Part shown: positions 1-64,000 of the stretch, in pieces
Layout: each line of letters begins with the position of its first letter
Numbering within the stretch: position 1 is the stretch's first letter
Source: Schmidtea polychroa
Taxonomy: Eukaryota
Reading direction: 5' to 3'
DNA: 64,000 nucleotides
Assembly: GCA_044892525.1 (NCBI GenBank)
Contig: CM097885.1
Coordinates: 8,000,001 to 8,064,000, forward strand
The notes under the pieces: model-generated
What the model saw: only the letters and a program-made list of their open reading frames with translations
What the model was told of the DNA's origin: nothing
Database searches by the model: none
Made by a program: the position numbers and the translations under genes

Positions 1-1479
<1,479 letters not shown>

Positions 1480-1976
1480 GTATTTTTGATTTCAGGAATT
1501 TGGCGAAATATTTAAATGATTACTTATAACGAGTAACGTGTGATGCGTTGCTAATTAGATTTTTAAATCCTATTATTAAATTAATAATTAAATTAACCGA
1601 AATCTATGTTAAGAAATAAATTATTACAAATTAACAATGAAATAAATTCAAAAAAATATTGCAATTTTTAATTATTTAAATTAAATTAATATTTTGTTAA
1701 ATTAATTTGTGTAAGTAATGTTTTCTAATCACAACAACTTTCCTTTAATATTGCTGTTACTGTTAAATTTATATTTTTAGCAGAAATACCGGAAATACCG
1801 GTATTGAGCCAAACCAATGCCGGTATTTCGGTACCTCAAAACAATTCCGGTACTACCGTTATTCTAACCACTAGTCAAATTTCTTGTTAAATGTCGTTTT
1901 TGTAATTTACAAAGTTGAAATGCATTATTATTATTATTATTATTATTATCATTGTCATTATCTATAACGTAATTAG

Positions 1977-2135
1977 GCAGCAAACCGTTATGGAATTGAC
2001 TATGGAGTTGTGTCAATCGTATTGAAATCAAAACCCAATCCACCGGAAAATGTGCAATGTTTAGAAATAACATCAAATTTCATATTGATAAAATGGGATC
2101 AGGGATTTGATGGGGGCTCAGATCAAAGATTTCGA
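1977..2135 (+). CDS. Nephrin/sns-like Ig-superfamily receptor, first visible exon (end of Ig domain, start of FN3); gene is 5'-partial
   Basis: AG..GTAAG-bounded exon reading AANRYGIDYGVVSIVLKSKPNPPENVQCLEITSNFILIKWDQGFDGGSDQRFR. The W--GFDGG--Q-F motif is typical of nephrin/sns/sidestep FN3 domains. An alternative acceptor at 1980 is possible. Confidence 0.88.
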
Positions 2136-2187
2136 GTAAGGCGTATTTAGGGAATCAAAAATAAATGTATTATCAAAATTCCTTTAG

Positions 2188-2281
2188 ATTAAAGTCTCGA
2201 GGCGAGAAGGACTTCATGAAGTTATGCAATTTGAGATGAAGGGAAATAGACATCGTAATTCGTTGTTCCACAACATTTCAG
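2188..2281 (+). CDS. Nephrin-like gene exon (FN3 middle)
   Basis: Follows a 52-bp GT-AG intron in phase 0; reads IKVSRREGLHEVMQFEMKGNRHRNSLFHNIS and exits in phase 1. Confidence 0.8.
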
Positions 2282-3262
2282 GTTGATTTGAATTTTATTC
2301 TGTTTTCAATATTGAAGGAAATTTATAATCCTTTTCTTATATTGTTTCAATTCAGTGTTTTTTCAAAAACGATTTATCTGCTGATATTTTTTAATTAATT
2401 TTCTATGCTTTCTTAGTGATATTGAGAAAAATAAATTAAAATAAAAATGTTTACTCTAATTATTTTTTCAATTGTTTTATTTAAATTTATCTTACAATAT
2501 CTTAGTTTCCTCTCTTCGACAAACTGACATTTTCCCAACATTGTCGATTACTTTTACATTGTTATTCATCCCACTTGCTCGTATAATTGAATTAGTATCG
2601 AACGAAATTTTGAAAAAACAAAATAATTGAACAAGCGCCCTCTCGCCTTTTGTTCACAGATCTCGTTTTGCTAATTTAAAATTAATAATTTTGAGAGGAA
2701 GCCTAATTCTATTATACATTTGTATACAACTGGGGTTTCCTACATAACTCGGACCTCCCACGTACTTAATAAATTATTCATTTATTTTTTAATTAATTTA
2801 TGTTTACTAAATACCTATTTTGGGGACCCTTTGTTTGTTCAATATTACTATATCTGTGTTCGTCTTAACGTTTCCTATCCGTACATACCGATTTCCCCCG
2901 AAATACATCATTTTGTTTTTTTCAACTTTTTAATTAATTTTGTATTTTTATTGATTTCTACATTTAATATTTTACACATTCAAACTAATTTTGAGCTTAT
3001 TTTAGACAAACTCCAACACACTTTAGCTTTAACGATTTTTGACAAGTTGTCATATTTTTCTTTTTTTGATGCACAATTTGTGATGAAACTGGGCTTCATG
3101 TAAATATATGAGTATAATCTTTGTGATATTTTTCTGTTATTTTTTTATTGTATATTTTTTGATGGGCAACTTGTGTGCCTCTTTTAGTCATAATCTATGG
3201 CTCTTTGTATTCATCATATATCGTCTTCTGTACATACAGATTTTTCTTTTTCGACAAATTTA

Positions 3263-3327
<65 letters not shown>

Positions 3328-3476
3328 ATAACAAACTTGACCCTTCAGAATTTAGAAATGAATTAAGAGTTGTTACATCCAGTATTGCAGCTTATTTGGA
3401 ACATATAAGTGACAAAGTTGAACAACAGAAATCTCATTAATTTTTTTCTCATGTATTATTTTGTATATTTAATTAT

Positions 3477-3960
3477 ATGAAGTTATGCAATTTGCATTAT
3501 TTTTATAACTGCTTGTACATTGTCTGGTAAATGTTCCCAAATTGTAAATGAATTGAAATTAATTATTAATACTCATTTCGTAAGTAGATTATTAGTATTA
3601 TTGATATTATTATTGTTTTTATTATTTTTATTTTTCATTTTTGTTATTATTATAACTAATTATTAATATAACTTAATATAAGCAAGTAAATGATAATATA
3701 AGCTTTTTATCTGCAAAGTGTGTATTATATAAAAGCATTTTCGATTATCATATAATCCTTGAAAAATTTGAATGGATTATCTGATTATCGGAAATATTTT
3801 CATTTAATACATGCTTTGCAGCAAAAGGGCTTGTCTTATCATTTATGCTACTACCAAGAAACCATAATTTTATTATTATTATTATTATTATTATTGGTGT
3901 TATTACTATTATTAGTACTACTATTTTCGTCATCATTAGTGACTGTCGAAAAAAATATTC
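3477..3960 (+). repeat. Degenerate local duplicate of gene segments plus a TAA-flanked foldback repeat
   Basis: 3477-3494 equals 2217-2234 (exon 2). 3508-3960 resembles 5626-6705 (exon 3 end and intron) without the 625-bp MITE. Confidence 0.7.
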
Positions 3961-5543
3961 TAAAAACATTATATTACATTCTTCTGAATTCTCAATGGTA
4001 TCCAGTTCTAATAATAGAAGACTAAATTTAATAATATTTATTTCAACAAAATTCTTTTTTTCGAAATTTCACAATATTCAAACAAATATCCTCGAGATTT
4101 TTATAAAGTAGATTCCATTAAAACAAATTGAACTGTAAATGTTTAAAAAACGATAATTTCAAAATTACAATTTTAAAAAATAAATATTGGCATCAATTAG
4201 ATATATAGCAATTTTAATATTATTTATTTTAAGAATTTCAAATAATTTATATCTCAATTTTATATAAATTTCTTTCATACCTTTTAAATCACCACAAAAT
4301 AATTTATGGCATTTTTTAAAATAATTATCAACTAATTGGGTTTAGGACGTATGTTATGAATCTGTGCAAGATGTGACAAATTCTATTTTTGAAAAAAAAC
4401 TGTTTCTAATATTGATATTCATTTTCACACATAAATTTATGTATGATTTAAAATAAATAAAAAGTAAAATAAATAAAAAAGATTCATCTTTGGAAATAAT
4501 AGGATCCTTCAACGTTTATCACTAAATTGTCCACGGCAATGTAATTTGTACTTAGTATCTGAAAAAGCAATACGACTCTCAGAAGCTTCAACTTCAATAG
4601 TAATCAAGGAGCAAAAATATTTGCAAAAGGAGTCCATTATTAAAATCAAATTGCATGTTTAATTTACATTTCGTTAAATTGATTGTCATATCAATTAAAC
4701 AATAGCAGATGGTAAGGAAATAAAATATTATTAAATATTAACACGCTAATTTCCAAAGAATAATGACCTAAATTTCTAACAGCCAAAGTAAAATTATTGA
4801 CTAATTTGATTAATATTATATTCATTTTCAGCCACATCGATTGGCTAATGTTTGTACACGGTGTGGCTCAGGCTAGGATACATTTGTCCATCAATACGTC
4901 TATAGAAGTTAGTTGTGTCAGACATAACCAGGTGACGTAGAGCACCCGAAAACTTAATTAGCCAATAAAATGATAAATACAAAACCTACTACCCAAACCG
5001 TTTAAATCCAATTTCTGTTGCATTTAATGACAAGATTCCCTGGAATCCGATATCAATGAATTTCTCTATTTAGAGTCCAATTCATTGTTTTAGCAGAATG
5101 AAATCAAATTACTTGGTTAATTACAAAACTGAAAGAGAAAATCTGTAAAATTCCTGATAATAAAATTTGATGTCGCTTCTAACCAGGGAAGATTTTGTTT
5201 CAACGACACGCAATTCCCATTTCCAAAAGAACCCATTAATGGAATTCTAATGATTTATCGATTGTGATTTTCACAGAAAGTCTCATAGATTCTAACAACT
5301 TTTCTTCCGGGAATATCTTTCATTAATTTATTTATTAATCATATTTTAATTAATTCATTTAATTAACTTTTGCGATTAATTCTTTTTCTTATTATTATCA
5401 TTATTCTTATTGGTTAGAATGAGAACTTTGTGTTTGGCGGACTTTTGGCTTGTAAATTGTGAATATTTTGATGGCTTTTAAAACAAATATAAATTTGTAT
5501 TAAAATGTAAATATTATTAGAAATAATCTAGCATTACTTTTAG

Positions 5544-5645
5544 GACTTATGTCTAACATTTGCTTTGTGATTCGTGTTGGATCTTTCAATAATCTCTTTG
5601 CAGATGTTTCGTTTGCTGATCCTGTCACTGCGTGTACATTGTCAG
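5544..5645 (+). CDS. Nephrin-like gene exon (FN3 C-terminal strands)
   Basis: TTTTAG acceptor and GTAAAT donor, 102 bp, phase 1 to phase 1. Reads GLMSNICFVIRVGSFNNLFADVSFADPVTACTLS, fitting the FN3 GL----Y-I-V---N------S--V---T pattern. Confidence 0.8.
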
Positions 5646-5754
5646 GTAAATATTCCCATATTGTGAATGAATTGAAATTAATTATTTAAATAAATTATTT
5701 ACTTAAACTAATTTTGTAAGGAAATTGTTAGTATTATTGATATTATAATTATTA

Positions 5755-5831
<77 letters not shown>

Positions 5832-5923
5832 TTATTATTATTAATATAACTTAATATAAACAAGTAAATGATAAGATAAGCCTTTTATATGCAATGCATG
5901 TATTAAATAAAAACATTAAGGAT

Positions 5924-6548
5924 TGTAATGTACAGTTATACATTTTATTCGTTTTTAAACAAGGTTTCATGATACCTTGTTATTCCATTGAGCGTATGTC
6001 ACGTTTGGAAAGCAATAAAAAGACTATATAGCGATAATTTACCATAGTAAATTATCGCTATACAAAAAATTCCGATAAAATTACAGTACTAACATGATAA
6101 AATCTTATCGAGATAATATCGTAGTAAAAATATTAAAGCAAATTAATCTATTTAACAAATTAACAATTGTAACAATAACTTTATTTACTTGAAATTAAAA
6201 AAAATCTTGAGGATGAAGATGACGATTGTTACGGCGAACCAAGATTTCTTTGTTGCTTGAGGATTAAACAAGGATTAAACTGTGGATTAAACGAATAAAA
6301 CTTTCCGGATAGTTAAGGTAGGATAATACACTTGAGATTTGTTGGAGGTTTAGAATTTAATTTTTGCTAATTTCTTTATTGATTTTTTAATTTTTTCGAT
6401 CAATTTTTGTATAGCGATAATTTACTATGGTAAATTATCGCTATATAGTCTTTCTATTGCTTTCCAAACGTGACATACGCTCAATGGAATAACAAGGTAT
6501 CATGAAACCTTGTTTAAAAACGAATAAAATGTATAACTGTACATTACA
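5924..6548. mobile_element. Non-autonomous Ginger-like MITE (625 bp)
   Basis: Near-perfect ~145-bp TIRs (TGTAATGTACAG...CTGTACATTACA) and an exact 5-bp TSD AGGAT (5919-5923, 6549-6553). The family is assigned from the TGT..ACA termini. Confidence 0.85.
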
Positions 6549-8464
6549 AGGATTATCAGATAATCGGAAATATTTGCATTTAATACATACTTTGCAGCAA
6601 AAAGGCTTATCTTATGATTTATGCTGCTACTAAGAAACCAGCATTTTATAATAATAATTATTATTGGTGTTATTACTATTATTAGTACTACTATTTTCGT
6701 CATTTTATTTTTCTCATTGTATTAGAATAACTTATTTTTAATATAAAATAAATTTTTAAATTGAAATAAGATATGTTGACACGATTAAATTCAATACCCA
6801 AATCTTGCTATTGAAGAGAAAAATAGTTTATTATACCAAAATGTCTCTAAGTATCTATTCTATTCTATTCGGATTACAATATCCATTCTATAATATTTGC
6901 ATTTTATCAATTTGTGATATCTATAATAAACTAATATTTTAATAATTAGAACACGTGAAGTAAGAGACAGATGAAAAGTTAACAATTCATCAATTTACGT
7001 AGCACTGTACATAACTATATGTCATTTGAGAATTCTATTTTAATATAACTTTTGAGTACTTACGTAATTCGGACTTGATTGTTGTATCACAATTTTCACT
7101 CATGTTTTATTATTTTGTAATTTCTTATATTGATCCTATATACGAATATTTTCTACATTATTTGAGATTTTTGTAAATATTCAATTAAGTGGAAAAAAGT
7201 TGAAATTTTTATTAATGGTATTAATGTATAAACTAGGAATTCATCAAACAGCATAAATAAACAATTTACATTCATAGTCATTTATTAAATATTGTATTTA
7301 TAATTTGACTATGAATCAGTAAAGATATCGATGTTTTTTTTGATATTCTCAGATTTTCGGCATTGCCTTTTTCAAAAGATTTTGACTTTTATTTATTTTA
7401 AAAATTAATTTAATAAAATGAAAAAATGTTTTTATTTATATTTTAAATTTAAATTTAATATTTAAATATTTATTAACTAATTTTGCTTAGTGCATTACTT
7501 TGTTGAAAATGTTTTATTAATTTTATATTTTAATAGCTTTATGTTTTGGTGATTTTATATTATTTGTATGACAATGATTTAACAGTATTATGACTCAATA
7601 AATCAAGTAAACACACCAAATAAATTTGTTGTTAATTGGATATTAATAAAATAGGATTGACCTAAATCATCAAGATAAAATTTACAATATTTTGATCAGT
7701 TTTTAAACTGTCGATGACATAAACTAAAACATATATTAAACATATATTAAACAGGGGTTATTGGAAAAATAATATAATCCAGGCTCCATAGGCTTCATTA
7801 AGTTTTTACATAGAAGGGCATTGGTCAGATTTTACAAGCGAAAACATTCAACCAATCAGCTTATTTTTAGTAAATTTTATGAATGGGGAGGGGAAAACTT
7901 GCCTATTCAAGCTTTTTAAATCCACTTTATAAAAAAGTAAATAAAATCAATAAAATCGTGAAAAATCAATTTGCAAATATTCCCATTAGTTGTCAATAAA
8001 AATATTTAATCTAACACAAATATCAGATTCAAGTGTGGGGAAAAATCAAATTATTTTCAGCTGTATTATATGAAATGAGAGAAATTTATGGAAATGATTT
8101 TTTTTACTATTAAAAAATTAATAAAAATTTATTTTCATTTTTGTCGGTCGTCCCGATTCGCATTGAAATGTTAATTAAATTTAATTACAACAAGTTTAAT
8201 TATCATTGATTTAATTTAAATGTGATTGGATTTGATCGGCTGGTTCAATGTGTTCAAATACTACAGACGAATTGGGGATGATTTATTTAAATGGATTATA
8301 GGAAATTTAGGATTTTTCTTTTATTTAGGTCCAATGCCAAAACTGGATTGTTATAGTTGACATTTGATTTTATATAAGAATAAAAAAAGATATTGTCCGT
8401 CTAGCATTAGTTGGACGATCACCTGAACTCTCCACTCAAACTCGGTTGCATTCTTTTGGAAGTA

Positions 8465-8830
8465 TGTCTCAAAGGTAAATCCATTTTTCATCGATCACAA
8501 TGATCTTTTTCTTAGCCTTCATGCCGAATAAACATTCAAAATTTCTTGACAGCACGTGATTCTGATTCTTTTGTTATTATCAATCAAAATGTGAGGAACC
8601 AATATTCTGCAAAGTGACTTCTTTCCAAGATCTTGTTTCAATATGCGGTGAACATTCGTTTCTTCAATGTCTGTGACTCTTTAAATGGCTGGACAGCCTT
8701 AGTGGCAATCTTCTTCAATCATTTCACGCACAATTATGATATTCTTTTCCGGAGTGTTCGTTCTTCGTCTTCTTGAACCTTCTTTTCGCTCAAAAAGTGT
8801 TTGCTGTAATCCTACACACTCTTTGTTAAT
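8465..8830 (-). pseudogene. mariner-type transposase relic
   Basis: Frameshifted fragments: RRRTNTPEKNIIIVREMIEED, VHRILKQDLGKKSLCRILVPHIL (WVPHEL-like) and IVIDEKWIY (first catalytic D region). Confidence 0.75.
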
Positions 8831-11484
8831 CGGTTGTACTCCCCGAAGGCTATCAACGTTCTCTGCACCCAAACTTTTGACAAGAAAGCGGTGGATTTTG
8901 GTAGCCGAAAAGATATTTACGGTTAAAGTTGCAACGAAGAAATTTATGTCGCATTGGTTTGATCTCATCTTTCAGGCTAAATCATTTAAACTAGTCTAAT
9001 TGATTTATTAAAACTTAAATCTTTTATGCTAAATCATTTAACCAACTCTAAGCAATTTGTTTAAATTTAAATCTTAAACTTTCCAGTCTTGTTAATGATC
9101 TGTCTTTGAAAATATACCTAAGAATTTTTAACCTTGATCTTCAGATATTTTCTGTCTGATAAAAACGAAGTTTTTTTTGGCCGGCCCCTAGATATAAAGA
9201 ATTTCAAATCTCTAACATATCATTTTAGAACATTATGTGATTAGCTAAGTTTCCTTTCCTAAAATAAAATTTTACATTAGTTTTACAAGACTAAAATAAC
9301 TAGGTAAACCATGTCCACAGTGTTTATTAATTACAAGGGTCCCACTTAAAATAAATCATTTTCAGTAAAATACGAAATTTAGGTGATCTTTGAATTTATC
9401 TTGTTCCTTCTCTTGTTGTTAACTTTAGATAGATGCCTATTCAATTTTTTGAAAGGCCTAAGATAACATAAAGTAATCTCGATCAAACTGTCTTAAACGC
9501 ATTCCAAATGCAGTGTCGCCTTTAAGCATATGCGTATTAGGTGCTCAATTAACGCTTCCAAACGAATAAAATTGTGAGGTGTTTTCAGCTGAGAATTAAA
9601 TGTTTCAATGATTTATTAGGATAAATTTAAATGATAAATAATGGACTATTAAAATAACTTTTAAAATAATTTTGAAATTGAAAAACTGAAAAATTAAATA
9701 ATCTTTATTAAAGAAGTTTTATTAGTAAATCATTTTTAAATAAATATATTTTAAATATCGAAATTTTAATTTGTGGTTTTGAAAATATTTTATTCAACGC
9801 TGAAAATTTGTTTGAAAATTATACAATATTTCATTAAATAATTTAGAAGATGTGTTAGCAGCTTCTAATAGAAATAAAATAAATTAATTATAAAAAATAA
9901 CATTTTTGAATTTTGATTTTATATATTGTAAATTTTTAAATTTAAGTATTCATAAAAAACATTGTAATTTATAATTGTCTTTAATTTTTTGTTTTCACAT
10001 TTGGGTTTTATTTAATTCAATAATTTTCATATTAATATATGTATAGCCTTTATCAAATGTGTGTTTATACATAAATACACGCTTGATAAAGACTGTGCAG
10101 AAATATCATGTACCTTATAATTGTGTGTGTTCATTTGGGTTAATAATTAATTTTTAGCCGAAAAATCGACGAATTTGTTATATTTTTACTCTGATTATTT
10201 CGTCATTTGTAGTGTTAAAACCTTTTGCAGATAGGCTGTACACCACCAGTTTTAGGCTCTCAGTCTTCACTTTAAAAAAATATTTTTGCAACTAAGGCCC
10301 TGTATTTTTGTAAATGCGCTGTAACTTGAGGTGATATAAAAAATGCATGTCTTATTTGAAAGTTTGTCCACTTTAAATGCAATTCCATTCAAAGATCAGC
10401 GTTCATATCAAACAAAAGAGAGCCTTGTGAGGTTTTCTGTGTTTACTAATGGAATATAAAATAGATATATTTGCAACTGAAATTGAGAGACATTTTGTAT
10501 GAACATAAGTTTCTTGGTAGATAATTTTCAAAATCTCAAAAGACTAATTTAAGAAATTGGAATAAAGGAAATGGAACTAATAAACAGAATTCAAGGGAAA
10601 TTAAATTTTTTATTTAAATTTCTTTTCATAATTTTAGAAATATATTTATTTTTTAATTGTCGATTTCATTTATTTATCATTACAAAGACATCTGAGACGA
10701 TGTAATTAGAAAAATAATTTTCATTGACCTTTTTCGGGTTGCTTTAGAATTTCAGTTTTTCTAGTAATCAGGAATTTATTCTTTTCAGATTTGTACGATT
10801 TTCCCTAGTTTTATTTGTGGGATTCGGAATTCATAAATTGATAATTATACTAATGATGAGAAGAAGAAAACTTGGAGAAAACATCACAAATTTTTTTTAG
10901 GAGAATAGGAATAATTGAAAAATTTGAAATATTTTTATTAACTAATACAATATAGTTTTGAAGGTTCGAATGGTGATCTTTGGAATCTGAATTAAGATCG
11001 TTTCGTATTTGTTCCATTTCTGCAACTGAGATTGGCAAAAGCAAACAAGCGGCGATAATAGATATTGGTCCAAAACAATGGTTAGGTCTTTCTTTTTCAA
11101 ATTTCATTAGGTGAACTTTGAACACTGATAAGACATAAATACAGGAAAAACAAAAGGATTGATGTCGATACAATTATACATTAGATGTTGAGGTGAAATA
11201 GTACGATATTCCACAAATTGTTGCGATTCCATTTTTATTGAATATATTTTTAGTTTTATTTTCATAAACTGAAAAAACAAGGTGGCAAGAAAATATGTAT
11301 ATTTAAACAATGTAATTTTTTATTTATTACGTCAATAATGCATTTGTAATTTTAATTTAAATAATTAAAAACAATTAAATATACCCGTTGGCAATGAATA
11401 AATGCATCTATAATGTTAAAAAAATCAATAAGTTTATATTATACAAACTTACCTGTGTGTTGATTTTTAGCGTTGCAATGAATA

Positions 11485-12760
11485 CACCCGTTTCCACATG
11501 TTAAAAGTCTCTATAATGCATGTTGGTGTGTTCATCAATCGATGACTCACCATTTATGAGAATGTTTATTTCATTTTTTCATTCTCAATTCAATTTTATT
11601 TATGGTTTTAGAAGTAAGTTTTTTAAATTTAAGTATATTTTAAGGCTTGAATTTTGATTTCATATAATTATGAGATCATTATTCAAGCTCTTAAATATTA
11701 CTTGTAATCAGCATTTATAATATAAAATATTGATAATTAAATTTCAGGTGCTTTTTTAGGTATTTTATGATATGTTATGAATTTGGAATTATTTCAATAA
11801 AATGTAAGTTATATATATTTTTAACTAAAAAGAAATAAAATAATCACCAAATACATTAATTTTTTTTCAAACATTTAGGAAAAAATCGGCGTATATGAAC
11901 GAAATATATTTCACGAAATCCAATAAATTGTTTCCTTGATCCTCTGATATAATTTGCTTTCGGCCACTTTTTTTGCCTTTTGAAACTTCACCATATTTTT
12001 TGTATCTATAAATAATGGTCTCAATCGATTTTTTGGAGATTCCCAGTAATCTTCCAAAATCTTTATAATTTTCTTTATTTTCATATGCATTGATGAGACG
12101 GATTTTATCATTTTCTGAAATTCTTTGAAAATATTATTTTTTTAAAATAAGTTATTAAAATTTACGATTTTCGAATTTTTTTCTTCAATTCCAAAGATGT
12201 CGATGGAACTTGTTGAATATCTTCACACAAAGGCGTTTGACTAGAAATATCTGATATGCTGTAAAATATTTTAATTATTTGTAATTAAATAAAAAAATTC
12301 TTACATTGTCAGATCTTCACCTTCGCAAAATGGAAATGTCTCCAAAGAAATATCTGAAAATCTAAAGAAATATTAACTTCAAAAATATTTTATAAATAGA
12401 TCTTACGATGTTTTGCCGTCCATTTCTCGAAAACTCAAAGTTGAGTGGTCAGATTCAAAATCCAAATTTTTTTCAGCCATGAATTTTAATAATTTTAAAT
12501 TAATGATATGTTAACAGTATGTTAATGACTCTCTACTTTCGGAACAAAAAAAGCTATATTAAATTTGCGTGTATTTTATATTATGTGTGCTGTGTTTGTA
12601 TGTAAAATTATTTTTCTGTCACTTTCTCAATTCCTATAATAAAACTTTTAACATTCGGAACATTAAATTTTTGCACACAGGTAAGTTTGTGTGTTGCTAT
12701 AATATAATTTTATCGATTTTTTTTTAGATTATAGAAACTTTTATATTGTGGAAACGGGTG
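11485..12760 (-). mobile_element. ITm-family element nested in a related copy, with intron-containing transposase remnant
   Basis: ~33-bp TIRs CACCCGTTTCCACA... with TA duplication at 11483-84 and 12761-62. The empty site GAATAAACGC is visible in the copy near 53600. Confidence 0.88.
11867..12480 (-). CDS. Spliced 159-aa truncated ITm transposase (N-terminal HTH only); exons 12480-12407, 12361-12305, 12258-12166, 12122-11867
   Basis: Removing three GT-AG introns (45, 46, 43 bp) gives an open frame MAEKNLDFES...ISENDKIRLINAYENKENYKDFGRLLGISKKSIETIIYRYKKYGEVSKGKKSGRKQIISEDQGNNLLDFV, a Tc1-like HTH with a GR motif. Confidence 0.7.
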
Positions 12761-13891
12761 TAAACGCATTTAATATAGAAAGTGAGAAAGTGGTAGAAAA
12801 ATAAACTAACACACACATACACAAAACAGTATGAGATGCATACAATCGTTGTAATGAATAAACTCACTATAATAAATCATTTACAGAAACTTTTAGAAAA
12901 AAATGACCGAAAGAATTTTGAAGGTAGGATTTACCTTCAATTTTTAATAAATTTAATAATTTTTTAGCATTTCACATTGTCCCAAAATTTCTTTATCAAC
13001 TTTGGCGTTCGATGTTGATGTTGAGGAATAAACTAGGAAATCTTAAATTTTATTAACCTAAATTTAAAAATTAATATGTCATCTGAAAGTAGATTCGATT
13101 TAGTCAACGAGGCTCTGAAAGGTGAGCAGAACAAAGATGATTATAAAAATTTTCAAAACTACTTGGAACACTTCACGGATTTTTTCCTAAAAGTTGTAAT
13201 AAAAATAGATTTCTTTGGAGATTAATAAATTATATTTGTCAAATAATTAATTTTGAATTAATAGAACTCACATTTTATCAAAATAAATCCAAATTTTTAT
13301 TAAATATTTAAAATTCCTGTAAAAATTAATTATAAATAATTTATAATAGAAAATGTTGAGAAAAGGTAATATTTAAGAGCTTGAATAATAATCTCATATC
13401 TATACCGATCAGAATCCAAGCTTTAATGTTTTATTTATATTAAAAAAACTACTTGAAATGAAAAAACTTACAAATTAACTATTTACTAGTCACAAATGAT
13501 GTGTCATCTATAATTGATTGTACACACCAATCTATATTATAGATGCGTTTATTCATTACAAACAGGTGTAGTCATGCGCATGTCGTATTTTCTGTTTTGG
13601 TTGTTTTTACAAAACATGATTTACGATTGGTTACAGACGATGAAGATGTTTGTAATTATTAAAATAATTTAAATAAATTTAATTATAACAATAAACTTTG
13701 GAAATAGTTTACATGTATATTGTCACTCATGAATCATTATTTTAAAGAATCAAGCAGTCACTTTACTAAGTTATTTAAAGGGTTCCTTGTATTTATTTTA
13801 AAGTGCAGTTAAAAAGCTTAAAGAAACACAAATTAACAATTAACGATCAACATAAACCACAGAAGAAATAAATTGATCTAAAACCAATAAA

Positions 13892-14780
13892 ATGAGCAAG
13901 GTTATCCGAAAATATCTAGACAGTTTTCTATTAATGGAGTCTACTTGGACAGATGATTTAAATGATCTTTAATCATTATGTGTTTTCTGTGATGATAAAC
14001 TGGCAAATGTTACAGTGGTACCATTTTTTAAGTAAATACATTCATTTAGCATATAAATATTTGGAATGTTTTAAGAGACTTATACCCACAAAACGAAGGC
14101 AATAAAGTCATTGACAAATCTCAAGAATCAAGCTATTAACTTGGAGAGCTGGTTCCGAAACCAATAAAAGTCTACACAATTATTGAATCTTTAATTTTAC
14201 CTGGATTCCAAGCCATGACGAATGCAATGTTTTGAGGTGAAGTAGAAAAAGATATAAAAAAAGATTTCTCTTTCTAACAAAATCATCAGTCAAAGAATAA
14301 CAGCAATATTTGAAAAAACTGAAAATAATGTCATTGATAAGCTAAGGTTTTACAGATATTTGCCTGCAAGTTGATGAATAAACAGATATAAGTGGGAAAA
14401 ACCAACCTCTTGGATTCATACCTCAACAGCATGGCCCCATATTCAAACCTAGAAAAATGAAATATTTTAATTAATAATTACACAGCAGAAAGCCGAAAAC
14501 TGAAAGTCCTTATAATTCTTAAAAAAATCAATAAATCATGCAGACAGGCAGATGATGTAGAATATTACTATTGACGTGCGGTCGGCGCATATTTTTTAGG
14601 TTTTAAGCTAGTGAGCAGTGACTCAGACTCAAATTATAATCGCCAGAATTGAGAGTTACTATTCTTGCCACTGCCAAAAGCACAATGAGAAAACAAATTT
14701 TGTCAGAAGAAGAAGAACTACGGGTGTCTCTTCCGAATATAATCAATCTCAAGTTTCACACTGAATTTAAATAGATTTAT
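13892..14780 (+). pseudogene. Degraded hAT (Buster/Charlie; ZBED5/FAM200-like) transposase
   Basis: Fragments RKYLDSFL, LCVFCDDKLAN, YTIIESLILP, ISLSNKIISQRI and C-terminal EEELRVSL, with many stops and frameshifts. Confidence 0.75.
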
Positions 14781-15529
14781 AAAATAAAAAATTTAAATTT
14801 TATATATTTAAATTATAAACTATTAATTGAAAAATTAATATTATTAAATGAAATTTTAACACTATTAAATGCAAAGGTCATACTAATAGATGAGAAACAT
14901 TATAATGTAAATTTTATATAATACTTTTTTGACATGAGATTAGAAAGCTTAATAAATTTTTTTTAACTTAACCATCATATATTTTTTTAAATTAAAATTT
15001 TACATTAAAATTCATTAAATTTATTAAAATTTGTTGTTTTTTGCAAGTAGTTGTAATCCGACCAAAATGACAAAGATTAAAATCATTATCAAAAATAAAT
15101 TTTATCAAAATTGAACTCATGATTCTAATCTAATTCCTTTTGTGATCAGGAAATGCAAATTATGGATCAAATAGTTTGAAACGATTTGAAAATATAAACA
15201 ATTGTTTGGCAGATTTCCAAACTAGTTTAGAATTGTTTTTATTAATTTACTCGGATGATATTTCAACTGGAAATTCTTAATTAACAGAAATACATTGAAA
15301 GGTTTTCAAATAGGATATATTAAGTGTATGTTTGTTTAAATGTAAACATTTTGATGTCAGTACTTTCTGTAGCACCATTTTGAGAAAACAGGTGAAAATC
15401 TCCTTTCTCTCTGAGAGGACCATCTTTACCAATATAAAAATACATCCATTTTTATAGAAATATTTATTTAATTAACAGATTGGTGGAAATTAATTAAATT
15501 AATTAAAATTAATTAAAAATTAATTAACA

Positions 15530-16660
15530 ATATTTCAACAACTTTATTTTGAGAATTCTTATCATTAATGTTAAATGTGAAAATGAATTAATTAGAAACT
15601 TTAATTTTTAATATTTTTTTTACATTACCTTTCATATATAATTTTGTACTCATGCATTGTTCCTGATTAAAATAAAACCGTTAATTCTTTAATTATTTTT
15701 TTCCCTAACCTTTTAACTTATTTCGAATTTGCAGTTTTTTTTTGTTGTAGGAGTAAACTATTTATGATTCTGATAATTTCCCAGTCTTTCTTTTCTTTAT
15801 TTAACTAAGTATTGGTCCAGTGCTCGAAATACATTTACATTTTTGGAAGAGTAAAAATGAAATTTGTCAGTTTATTTTGCATATTTTTAATAATTGTCGT
15901 TAAATTATTCTTAAAACATCATATTAAACACTTTTTACAAAATATTTTATAAATTGTAAATTATGGCAAATAGTAAATTAAATAGTAATTTAACTTTTGA
16001 TAATATTTATTTAATTATTCAAAAATTTAAAAATTAAAATTAACTTGCATTTTTTTGAAATAATTTTGCCATTAAAATCCAAATAAATAATTTAAATTAT
16101 GAAATTTCTATAATTTGTAATAAAATCATAGCAAAGATTTGAATGGAGTAATTAATCATGTCTCTTTGTATGTAAAATCTTGCCAGTATACTGAAAATAC
16201 CAGAAAATACTTTCTCTGTCTGTCCGTCACAATAATTCATCCCAAGCAGTAATAAGTAGTGACGTAACATTTGCACACTTCATTATGACTGTCATTTTAG
16301 ATTAACTGTAATATTTTCAACTTTTAAAACATTTTTGCACTCATTGGTGGAAATTAAAATGTTGCAAATCCAAGAATATTTGAACAACTTTATTTTGAGA
16401 ATTCTTTTTATTAATGTTAAATGTGAAATTGAATTAATTAGAAAAAAGAAACTTTAATTTTTAATTACCTTTTTATACATTACCTTTCATTTAAAATTTT
16501 GTACTCATTCATTGTTTCTGATTAAAATGAAACTGTTAATTCTTTTATTAATTTTTCCAACATATCTCGAATTTGAGGTTCTTTTGCCTTTCAAGTAAAC
16601 TATTTATGATTCTCACAATTTTACAATCTTTATTTTCCTTATTTAACTAAGTATTGGAAA
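15530..16660. repeat. Local direct duplication of ~280 bp (15530-15815 and 16382-16660)
   Basis: The block AACAACTTTATTTTGAGAATTC ... TTAACTAAGTATTGG occurs twice with moderate divergence. Confidence 0.75.
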
Positions 16661-18849
16661 TATATGTAGCAAAATTATGGCATTTGTTTATTAATTAATT
16701 TATTTATTTATTACAATTTTATATAAAAATATTGATGTAACTATTGATCATAAATATTATTACTTTAATTAAAAGTCACTTAATATAATTTAATATGGAT
16801 TTTAATATACAAATTTAACACCAATAATTATTTCAACTAACTGATAACAATTATAACATTTCAACTATATTATTTTTAATATGAGTTTTGGAACTCCTTA
16901 CAATTGCTACCTTGTGATATATAAAAGTAAATTTGGTACTGTTGTCAAATAAATTCTCTTTTATTCTTCTTTTTCAGTTTCCCATTTTTTGTTTCTTTAT
17001 AAATTGTTTATCCTATATTACATTTTATATAATTACTGTGCATTTTCTATAAAATCTGTCATTAGTATCCAAGATAAGCCTTTTATTAAAGTCTGGATAT
17101 ATTAAAATTATTATCATTCAAACGTCTTCAAACTCTTTTAAACCTTTTAGTCTTGACAACTTATTAATGCTTCTAATGGCTTTGAATATTTTGTACATAA
17201 CTTTTCTGTAATAATTGGATAGTCCAAAGGAACTTCTAGCACACTGAGGATTTTTCAAAATTCTTAATCGAGCCTATTTTAAAAGAATTAGTTTTAAACT
17301 GATTAAATTTGAAATAGAAACAATTGGAAAAAAAATCCTTCTAAAAAAGATTTGATTTGTCCTCTAATCATACTATTTTAAAATATTTTTTCTAATATTC
17401 AAATGTATTTTTTTAATGTATATATAATTATAATATATAATAAATACATATTAAATATATAGAAAATACACATATGATATAGGCTGTACCAAAATATCGT
17501 GTTTCTTATATGTTGTTTTGATCCTTATAAATATTAATATGAAAATTATTGAATTAAAATTAAAATCAAAGGTGGCAACAAAGAGATAAATATTATAATT
17601 TTATAATTAAACAAGTACATAGTGTCCCAAAATACGATTACACGTTTTAATATCCTATATTTTCTATGTTATTTTTCTTTTCTAGGTATAACTGATTAAA
17701 TTCTACACTTATCTTATTTAATTTATACATTTAATCTGTAATATATCTAAATATATAATGTTTTTAAAATTACTCAAAGTCACTATATATTTTATTGAAA
17801 CGTTCTGTATGATTAATTGGTATTGTTTTATTATTTCAATTTTGCTTTTAAAAATTAATTCCTTCGAATACTAATACAACAATTACATGATATATGACAT
17901 TTCAAAATAGAATGAAGTTAGTTGAGCTTCATAAAATTGTTTTGCGTGGGAATCTTTGAATATTTACATAGAAATTTGGATTTTAACGGTTGTTTATTAA
18001 GATAATAATTTATTTTAACTTATTAGTCATTTATAAAAGAAAATTTGATTTTCTGGTAATATTAAAACAACGTTGTTAATGAATTCATATCTAAATAATT
18101 TTATTTGATGAATTTTTTATTTAAAATATTAACTTTAAATTTTTATTAAATATTTTTTTAGATTTCATGTGAAAAAAAATGAAAAAAATTGATTTTGTTT
18201 TATTGATTTAAAATTCGATAATAGAAAAACAAAGAAAATTAAAAATGTTATTGTTTAAATGGTTAGAAATTGCAAAATTTTGAAACGTCTGTTTAGTTAT
18301 TTGCTTGGATAAAATCATTAATATCCAGATGTTTCTCCCTGAGCAACGGATTGAATGCAAATTTATCAAATTTGTTATAATTGGAACATAAATATATTTT
18401 AATTATCTGTTGAGAAGATTTTGATTAAATAGAGATTACGATTTTTTAATTAAGTTTTGCACTTTAAAATATTTTTCATAAAGATATTTATAATGAAATC
18501 ATTAGAATCATTTATTTTTTTGGTCACATTTGGTCTGTTTTCATTTTATGAGGAAATCTCATTTATTTTCATTGAGATCAAAAATATGTTATTTAAAGAC
18601 AAAACCAAAAGTTTAAGTTGCATAGAATAAATTTTTGATCTTTTGTTAAAATGAAAACTAATGAAATATTATATTTATAAGTAATATTTTGTATTAATTA
18701 ACACGAATGTTTAAATCAACCTTTTTTGATCGATATTCTGACAAGAAATGAGTGCGTTTGTCGATGAAATTATAAATTAACAAATATTGATCTAACTCCA
18801 ACCGTGTTTTGAATGATAAAGAATATCAAACAATATAAATTTTTATTTA

Positions 18850-20083
18850 CAACCATTTGTATGTAATACAAGCTTCTATAATATAAAAAAACTCAATAAA
18901 GTTATATTATCGAAATACACAAACTGGCATGTGTGTAAAAATTTAATGTTTTATGGACTAAAATCTTTTATATAGAAATTGAAAAGTGGTAGAAGAAATA
19001 AAACACAACTCATAGTAAAATTTACATGTAAACTTTCGATACGTAGAAATATTATAGTATTAATTGGGAAATAAAATGGCAGATAAAATTTAAGTAGATA
19101 AAAAAAATAAACTGCTGAATTCAATGTTTTAAAAATATTGGTTGTTAAGATAAAGAGAAAAATCAGTAAATTATGAAAACGAATTTTATTTTAAATGGTT
19201 ATTATCAAAAACAAAATGTTCATTTAGCTTTATAAATTACAAATCTGGAGAGAAAATCTTAAAAAGTCAAAATTAATTTAAAAATATTAATAAATCTTCG
19301 TCATTTTTCCCAAAATGGATAAATAAATTTAAAATATGTGACTAATAATACAAAACATAAAATTTAAGTTAAAAATTTCAAAATATCCAAGACACATTAA
19401 CCCAGTGGTTTCCAACCCGGAAGGCACGGCCTATGGCTAGGGGAGGCGCCAAAACTTTTGGGTAAAAAGATAATTTTCATACCATAATTATTATTTCGTC
19501 ATTTTAGCACTCTACATTTTGATCTTTCGAACAGCTTACACAAATTGACGCTGCGTGTCTAGGGCATATATTTTACCGCATGAATATTGAATATTTTCTG
19601 TCAAGATTTTGAGGGCACTGTATGCCTCTTTTTATGACTGGTCTAACTTCATTTTGAGATTGTTATTGTAAAATATTGTTACTATGAAGTGCATAATATG
19701 TCGACACACAAACCTGTAACTTAAATAATTAAAAGGTTATGTCGGTTTTTCTAAGCTCCTGGCATTTAAAGACCCCACGCGACCGACGACATAAGAAAAA
19801 TGAGTGCTACCGACGTAGGGTTAATTTGTAATTTAATATACAAATAAATATACATGTTCGTATGTTATAGCAAAACCTTGTTTTTATTCTGTTAATTGTA
19901 GTTTTAATTCTTTTTGTAATAAAGTTATTATTGTTTAAAACGTGTTTATATTATTATATATATTAAAAAAAAAGATAGGGAAGCTCCAAGAAAACTTTTT
20001 TGGGGGGAGGCGCGGTAGCATTAAGGTTGGAAACCGCTGCATTAACCTGTATTATAGATGTTTTTATTCCATGTAAACGGGTG
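18850..20083 (+). mobile_element. ITm-family copy interrupted by a hAT MITE
   Basis: Family-diagnostic left end and right terminus ...GTAAACGGGTG|TA. Confidence 0.7.
19403..20039. mobile_element. Non-autonomous hAT element (637 bp)
   Basis: TIRs CAGTGGTTTCCAACC / GGTTGGAAACCGCTG and an exact 8-bp TSD CATTAACC (19395-19402, 20040-20047). Confidence 0.9.
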
Positions 20084-21282
20084 TATCTAGTCTTATTTAT
20101 TACAACCACACAGACTGATTTGACTCTAACAGTTTTCAGTTTTTTTTGCAACACTTTGTTATTTAATAAACTCAGATTCACGACCACTTAGTAATTGAAT
20201 ATGGTTAAGTATTTCAGAATAGTTAACTTAATTGTTCTCTTTACTTCTCTTTGATTTTTGAAAAATTCACACGACGTCAAATATCAGTTGCTCAAAAAAG
20301 GAATTTTGAAGATTTCTTTTAAATTGTGAATTTTTTTTTATATTTTTGTTAATTTTTTGATTTATTATTTTTCTGAATTTTTCTAGACTGTTTTATTTTT
20401 ATGTTTTGTTAAATATATTTTTTTTTTAATTTTTGTTTTTAATTTTTTATTTCTGATATTGAACAATACTTGTTGATAATTGTGTTGTTCGTCCATAATT
20501 TGCAATAATATCAAATTACATTAACAAATAAATTTTTGGGTGTTTTTGTGTTTTATATTCATTTGTTTTGTTATATCAGACAAATTTACTAAATAATAAT
20601 TATTTGTTTTTATTCGTCGTTTAATTAATTGTTTCTTATGCTATTATCTTTATTTATTGAATATTACTTGAATAATTATTTTATTTTATTAGTTTAGGAA
20701 TTCTCCACAAAAATGAATATAAATTTAATACCAAATAAAATATATTAAAAAATAAATAAATAAAATATATTACTGATAGATATTTATAAATTAATAATTA
20801 TCATTTTTAGAAATTATTTTCTCATCTCCCTGAATATAAGATTTAGAAATAAATAATCTTTTAAATTTGAGTGTAAATGAATAAACATTTTCCATAATAT
20901 ATGTTGATATATTTATCGGATAAAAACTGGGATTTATGAGTCCTGTAAATTTATTTCTCTATGACTTCCTGTCGTTGAATTGTTACTACTTGACCGAACG
21001 TCGTAGAATTAATTTCAAGTAAAGCAGAGAATAAATCAAACAGATAATAAAATATGCACATTTCAGTCGAGTGGCGTCTGAGATTTTTATAATGAAAATT
21101 TGAACGTTTTTTATAAATTTTTTTTTATATGGACAAAAAAAAAGTTTAAGATTTTATTTAAAAAATGTTTAAAATACACAAAATTAAATCACTTATTCAA
21201 AGACAAATAATCAATATATTTTGCGGAGAAAAAATGGTCGATTTCTAGAAAGAAAATTAAATTAATCAATTAAAATTATTAG

Positions 21283-21900
21283 AAAGCGCCACTCAAACAT
21301 TCGTTTTACGATATATTTCGACAGTTTTCCTCTTATCATCAGGTGGAATATAACAACTACAGAAATTATAGATTTTTGAACAAATTTATTAATTATATTA
21401 TTGTTTTTAATAATATGTTTAATATGTTTAAAATAATAAAAATTCTAATTTAAATAATAAATCATTTATTAATTATAACAACCAAAAGCAAGGTAAGTTT
21501 TAAAATATTGAAATTCAAAATTATTTAATTTAACAAAAACAATCCATTAGACGTTAATTTTCGGATTCAATGAATTTATCAATAACGCTTCACAAATTAC
21601 ACGTTCCCAATAATTATTGAAAATTTTTTCATAAAATTTTAAAATCAGATATACATTCGGTTTATAATGTTCTTGATTTCAAATACAGAGATGACGGGAA
21701 GTTTCTCCAATGTATGTGGCATTACACCCATTACATGTAAACTGATAAAGGAGATCAGAACTTATTTTACACAATTTTATAATTTAAATTCCTCAACTGC
21801 TTGTTTATCTTTCTTTCATAATTTGTAGAACTTTCTGAGTACGGCAATGCCAACACAAACAATGACTCGTCATTTTTGCACTCACTATTTAATTTATTTA
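21283..21900 (-). mobile_element. Penelope-like element 3' part: GIY-YIG endonuclease relic, 3' UTR and hammerhead-bearing end
   Basis: Minus strand reads SDLLYQFTCNGCNATYIGETSRHLCI ... WERVICEALLINSLNPKINV, followed by CTGATGA..GGAAAACTGTCGAAATATATC. Confidence 0.8.
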
Positions 21901-22074
21901 ACGTATTATCAAATTCATCAATATCAATAAAATTACACCCAGATTTTTTCCATCATGGACCTTTTAAGGATTTTTAATAAATTTACCATAAATTTAATTT
22001 GTTAATAAAACGCAGAGAAACACTATAAGACATAGATTTAAAGAAAATCAACTGATAATGGTCTCTATACTTTG

Positions 22075-22260
22075 TCCGAAGGTATTTGTGAATTCAAGTA
22101 TAAGAGAAATATGGTGAAGAAATTGATTTATCGTTCATTGTCTTTGTCTTTTACTTTTGTAAATTCAGTAAAAAGTATTGATAAATTGGTTGAATTGTTA
22201 ATGAAGAATGGTTATTCAAAATCCTTTTTATTAATTATGGTAAAAATATCTGTTAATTTA
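22075..22260 (+). pseudogene. Penelope-like RT C-terminal (thumb/linker) fragment
   Basis: CEFKYKRNMVKKLIYRSLSLS...LVELLMKNGYSKSFL fits the PLE YK--L---L--RA...L--NGYP--FI motif. Confidence 0.7.
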
Positions 22261-22903
22261 TAGGCACCTTGTTTTTAATTTAAAAAATCATAATAATTTA
22301 TCTATCGAATGAATGTAATAAATAAACAATGTAATAAATCAAATAGGATTGGTGATTAGAGAAATTGTTATAAATTCCGGTGTATTATTTGACATTGCCG
22401 TGAAAAATCTTAGTTGTAGCAAGAACCGAGTTGAGGTCACTTTTAAAATAAGTTGAAATTATAAAAACATTTTTAAAAAGTGTAAAATGTGAAATACATT
22501 CTAATTTAAATATAAAGTTTAATTAGCACATTATGTAATTTTATTTGAGATTTTTTCCCCATTTATTTCTCTGCATTATTGACAAGAACTTTTTTCATAA
22601 TTAACAGCTATATAAAATGGACAAATCATGAAGTCCACTTGATTTTGACTTTCGAAAATTGACAATTTTAAGTGTGAAGTATAATCATGGACAAAATTGT
22701 GGTTCATTATCAATTAATGAGATTTAGTTTTTTATTTTTTTGTTTAAATTAACACAAAACTTATCTGAAAGATTTATTTTTTTGGGGTTATAAATAATTT
22801 TGATAGGAATATTTTTGTGACCATGTTTACAAGACTAAAAATATATACTTTTAAATTAATTCCGAATTTATTATTTTTCTTCTTATTCTTCTTATTCTTA
22901 TTC

Positions 22904-23102
<199 letters not shown>

Positions 23103-25869
23103 ATATCGATATTTTTTTGATATTCACGAATTTTCGGCACTGCCTTTGATCTAAAGAAAGTTTTTATAATTATTAGTATTATTTAATAAAAAGAGAGTTT
23201 GAAGACTATAAATCAGTAATATATCGATGTTTGTGAATTCATTTTTTAATGTCAAGTTTTTAAAATTTGTTTTTTTATGTTTTAATTTAATTTAAATTAT
23301 TTTGACTTTAATTTATTGTTAGTAAATTTTCCTTTGTTATTAATTACCCCCATTCACCGCTTCTTTGTATGTCCCTATTAAATCCTTGTTGATCTTTATT
23401 GTTATGATTATAAGTTGAGTTTTTCATGCAAAAACATTAATATTTCTAAATTTTTCAATAAGATGTCATCATTAATATATTCTAGATTCATTAAAATTTT
23501 TAATAAGATTTATTTTAATAAACAATTTCTCTCTTCACTAATTTGAAGGAGTAAAATAAATTATACAAATTCAACAAACTACTTACAAAATAGACTTTTA
23601 GTAAAAATTGTGATTTTATAATTTAGCATGTTTTTTTATTATTTAATAAATTCTTCAATCTTTTTCTATAATTGTATTTTTAATTATTTTAAATGTTTTA
23701 TATTCTTCCTATTGATATTTTTATTTTTTTTATTTTCAAAAAATTAATTCTCCCAATCAAAATATATTTAACAGAATTTTCGGCAGAGCCTTTATCAATA
23801 AAAAAATTAAAGGAAATTGAATATTCTTGATATCTATGTCAATTAGTTTTAAAATGATTAATAAAATTCGAGAGTTTGCCGGAAGATTTATTGGTAATAT
23901 TTCTGGGTTTTGTTTTAATTTGAACCCGACCGTGAAATTCATTGTCACATTCAATTTTTCATTATTTTCAGAAAGTGAACCAAATTTCACTGAACAAATA
24001 ATTCAATAATTATGATAAATCACTTTAAAAATCAATAATTATTATCGGATTTTGTTGGGTATTTTTGAGGCATCAATTTGCTCCCATCTCGAAATGGGGA
24101 GCTAATCAACTCGTGGATTTTGTAAATAAATAATTCACTCACTTCACGGGTAAGAGACGTCCACAGTTGTCAGTTTTACTGTTCTCCGTTAACTTATCTC
24201 TCAGCAGACATTTTTTCATAAATGAAAATGAATTAAGTGGATTTAATTTTCAAAGAGATTGTATTCAATAAACACTCTTATAACAATTTCAGTTTTTTTC
24301 CCATAATTTATTTGAAGAAATCTTTTCAATAAAATTAAAAGGATTATTTTTTCGAATAGACAGTAACGAAATTATAATTTAATCTCGATTGAAATTATTA
24401 TTTAATTTCCTTTATATGTTTGATAGGTAGAGAAATAGTTATACTGATCAGTGGTTGCATGATTATTGTATTTCGTCTACTTCAAATGAGTTCAATTTAC
24501 AATATGTAATTCTCATGTCGTATTTATTTTGTCAGAGAATAAATATTGTCATCCGCATTAAACTAGAAAGTGAACTGAAAATTATGCGTCGACATTTGAT
24601 TAATATTGGTAATTTTATCATTTTATAATTTTAATGAAAATAGGGATATTTTGATTTCTTTAAAAATTAAGATTCAGTTTTTGAGTAGTATTCGATAAAA
24701 ATCGCCTATAATATAAAAAATAATCAATAACTTATATTATAATAAACATACAAACGCACTTGTGTGCTGAAAATTCATTAGCAATTACACCTGCCAATTT
24801 ATTAGAGGGTTTTAGAAAGCGTAGAAAACATAAATCGAACACACAAACATAGTACATGCAGTTTCTATAATAAAATAAACATGTAAATAAGCGATAAAAT
24901 ACAACTTTAAATTATGTACCCGTTTTGAGGAAAATTAATTTTTTTAATAAAATTGGAAAACACTTCCCGGACCAGTACTCAAAGTACATTTCGATTTTTG
25001 GAAGACGAAAAAAGAAATTTGTGAGTTTTATTTGTTTATTTTTAATAATTGTTGTTAAATTATTCTTAAAACATCATTTAATGTGAAGGACCAAAGATCC
25101 CTCAATATTGCTTATCCTCGCCTTGGATCAACAAAAGCTAAAAATATTGTATATAACCAAATATTGAAATTAATTTGTGATAACATAATGCATAAAATTA
25201 ATAATTATGAATAGAGAATGTATTTGAAGTAACTAATATAAAATTAATTTAATTAATTGATTGATTTAAAATTTGTCGCATGATTTATGGTAACGGTAAC
25301 AAAATTTAAGAATTCTTACTATTTTAACTAAACATCTAATATAATATATATTAAATTTAATTAATTACACATTTACTACTATTAATATTATTATTTATGT
25401 TTAAGTATTCTCATTAATTAACATTTAATTAGGCCTGTTTAATAATTCAAAGTCTGATAAATTCAAAAATCTATTTTATGAAATAACAGTTCAAGCATTT
25501 ATCTCTTTAGGATCGAATACTATTATGTAATAATGAACAAGAAATATGAGAAATGTTTCAGGCATACAATAACATACACACATGCATCACACCATTTACG
25601 ATAATTATTAATTAGGTAATTTAATTAATAGATTACTTATAGGGCCCAAAGTAAAATTTCCTGAAAGTAAATCTGTAATGTAAAAAGATTGAAGAAAATT
25701 TAAATTGGAAAAAGATTTTTATGAATTTGTGCCACTCATGATAATGATATTATATATCTCATAATGATGGCATAAATTATGTGTGAAATAAAATTTGGAA
25801 TAAATTTTACTTTATAACGTTAAGCATGAATTTTGAAATTAATAATTGTAATGTTATTTATAAATTATA

Positions 25870-26070
25870 AGAAAGCGCCAATCAAACATTCGTTTCACGA
25901 TATATTTCGACAGTTTATATTATATTTTAAATTTCAACATATATAATTAATAATTAATACAATTAATAAATTTGTTTAAAATTCTTAATTTCTATAGTTA
26001 TTATATCCAACCTGATGATGACAGGAAAACTGACGAAATATATTGTAAAACGAATGTTTAATTGGCGCTT
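25870..26070. mobile_element. Inverted pair of Penelope end sequences with a degenerate hammerhead motif (+ strand, 26012-26045)
   Basis: AAGCGCCAATCAAACATTCG...TCGACAGTTT is inverted against AAACTGACGAAATATATTG...TTGGCGCTT; homologous to 21283-21400. Confidence 0.7.
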
Positions 26071-26897
26071 AGCGTTACCATGTATGTTTAATTATTTATT
26101 TATAAATTTTGATTTTCTTTATTTGTATTATATGAATGGTTTTGTATTTGTTCCAAAAGTATATTATTTTGGGTCGGAAAATAAAGGGTTTCTCTAACCC
26201 TGAATTAGACAAATGTTTCCCAAACGTTTTTACCAATCTCCCTATCTTTAGTATCGAATTTCCATTAACTAATAATTATTATCCCATTAGATTCATTGAA
26301 GAGAAAGTGTAATTTGAGACTACTGATTTGATCAATTTGATATTTCCTTTAATATTTGAGTAGGTCTAATTTTCAATGTCGTCTCGGCATTCTCGACAGA
26401 AATCAGATTTCGATTTTCCCAAACATTTACAGTTAAGTGCAATTTTATTTCCAGCAATCAAAGGTAAATATTATCTGTCGGTGCTTTCTACTGAATTTCT
26501 CAATCAAAATTATTTTTATTTTCCCCAGCTGATACTTGAAATCAAAATCTTAAGTGGGAATTTAACCAAAAATTGAGTAAATTTGTTTGAATTTTCCCTG
26601 TCGTCTGAGGAATTATTTGACTGGGAAACGAGTGTGAATCTTGGGGAAAATATCTTGCGATGTGTGAGATTAATTAGCATGGATACATATTATATAATTC
26701 ATCTACAATCTGGTTATGCTGAGACAAGGAAATTTCGACAGGAAAAAATATTATTTCTTCAATTTTTAATTATATACATATTTTACATTTTTCATAAAAT
26801 GAAAATTGAGATCGGATTAATTGAAGACAGAGTAAAGGTTTTCTTTTTACATAAAATTGAGGTTTATCTTCCGAAATAGAGTTTGGTTTTAAAATAC

Positions 26898-27272
26898 CGT
26901 ATTTTTCAAACCATTTTCGTGTTATAAGGCGCAATATCATTGATCGACTGCTAACAGTTTTATTTTCACACATAAGGTGCATAAATTAAATTATTTTTCT
27001 GTTACTTTCTCACTTCCTATATAAAAACTTTTAAGTTTCGGAACATTAAATTTTTACACACAGGTAAGTTTGTGTGTTCCTATACTATAATTTTATCAAT
27101 TTTTTTTAGATTATAGAAACTTTTATATTTCGGATTTAAGTGTAAAATCGGTTCGAGGTTAGAAAGCCAGAAAGCACAACCATATATTAAGCGCACCGCA
27201 TTATAAGGCGCTCTGACGATTTTTCAGAAAATGAAAGGATTTTAAGTGCGCCTTGTGGTCCGAAAAATACGA
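26898..27272. mobile_element. pogo/Tc2-like MITE containing an ITm-family fragment (~26985-27142)
   Basis: TA-CCGTATTTTTC ... GAAAAATACG termini and internal TATAAGGCGC repeats. Confidence 0.55.
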
Positions 27273-28039
27273 TACTATTATTCGCTGGGAAAGGTTTCTT
27301 GTTAGTCACAGATTACGTGACTATTATTATATAATTACTTGACTTATGAAATATTTAGAATTTTACAATAACCTTTAATTTTAATCGGCAACATGACATT
27401 TTTTATTTTAATACAACTGTTAACATGGAATAATTACATCAATAATTCAGGTCGGTGTGTAAACCAAATGTATTTGTCATCATTGTAATTACTTCTTAAT
27501 ATTTATGGATTTTTTGAAAACATTTTGGAAATGGCCATCAAAATAAGAGAAAAAAATATATTTTAGGGCTTCAATTCTGATACAATAATAATATGAGATA
27601 TTCAAGTTTATAAATATTTCTTGTATGATACATTTCAATTTTAATTTCTTTTTCAGCATTTTTATGAAATTTTGCATAAAATTTTGAATTTATTTCGAAG
27701 TTAGATATAATTATATTATAATTTATTAAAAATAATAAAATTAATCTTTAAAGATTTCAATTTTAATACATTTCGGAAAGATTTCATTAACTAATTCTAA
27801 TAATTTACTTCCATGTTCCTTGAAACTCATTGTTTTCCGCCAACTCTTTCTCTTTTGATATTTGACCAAATATTTTATATTTCTAAATTCAACCCCTGAC
27901 TATACTTTTGAAAAATCCTAAAAACTTCCAAAATCATAACAATCTTCACCATTTGCATTGGCATGGATGATTGTGGATTTGTCACATTGTAAAATTCTAT
28001 CACAATGTTATTTTTTTAACTCTATTTAAAAAACCTTAC

Positions 28040-28440
28040 AATTAACATCTTCTTACTGAATGTTTTCAGATATATCTGATATGTTGTAAAAATTATTAAA
28101 TTTATTAAAACTATAAAACGAAATTTCATTTTCTTGGCAACTCAATTTAGCGTTGTCTGAATTTTTAATAAAATTCTTTTCCGCCATTTTATTTCATGAA
28201 ATATTTCGATAATTATAATTTAAAATGTAATTATTTCATGCAATAGTTCTACATAATGAAAGTTTGTAAACATGTTTTAATATATGTTAAATATTTTTTC
28301 GACCACTTTCTAAATTTCTATAATAAATATTATTAATCGTGAAACATTAAAATTCAACACACGAGTAAGTTTGTGTGTTTCCATAATATAACTTTATTGG
28401 TTTTTCTATATTATAGATTTTATTATTCGTGCAAACAAGT
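28040..28440 (-). mobile_element. ITm-family partial copy
   Basis: Similar to 12250-12750 (ACAC..GTAAGTTTGTGTGTT block and the transposase start region). Confidence 0.6.
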
Positions 28441-28685
28441 ATATTATATGATAATCATTTTTTTTTCAATCAAATAACTCATAAGTTGTTTAATTTCATC
28501 AATTAGGTCTTTCAAAACTGCTACGTATTATATTACGTATTATATGCTTATTTTTTCATTTATTTAACTTATTGATTTGAATTTCTGCCTAATAGTCATG
28601 GTTACGCTAACTCAATTTGAAAATAAATTCAAATAATATTATTATTAATATTGTTATAACTATTATTACAAAATTATTATTCCAG

Positions 28686-29048
28686 ATCAAAATAAGTTGT
28701 TAAACCATCGAGGTGAAGCAAACACAATTACCAATATCACAAACGTTAATTCAATTAATCCTAAATCCAGTGAAGAGAGCATTCAGAAATCCACTTCTTT
28801 CATTGTCACAGTTGCTGGTTGCGTGTTCGGATTCATTATTTTGATAATAAATGTGTTGACGTTTGTTATCTGTTACAAGAAGAAACAGGAAAGAATTCGA
28901 AAAAGGCGACAAAGCAAAGAAGTTCAGTCAACTGACGAGAGACAAACAGAGAATTTGTCTAAGTACGATTCATCGCTGATGGAGAATCATCTTTATGACG
29001 GCTCGATTCTTGCTGCATCCGATTCGTGCTTCGTAGGAGAACTTCGAG
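28686..29048 (+). CDS. Nephrin-like gene exon (stalk, transmembrane helix, basic stop-transfer, start of tail)
   Basis: TCCAG acceptor and GTAAG donor, phase 1 to 1. FIVTVAGCVFGFIILIINVLTFVICYKKKQER is a hydrophobic TM segment with an internal Asn, as in the nephrin/sns family. Confidence 0.85.
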
Positions 29049-29400
29049 GTAAGCAATTTTGTTTTCAATTTTAACTAAAAGAACGTCTACTGAGAATAGC
29101 CGTTTAAATTGAAAATTTCTGTGAAATTTCATTTTTTAAATAATCGATATTTCACGGAATAGTATGAATTGAAATTTTAATTAAATTAATCAAATTGCAT
29201 TGATCGTTTTCCATTTAATTTTATGATTTTATTTAAAATTTTTCTTAATATTTTCTTTTTTATTTGGTGAGATTTAATTTGAAAAAGTTAATTTTAAAAA
29301 ATTATTTAAAAAAAATTTATCTTTTTCACCAATGATCTTTTTTTATTTATATATATATAATTGTTGATTATATTTTATTGATTATCTAAGAAATCATCAT

Positions 29401-29570
<170 letters not shown>

Positions 29571-29879
29571 TGATGATTTATAATTTTATTAAAATTTGGG
29601 TCTTTAAATCATCAAAAATCGGGAGTGAAATTAATAAATTCTTTGAATAATTATCAGTTTTTTTGCTAAATAGTTATTTTGTCAAAAGATTCAATGAAGC
29701 ATGGTGAGCACCAAGATAATTAATCAAGCGTCAATTGACATATTAGTTATTCAGCGTCAATTGCACTTCAGTGCTATCTACTGTGCCATCCAATTATTTT
29801 TCTCTGCTAATTATTTATATTTTCGAAAATCTAAATTTTTTTATTTTTATTATTAAATGAATTACATCTTTTTTTGTGG

Positions 29880-30170
29880 AAATATATCTTGTTTCATCCG
29901 TAACGTTCGATTCTCTAGGTTGTGGGAAGGTGTTTCCGTTGTCAACATTTGAAACTTTCACAGGTCTGTCAGGATTTTCCAAATCAAAGACATTAGTTTG
30001 TTCACTTTTAAAAGCGCGAATCCAGTTGTAAATGATTGTTTTACAAGGGCACTCACTCTTGTAAACATCCTGCAATTGTGCAATAATTCCTTGGCACCTA
30101 GTTTTCTCCAATAGCAGATTCGAAATTTAACATTTTCTGACTCAATAATGAAATAGTGCAGTTTCTTTTT
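29880..30170 (-). pseudogene. mariner transposase relic (HTH fused by deletion to the VT-DET region)
   Basis: IIAQLQDVYKSECPCKTIIYNWIRAFKSEQTNVFDLENPDRP ... VTDETRY. Confidence 0.75.
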
Positions 30171-33100
30171 CAAACAAAAATACCTTTTATTACCTATACA
30201 TTTTTAAGTATAACGTAACTATTTCTTGTCAAGTCTATGTACTTATTGAGCACACTTGTCAGATGTCTTTCCAGGTAAATTCAGAAATTATCATCAAATT
30301 AAAAAATAATACAAAAATGGGATGTTTAATTAGGAAATATCAAATTATTTATATATATCTGTAAGCGGGTTTGGCGTAAAGGGGGCTAGAGTTGTCATAT
30401 GACTCGGGGTATGGAATCGAAAATTATATATATTTTACATAAATATGTAATCATATAATTCCATATAAGTAGTATGTAGTGATCACAAGGTCATCGCAAT
30501 GTCATAAAATATGTCAAGATCAATCAAATCATTTCAATTTTTAAATTTAAATTTTATTTATTTATTTAATTTTAATTTTATTAATTAATTATTTTATTTT
30601 TATTTTATTTTTATTTTATTTTAATTACTCTATTTAATTTTTAGTTAATTATTTTTATTTATTTAATTTTTAGTTAATTATTTTTATTTATTTAATTTCT
30701 TTTCTAGTTGTGTTGCTCCTTGATAAATTTTAATTATTATTATTACTTTTTTTTAGATAAATATTTTTATTTATTTATTATTATTTTTTACATTTACTTT
30801 TAATATATTGTAACAAGGAAGTAAATTATAACAAGAATATTCCAATTGAAACAAAATTTAAATAGTAATTATTTGATTTATTATATAGTAACGCTGTGTT
30901 AGAAAAAACAAAATAAACATGAAAAAAATAAATATTACTTTAAACGACTAATCTAAATTTATTTTAAATGCGACTGTTTACAATAAATAAAAATTAATCG
31001 GACAAATGAATTACTAAATAATAAAACGTATTTCAATTAACTAAGTCAAATTATTCACAATATATATTTTGTTATTCACATAAATTACACATTTAATTGT
31101 TAAAAGAATCTTGATTGTTTCGATTTGGATTCATTTCTTGACAGAACAGTTGCGACATGCATATGACGAATCTTATAGTGACCGTAGGTATATCTTTCAT
31201 TACAATTTAATCAATACCTTTTATCATTCAGACATTGGAAAGCTCGTTTTTTTGTCTTAAAAGTGTACAACTAATGATTGACACTTCCTATTCTCTTTTG
31301 AGGGATGCACACTGCTCCACTACTAACATACACTTTTTTGTAGGCTTCATGTGTGAGATTAGAATTTGGAAGACTTATTCCTTCGGCTTTCAGAGTGTCT
31401 TTATCGCTTTGAAGTGAGTATTGGTCATAAATAAGCGGACTACTTTCCTAAACTTCTATTTCTAGGCGTTCAAGAGGATGCAAATCACAAATTTTATTTT
31501 CATGATTTTTAACAGTAACAATTAGATAGTAATGTTTCAAGTATTTACCACTTTATTATAAACTTCAAAGACTCCGTTTAGTCCTATGCACAAAGTTTGC
31601 AACATTTATTAATACGTTAATTCGGTTTTCAGTGGAATTTAAGTAACTAAGTAACTAAGACCCATTGTTGCACATATGCAAACATTACAGTTTCATATTC
31701 CACATTTATTTCCAACACAACAATTTAGTAATTGACATCCTGTTTATTTGATTCTGTGAAATTTTATGTCAATCGTATTTCAATGTTGTTTGGAACTTTA
31801 ATCATTTCAAATTGTTATGTTCTCAGTTTCTGTTATTTGATATTAAATGTATTTTTAGATGTTTTTGATCAAATGTTTACTGCATTTTTTGACACGGTTC
31901 CTAAATTGCCATGTGGGCTACCGTAAATTATGAAATAATTTTTTCTCGCATATATTATATTATAAATTATTTACAAATACATGACGATAATTTATTCAAC
32001 CCCCCTCTCCACTGAAAACAACAAGTATATGTCAAAGATGTCTAATTTCTAATGTGAAATTATTTTTTTTCAAATTGATTGAAAATTGTTTGTTAATCTA
32101 ATTGATATGTGTTTGACCACTACAAATTTTTGTGGTTCAATTTTCAATGATTACACACAAAACGACTTCAATTAAACAAACATCAAAATAATTTTCCTCG
32201 GAATTTGTTTTCGTAAAAGCTAAAAACAATAAACAACCGTAAATAGTTCATGTTAGAAAAAATTTATTTTTTCGTGTTTATTTCCTCTTGAATCATTGAT
32301 CTCAACTTTCGATAAAATTTGAATATAAATAAAGGGAAAATAGGGGGAAAAGAAACTCTGACAAAAATCCAGATTATCAAAAATACATTTCGTACTTGAT
32401 TATCTAAGGGAAAAAAACGAAAGTTTTTGACAGATGTGACAAGCTAGGATTGAACAATTTAACAGAATATCAAGATAATAAATATTGATTCAGTTTATTT
32501 AAACAATGTTTTTGAAATTTTCAAAAAACATATTAATAATCACGATTGAAAATTTTTAAGGTTGCGGAAATTAAATTTTGTAAATAATTTATGTTGATGT
32601 GGTGGCAAGAAGAATTCCTATAATTAATTCATTCAGAAAGTTACTAGCTATTGAACTCCTTGTATTGACTGCGTCCATTATTGATATTTTTCAGGTGTAA
32701 TTATGACAATGTGCAAAATACACTTTTAAGGATTGTACAGTTGAGTCAATAATGTTTATTTTATAATATCAATACAAAATTAATTTTTATTTCAAATACT
32801 TGGCCCTTGTAGTTAATGGCAACGTTCCCTCTATTACCAGAGGGTCTCTGTGTGAAAAACCGAAAGGCTGTGCATGACAAATCACCAAATTTGCAAGTGT
32901 AACATTACTTATACACTGATACAAAATTGGTGACTTAACATTCGTAGTTGATGTTATTTTTTGATTTCATTTTTTTTTATTTTAGAAAATTCAAATTAAA
33001 TTCAAATAGTAAAACTTTTGTTTGGTCTGATGATTTTAGGTGTCAATTCAAAATCTTACATAATTATAATACTGTTTTAAAAATAATATAATTGCAATTT

Positions 33101-33269
33101 TTTTAAAAATTGATTGAAGAATAATAATTTATTAAAAATTAAAAATTTTATTAATTTAAAATTTATTATTGTTTAAAATATAATTTTCTTTTATAAAATA
33201 AATCAGAAATAAATTTATTAATTTACCTATTTTTGTAATTGTCTAAAATATTTATTGATTTATTTACAG

Positions 33270-33421
33270 ACAAAGAAGAAGAGATCCCAATGCTAATGTA
33301 TCAGAAACCGATTTGTCCTCTTCATTTCGTTTCTAATGACCAATACTCGAATCCTCTCATAATTCAAGATCATTATCTACAGTCAGCAATAAGCTGTAAC
33401 CAAACCATCAATCGGAACGAA
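33270..33421 (+). CDS. Nephrin-like gene exon (cytoplasmic)
   Basis: TTTACAG acceptor and GTAAG donor, phase 1 to 0; DKEEEIPMLMYQKPICPLHF...NRNE. Confidence 0.75.
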
Positions 33422-33761
33422 GTAAGAAATAAAATCAAATTTCTGTTTTTGTTTTAATGTTGTATCTAATAAATTTTAATTATTTATTTTTTGTGTATAA
33501 AAATAAATTTTTCAATTTTTAGTTTTTTAGCAATTTTTAATATTCCCTATTATCATTGATTGTAAATGAGACATTTTATAATTATCTAGCCTATAGAATA
33601 TATATTATAGATCAATAAAGTTCTTAAGGATAATTACAAATTCATTGAAATAACAATTGATTAAAGACTGGATTGAAAATATTATTGATTTATTTTTATA
33701 ACAAAAATCAATTAATATAAACAATAGTTAATTAAATATGGCAATGATTTAATTATAAAAA

Positions 33762-33825
33762 AGCGCCACTCAAACATTCCTTTAACGATAGATTTCGACA
33801 GTTTTCCTGTTATCATCGGGTAGGG
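33762..33825 (-). ncRNA. Degenerate Penelope-associated hammerhead motif (family 2)
   Basis: Reverse complement CCGATGATAACAGGAAAACTGTCGAAATCTATC; same family as 21283 and 26012, with a mutated core. Confidence 0.5.
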
Positions 33826-33987
33826 TAGAAAAAGAAACAACATTAACAGCATTTACAAAAATTTGAATTAATTGAAATTATTAAAAATTTATTAAATGAT
33901 TGACGAGGTTTGTTGAATCCATTATTTATATAATACTACAGTGACAGAAATGTCTTTAAGAAAATATTTTATAATTATTATGTCGTT

Positions 33988-34038
<51 letters not shown>

Positions 34039-34123
34039 GGAGTAAAATATTTTTTTACGGATGTCTAACATTAAAATAATATATAAACATTACAAGCTTT
34101 GTGATAAAAAGTGGAAATCCCAG

Positions 34124-34164
34124 TAGTATACTAGTTTCGAGCTTATGGCTCTCATCAGTACTAT
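34124..34164 (-). ncRNA. Minimal type I hammerhead ribozyme motif
   Basis: TAGTA-CTGATGA-GAGC-CATAA-GCTC-GAAA-CTAGTA-TACTA: intact core, 4-bp stem II, palindromic CTAG stem III region, and stem I TAGTA/TACTA. Confidence 0.8.
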
Positions 34165-34389
34165 GCAGAAGACGCGAAGATTTCTCTTCACGCCAGGTAA
34201 GTATACAATATTGCTGATTCAACTCTATTGCATACTTTCCCTGCTACACTGGAAATCACATCACTTGCAAATTTGCTAAATCACAGAAAAAATCTACAAA
34301 CTTGTAAACACGAAGTATGAAAAATCATATTCACCTCTGGAGACACTGTCATACAGAAGTTTGCAGATATTTTGTTCTGCGTCTCCTAC

Positions 34390-34431
34390 ATAGTACTGAT
34401 GAGAGCCAAAAGCTCGAAACTAGTCTTCTAT
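34390..34431 (+). ncRNA. Minimal type I hammerhead ribozyme motif
   Basis: ATAGTA-CTGATGA-GAGC-CAAAA-GCTC-GAAA-CTAGTC-TTCTAT, with a GUC cleavage triplet ending at 34425. Confidence 0.8.
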
Positions 34432-34588
34432 TGGGATTTGCACTGGGTATCACAAAGCTTGTAATGTTTATATTATATATATGGTTATATTTTATTAATC
34501 ACTCTAATTAATTAAATAATTAAATTAGTTATATTCTCACAAATATATTGAAAACAAAAGTTATAATTGAATCGTTCATTATTGATAG

Positions 34589-34886
34589 ACTACGTGTTAC
34601 GGCTGTACATCCATTGAACTACCCTTGAACAGCATGATCTTGTCCAACCAGTATTTGCCATTTCCATTGTTAGAGTCGACATACAGTTCTCTTATGAGAA
34701 ACAGTTGTGAATATTCATTATCTTCAACCTCTAATCCGTCAGATATTCGAATTTTAAATGAGACTTCTCAAGTTGATTCCCGAGCTTTCCCAGATGAAAC
34801 GCTTTCAAATAGATTTCCAAAGATTCCTCTCAATATATCAGCAATTAGCATACCATCGACAAACAGTTCAGTTAAACAAACACAAG
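34589..34886 (+). CDS. Nephrin-like gene exon (Ser-rich cytoplasmic)
   Basis: ATAG acceptor and GTATT donor, phase 0 to 1; open frame TTCYGCTSIELPLNSMILSNQY...SVKQTQ. Confidence 0.7.
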
Positions 34887-35931
34887 GTATTCAATTTTTA
34901 ATTCAACCGTTTTATGTTATTCTTTTATTAATTGGATTTATTTTATTTATAATTTCTTCCGCCTGAAACGGCTTTTCATTTATTTGTTTTAATACTACTC
35001 CATAACAGATCGCATTTCTTCTGCCAAATTTGTATTTATCAGTGTAAAAAGCGTAAAATTTATTCATAATTGTATTTTCAAGCCGTTCCGTTGCGATCTC
35101 AGTGAGAATGATAAATGTTGAGCCGAGATTGTGTTAGAAAATTAGCGCAAAACAGCTTCCAAGTGTCGTCTCATTTGCAGGAGCTAATTGGAGCTATTGT
35201 AAAAGATGGGCATGATTCGTTTATGATATTTAATTGGGTTTCTTGCGTTTTATTCAATTTTGTTGATTAAATTGTTTTCATTAGTATTTTTGTGGTCATT
35301 TAGGAAATCCTCTGTCATTTGATATTATAAATATTTTTAAATTTCTGATATTATTTGTTTTAATGTTTATTTATTAAATTATTAAATATTCACAGTTTCT
35401 TGATAGCAAATTATTACAAATGATATATTATAAGAACTTTTTTCAAATTTCATCACTGATTTCTTTTCAATTGACATGGTATTTATTAAAAGGCTTGACT
35501 ATGAATCAGTAAATATATCAATGTTTTTTTTATATTCACAAATTTTCGGCACTGCCTTTTTCAGGTGACTTTGATATATATAATTAGAAATTTTCTTTGA
35601 AATATGACCTGTTTATTTTGAAAGTGGGGTAAGCCTATTATTATTATAACGAGATATTTAAAGATTTGCGTTTCAATAAATTTGATAATATTGATAAGCT
35701 CTAGCAGTGAACTCTTGCGAATATTATATTTATAGACAGTTTAAATTTATAAAATGTTGGTTTCTTAATAGCAGTATAAATTAAATGTTAAACAAGTTAT
35801 TGAGAAGATAAACAAAATATTTATTAAATAAAAAAAGATTTTATTATAAAATAATTCTTGCAAATCTCAGTTTGAAAAAGATTATTTTATAATCAAATAT
35901 TTTCTCAATTAATAAATAGTTTGCAGACAAA

Positions 35932-37925
35932 AGTAGTAGGATATGTCACCTCCAGGGCACTCCTCCCCCTGCGGAGGAAAAAGTTAAGCCAAAAATATGT
36001 AGGTCAAGTCAAACTTTTTGAATTTTCACTATTTTCTTATGGTTTTTTGAGAAATGCTTTTAAGTTTTTATGAAATTGGACTGATTTTATCGATTTTTTC
36101 ACAAATTTTTATGTAGTTTTTATGTAGGTCAAGTCAAATTTAAACATGTGTCACCTCCAGGACACTATATAAAATATTTAGGTCACGACTATATAGTTTA
36201 ATTAATTACACACACATTCTATATAGTATAATTATTTTACAAGTCTATATAGTTTAATTAAGCATGTCATACACACCAAATGGGTGTAGGAAAAGTGACT
36301 GTGTGCGTGTATGTGTGTAAAGAGCAATAATTAAGGGCAAAATCATGAAATTCCTAATGAAACACATAAATTGGATAAAATTATATGTTTTTAGGTTAAA
36401 AGTGTGTGTGCCTGTACAGAAAATTGTCAATAAGGAGCAATAATTAACAGCAAATTTTATACACACGCATCACTCGAAAGTCTACATGATAGTCATATAC
36501 TTGGATTGCATATGCATTTGTTAATCATGCACATTTCTTGCACAAGTCCTTGTTTAACACGCGCGTTTATGCTTAATGATAAAATAAAATACATATTTAA
36601 GATTTATTGATTAGTACATGTACAGTCTTTATCTCTTCAATCCTTTTCATTATATTCTCTACTACAGGGGTCGGCTAACTTTTCCATGGCCAGAGCTACT
36701 TTTAAAATCATGTGGCTTCAAGATCGACCTCTTTTTTTAAAAAAATACATTAAAATACAGAAATATAATATTTATTAAAACAAATAATGTGATGAATGAA
36801 ATTGCTTTGCATCCAATAGTTTCTTCATATCCGAAGAATAGTTTGTAACAGCCAATCTTAAACAATTAACCAGATTTTTATTGGTAAGTTTTGTTCAATA
36901 TTTATTCTTTATTAATTTCATATTTGAAAATATGGATTCACACAAGTACGTTGATCCAAAGAGGCAAGATATTTTTAATGCAACATCTCTTAAAAACGGA
37001 TACTGATTCGGTGTTACATGGCTCCAAAATTCCAATTGATTTTTAGAAAATTCGCAACTCAACTCTATATCATTTTGTATTGAAATTAATTCCATTTCTA
37101 GCCGTGCTTTATCATATCCAAATTGGTTATTAATAACTTCCGAGAGAGTTTCGATATTAATATTTACGGAAGGATACATAATAAATTTCACAATTGGTTC
37201 GATCTTGCGGAAATCTGCAAAGCGTTTTTCAAACTCTTCTATTAAACTACTAACAATAACTTTCACAGGAAAATGGAGTTGAACAATTATTAATCTCTTC
37301 TTTTAAATTAGGAAAGTGCTTTAAATCAGTTTCTATTAGGTTCATTTTCCTCAGGATTAATTTTTGGCTAAATCATGTGCATTATATTTTTATCTTTCCC
37401 TTGCAGATTTACATTCAAGTCATTTAACTTCGCCGTAATATCAGTAAGAAACGCAAGATCTCTAAGCCATGAAACATTACTTAGCTCCTGATGATGTCCT
37501 TCCAAAAATCAACTTATTTGTCATAAAAATTTTCTAAAACACTTTAAAATGTTTCCCTTACTTGGTCCACGAACTTCTGTATGTAATAACAGATCACCAT
37601 ATTGACAATCGAGCTCGTCGGTTAGTCCTTTAAATAAACGTCTTTGCAGTGATTTCTCTCTTATTATTGTAGTTCTTAAATTGACCTACTTAATTTTAAC
37701 TTGACCTACATATTTTATATAGTGTCCTGGATGTGACACATGTTTAAAGATGACTTGACCTACATAAAAACTTAGAAAATTTTCACGAAGCTCCATGGGA
37801 AAATAGTGAAAATTCAATAAATTTGACTTGACCTACATATTTTTAGCTTAATAATTTTTTAGCCTAAGTTTTTTTCCTCCGCATGGGGGTTAAGGGTTGT
37901 CCCGGAGGTGACATATCCTACTACT
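35932..37925. mobile_element. Non-autonomous Polinton/Maverick-type element with ~230-250 bp TIRs
   Basis: Termini AGTAGTAGGATATGTCACCTCC ... GGAGGTGACATATCCTACTACT; arms ~35932-36185 and ~37700-37925. Flanks GACAAA / AGCAAA may be a degenerate 6-bp TSD. Confidence 0.75.
36665..37670 (-). pseudogene. hAT (GTF2IRD2/SPIN-like) transposase 3' part with one TIR
   Basis: YGDLLLHTEVR, WLRDLAFLTDITAKLNDLN, EFEKRFADF, LFGSTYLCESIFSNMK and a terminal ..SH; end sequence CAGGGGTCGGCTAAC at 36665. Confidence 0.88.
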
Positions 37926-38747
37926 AGCAAAGACTTAGCTTTCCAATAACTTGTTTAATTTATTATTTAATGTTTATTTAAAAGTGTCATCAACTACTGT
38001 TATGATTAGATTGAAAAGTGAGCTATAGTAGCAATGGAAATAATTGAAATGTTAAAAGAAAACAAATCTACAGCAATGGTTAAAAATAAATGAAGAATTA
38101 TTGTATATATTTTTTTCTTTTTTACTTTTTTATTTTCTTAAAAGCATTAGTAATTATAACTAAATTCTCAAGTTAAAATTTGAGTCTCACACGTAAGAGA
38201 CAATTTGGTGATGAAGATAATTGAATTTAGATTTATATGGAACAAGTCAAGGATTTGGAAAAAGAGTTAACTCAGAATCCTCGATAAAGGGTTAATAAAT
38301 TACATTTTTGATGAACTCTACTAATACTTTTTTTAAAGGGGTATACAGCATTTACCTTATGATATTTCAATTATGGCATGACACAGAAATATTTTCGAAT
38401 TCAGACACATACAAAATTGTGAGTAAAAAAAGTTATTAAATTGCATTATAGTCAAATGGCATGAGTCCCATTGCTGGGGATTTTTTATTTTTAACAAATA
38501 ATAATAAAAATTAATAAAATCACTGAATATTTTCTTTTCTTTTTTTGCGATGATTTTTCAATTTATTTACAAACTTCTTGCTGAAGAACTAATAATATTT
38601 TCTGTATGTATCCAGATGCTAGAGGATAAATAATATTGTTTACAGAGATGGAAATCAATATATTGTGGGAAATTGCAGTGAAATTATATGTAGGAAATAT
38701 TAAAATATTTCGTAAAAAATATGCTCGTTTTCTCACCATGTTTCGTT

Positions 38748-39112
<365 letters not shown>

Positions 39113-40044
39113 AAGTGATGATTTCTTGGTAGCAGCATTTATTATTTAAAATTATAAAGTGATAATTTAAGCCTTTTGCTGCGAATAATGTATTTATTGA
39201 AAAAATTTTTGACTATAAGATAGTCCCTGTCAATCTCCAAGATTGTCAATCAAGATAGACAAGGACTATATTTGCTGTTTATTTCAATAAAAATATTATT
39301 ACAAAATCTTGTATTTATTAATTCACAGTAAAAAACTGATTGGTTTCTTATAGTATGCAATTTTTTTTGAAAGGAAGTAAATGTTATTTCTTAATTAAGG
39401 TACAAGTTTGGATTACCCCTCCTCTGATTAAGTGGGAAATTAAAAGATAAATAAGAAAAGAAAAATAGTGACCCATAGATAATGTTATTAAGAATGATTA
39501 TTAAAATATAATTTGTAAAGCTGTCCCCAGGCATTTTACCGCCTAGGCGGCTGCTTACATCACCTATTTTAGGAGCCGGTTATAATAGTCTGTAGTGTAG
39601 TACATATGTAGTGTAGTGTATATAAGGAATACTTACTCATAGAACTATAATTGTCTATTGATGTGAACAAATAAATTATATCATTGGTTGTTGAATTAAG
39701 TAAGTGAATTGAAATGACTATGATAAATGAAATTTAATTGTGTTGGGTTTTGTTATTTTGAATAAGGACACATGGAGTTGGATTGTGGATAAATTCTTGT
39801 CAAAATTCCTATAAATCCAAAAATAATAATAATAAAATTAATAATAATAATTATTATTTATATAATAATGATAATAATAAAATTGAAATTCACATTTAAT
39901 TTAAACATGATTTGAATTTCCAAAATATAAAATTCTAAATATTTTATCTAAAATTCATACAAATTTGATATAAATATTTATTGAAATTGAAGTCATGAAC
40001 ATATTTGTGCTATGAAGTGTTTGTGATAACATTTTCCCATTCAG

Positions 40045-40154
40045 ATTCATATCAGAACATATTCCAAAAATATTCCCTGCCAGAAGAGAAACAGTCGATT
40101 CAGTCCCCGACATTTCAGCGGGGATTCGTCAATAATTCCAGAAATAATTGTTGA
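40045..40154 (+). CDS. Nephrin-like gene probable terminal exon
   Basis: TTTTCCCATTCAG acceptor with phase 1 entry; DSYQNIFQKYSLPEEKQSIQSPTFQRGFVNNSRNNC then TGA. Confidence 0.6.
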
Positions 40155-41577
40155 ATTCGGTGAAAAATTGAGCACGAAATAAATTTGTGTTTTTTCTATT
40201 GATTTTTCATTACGAAATATGAAGATTCTTTTTTGTCCACGACTTCCAGCCGGCGTGACAATCGCGTTATGAGTTCTGATGGAATTGACGACAGCTAGAT
40301 GGAAATATTTTCTAATTATGTCAATAAATTTTTAATTTTCTTTATTGCTTTTCTTGCTATTTTATTGATTTTAATTTCAATTATTTTCATTTACAATTAG
40401 ACTTTAAATCAATATTTTTATTTATTTAACACCATTTTTGCCAATACCTTTCTCAATATATATTGTGTAATGACAATTGGTATTTTTCTTATTAGGCAGT
40501 TGGATATAGTAATTAAGGAACTATGTATTTTTGTTTATATCATCCGCTTCCCTAACTTGCAAAATTTCAGATGATAATAACAATAACTGTAACGTACATA
40601 TTTTTATAGTTAAACATGTTGTTTATAGATTAAGGAATGTGTCATTTTTTACTTTTTTCGTTTTTATTTGTTAAACAATTCTCCCATTCACCTATAAAGT
40701 AAAGACAATCTTCGGTGGGATCTCGTTAGTAAAATTGAAATGAATTGAAAAATGGGAAATTTAATTAAAAGTAGTTTATTAAATATAGTTGTAAATAAAC
40801 AAAAGATTACAGCAATAAAATAATATACAAATATTTAGAAAAATTATTGTTTTACTTTTCGGAAACGTTAAAGATAAAATTCCCCTGACTATCGATATTT
40901 CAAAAGAATAAAATTATTTAATAGATCCCATCTTTTTCTTAATTAAGAAGATCTATGTATTTTTTATTTAATTTCTTTAGTAAAATTTGTTGATATTTTT
41001 GGTTTTATTATCATTTTATACAAGACTTTAAAAATACAAGCATACACGCACACAATCACTCACTTGCATATACGCACACAATCACTTTCTTACATACACG
41101 CACCCCAGCTTTCCCAATACAGATTTTACTGGAGACTCGGCTGAACTTAACAATTTATGCACAGTGTCTACTTCATTTCTAAACAGATATCGCTTAAAAC
41201 CATTGAACCAAATAAAACATTATTTATGATAGTTAACTAAACATATTCAAAGCAAAAATGAAATATAATAGCAATAATTAATTTAATAATAATAATGAAA
41301 TTGTTGTCCATTTGGAATATTTGTAACTATATAATTAAACTTTAAGTAAAATAGTGATATGTTCATTTGCGGCTTATTTAGTTCCATTATATTCTTTAAA
41401 ATCATCCTTTTCTCTCCTTTATTTAAAAGTTGATACGTTTTTAGATCTTTCATTGTAGGTCATAGAAATCATGAAATATTGTCATCGAACCAACCAACAT
41501 CCTACTTGACGAGGCCTTGTTTTGTATAGTTTTTCCAAATAAATATATTGTCTTTATTCATTGGCATTGTTTCAACC

Positions 41578-41699
<122 letters not shown>

Positions 41700-42835
41700 A
41701 GTATGCCTAAATGCATAAGAATTTACAAAGGTTGAACAAAAAAAATTTTTATTTTGTAATTCTTTTTGTAAATTTGTATTAAGCGATGGGGTATTGTTTA
41801 AAACAACGCTCTACAGATAAAGAGACATTATATTGAAGCCTGGAATGTTTTCGCAGCTTTTACTTTCTTTAAGTAAAACTAGAGGCAAAGCACATTTTTT
41901 ATGAAATTAGCTGTGGAAAATGTTTACTTGTATAAGTATAAAGTGACTAAAGAATAACTCCATATAAGAGATCAGTGAGATATGATTTTCAAGAGTCTCT
42001 AATTAATCAAAGAAATCTTCATTTTGAAGAGCGCGTCTATTTGTCTTTTATAAATTTAACTTAATACAATTTTTCATTTGTTTGGTCACTTTTGATCTGT
42101 TTTCTATTTTAATTAATATTTCATTTAAAGCTTTGATATTTTGTCAAAATGAAAATAAATAAAATTTCATACAATTTGTGATTAAAAATTAATATTTCGG
42201 AGGAAACAGAAATAAGCAACTCGTAAATAATGAGAAGAATACACAATTTAAAATTGACGGGCAGTCTCTTAACAAAGTTATTTAAAAAATACAAACTGAT
42301 TAGTTAATTGAGATTGATTAATCAATTCAATTGGAAACAAAATTCTCGAGTTTGACAGACGAGATCTCAGCCTGTCAAGCTAAAATGAATTAATTTAATT
42401 TTTTCCCAAATTTAAGTTGAAAATTGAATACGGAATATGGCTTATACAGGAGTGTCTTATAAAAAGAACCAAAGATGTGTATAGTTGAAACTATTGAAAT
42501 AAATTTTAGGTGGGAAAAGTATAACAAAGCTTAGCCAATTTTGCAGAATTAACTAAATAAAGTTTGTTTGTTGTGTTGGATCTTTTTTATTTAATATAAA
42601 CAACCCAAGGAGTAGTATTTACCGACAATTCACTAATAACGCAATATATCTTTTTTATGTTCAAAATTAAGTTGGTAAGTTACTTTGCATGGTAACTATA
42701 ATTGATTGTGTGGATTCTAAAAGAAATGCTTAAAAAATCGTCAGTTTATCTAACAATAATAAAGAAGTAGTGGGAAAGAAAATTACATAAATAATTAAAT
42801 ATGTGTGTATCATAGCCAAAAACTGATATTAAATA

Positions 42836-44063
42836 CACCTAATTCCGAAAGTTAACATTGTCTATAATATACGTTGGTGTGCACACCAGTTGAGGTGAGT
42901 CACCATTTATGTGAAAATCTTAACTTAATTTCATTTTTTCAATTTTTCAAAAATCGTTTTCAGGTAAATTTTTGAATTTTAAGTAACTTTTAAGACTTGA
43001 ATTTTGATTTTATATAATTATGAGATCATTATTCAAGTTCTTAAATATTACTGTCAGTCAGCATTTATAATATAACATATTGATAATTAAATTTCATGTG
43101 TGTTTTAGGAATTTATGAATTTATTTGGAATTATTTCGTTAAAATGTAAGTTAGATATTTTTATAATTATAAATATATAAAGTAATCATCAAACACATTT
43201 ATTTTTTAAGACATTTAGGAAAGAAGCGGCGTATATGGATAAAATAGTTTTTTAAGTTTTTGTAATCTTCTTTCGTCAGCTCATTTTCAATAGCCTCTTT
43301 GACGATGTCAAATCGGCTTGTAAAGGACATGGAGCTAAATACATTTGTCCTTGATATTGTTTTTCTGATGCTGTGTTTAATTTCCGAGTAATCTTCCAAA
43401 TTCTTTATAATTTTCCCCATTTTTAAATGTATTAATAAGCCGAATTTTGTCATTTTCTGTAATTCTATGAAAATATTAATTTGTTAAAATAATTTATTAA
43501 AATTTACGATTTGCGATTTTTTTTCTGCAAATTCAAAGTTGTCCTTCAATATTTGAAATGCTACCTTCACACAAAGGTAGCGTTTGCCAAGAAATATCTG
43601 TTATACTGTAAAATATTTTAATGTTTTATATTTTAATGAATAAATCTAACATTGTCAGATTTTCACCTTCGCAAAAAGGCACTGTGTCCTGAGAAATATC
43701 TGTAATTCTAAAGGAAGTTTACATTATCAATTATTTTATAATTAAATCTTACGATGTATTTTCTTCTTTTTCTCTGAAGCTCAAGATAGAGCAGTCAGCT
43801 TCTGAATCAAAGGTTTTTTGTGCATAACTTTTTAAATAATTTGAAAATATTATTATGTTAATTACATGTTAATCAATGTTAATTTCATTATGTGTGCTGT
43901 GTTTGTATGCTTAATTATTTTTCTCTCACTTTAGATTCCTATAATAAATATGTTAACTTTCGAAGCATTAAATTTTTACACACAGGTAAGTTTATGTGTT
44001 CCTATAATATATATTTATTGATTTTTTTAAGATTATAGACTATGTTAACTTTCGAATTAGGTG
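42836..44063 (-). mobile_element. ITm-family deletion derivative, both TIRs intact, same three introns
   Basis: TA-CACCTAATTCCGAAAGTTAACAT ... ATGTTAACTTTCGAATTAGGTG-TA. Encodes ITENDKIRLINTFKNGENYKEFGRLLG and C-terminal YFIHIRRFFPKCLKK. Confidence 0.85.
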
Positions 44064-44099
44064 TAAGAATATAATATCAGAGAATGACAAACATTACTG

Positions 44100-44990
44100 A
44101 GAGAAGAAAATGAAAATTTACTACACCTAATTTTCTCATATCCAAAAGCCTTGATTGATGTTTGAAGCGTTTTCTTGGTCTCCTCATCCTTCGGAAGGAA
44201 TTCTTCTGGATTCGAATGCTCTACTTGCTCTTTCGTGGTTCTGTGTAGGGGCATGATGTGTTTAACAATAAGATTGAGAAACATTAAAATAATTAGCAAC
44301 TGCATAAGGTTTAGCACTAAATAAACACAAATAACATGATTAATATAAATTTAACTTTATGGTGACGAACAAAATAGGAATTAGGAATAATATATTTGTT
44401 AAAATAATAGAAAAATAAAATTAGAAATATAAAAAGAAATAAAATGTTTAGAGAAATGGTCAAAGAATAATCAAAAAATTGATCATCACTCCAATTCACA
44501 TTGCTTTTCCTAGTGAGGCAGTCAAAGGATACTATTTATCTCTGTTTCAAAGTCTCATCAGAAACATCAACAGTTTTTTCCTGAAACTCGACTTTGAAGG
44601 AGACATTGGAGTGAAATCGTTGTGGAAATATCTTACAACATTGACTTTTGTGTCAGTAACTGAAATCAGACTTGTGTTTGACACTCTAGAAGCGACATAT
44701 TCAAATGAAAAATGCACAAGTTTCAATTTACTTCTAGATATATTTATTAGGTATATTGAGGGTGCTGCAGTGTGGGACACACAATTTCTAATCAGACTGC
44801 TGTGAGGAATTTGACAATGCACTGAACTCATTCTTCTACAGAAGCCATGCAAGTGTCTGATATTTAATGAATTTAAAACACAAGAGGTGAAAAGGCATGA
44901 ACTTCTTCGTGAGCAAGTTGCTAAAGTGATTCAAGAATATTGAAATGAGGAGAAGAAGCTGAAACCTTTGCGTAAGACAGCTAATTTGCA
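44100..44990 (+). pseudogene. MULE/Mutator transposase relic
   Basis: IAFPSEAVKGYY..QSLIRNI (FP----GC-FH--Q-L-R), LTFVSVTEIRLVFDTL, LLDIFIRYIEG and SHASV.YL (HP-IW) fragments. Confidence 0.7.
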
Positions 44991-45373
44991 ATGAGGAAAT
45001 GGTCGAAATAAGTGATTTTCTCAAATGAAATAAAGTTTCAGTTAAACTTTTTTGAATATTGTTTTTGAATTTAATTTCACTTTTTACATTTGTTGTAAAA
45101 TGTTTTTATCATTTTGTGTTAAATTAATTTTTTGCTACAATTACAGTAAAATGTTATTTTATAGCAATTTAATTCATTTCTAACTGGTATAAATTAAACT
45201 GGATGTGCTAAAATTGTTCTGGTCACAATATCAGAATTATCATACAAAATTTATTATTATTTATAAGAAATTAAAATATTAAAAATTAAATATTATATTA
45301 AGTAATTAAAATATATTTGTTTATCTATACACATTAATTTTACTTTTCCGAAATTCAAAAATCAAATTCAAGC

Positions 45374-45469
45374 ATGTTCAACAAAATCATTGGAGTTCCT
45401 GAAGAAATCGATTCATCAGAATTAGCTGCTAAAGTTGAAGAAACCGAAATCAACAGAATTCATAAATAA
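45374..45469 (+). CDS. Putative 31-aa acidic peptide related to the ORF at 59872
   Basis: ATCAAATTCAAGC-ATG leader; MFNKIIGVPEEIDSSELAAKVEETEINRIHK*. Confidence 0.35.
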   Translation: MFNKIIGVPEEIDSSELAAKVEETEINRIHK

Positions 45470-45589
45470 ATTTTAGATTGTAATATCAAATTATATTATA
45501 TTACAACCATATTATAAATATTATTATTCACCAAAAATTACAGACATTAAAAAATATTATTTCCATAATATTTCAGTTATAACGAATAT

Positions 45590-45760
45590 AATTACTCTCT
45601 ATATTAACTTCGCTGATGTATGTTTGTATGTGTCACGCAAATTTTGTGAGGTCAAATTGAACTTCTATCCGTGATCGGATTGAGCTGAAATTTGACAAGT
45701 AGATTCATATAAACTGGATGCTATCAAAATTCTACATCGATCCGATCATGGAAAATGGGT
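45590..45760 (+). mobile_element. Helitron/Helentron-like non-autonomous repeat fragment
   Basis: GTATGTTTGTATGTGTCAC microsatellite followed by CGGATTGAGCTGAAATTTG, the layout of DINE-1/HINE-like elements. Confidence 0.4.
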
Positions 45761-46806
45761 TAATTTAATATGTTAATATTGATATCGTATTAAAAAGATA
45801 ACGTAATTATATCTAAAATATGTTGAAATTAAGAGAAAGTTGATTTTTTATTTCAATTAAAAATAGATGTTTATAAAAAAATGTTTTTAAATCTGATTGG
45901 TCATTACGAATTGATAGATATTATATTAATTATTTGATCATTTTTTATTTCTTTCTAAACCTTTTTAGGCATATATTAATTTTCATTATTTAATTTTTCA
46001 TTATTTATTTTATAAAACATAAATGTTAACGTATTTATTAAACAGGGAAATTCTAATTGTTTTGCTTTCGAGAAATAATATACGCCATGGGTGGCAAGGA
46101 GTTTCATGGAATTTTATAAGTATACTTACTTTTTCTGTTATATATTTAGTGAGATTTTCTCTAATAAAAAAACACCGAAAAGTAGTTTATAAAAGAAATT
46201 ACAAAAAAAAATATTATGACGTTTTTGTTCCAATAAAATTTTTATCAATTTATACAAAAATTAGAAAACTTTTTCCTCACAAATTTTATAAAAACAATTT
46301 ATTTCATTCAAAAATAGATACTGAAATGAGATTTAATCAAATCAGATGATAAATTTGTTTTAATTATTTCGTTTTGGATTTTGGAAATAAATTAAAAAAT
46401 ATTTAAACTTCTTTTGATTTATTGGCAAAATTAAATTTTGTTTTAATTTCAATATTTTTCCGTGTGGAAGAAATAATTAATGCCCATTCATTTTTCAAAA
46501 GGCTTTTGGCAATATTTTACATGAATTAAAACAACGAATGTAAAATAGATTGTTGTTTTTATTGAAATAGAAATTTTAATTCCAATTTAATTTTAAATAT
46601 TCTGTAATTGAGTTCTTCATTGTTATATATTTGTTCAGTTTATCTATTTTCATCACTGTAAAACAGGATAAAAATTATTTCTTTTTATTCAAGCAAAAAC
46701 TTATAATAGTCATTTAGTTTTGAAAAAGATAAAAATATTTTGCTAATAAATATAATGCATATTAACAATAAATATATAAATAATTATAATTATAAATATT
46801 TCGAAG

Positions 46807-46837
<31 letters not shown>

Positions 46838-46840
46838 TTA

Positions 46841-47615
46841 TGTCGAACCCATATCTTACGCACGCCCATATCTTACGCAAAAAGAAAAAAATTACTAATA
46901 CAAATTTATAGATTGTCTATCGGCACAGCCAATAAAAAGATGGATTGACATTCATGATGAAATTGTCTTTAAATATAATACAACATGGCATAGAGCAATC
47001 AACACGACACCAATGAATGCTTTTAGAGGAAGACAAAGAAGCGAAATGAGAGAAAACTTATTGTTGGAAAATATTAATAATGAAAATTCACTTTTAGTTG
47101 AATCAGATGAATATACTGATCTAGTTGGGGATTTAAACACCAATAATAATGGCAATAGCAATGAAAATGAAAGCATTAATGCTGAATCAAATAGTGAAAT
47201 TATTCGAGAAAGCCTGGTTGACCAAAATTATCGAAACAGATATACCAGAAGAATGGTGAGTGATGCAGATGTTCACTATCATTCTATTACTTTTAATCCT
47301 GGAGAGCGTGTCTTGGTTAAGAAATCTTTTGATGCAAACACAGAAACAAGAAAAAGAAAAATGGAAGATTTTTATGAAGAAGGAAGTTGGATAATAATAG
47401 AAAGAGTTGGAAACGAGTCTTTTAGATTAAAATCGGATTTGAATGAAGAAAATCACATGGTGGTTTGTAAAAATAGGCTGAAAAAGATAATTTAGAAAAA
47501 CAATAATTAAATTTCATTGCTTTAATTGCTTTTTATATAATATTTTGGTGTTTTTATTGCTTTTTGTTTCTTTGTGTAGAATAAAAAAATTTTTGCGTAA
47601 GATATGGGTTCGACA
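46841..47615 (+). mobile_element. Ginger-like (Gypsy-integrase-related) DNA transposon deletion derivative
   Basis: 22-bp perfect TIRs TGTCGAACCCATATCTTACGCA and a 5-bp TSD TTTTA, with an internal integrase C-terminus. Confidence 0.88.
46914..47495 (+). CDS. Integrase-like transposase C-terminal exon
   Basis: Open frame after TTTATAG: RWIDIHDEIVFKYNTTWHRAINTTPMNAFRGR (integrase W---L--V---YN---H-----TP) and FNPGERVLVK...YEEGSWII (GPY/F-like module). Confidence 0.8.
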   Translation, partial: CLSAQPIKRWIDIHDEIVFKYNTTWHRAINTTPMNAFRGRQRSEMRENLLLENINNENSLLVESDEYTDLVGDLNTNNNGNSNENESINAESNSEIIRESLVDQNYRNRYTRRMVSDADVHYHSITFNPGERVLVKKSFDANTETRKRKMEDFYEEGSWIIIERVGNESFRLKSDLNEENHMVVCKNRLKKII

Positions 47616-47847
47616 TTTTATACATGAAATAATGTTTTAATAATATATTATAAAATTATAGTCATTGTTCGCTCGTTGGTATCTTTTCTTTAGTGATTTT
47701 TGCTATTAACCAACATTTTTATTGCATTATGTCACTAGAGTCTTAGACAGAGAGAACTAGATATTGATGTAAGTAGTTATAATACACACCTGAGAAAATG
47801 TGACTGATATTATACTATTTTCATTAACTTCTTCCTCATTTGTAAAA

Positions 47848-47943
<96 letters not shown>

Positions 47944-47945
47944 TT
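47848..47945. repeat. (TTA)n microsatellite
   Basis: Directly visible. Confidence 0.9.
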
Positions 47946-50900
47946 ATTAATATTGATTTAAATTTTTCTCTAAATATAATATATTTATGAATTTATAGTT
48001 GATAATATAGTCGAAATTTTTTCATTAAATACATTATTCGCAGGAAAAGGCTTTAATTATCACTTAATTGTTTTATATATTTATCATAATTTTATTATTA
48101 AATTTTAACTGTTTGTATATTTTTTTCATTTCGACATGGTCCTGGCTCACAAACGCTCTTAAATAATTAGGTAAATGTAAATATTATAGAAAATATAATT
48201 AGTATTGCATGATAATTTTATAATAAATTATAATATTATAAGAACTTCTTTTGATTTTCACCTTTGACTTCTTTTCAATGGACATTAAATTTATTAAAAA
48301 CTTGACTATAAATCATTGAAGATATTGATGTTTTTTTGATATTCACGAATTTCATAGTCAATTTTTTAATAAATAAATTATAGTGTGAAATTATTTCTAG
48401 TTTTTTATTTTATTTTTATTGTCATTCTAAATCATTTCTAAATTATGTTTTTTCTTCAAATCCAAATATAAAATAATTATAAGTAATAAATTTGATTAAA
48501 AAATTTAATATTAACTGGAAAATTGTTTAAATGAAGTTTAATTATATTTATTTAAAAATTCCAAATTTGGTCATTGTTGTACAAATCAAACCAGATGTTA
48601 AATATTCTTAAATTTAAAAAAAATTTCCCTTAATTATCAAAAAATTATTTATATATTATTTAGTAATTATGAAAGATATTTTATAATCTTCGATAGACAT
48701 TGCTATCTTAATGCCTTTGATTTGTCTACTGATCTTGATAAACAACTCTAAATGTTTAACTTGTTTATTTGGTTCAATATCTGTTTTGTAAAATTGAGCA
48801 ATATCTGAATCATGAAGGAAAATATTATTGGAAATTTTTCACAATGATTTTGACATTTGTGGTTAATAAAGGTCCTTGGATCAAAAAATTTCGTGAAAAG
48901 ATATGACAAGAAAGGTTATTTAGTTTAGGTTGCTTTCTATTTCCTAACCTTAACCTTTTGTAAGGCCAGCCAATAATTGAGTTTATTAAAACAAAATAAT
49001 TGTTAATAATTTATAATTAAATTATATGAACCATTTATTTTGAAGGTGGCACAATTTGTTGTTATAACGAGATATTTAAAGATTTGAGTTTTAGTAAATT
49101 TAGAAATATTGATAATCTCTAGCAGTCAACTTTTGTGTAATTTTGTAATTATAGACTTTTTTATAGATTGAAATAAAAGTGACTTTTTGATATATGACGG
49201 CATAAAAACTTTCACATTTTTAATATAAATTTAATTTTGAATATTGAAAGAAAAATGCGTACTATATCGTGATAATATCGCTTGAAGTTCAAGGACATCA
49301 AAGACATCAATCATACTTAAACATTTATCCAATGAAATTTAAACATGCTTACATAATGATATCGCTAAGTTATCATCGACATTTATCCACAAAGATTTAA
49401 TCTATTAAAGACTATTGCTGTGATTCTCAACATGTGCACCACGAGAAATTTAGATAATATTTAAAATTGCTGGAGTTTTTAAAGAAAATTTAAAATAAAT
49501 ATTTGTTGAGAGATTTGTTTTGTTTTCTTTCCATTTTTCAAAGGGAGAAATTCATCAATAAAAATTAATAAGAATTACATTTACATACAACTTTTATGCC
49601 ATAAATATTTTGAAGTTTTTCAAGGTGTATTGTGAAAATATTTGTGCTGCAAACTTTGTAGGTTTCATAGGTGACGTTAAGAGATACAACTGTTTGACAT
49701 TTATTCAAGCAAACTTATGTTATCAGTAGAAAGGTTTTTCCTTCGATCACGGGTTGTTTAAAAGATTATTTTCGTGAGTTTTTTTATAATGTATTTATTG
49801 CGCACAAACAAATTGGATGAATTTTAATTATTTTATTGATATCCATGAAATCAAAAAGAATTCTTGTTATCGACACAAATGACTTCGAATAAACAAAAAA
49901 AAACAAAAAATTTATTGAAATAAAGTCGATCAGCGATAATCATGACAACATTTCTTTGTAACCAAATCATGCAATTAAAAATAAAAAGAAATACTTCAAA
50001 AATATGCAAACAACACAAATTAAACTTGAAAGTCGAAAATATCTAAAATGATTTAATTTTGATTGGTTTAAAATGTTTTATAATTATCTGGTAGAATTCC
50101 AAATCTGTTCAATCGTATTTTTAAACATTTTGAACAATTTTTATTAATTTTATTTTACAATGTTATTTATTGATAAAATATAAGATGTGATTAATATTAT
50201 TTTTAATTTTTTAATTAATTTATTTTAATTTTTTTAATTAGTGATTTTTTTATATAATTGAAATTATACTATTGGGTGGATCCTTATAATTTTTGTTTAT
50301 TATTGCCTTGTTTTACGAATATTTTTTGATTAATGAATGTAGGATATTGTTGTGAGTTTGCCATAACTAGGAAAACCTTCGATAACAAGATTCAGTAAAA
50401 ACAGCATAAATAACGTTCCGGTAATTTGAATGACAATTACGTCATTTGATGATGAATTTTTAGAATATTCGATAATTTTGCTGTAGAATCTTATCAAATA
50501 TGTAATTGTGTCTGTGAATTAATATACAGAAATAAACTGACATGCGGGATGAAATGTGCGCCGTCTGATTTCTGTTTGGACAATAGCAAGAAACAGTGCT
50601 GTGATTGAACAATCATATGATAGCAAATAAAGGCCTTCTCTTTCCAATTCAAGAGCCAAAAAAATTACTGAAATCATTGTAACTTGTGAACTCAATTTAA
50701 ACATTTGAAAAATATCCAATAGCATTCGAATAATAGGATGATAATTGTCAAATTCAAAAAATCTGAAATGTGGAAAAGAAAATTAGAAAACTCATTTTGA
50801 GAAATTCAATTTCGACAAAGCTTAGTAAATTATAAAATTTCAAAATAACAAAATTACTAAAGCTATATTTAAAAAACTACCACAATATATATACAATATT

Positions 50901-51479
50901 TAAACAAACAATTTTTTTAATTCAAACATGAATTAATTATAAATATTTCTTTTTATTAAATATTTAATTTTTTACAAAAAACCACCCATGGAAAATCACT
51001 ACATATATCTTGTTACTCAGATTATATCATTGTTTATTTACATGAAGAGTTCCGAGCGGAACTAATCCGAAATAGGAGCTAGTAAATGGCTTTTGGTTTT
51101 GTTTAAACTGATTCTTTGAACAGAATATTTTCACAGGTGATGATATTGTTTATTTTTAGTTTCAGTTTTCGAAACCCTTATACCTCTCTGAATGATTACT
51201 TGTTATTTTTCTTTTTTTGATGTTTTAAGCGTATTTTTTTTTCTCTTAATATATTTTTGGCTTTATTTGATGTTGTTTTACTCATTTCTTTATTAAACTA
51301 ATTGTCTGTCTTTTCTTCATTTTTTTTTAGTAAATAAAAATGATTTATTTTGCTAAGTTTAATTCTTTTCTGAGCTTTATATTTGTAGAACCTAAAGAAA
51401 GGATATATTTTTACTATTAATGTAAAATTATTATGTCTTTTTGAATATTGTACTTGATAAGTATGTTATAGCATTAATG

Positions 51480-52538
51480 CATAAAGTTTTGTGGGGTCAC
51501 ATATTATATTGGTTGTACACCGAGTTGCATTTGGTAAAAACCATCTATAAAATAAAAAAATAATTAATAAATTATATTGTAAAAAACATACAAACTCACT
51601 TAGGCGCTGAAAATTTATTACACCTAGTTTCAAAGAATAAAAGTTATGATAATCTAGAAAAAAATCAATAAAGATTTAAAAGTTTAATGAATAAAATATT
51701 TTATATAGAAGTTGAGAAAGTGGTAGAAAAAATTAATTTAACACACAAACACAGCACACATAGTAGAAACTACATGTAAACTTTTGATACATATATTTTG
51801 AATCAATAAAAACTGCTTTAATTTTTTTTAATTTTAAGTAAATTTTAAAGCTTGAATTTTGATTTTATATAGATCATTATTCAAGCTCTTAAATGTTACT
51901 TTATTCAACATTTATATTATAATTTATTTTTAATTACTTTTCTGTTTTTTAGGAATGAATTTAATGAAGTTTGGATTTATTTCTATATAATGGAGGTTAA
52001 ATATATTTTTAACTATAATTTATTAAAGAAAGTAATCACCACAATCCTTTGAAAGTTTTTCCAATTTTTTGAATCTGTAAATGATGGAATCAAATTGCCG
52101 GTGGTTCTCCTCAGTAATCTTCGAAAATTATGGGAACTTTCGTCATTTCCCATGGCAATAATTATTCGGATTTTGTCATGTTCTGAAGTTTTGTCAAAAT
52201 ATAATTTTTTTAAATTATTAAAATTTATTACTTTTTATTACTCCCGAAATGGAAAAAGGTATAAGCAGACACTAATTCATCTTTTTCTTCTAGCGTAGAA
52301 CGGCCTATTTGACTATATCAAATGGTTGTCATTTATTCACAAAAAGGTAGTGCTTTAAGAGAAATATCTGAAATTCTATAGGAATATTAAATTTATGATA
52401 ATGAATAAAAGTTATTAGCATATAGTTAACATATTACTGATTTCAATTTATCAAAAAGCATGGTGGAAAATATTTTTTACCTAGATTCAGCGAACTCTAC
52501 TTTGAGATGGAGAGAAAATGATGAAAAAACTTCATAAG

Positions 52539-52540
<2 letters not shown>
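51480..52540. mobile_element. Scrambled ITm-family fragments in both orientations
   Basis: Family blocks ACACACAAACACAGCACACATA (+), GATCATTATTCAAGCTCTTAAAT (-) and the transposase start (+, ~52460). Confidence 0.6.
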
Positions 52541-52625
<85 letters not shown>

Positions 52626-53492
52626 TATTGATTATGAATCAGTAAAGATATCGATGTCTTTTTTATTTTGATATTCACGAATTTTCGGCACAGCCTACTT
52701 GAAGTGATTTTTTAATCATAAGTTCATTTTTTAGTTAGATTAATTATAAAATATTTATAATTTCAAAGAAAAAATATCTAAATCCAAATTTGAAAGATTG
52801 GAATTTTTATTATGAGTGAAATTGTTATTGTAATTAGTTCAACTGTCATACGAAATTCTTTTTACGAAATTTTACTAACGTAATTTTGAAATTAAATCAA
52901 AATTTCGGTTAACTTAATAACATTTTGATTTACGAAATTTTTTCATACATTATTTAACTTTTTGAATTTATTTCGACTTACGAACAACTTTTAGTGAACG
53001 AAGAGGGAGATAGTTTTAATTAGTTCAACTGCCATATGAGATGTGCAAATAATAACATGAAATCTATATCAAATAAATTAATAATAATGATTAATTAATT
53101 ATGATTTTAATCATTTGAGAAAGACTACCGAAAATTTGTGAATATCAAAATAAAAATAACATCGATATCTTTGCTGATTCAAAGTCAATGTTTTAATAAA
53201 AATGATGTCAACTGAAAAGAAATCAGCGGTGAAAATCAAAAGTAGTTTTTATAAACTTAAATAAATTAAATAAAATATTTAGAAAGAACCTAAATAGCGC
53301 AATTATTTTGGAACGTTGGAAATATATTCTTCTAAAATAATTTTTTATATTCAAATCAAAGTAGATAGTTAGAAATATCCTGAGTTTGATAAAAAGTCCA
53401 TACAATAATTTGTAAGTACTAATTATTCATTTTTTGTATGTAAATATTGCCTACTAGCATGATAAAATTTTTATATTTTCCAACATTATGTA

Positions 53493-54190
53493 CACCTGTT
53501 TGCAATGAATAGACATATCTATAATGTTTAAAAAAATCAATAAGTTTATATTATATAAACACACAAACTTACCTGTGTGTTGATATTTAGCGTTGCATTG
53601 AATAAACGCTTTTAATGTAAAAAGTGAAAACGTGATAGAAAAAATAAACTGAACACACAAACACAACACATAGTAAAAATGCATGTGAAATTTCTATATG
53701 TATAATCGTTATAATGAATAGACGCACTATAATAAATTATTTACAGAAATTTTTATAAAACATTGTTGGAAAAGACTTTTGATGAAAGTTCCGAAAACTC
53801 AACTTTGAGTTGTAGAGATAATGATGACATAATTTTGTAAGATATATCTTTAATTTTTAATAAATTCAATAGGTTTAGTGTTTCACATTTTCTTGAAATG
53901 TCTTTATCAATTTTGCCGTACAATGTTGATGTTGGGAAAAAACTAGAAAATCGTAAATTTTATTAACTTAAATTTAAAAATTAATATTTCTATAGAATTT
54001 TTCCCTAAATATAATAAAAAACCAGATGTCTTTGGAGATTAATAAATTATATTACTTTAAAAATAATAGAACTCACGTTGTATCGAAATAAATCCAAGTT
54101 TTATATTAATAAATACCTAAAAAATTGATGAGTCATGATGAGTCATCTATGATTGTTGTACACACTAACCTTTATTATAGATGCGTTTAT
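53493..54190 (+). mobile_element. ITm-family copy (uninterrupted relative of 11382-13568)
   Basis: TA-CACCTGTTTGCAATGAATA start; collinear with the outer copy. Confidence 0.8.
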
Positions 54191-57100
54191 TAGAAAAATA
54201 TTATTATTGTATTAGAAAATGTATTAGAAAAATTAAAGAAAAAATTTTAAAATGCACTTCTTTTGCCTTTGGTTATGAGAAGCTCCAGAACGATTGATAA
54301 TATACAGAATATATCTTTCTTGAAGGTTTATTTTAATTGCTCCCGGGTTGATATTTATACATCGAAATCCAATAAGCCTTATTTGGTTATTATACATTTG
54401 GGACATTTTATTATCGCTAGTTATTCCTCAATTTTCGAAAATAGCAAAATTTATAATTAAAATTTATTTTGCAGCTATGAAAAATGAATTTTAAATGAAA
54501 TTAGTTGTCGTAGAAATTACAACAGTTGTAGAATAAAATTTCTTTTAGCAATTATTGCTGAAAAATTTAACTGATTTTAGTAGCGAAAATGGAGTTTGAA
54601 TTTGCACTTTAAATAAGGAAAGAAGTTAAAGCAGATAAAAGTCACAAAAAAGTTCGAGCTCGGTTGTTAACGTTTTACAGGTTTAAAATTTTATATATTT
54701 ATTATATTGTTTTAATTAAATGGAAAAAAACATTTAACTTTAATCGTGAGTTCATTTTTTGCTTAGATGTTGATTATTTTTAAACAATTATAACATTAAA
54801 GGAATTTTTTTTGAAGTGTTTTATATCAAGTAAAAAATTAATTATAAAATATTTATAATTTCAAAGAAAAATATCTAAATCCAATTTTAAAAGATTGCAA
54901 TTTTTATTATGAGTGAAATTGTTATTGTAATTAGTTCAACTGTCATACGAGATTTGCAAATAGTAACATGAAATCTATGTCAAATAAATTAATAATAATG
55001 ATTAATTAATATTGATTTTAATTTTCTAATTATAAATTATAAATAAAATAATTAAAAATAAAAATATAATATTTGCAATGAGAGAGGCACAAGACTGCTC
55101 CAGGAGAGAAGTGACAATGCGAAGAAATAAAATGGGTAGAAAGGCTCGAGAAGGTGCATCAGTATATGGGAAAAGCACAAAAAAGGTAAATGGAGGAAAT
55201 CGATAAAAGATTCATAAATTAGAATTAAAGTCTGGAAAATTGGTCATGGGGGGAACAGGTAGTGAGGAATAACATAGTGATAACGGAATTTTCAGAAAGT
55301 GTTAGGAAAAGTGTGAAAAGGTGCGTAAAAGATGAAAAACAAGAAAATGAAATTAATTAATTAGCTAGTAAAGAGAAATTCGGAGTTGGGTAAACAAAAA
55401 GAAAAGTAAACAGAAGAAAGATTTAGGCCCATTAACTTGTCACATTGATTAATGGGAGAAGACCAAGGAAAAGATAGTACGTGCAGAAAGACAAGGGCGG
55501 GCCATTAATTATCTTTGTTCGTCGGACCATTCTGGGTGACAGCCGAAGCAGATATGTGGAGTCGAATGTCAGGAGAGAGATTGGCTCGACAATAACTATT
55601 TTTCATTTTGATTTCGGAGAGTATATAAGGAAGGAGAAAATCAGATCAAACCGGCATTTAGCCTCATCTAGGAATTCGAAGAAATCGAGAGTAGGAAAAG
55701 GGAAAAGACAAATTAGGAAGTTTAGGGAAAAAAGAAAAGATAGAATTTGGAGATACTTAAAAAGTAAAAAAGAATTAAATCGAATAGAAAAAGAAAGAGT
55801 GGGTCAAAAGAAGCTAGGGAATAAAAAGGTGAACATTATCTTTTGTCAAGGCATCAGCACCTAGTGAAGGATCGGTCAAACTCATAAAATTTTGGTTATT
55901 GATTATTTTGTGTCGAGAGAAATATATTTTTGTAATTCAAATATACTTTGAGTAGTTTGTTAGTGGTGATTTTCAATTAAAGGGACATGTTGAGTCAGAG
56001 GTTACCGACTTGAATTAATAAAACCCAACAATATATTGATGTATTAAGTTATATTTTACTTAAAATAAAGATTTACATAAATTTCTTTCGTGCTATTTAA
56101 AATCAGGCTTATTTTTATGTGGAATTGTAATATTTTGTTTTATATATATTTTCATAAAAGTATTTGCATTGTTGCAGCAGGTCCTCAATACTAAAATTCC
56201 AGACAAATAAAAATTTTAATTTATTTCAAATTCCACTTTCGACATATTCCATTTCTCACTCCCTCCTCTTTCTGGACTCCTTGAAAACGGAGCAAATCCA
56301 ACAAGGTTAAATGTTCTTTCATCCATTCGTTTGACGGTATAATTGTGCAATAATCGTTAAAAATGTGCTGAATCCGATCTGCCTGCATTTTTTCACTGTG
56401 ATTTGCACTTAATTTTTTTGACATTTTCCACCAAGTATTACTCGTTAATTGGAAAATGACAAATAAGTAATAAAGAAAGAAATATGTACCAATTTTGATT
56501 TTCAGTTTAAATGGGATGTGGAGGATTTTTCTGACATGAAATTGGAAGCGCAAACAGTTTTTCCTGTTTTTGTTTATTCATTGTGAATAGCCTCTTGGAT
56601 AATTTTAATAGAAATCAAATCGGATATTATGTATTAGACTGAATGTGAATGTTGTTTTAATGTAGATAAATTAAAACTTTTATATAGGTTGTTAGGGTGA
56701 TTGTTAATAAATTTTTGACACCATCTTAAAACAAAATTTTATAGGACTATTAAAAGCTTTCGCTGTAAAGAGGAATTACGTATAAACCTATATGTATCAA
56801 AGAATATTTTTCAATATTCAAAGCGTTCCTTTGGAATACTTTATTTTTCTAATTACCTTTTATAATAAATACAATGTCAATTGAAAAGAAATCAATGGTG
56901 AAATTGAAAAAACTTCTTATAATATCTTTTTATATCTAATCTCATTTAAAATGATAAAATTTTAAAAACTCTGTAATAATTATAATAATTATTATATATT
57001 TCTACATTCACCCTCTGTAGTAAATCATATAGTGGAAATATTTGAAATTTGTTTTACGTGAAATTTGTTTTAATCATTGAAAGCGTTTGAATGCTTATAT

Positions 57101-57490
57101 AACTTTTTTTATAATACCTGTTTTGTTTAAAATAATTGATATTTTTGAGCATTTTGTAGATTTTTTTGCTCAAATATATATTTTAACAATTTAAAAAAAC
57201 ATTAAAAATTGTAGTTTATAATAATAATATTTATAATCTCTCTATATATAAAAAAAGCTAAGGGTACCCTCCATCTGAATTAAACTTTTTATTCTTTTTT
57301 TTCTTTTTTTTGTACTTATCGTTCTGTATTACTTTGAAACGGTTTATGCTATTATCTTTTAACATAGTTATGTAAACATATTAATAAACTGAATCTTACT
57401 CCTGTCCAAGAATACCCTGGATATTAACTTTAACATTAACCCCACATTCTAACGGGGTTGGTGAAGCGAAGTGAACAGGGCAGAGCCCCT

Positions 57491-57741
<251 letters not shown>

Positions 57742-58404
57742 AACAGCGATAGAATGAGTACTAGTGCTATAATAAAGTCAAATATTTTATTATTTTGAAT
57801 AATTTTATTGACATTTTAAATTTTTTAATTACACTTTTTAACTATTGATTTGAAAAAACATCACGAAAATTACTGGCAAATTTCTACGATAAATTACTTT
57901 GTAAACAAAAATTAGAGAAATTTAAAACTTTATTGAAAAATAAATAAATAATATTTGTCGTAACATTATTATTAAAATAAGTTATGAAAATTATCTCAAA
58001 TGAAAACTGAGTAAATCGAATGAGAATTCCTAGACTGAACTGATAAGGGGAAAATGATTATATCTTGTAATGGATCTACATTGTAATAACGTTGTTCTCT
58101 AAGATTCAGCTCCCATTTTAGAAAATTTGTTTATTTTATCTAAATATTCATCAAGAAATAAATAAATCATCTTTTATTTATATGAATGATTATACCATTT
58201 TTAAGTTGAGTTTGCAATAAACAAACAATTTGTATGTTACATTCAAGCAAAGATTTTATTGGTTTGATAGAAAATACACAAACGCGCGATTACCTCAAAA
58301 TTGTGTGTTTGTTTGCAATTTAGATAAATATGTATATATCTGGATGTATTAATTCCACTAACATTTGTACATTCTTCAAATAATGTACATATATTCTTGC
58401 TTTG

Positions 58405-59234
58405 TATAGAATAAAAGCCTCTGCAATATTAAAAAATCAATAAACTGATATTATAAAAACACAAAAACTGTGTGTTGAATTTTAATATTTTTTGGAATTA
58501 AAGCATAGAATTTGAGAAAGAAGACGAAAATATAAATTTAACACACAAACACAATATCTAGTAAAATATACATATAAACTTTCAATATGTATTAATGTTA
58601 TATGGAATAAAATCAGTTAAAATTTCTATTTTTTGAAGAAATAATGATAGATAAAAATTTTAAATTTTGTGCCGAAAACTCTACTGAATTTAATTTTTCA
58701 ATTCTAGAGTTTTCGAGAAAATCAAGAAATAAAATAGTGAATGATGAAAATGAATTCCATTTTAAACGGTTATCATGAATACCAAAAAGTTTATATAGTT
58801 CTATAATGTACAAATTTGAAGAGATAAACTTTAAAATTTCAATATAAAGACATTAAAACATTATTTGATGAATATCAGCCATTTTGTCTCAAAATGCATA
58901 AATAAAATGAAAATAAGTAACGAATAATTTAATAACATCAAACTTAAGTTAAAAATTATTAAAAATTAATGAAAATAATTAATAAAAAAATTTAAAAAAA
59001 TTTAAAAAAAATAATAAAAATTAAAAAAATAATAAAAATTAATGAAAATAAAATGAAAATAAGTAACGAATAATTTAATAACATCAAACTTAAGTGAAAA
59101 ATTATTAAAAATTACAAAAATCCAAATTTTGTCAATTCATAATCTGAAAAAAATATTTGTCAGAAATAATGATTCATTTATTGGTGTACATACAAACTTG
59201 TATTATAAATGCTTTTATTCCATGCAAACGGGTG
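58405..59234 (+). mobile_element. ITm-family copy
   Basis: Family left-end block and right terminus TGCAAACGGGTG-TA. Confidence 0.7.
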
Positions 59235-59614
59235 TAGAATGTTGAATTTGGAAATAGTTCAATAGAGTAAATATAAATTTTTTGAATAAATTGTCTTGTC
59301 CATATTTAGGGTTTCTCATCTCATAATGTGATTTTTGTATTCAATAGTGTTAATATTTAATTTAATAATATTCATTTTTCAAAAATAGTGTTTTTCATTT
59401 AATTTCATTTATAATTTATTTAAAATTATACCTTAAATGAATTATGATATAAAATACTATTGGTGAAACAAGAATAAGGAAACCATTAATTGTACTATAT
59501 GATTTATTTCTGCAAAGTTTAAAATATGTATTAACTTTTTAAATCTTTATTGTTAAAATACTGTATTTCCAATATCTATTAAAAATATTCATATTTCAAT
59601 AATATATATGATAC

Positions 59615-59872
59615 TTATAGGGACATACAATTAATTTGAACAAAGAATTTATTGTAATTAACATTGTTGAAGATCTTGAACATCATCAGAGATATCATTG
59701 TGAATAAGACGAAGGTTTCTGTTTCCTGTATTTCTGACATATTTGATCCATTGATTTTGACTAGATTTGATGATTCTTCAACTTCTTCAGTAACAGCTTC
59801 AGTTGATTCAACTTCTGCAACTTCTTCAACTTGTTCGACTTCAGTGACAACTTCAGTGACTTCGTTAGACAT
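59615..59872 (-). CDS. Short Glu/Val/Thr-rich acidic protein of unknown function, probably frameshifted near 59714
   Basis: Strong AAAC-ATG context; MSNEVTEVVTEVEQVEEVAEVESTEAVTEEVEESS... The alternative frame continues LRLIHNDISDDVQDLQQC* (stop at 59658-60). Confidence 0.5.
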   Translation of the reverse strand: MSNEVTEVVTEVEQVEEVAEVESTEAVTEEVEESSNLVKINGSNMSEIQETETFVLFTMISLMMFKIFNNVNYNKFFVQINCMSL

Positions 59873-61018
59873 GTTTGAATTTGATGATTTTTTTAGATTT
59901 AATTTTATGATGATTTTCGAAAAAAGTGAAGGTAAAGGATTATTTAAACAATTGTTTTTAATTTTTTATATTTTTAGTTCAATTATTAAATTGATAAAAG
60001 TGCTAGTCAGAGGCACTACAGTACTAATTTATTAATTCAGTTAAGTTAATAAAATTAAATATTTTATTTAACTTGATCTTTACAATAATTATTCTTTCAC
60101 AAAGTAAAATTTAAACCAAGTAAACATAATTTATAGCCTTTATAATTCACTGATTTCTAGTTTGGTTCTTTATTATCGGCAAAGTGCAATTGTAGTTTAA
60201 TCGATTTAAATATTGTTGAGTAAATTGTGATTTTGATATTAATAACACGCGGAGTTGAATCGATTGTAAATGATAAAAGTAATTTTTAATCTAATATCAA
60301 ACAATCTTTTCTACTTTTTAATAATGAAGAATAGTGAAAAATATTTCCTATTAGCAAAAATCATTTCTTAAACTCATCCAACCTTTTTGTTTAAAAATCC
60401 CAACGAATATTCTCAATAAAAAAGCAATTTGAGTAGAGTCTAGTACCTAATGCTAATGCAAATCTGAGGCTAGACGCCGATTTCAGTTTGTTTTTAAATT
60501 GATCTTATTTTGTCTTTGCAATATATTTTTTTAAAAATAAATAATTTTATTTATTTTTAAAAATTTATAAAAATCAAGTTTTGATTTATTTTTTTTAATT
60601 TTCTTCATGGAAATTTTTCATACAGTCCACGTTGATTTATTGTAAAATATTTTTGGTGTGATTTTATCTTGAATCTATAATTCACCCAGTCGACGGCTGG
60701 ACTCCTCCAGCTAGAAGAGAATTCTCTGATCCCAATTTCCCTTCACTTAAATTATTGGATATTAAAAGATTCAATCAATTATAATTTATAGAAATCACTA
60801 TTTTTTGGAATGAATTTAGAGGATAAAATTAAAAAAAAATTTAAAAAGTCAATTATAAGTAAAATATATAAATATTTTTTTAAACAATCGATCAATATTT
60901 TATGTTAAATACGAAACAAAATATTGATAGTCTATAAAAATACAGAATGAAGATTAAAGAAATTGTAAAAGCTATCAATAGTGATATTGATATGATTTAG
61001 CTGCTTATTTTATGTATC

Positions 61019-61060
61019 TTAACCCATGAATAGCCAGTGTTCCTAAATGGGAACTATTAT
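61019..61060. mobile_element. Possible piggyBac-type MITE terminus
   Basis: TTAA-CCCATG...AGTGTTCCTAAATGGGAAC; no partner end found. Confidence 0.35.
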
Positions 61061-61822
61061 AAATAATTGTATATCTTACAGAATATTTTCAAATGGGTGC
61101 CGAAAATGTACACAAATGATAAATTTTAAACTTTTTATTTTAGTTTAAAATTTATTTCACAGATATCATAGTTTCTCTTTGAGATTTAATACTTGTTTAT
61201 AAAATTGTTGTCATCTGCTATAAATTGATATATTGGTACCAAATCAGTTAATTAATCAATGATTAATCTGCTGTCTATAATTCGTCCAGTGTTCAATTTG
61301 TAGGAAAATATAGTAATATTTTTATCTTAGATTTTTTAACTCAAAATTATAATTTGAGGTCACAATGTACATTTCAGCTGAATATTTTTCAAAAAATCCT
61401 TTATTTTTTGTTTATTTTTGATCTATTTGCTTTTGATATTTCATTTATTTTTAATGAGACAGTAGGTCCATGGCCCCATTAACCATAGGGCTAATTGGGT
61501 TACAGCCCAGGGGCGCCATCGATCCGAGGGCGCTAAGAAAACAAGATGGTGAAATTTAATTGCTTTTTTTAATTTAAAAAAAAAGTAATTTTTTTTATAT
61601 TTAGCGTATCTGTGATTTAAGTTAGTAATGTGTTCAATGTTATATTTTTTCTCATCCATATAAACCATGTATGCTAATGACCTAACTTCTGTAAAGATTA
61701 AATTCGACTTTGATTATATTTTAAAGTATCACAAACTTTTATTAAAATTCTTATAAAAATTACCAAAGAAAAAAAATACTTTATACATAATTATTTAATC
61801 ACATTTAAAACCAATTTTATTG

Positions 61823-62115
61823 AGTAGGTAGATGTGAGCCCGCTGGCACAAAGACCTATGACTCATCACTTTTCAGTGATGACTCATCGTGTAGAGGGTG
61901 AGTCAGGGGTCACGTGGGTGTATCATATGTATGTGTATGACTCATGGTCTTTGTTCTACGACGGTTCAAACCCATCATGTCGGGTGTAAAGCATGAGTCA
62001 TATATATTTTTCAAAATTTTTCTAAGTTAGAACAAAGACGTGTATCCCCCCCCCTGCAAAAATTTTTTATGACTCATACTTTTTCAAAATTTTTCTAAGT
62101 TAGAACAAAGACATG
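61823..62115. promoter_or_regulatory. Putative Polinton TIR with six TGA(C/G)TCA motifs and a ~33-bp direct repeat
   Basis: Motifs at 61859, 61880, 61899, 61938, 61994 and 62070; CACGTG at 61911; TTTTTCAAAATTTTTCTAAGTTAGAACAAAGAC occurs twice. Confidence 0.65.
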
Positions 62116-62505
62116 TAACTCCTAGCATTAATTTTTATGAAACATTATTATTATTTCAAAATATTACTATTATAATTAATATTATTATTATTGATATTAT
62201 TACTATTTAAATTATTATTATTATTAAACATCCTTAGTATTAATAATATTATTTTTTAAAATTATTGAATGACTTTAATATTGCATTTGAATTGCATCTT
62301 TCTTTATTAAACTTGCAACTGTATTGCCGCTGTCTTTCTTAATCATATATTTTTTAAATTTTTTATTATATTTTAAAAACTATATTTAACTTGCAACAGG
62401 TGCTGCTATCTTGTATATTATTTGTCGATTTTTGATATAAAATTAATATAGTTACTTTGTTTTATTTTTAAAATAAATTTACAAAAAATAATTAACTAAA
62501 ATTTA

Positions 62506-62790
62506 TTAATTAACACATTCGCAATCGTCATCTTTACATTTCATAACCTTTTCGATGGGATGATCTATACAATCATTTTTAATATTTTCCAGATCTTTAG
62601 CTTCATCTATAGGCTCATCAATTTCTTGGGTGTCATTAGTTTCTTAACTATCATCGGTTTCTTCAACTTCCTGATCATCAATTCCAGAATCTTGACTCTC
62701 TGATTTATTTAATATGCTAGAAACATTTAATATGTCATCGATTTTTACACCACTTATTTCTGATAGTTTTTCCAAGAAAAAGATGATTAT
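62506..62790 (-). pseudogene. Polinton accessory acidic ORF with an internal stop
   Basis: FLEKLSEISGVKIDDILNV...DDQEVEETDDS*ETNDTQEIDE...MKCKDDDCECVN*; internal TAA at 62644-46. Confidence 0.55.
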
Positions 62791-62981
62791 ATATTTAAAT
62801 AATAAATATTTCGAAAATTAATTAATCATATTAACCTTTTTCTACAGTCATTATTAACAATTTAAAACTAAAATATAAGTTTGTTTATACATTGTCTTTG
62901 TTTAGGTTTGCATGTGTTTTGCATTAATATTGCAATTTCATCGTTAATAAAGTGAACAACAAATATGATTAAATACATTTA

Positions 62982-63366
62982 TTAAATTTCAAATTTTTTA
63001 TACAACAACCAAGCTAAACAATGTTGACCACATGTTTGAGTCAATGGATTTTGAAACATAGTTTTATTATACACAATAGGTTTTCCCATTGTTTGTAGTT
63101 TTGATATCATCAAAGCCGGATAATAGAAACCCATAGGATCGAACACGAATATATTACCAGGTTTCATATATATAGCTATCCAGTGTTCTCCACCAAGATG
63201 AGACGATTGAGTATTGACGATTATGGCTTGATTATTGCTCAAATATGGAATTTTATCGAGAGGAAAAACTCCTACAAATTCATTTCCTAATATTTATTTT
63301 CCAATTTGATTAACCTGAACAGAACTACTTTAATAAATTAAACAGTATAAAAAAAACTTACTCCAT
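62982..63366 (-). pseudogene. Adenain-like (adenovirus-type) cysteine maturation protease
   Basis: FVGVFPLDKIP, IIVNTQSSHLGGEHWIA (His), VFDPMG (Asp) and FQNPLTQTCGQHCL (Gln, Cys). ATG at 63366, putative intron 63361-63328, premature TAA at 63294-96. Confidence 0.9.
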
Positions 63367-63393
63367 GACAGCTTTCTATATTTCTGTATACAT

Positions 63394-64000
63394 TTATACC
63401 AACACGGTTCTATTTGCAGTAATTTGAACTTCATTTTCAAATACTCCATATATTATAACATGTACTGGTTCTGTAATGGCTATTGCAAACTTTATATCTA
63501 GTCGTAAATTCCCGTTTTGTGGTAATTGACTCTGATTTAAATCAAATTCGGGGGCTAAAACAAATGTGAAAAATGGGTATTTGATTTTAAAATCTTCAAG
63601 AGTTATTCCACAATTCAAATTTTTATCTAAATAGCCAAGATTTCTAACAATACTCTGCATATATGTAGCACAGTAATTATCACTTTCGAAATCTTGAGTA
63701 TATGTTTCTCTATAATCAGTATTTTTCGACAAAGTCAATGATGTAACACCAAAGTTTTTAAAAATTGAGCTGGAAGCTGTATAAGACCCATTATATTGTG
63801 TTTCACTTTGAAATGTTACCAGAATAAAATTAGGCATTCTTCTGTCCCCAAATATTTGTTCTTTATAGAATGACGAAGCACCTTTAGCAATAGCGAATTG
63901 AACAATTTCCTTTGTTTTTAATGGATAAATTGCATGTTTTGAATTAAGACCCAATTGATGACCAGCTAATACTGAGGGATCCACTGGAACTCTTCTTACC
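63394..64000 (-). CDS. Polinton/adintovirus major capsid protein (double jelly-roll), C-terminal part
   Basis: VRRVPVDPSVLAGHQLGL..HAIYP, IFGDRRMP, YNGSY..SSIFKNF and GNLRLDIKF..VIIYGVFENEVQITANRTV match Polinton MCP C-terminal motifs; adjacent to the protease. Confidence 0.85.
   Translation of the reverse strand, partial: VRRVPVDPSVLAGHQLGLNSKHAIYPLKTKEIVQFAIAKGASSFYKEQIFGDRRMPNFILVTFQSETQYNGSYTASSSIFKNFGVTSLTLSKNTDYRETYTQDFESDNYCATYMQSIVRNLGYLDKNLNCGITLEDFKIKYPFFTFVLAPEFDLNQSQLPQNGNLRLDIKFAIAITEPVHVIIYGVFENEVQITANRTVLV

Follow-up and report, generated by a model that had tools for sequence, protein, structure and literature searches.

Among the described elements closest to the locus studied here are the Mavericks of vertebrates, which combine an integrase-to-protease gene module, a double jelly-roll capsid protein, an adenain-type protease and terminal repeats that start with AGT (Barreat & Katzourakis, 2021; PMC8097293). 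According to the available text of that study, intact elements contain no introns, and their ends carry one of the motifs (AGT)2, (AG)3 or (AC)3A. Our locus shares the capsid fold, the adenain and the AGT start of a putative terminal repeat, and its relatives share the gene module, but it differs in other respects: its protease gene contains a conserved micro-intron, as predicted here, its end reads AGTAGG, which is none of the three motifs, its protease points towards the end of the element and not towards the centre, and a TBP gene is present in two related loci, L002 and L022. Adintoviruses (Starrett et al, 2021; PMC8502044; Buck et al) resemble the locus in their hexon and adenain and its relatives in an rve integrase, possibly with a chromodomain-like tail, and an FtsK/A32 ATPase; the accessible portions of both sources do not mention splicing of adintovirus core genes.

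Nematode Mavericks (Widen et al, 10.1101/2022.07.12.499685; Jeong et al, 10.1101/2023.08.22.554363) have the same core gene set and, in some polymerases, an HNH-type insert. They differ from our locus, as far as the available texts go, in that the core genes are called "intronless" (Widen et al) and introns occur in cargo genes only. Spliceosomal introns inside polinton-like proviruses are found in the introner-bearing maverick-polinton-like elements of dinoflagellates (PMC11957031); the accessible text describes introners as young, intron-making transposons that were mostly gained after integration, whereas the locus described here appears to carry one old intron at a fixed position. A spliceosomal intron in a core gene is likewise not mentioned in the available parts of PMC11296320, PMC5718144, PMC3014272, PMC12220804, 10.64898/2026.10.13.758929 and Jeong et al. 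Among the titles and opening lines of abstracts in the literature we found no spliced Polinton protease gene, and Repbase, subscription papers and the annotated supplements of PMC8502044 may hold spliced models.

The window, that is, the whole stretch of 64,000 nucleotides analysed here, ends inside an element of this kind (Table 1). Judging from comparative sequence evidence, the locus is very probably a real Maverick/Polinton end, slightly decayed, with a conserved micro-intron that is spliced out of the protease message. As a Maverick end this decaying copy is ordinary; of moderate interest are the predicted intron and the putative promoter boxes embedded in it.

Table 1. Annotated features of the element end, in window coordinates.
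Feature	Position	Strand	Basis and remarks
Putative terminal inverted repeat arm	61823..62130		AGTAGG start, GC-rich first 170 nt, TGASTCA words, direct repeat, C8 run
Acidic Cys-tailed accessory gene (most likely)	62506..62851	−	likely start 62851; body to 62509; AATAAA overlaps stop
ATAAAC box	62883..62888	−	only one on the minus strand of 61823–64000; 37 nt before ATG 62851
Protease exon 2, adenain-type cysteine protease (whole gene about 115 codons)	62982..63324	−	Pfam, alignment; in-frame stop 63296–63294
Predicted spliceosomal intron of 37 nt in codon 2 (phase 2; GTAAGT ... TAG)	63325..63361	−	comparison of related loci
Protease exon 1 (start codon + 2 nt), predicted	63362..63366	−	ATG-N-A before GT in 12/12 distinct lineages
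TATA-like box (ATAAAT variant), putative protease promoter	63392..63397	−	overlaps capsid stop codon; 31 nt before protease ATG
3′ part of the major capsid protein gene (C-terminal 201 codons, coding for the second jelly roll)	63394..64000	−	homologues, fold model; open, runs past window edge

The capsid frame, described as open in the preliminary description of this DNA, runs without interruption for 201 codons on the minus strand (63999–63397), from the window edge to a stop at 63396–63394. A search among longer proteins returned 46 matches among 734 candidates, of which 45 are full-length (402–418 residues, 51–97% identity) and the last is a short chimeric one. The closest relative, P0001 (97%), heads a cluster of 11 and agrees with the window at 195 of 201 residues; one of the six differences falls in a column that is invariant in 45/45 relatives. 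An AlphaFold model of P0001, built on the 45-row alignment, reached a pLDDT of 85.7 and has two beta-rich halves. It matches the double jelly-roll capsids of grouper iridovirus (the best match, E 2.6e-17), PBCV-1, mavirus and Sputnik, as well as viral structure models, and its best fold match in BFVD is an unnamed protein of a bracovirus record (24% identity). By its modelled fold, the protein is thus a double jelly-roll major capsid protein of the Maverick/Polinton type, and structure prediction bears out the capsid assignment made earlier. A profile search yielded 8196 relatives at E 0.001, without names or context. In Pfam, neither the fragment nor five full-length relatives matched a family, with only three sub-threshold matches, and no PHROG family, PDB sequence match or match among phage records was obtained. 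Viral contigs contained no relative by capsid, capsid alignment, protease alignment or an 18-nt end pattern; the prokaryote genomes searched gave two loci, one on a short capsid-bearing contig and one marginal, both of which were left out of the analysis.

Of 76 candidate stretches in metagenome contigs, 31 code for a relative and serve as the related loci below. The longer ones carry on one strand an ATPase, an integrase, a minor-capsid-sized gene, a short PW-like gene, the capsid and the protease, with a polymerase on the other strand. From the integrase through the minor capsid, PW-like and major capsid genes to the protease, the order is that of the module in vertebrate Mavericks (PMC8097293). 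In L022, the integrase has an rve domain (E 1.4e-12) and a tail that resembles Chromo below the cut-off (E 7e-4), and the ATPase is A32-like (Pox_A32, E 5e-6). The polymerase, of the protein-primed type, adjoins homologous capsid genes in six related loci; that of L002 matches phrog_1907 (E 5e-20). Because the related contigs add integrase, ATPase and polymerase to the capsid, protease and end block seen here, the stretch is identified as part of an integrated Maverick/Polinton (polintovirus), very probably one end of it, in an AT-rich, apparently animal-type genome; the virus-like element proposed in the preliminary description therefore holds, with capsid and adenain in the window and the other core genes in relatives. 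With regard to the adintovirus types Alpha and Beta (PolB with an N-terminal OTU domain; PF03175 for Alpha), none of the polymerases of L002, L006 and L022 matches PF03175 or an OTU family at E 0.01, and all three contain an endonuclease VII domain; the element's own polymerase, like its integrase and ATPase, would lie beyond the window.

The related loci also contain genes outside this set. TBP genes (PF00352) are present in L002 (2160–2618, plus strand, E 3e-17) and L022 (2393–2866, plus strand, E 2e-18), and TBP is named in a figure legend in the accessible part of PMC8502044. L022 has an accessory gene for a ubiquitin-conjugating enzyme (225–722, minus strand, E 2e-12) and L001 one for a RING-finger protein (1665–2168, plus strand, E 2e-6). 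In L021 and L022, the PW-like gene is preceded by a tandem pair of minor-capsid-like genes of about 350 codons, named so by position and likeness. Directly behind the protease, a gene for a Cys-containing protein of about 150 residues is found in L004 (3309–3785), L022 (9591–10052) and eight more loci; it matched no Pfam or PHROG family.

The protease frame of the window (63293–62985, minus strand, 103 codons) scores 28.9 bits against Pfam Peptidase_C5 (PF00770; cut-off 21.3). The catalytic residues reported earlier are all in place, with the first bases of their codons at 63185 (His), 63140 (Asp), 63053 (Gln) and 63032 (Cys). The His-acid-Gln-Cys set and its flanking motifs are those of the adenovirus protease (PDB 4piq, 1avp), with whose chains the His and Cys motifs align, but the sequence match is weak (E 0.003) and the adenovirus protein has 204 residues, compared with about 115 here. 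The frame contains no in-frame ATG before the catalytic His. At 27 nt past the capsid stop, an ATG-GA is followed by GTAAGT, a T-rich tract and AAG-TAG, and excision of the 37 nt from 63361 to 63325 brings a 12-residue N-terminus into frame with the protease; an alternative acceptor 3 nt earlier would give an intron of 34 nt.

This arrangement recurs in relatives. The protease is present in 18 of the 31 related loci, and 15 of these have the same ATG-NA/GTRA..AG/ layout with 37–47 nt between the two boundaries; they represent 11 distinct lineages (12 with the window), a sample biased to close relatives. Across the 12 lineages, the GT, the A at +4 and the AG are invariant, and G at +5 and T at +6 are each conserved in 11. 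The interior is hardly more similar than expected (identity 0.47 versus 0.44 from composition), lengths span all three classes modulo 3, and L021 and L022, whose capsids are nearly identical, differ by 2 nt inside the intron. In every lineage, the unspliced message would encounter a stop at codon 2 or 3 (Met-x-stop). Within 132,269 bases, the donor motif occurs 23 times, 16 of them at protease starts (one, in L001, at a contig end) and 7 elsewhere, compared with 7.8 in shuffled sequences. Database proteins point the same way in part: of 15 independent protease relatives in the protein collection, four start with the donor read through as protein, four have a clean Met start, and the others are truncated or unclear. 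Branch-point-like words are absent from the introns of 6 of the 15 loci, and a scan of the 31 loci for other start-linked introns gave no convincing case beyond the protease. Sequencing runs contained part of the stretch in 20 of 24 rows, with no RNA run among the matches listed.

We conclude that the protease gene is most likely spliced, with a 37-nt intron right after the start codon. To judge from its fixed position and unalignable interior, this would be one old intron, held in place across elements of about 47–60% capsid identity. L008 and L027 encode the same 12-residue N-terminus with the insert absent without trace, and in L024 the protease starts without an intron behind an extra gene. 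Since 3 of the 18 loci have no intron, it appears dispensable for the function of the family. A quick capsid tree requires two changes of intron state, a number reached or undercut in 60–63 of 500 shuffles; intron-less L008/L027 lie in an open fork and L024/L025 outside, an arrangement in which gain and loss are not orderable.

An explanation that dispenses with the intron is a capsid-protease fusion made by ribosomal frameshifting or read-through, along the lines of the "Hexain" idea (Buck et al, 10.1101/2024.03.25.586562, in its accessible part), or else a non-AUG start. A few cases would suit it: the protease frame is open back into the capsid in P0087 and, over 30 codons, in L017 and L021, and P0160, a long capsid match, includes a protease-like stretch. 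In most loci, however, stops interrupt the protease frame between the capsid end and the protease body, and the spacer lengths fall in all three classes modulo 3, with the 2-nt shift noted above even between near-identical copies. Stops and free changes of length in the spacer argue against fusion by frameshifting, which would also leave the fixed GTRAGT and AG unexplained, and we regard this explanation as very improbable.

On the spliced gene model, the two premature stops announced in the preliminary description are confirmed, one in protease exon 2 (63296–63294) and one in the acidic frame (62646–62644); a third stop in the protease frame, at 63332–63330, falls inside the predicted intron and is no lesion. 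With one stop in each gene, this copy would make neither the protease nor the full acidic protein. Intact relatives, which the same description had thought might exist, were found: their frames are open over the full length, and the protein collection contains a 95%-identical protease without the stop.

The end of the capsid gene appears to contain a second signal. In 13 of 14 related loci, the last capsid codons contain an ATAAAC box, 30–46 nt ahead of the protease ATG, and such a box also precedes the capsid gene in 14 of 14 related loci (background 0.10 per 70 nt). The box encodes the terminal Ile-Asn of the capsid, for which 11 of 12 lineages use ATA-AAC, whereas none of the 17 other Ile-Asn pairs in these genes is encoded that way. 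Because of this difference in codon usage, the box would be a signal at the DNA level; the binomial figure for ATA-AAC usage treats related lineages as independent and so overstates significance. The window differs from its relatives in that its capsid end reads ATAAAT, not ATAAAC, and the capsid stop falls within this box; this accounts for the longer spacer between capsid and protease here.

Between the protease and the end block lies the acidic, Cys-tailed frame (62817–62506, minus strand) of the preliminary description, with 29 Asp and Glu in 102 codons and Cys residues near its end. Read from the ATG at 62851, the acidic body is in frame only after removal of a 76-nt intron whose donor is weak (62835–62760), and the odds for and against this candidate intron are about even. 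We consider the frame most likely a fast-evolving accessory gene. Were it instead decayed or chance AT-rich sequence, one would understand why the 57-codon stop-free piece matches no Pfam family, why the frame has no match among the 635 ORFs of the 31 related loci, and why it contains an internal stop and needs an assumed intron with an unusual donor to gain an in-frame start. Such an origin is nonetheless quite unlikely: on either side of the stop, GC content by codon position (0.50–0.55, 0.20–0.26 and 0.16–0.23) is gene-like, although the acidic composition accounts for part of this, the single ATAAAC in the element end stands 37 nt before a suitable ATG, and related elements carry acidic accessory frames, one of them Cys-tailed (L022). 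The small acidic gene recalls the make-up of the adintovirus "Oncoid" genes as described in the available text of PMC8502044, but has no strict LxCxE, CxxC or CR1 motif; one relaxed MxCxD and one CK2 site are present. That its product binds host chromatin or cell-cycle proteins, as proposed by analogy with "Oncoid" genes, is a guess that we hold to be possible at best and rather doubtful.

The preliminary description had placed a terminus at an AGTAG. This 5-mer is indeed found at 61823, but by itself it was rejected as evidence for an end, since outside one microsatellite it occurs about 1.06 times per kb on both strands, which is the chance level. What stands is the block behind it. GC content is 0.47 over 61823–61990, a value reached by 0.03% of 168-nt windows, and 0.12–0.16 just to the left, where the flank reads TTATTG. 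The word TGASTCA, the AP-1/GCN4 consensus, occurs six times in the 308 nt of the block, between 61859 and 62076, compared with 10 times in the other 63.7 kb, and none of 2000 shuffles contained more than two; the related loci have no such cluster. The block further contains a 43-nt direct repeat (at 62007 and 62080, 93% identity). All 100 shuffles fold less well than the block (z −2.9), which was set aside as separate evidence since it follows from the repeated near-palindromic words, and an Rfam search of 61500–62300 gave a single match, judged to be chance. The start AGTAGG agrees with (AGT)2 at five of six positions, that motif list being for vertebrates only. On these sequence properties, we regard the block as the putative terminal repeat arm of the element; a partner arm was found neither in the window nor in the 31 related loci or the viral contigs, and a 6-bp target-site duplication, which takes the second end to recognise, was not seen.

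No polymerase lies between the protease and 61823 in the window, whereas six related loci have one next to the protease, so either the genes are ordered differently here or the apparent end is something else. The block could belong to another element, nested or satellite, such as a gene-less one with borrowed Maverick ends, or the copy could be internally deleted and have lost the adjacent polymerase. In keeping with this, relatives place the polymerase right behind the protease, converging with it within 0.3–2.5 kb in the six loci, and the window lacks both a partner arm and the conserved gene of about 150 residues found behind the protease in 10 of 17 loci. Against it, the GC step is sharp and coincides exactly with the AGT start at 61823, and the interval is filled by a boxed accessory gene in the same orientation with a poly(A)-like signal. 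Module orientation moreover varies among vertebrate Mavericks (PMC8097293), and the closest capsid relatives, a clade of 18 rows, come without DNA context in which the gene order could be read. A nested or deleted end is unlikely, and we retain the reading of the block as the putative arm of this element.

Taken together, these features suggest how the protease may be expressed. Its gene would be transcribed from a short promoter of its own, the ATAAAC/ATAAAT box that lies within the last part of the capsid gene, some 31 nt ahead of the ATG; host RNA polymerase II would start behind each box, perhaps with the aid of the element's TBP, and the host spliceosome would remove the 37-nt intron from codon 2. 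Because the unspliced message reads Met-x-stop, protease synthesis would need both nuclear transcription and splicing. From what is known of the family, the protease would then act in capsid maturation, like the adenain of adenoviruses, and insertion of the element through its terminal repeats would have been the work of the integrase. The acidic gene, as we weakly infer, may be a real accessory gene that uses the same promoter box and perhaps an intron of its own.

Should the intron prove genuine, a widespread Maverick lineage needs the host spliceosome to express a gene for virion morphogenesis, in contrast to the usual "intronless" description, and late gene expression takes place in the nucleus. 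A single RNA junction would then provide a simple marker of late-gene activity, which bears on whether Mavericks make particles. Gene callers that ignore the intron would give the protease false starts or call it broken, as in 4 of 15 database proteins, and intact elements would consequently be undercounted. One may imagine a layered programme in which AP-1-type words in the terminal repeat couple the element to host stress or wound signalling, the element's TBP reads the ATAAAC of each late gene, and retention of the micro-intron gates the timing and amount of protease. This is speculative and probably not the case; if true, virion assembly would be bound to the nucleus, and a virophage-like existence inside the cytoplasmic factory of a giant virus would be ruled out.

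Elsewhere in the window, an isolated relic of a Polinton-type polymerase C-terminus (31160–31420, minus strand, about 85 codons) is 40–48% identical to the polymerases of six relatives; it lies 30 kb from the element end, with no other element gene near. Transposon relics are present at 11870–12133 (minus), 36898–37302 (minus) and 46899–47492 (plus), and comprise a Tc1/mariner-type HTH (E 6e-8), a dimerisation domain of hAT type (E 0.001) and a frame that resembles an integrase tail (E 3e-4). Two near-duplicate stretches with an AAT microsatellite (2–328 and 848–1201, minus strand) stand about 870 nt apart. Finally, a spliced host exon at approximately 28689–29048 (plus strand; AG ... GTAAGC) fits the invertebrate host inferred in the preliminary description, although not decisively; it encodes a transmembrane helix, a basic stretch and a cytoplasmic tail, the layout of a single-pass, receptor-like protein, and has weak Atlas leads to animal proteins.
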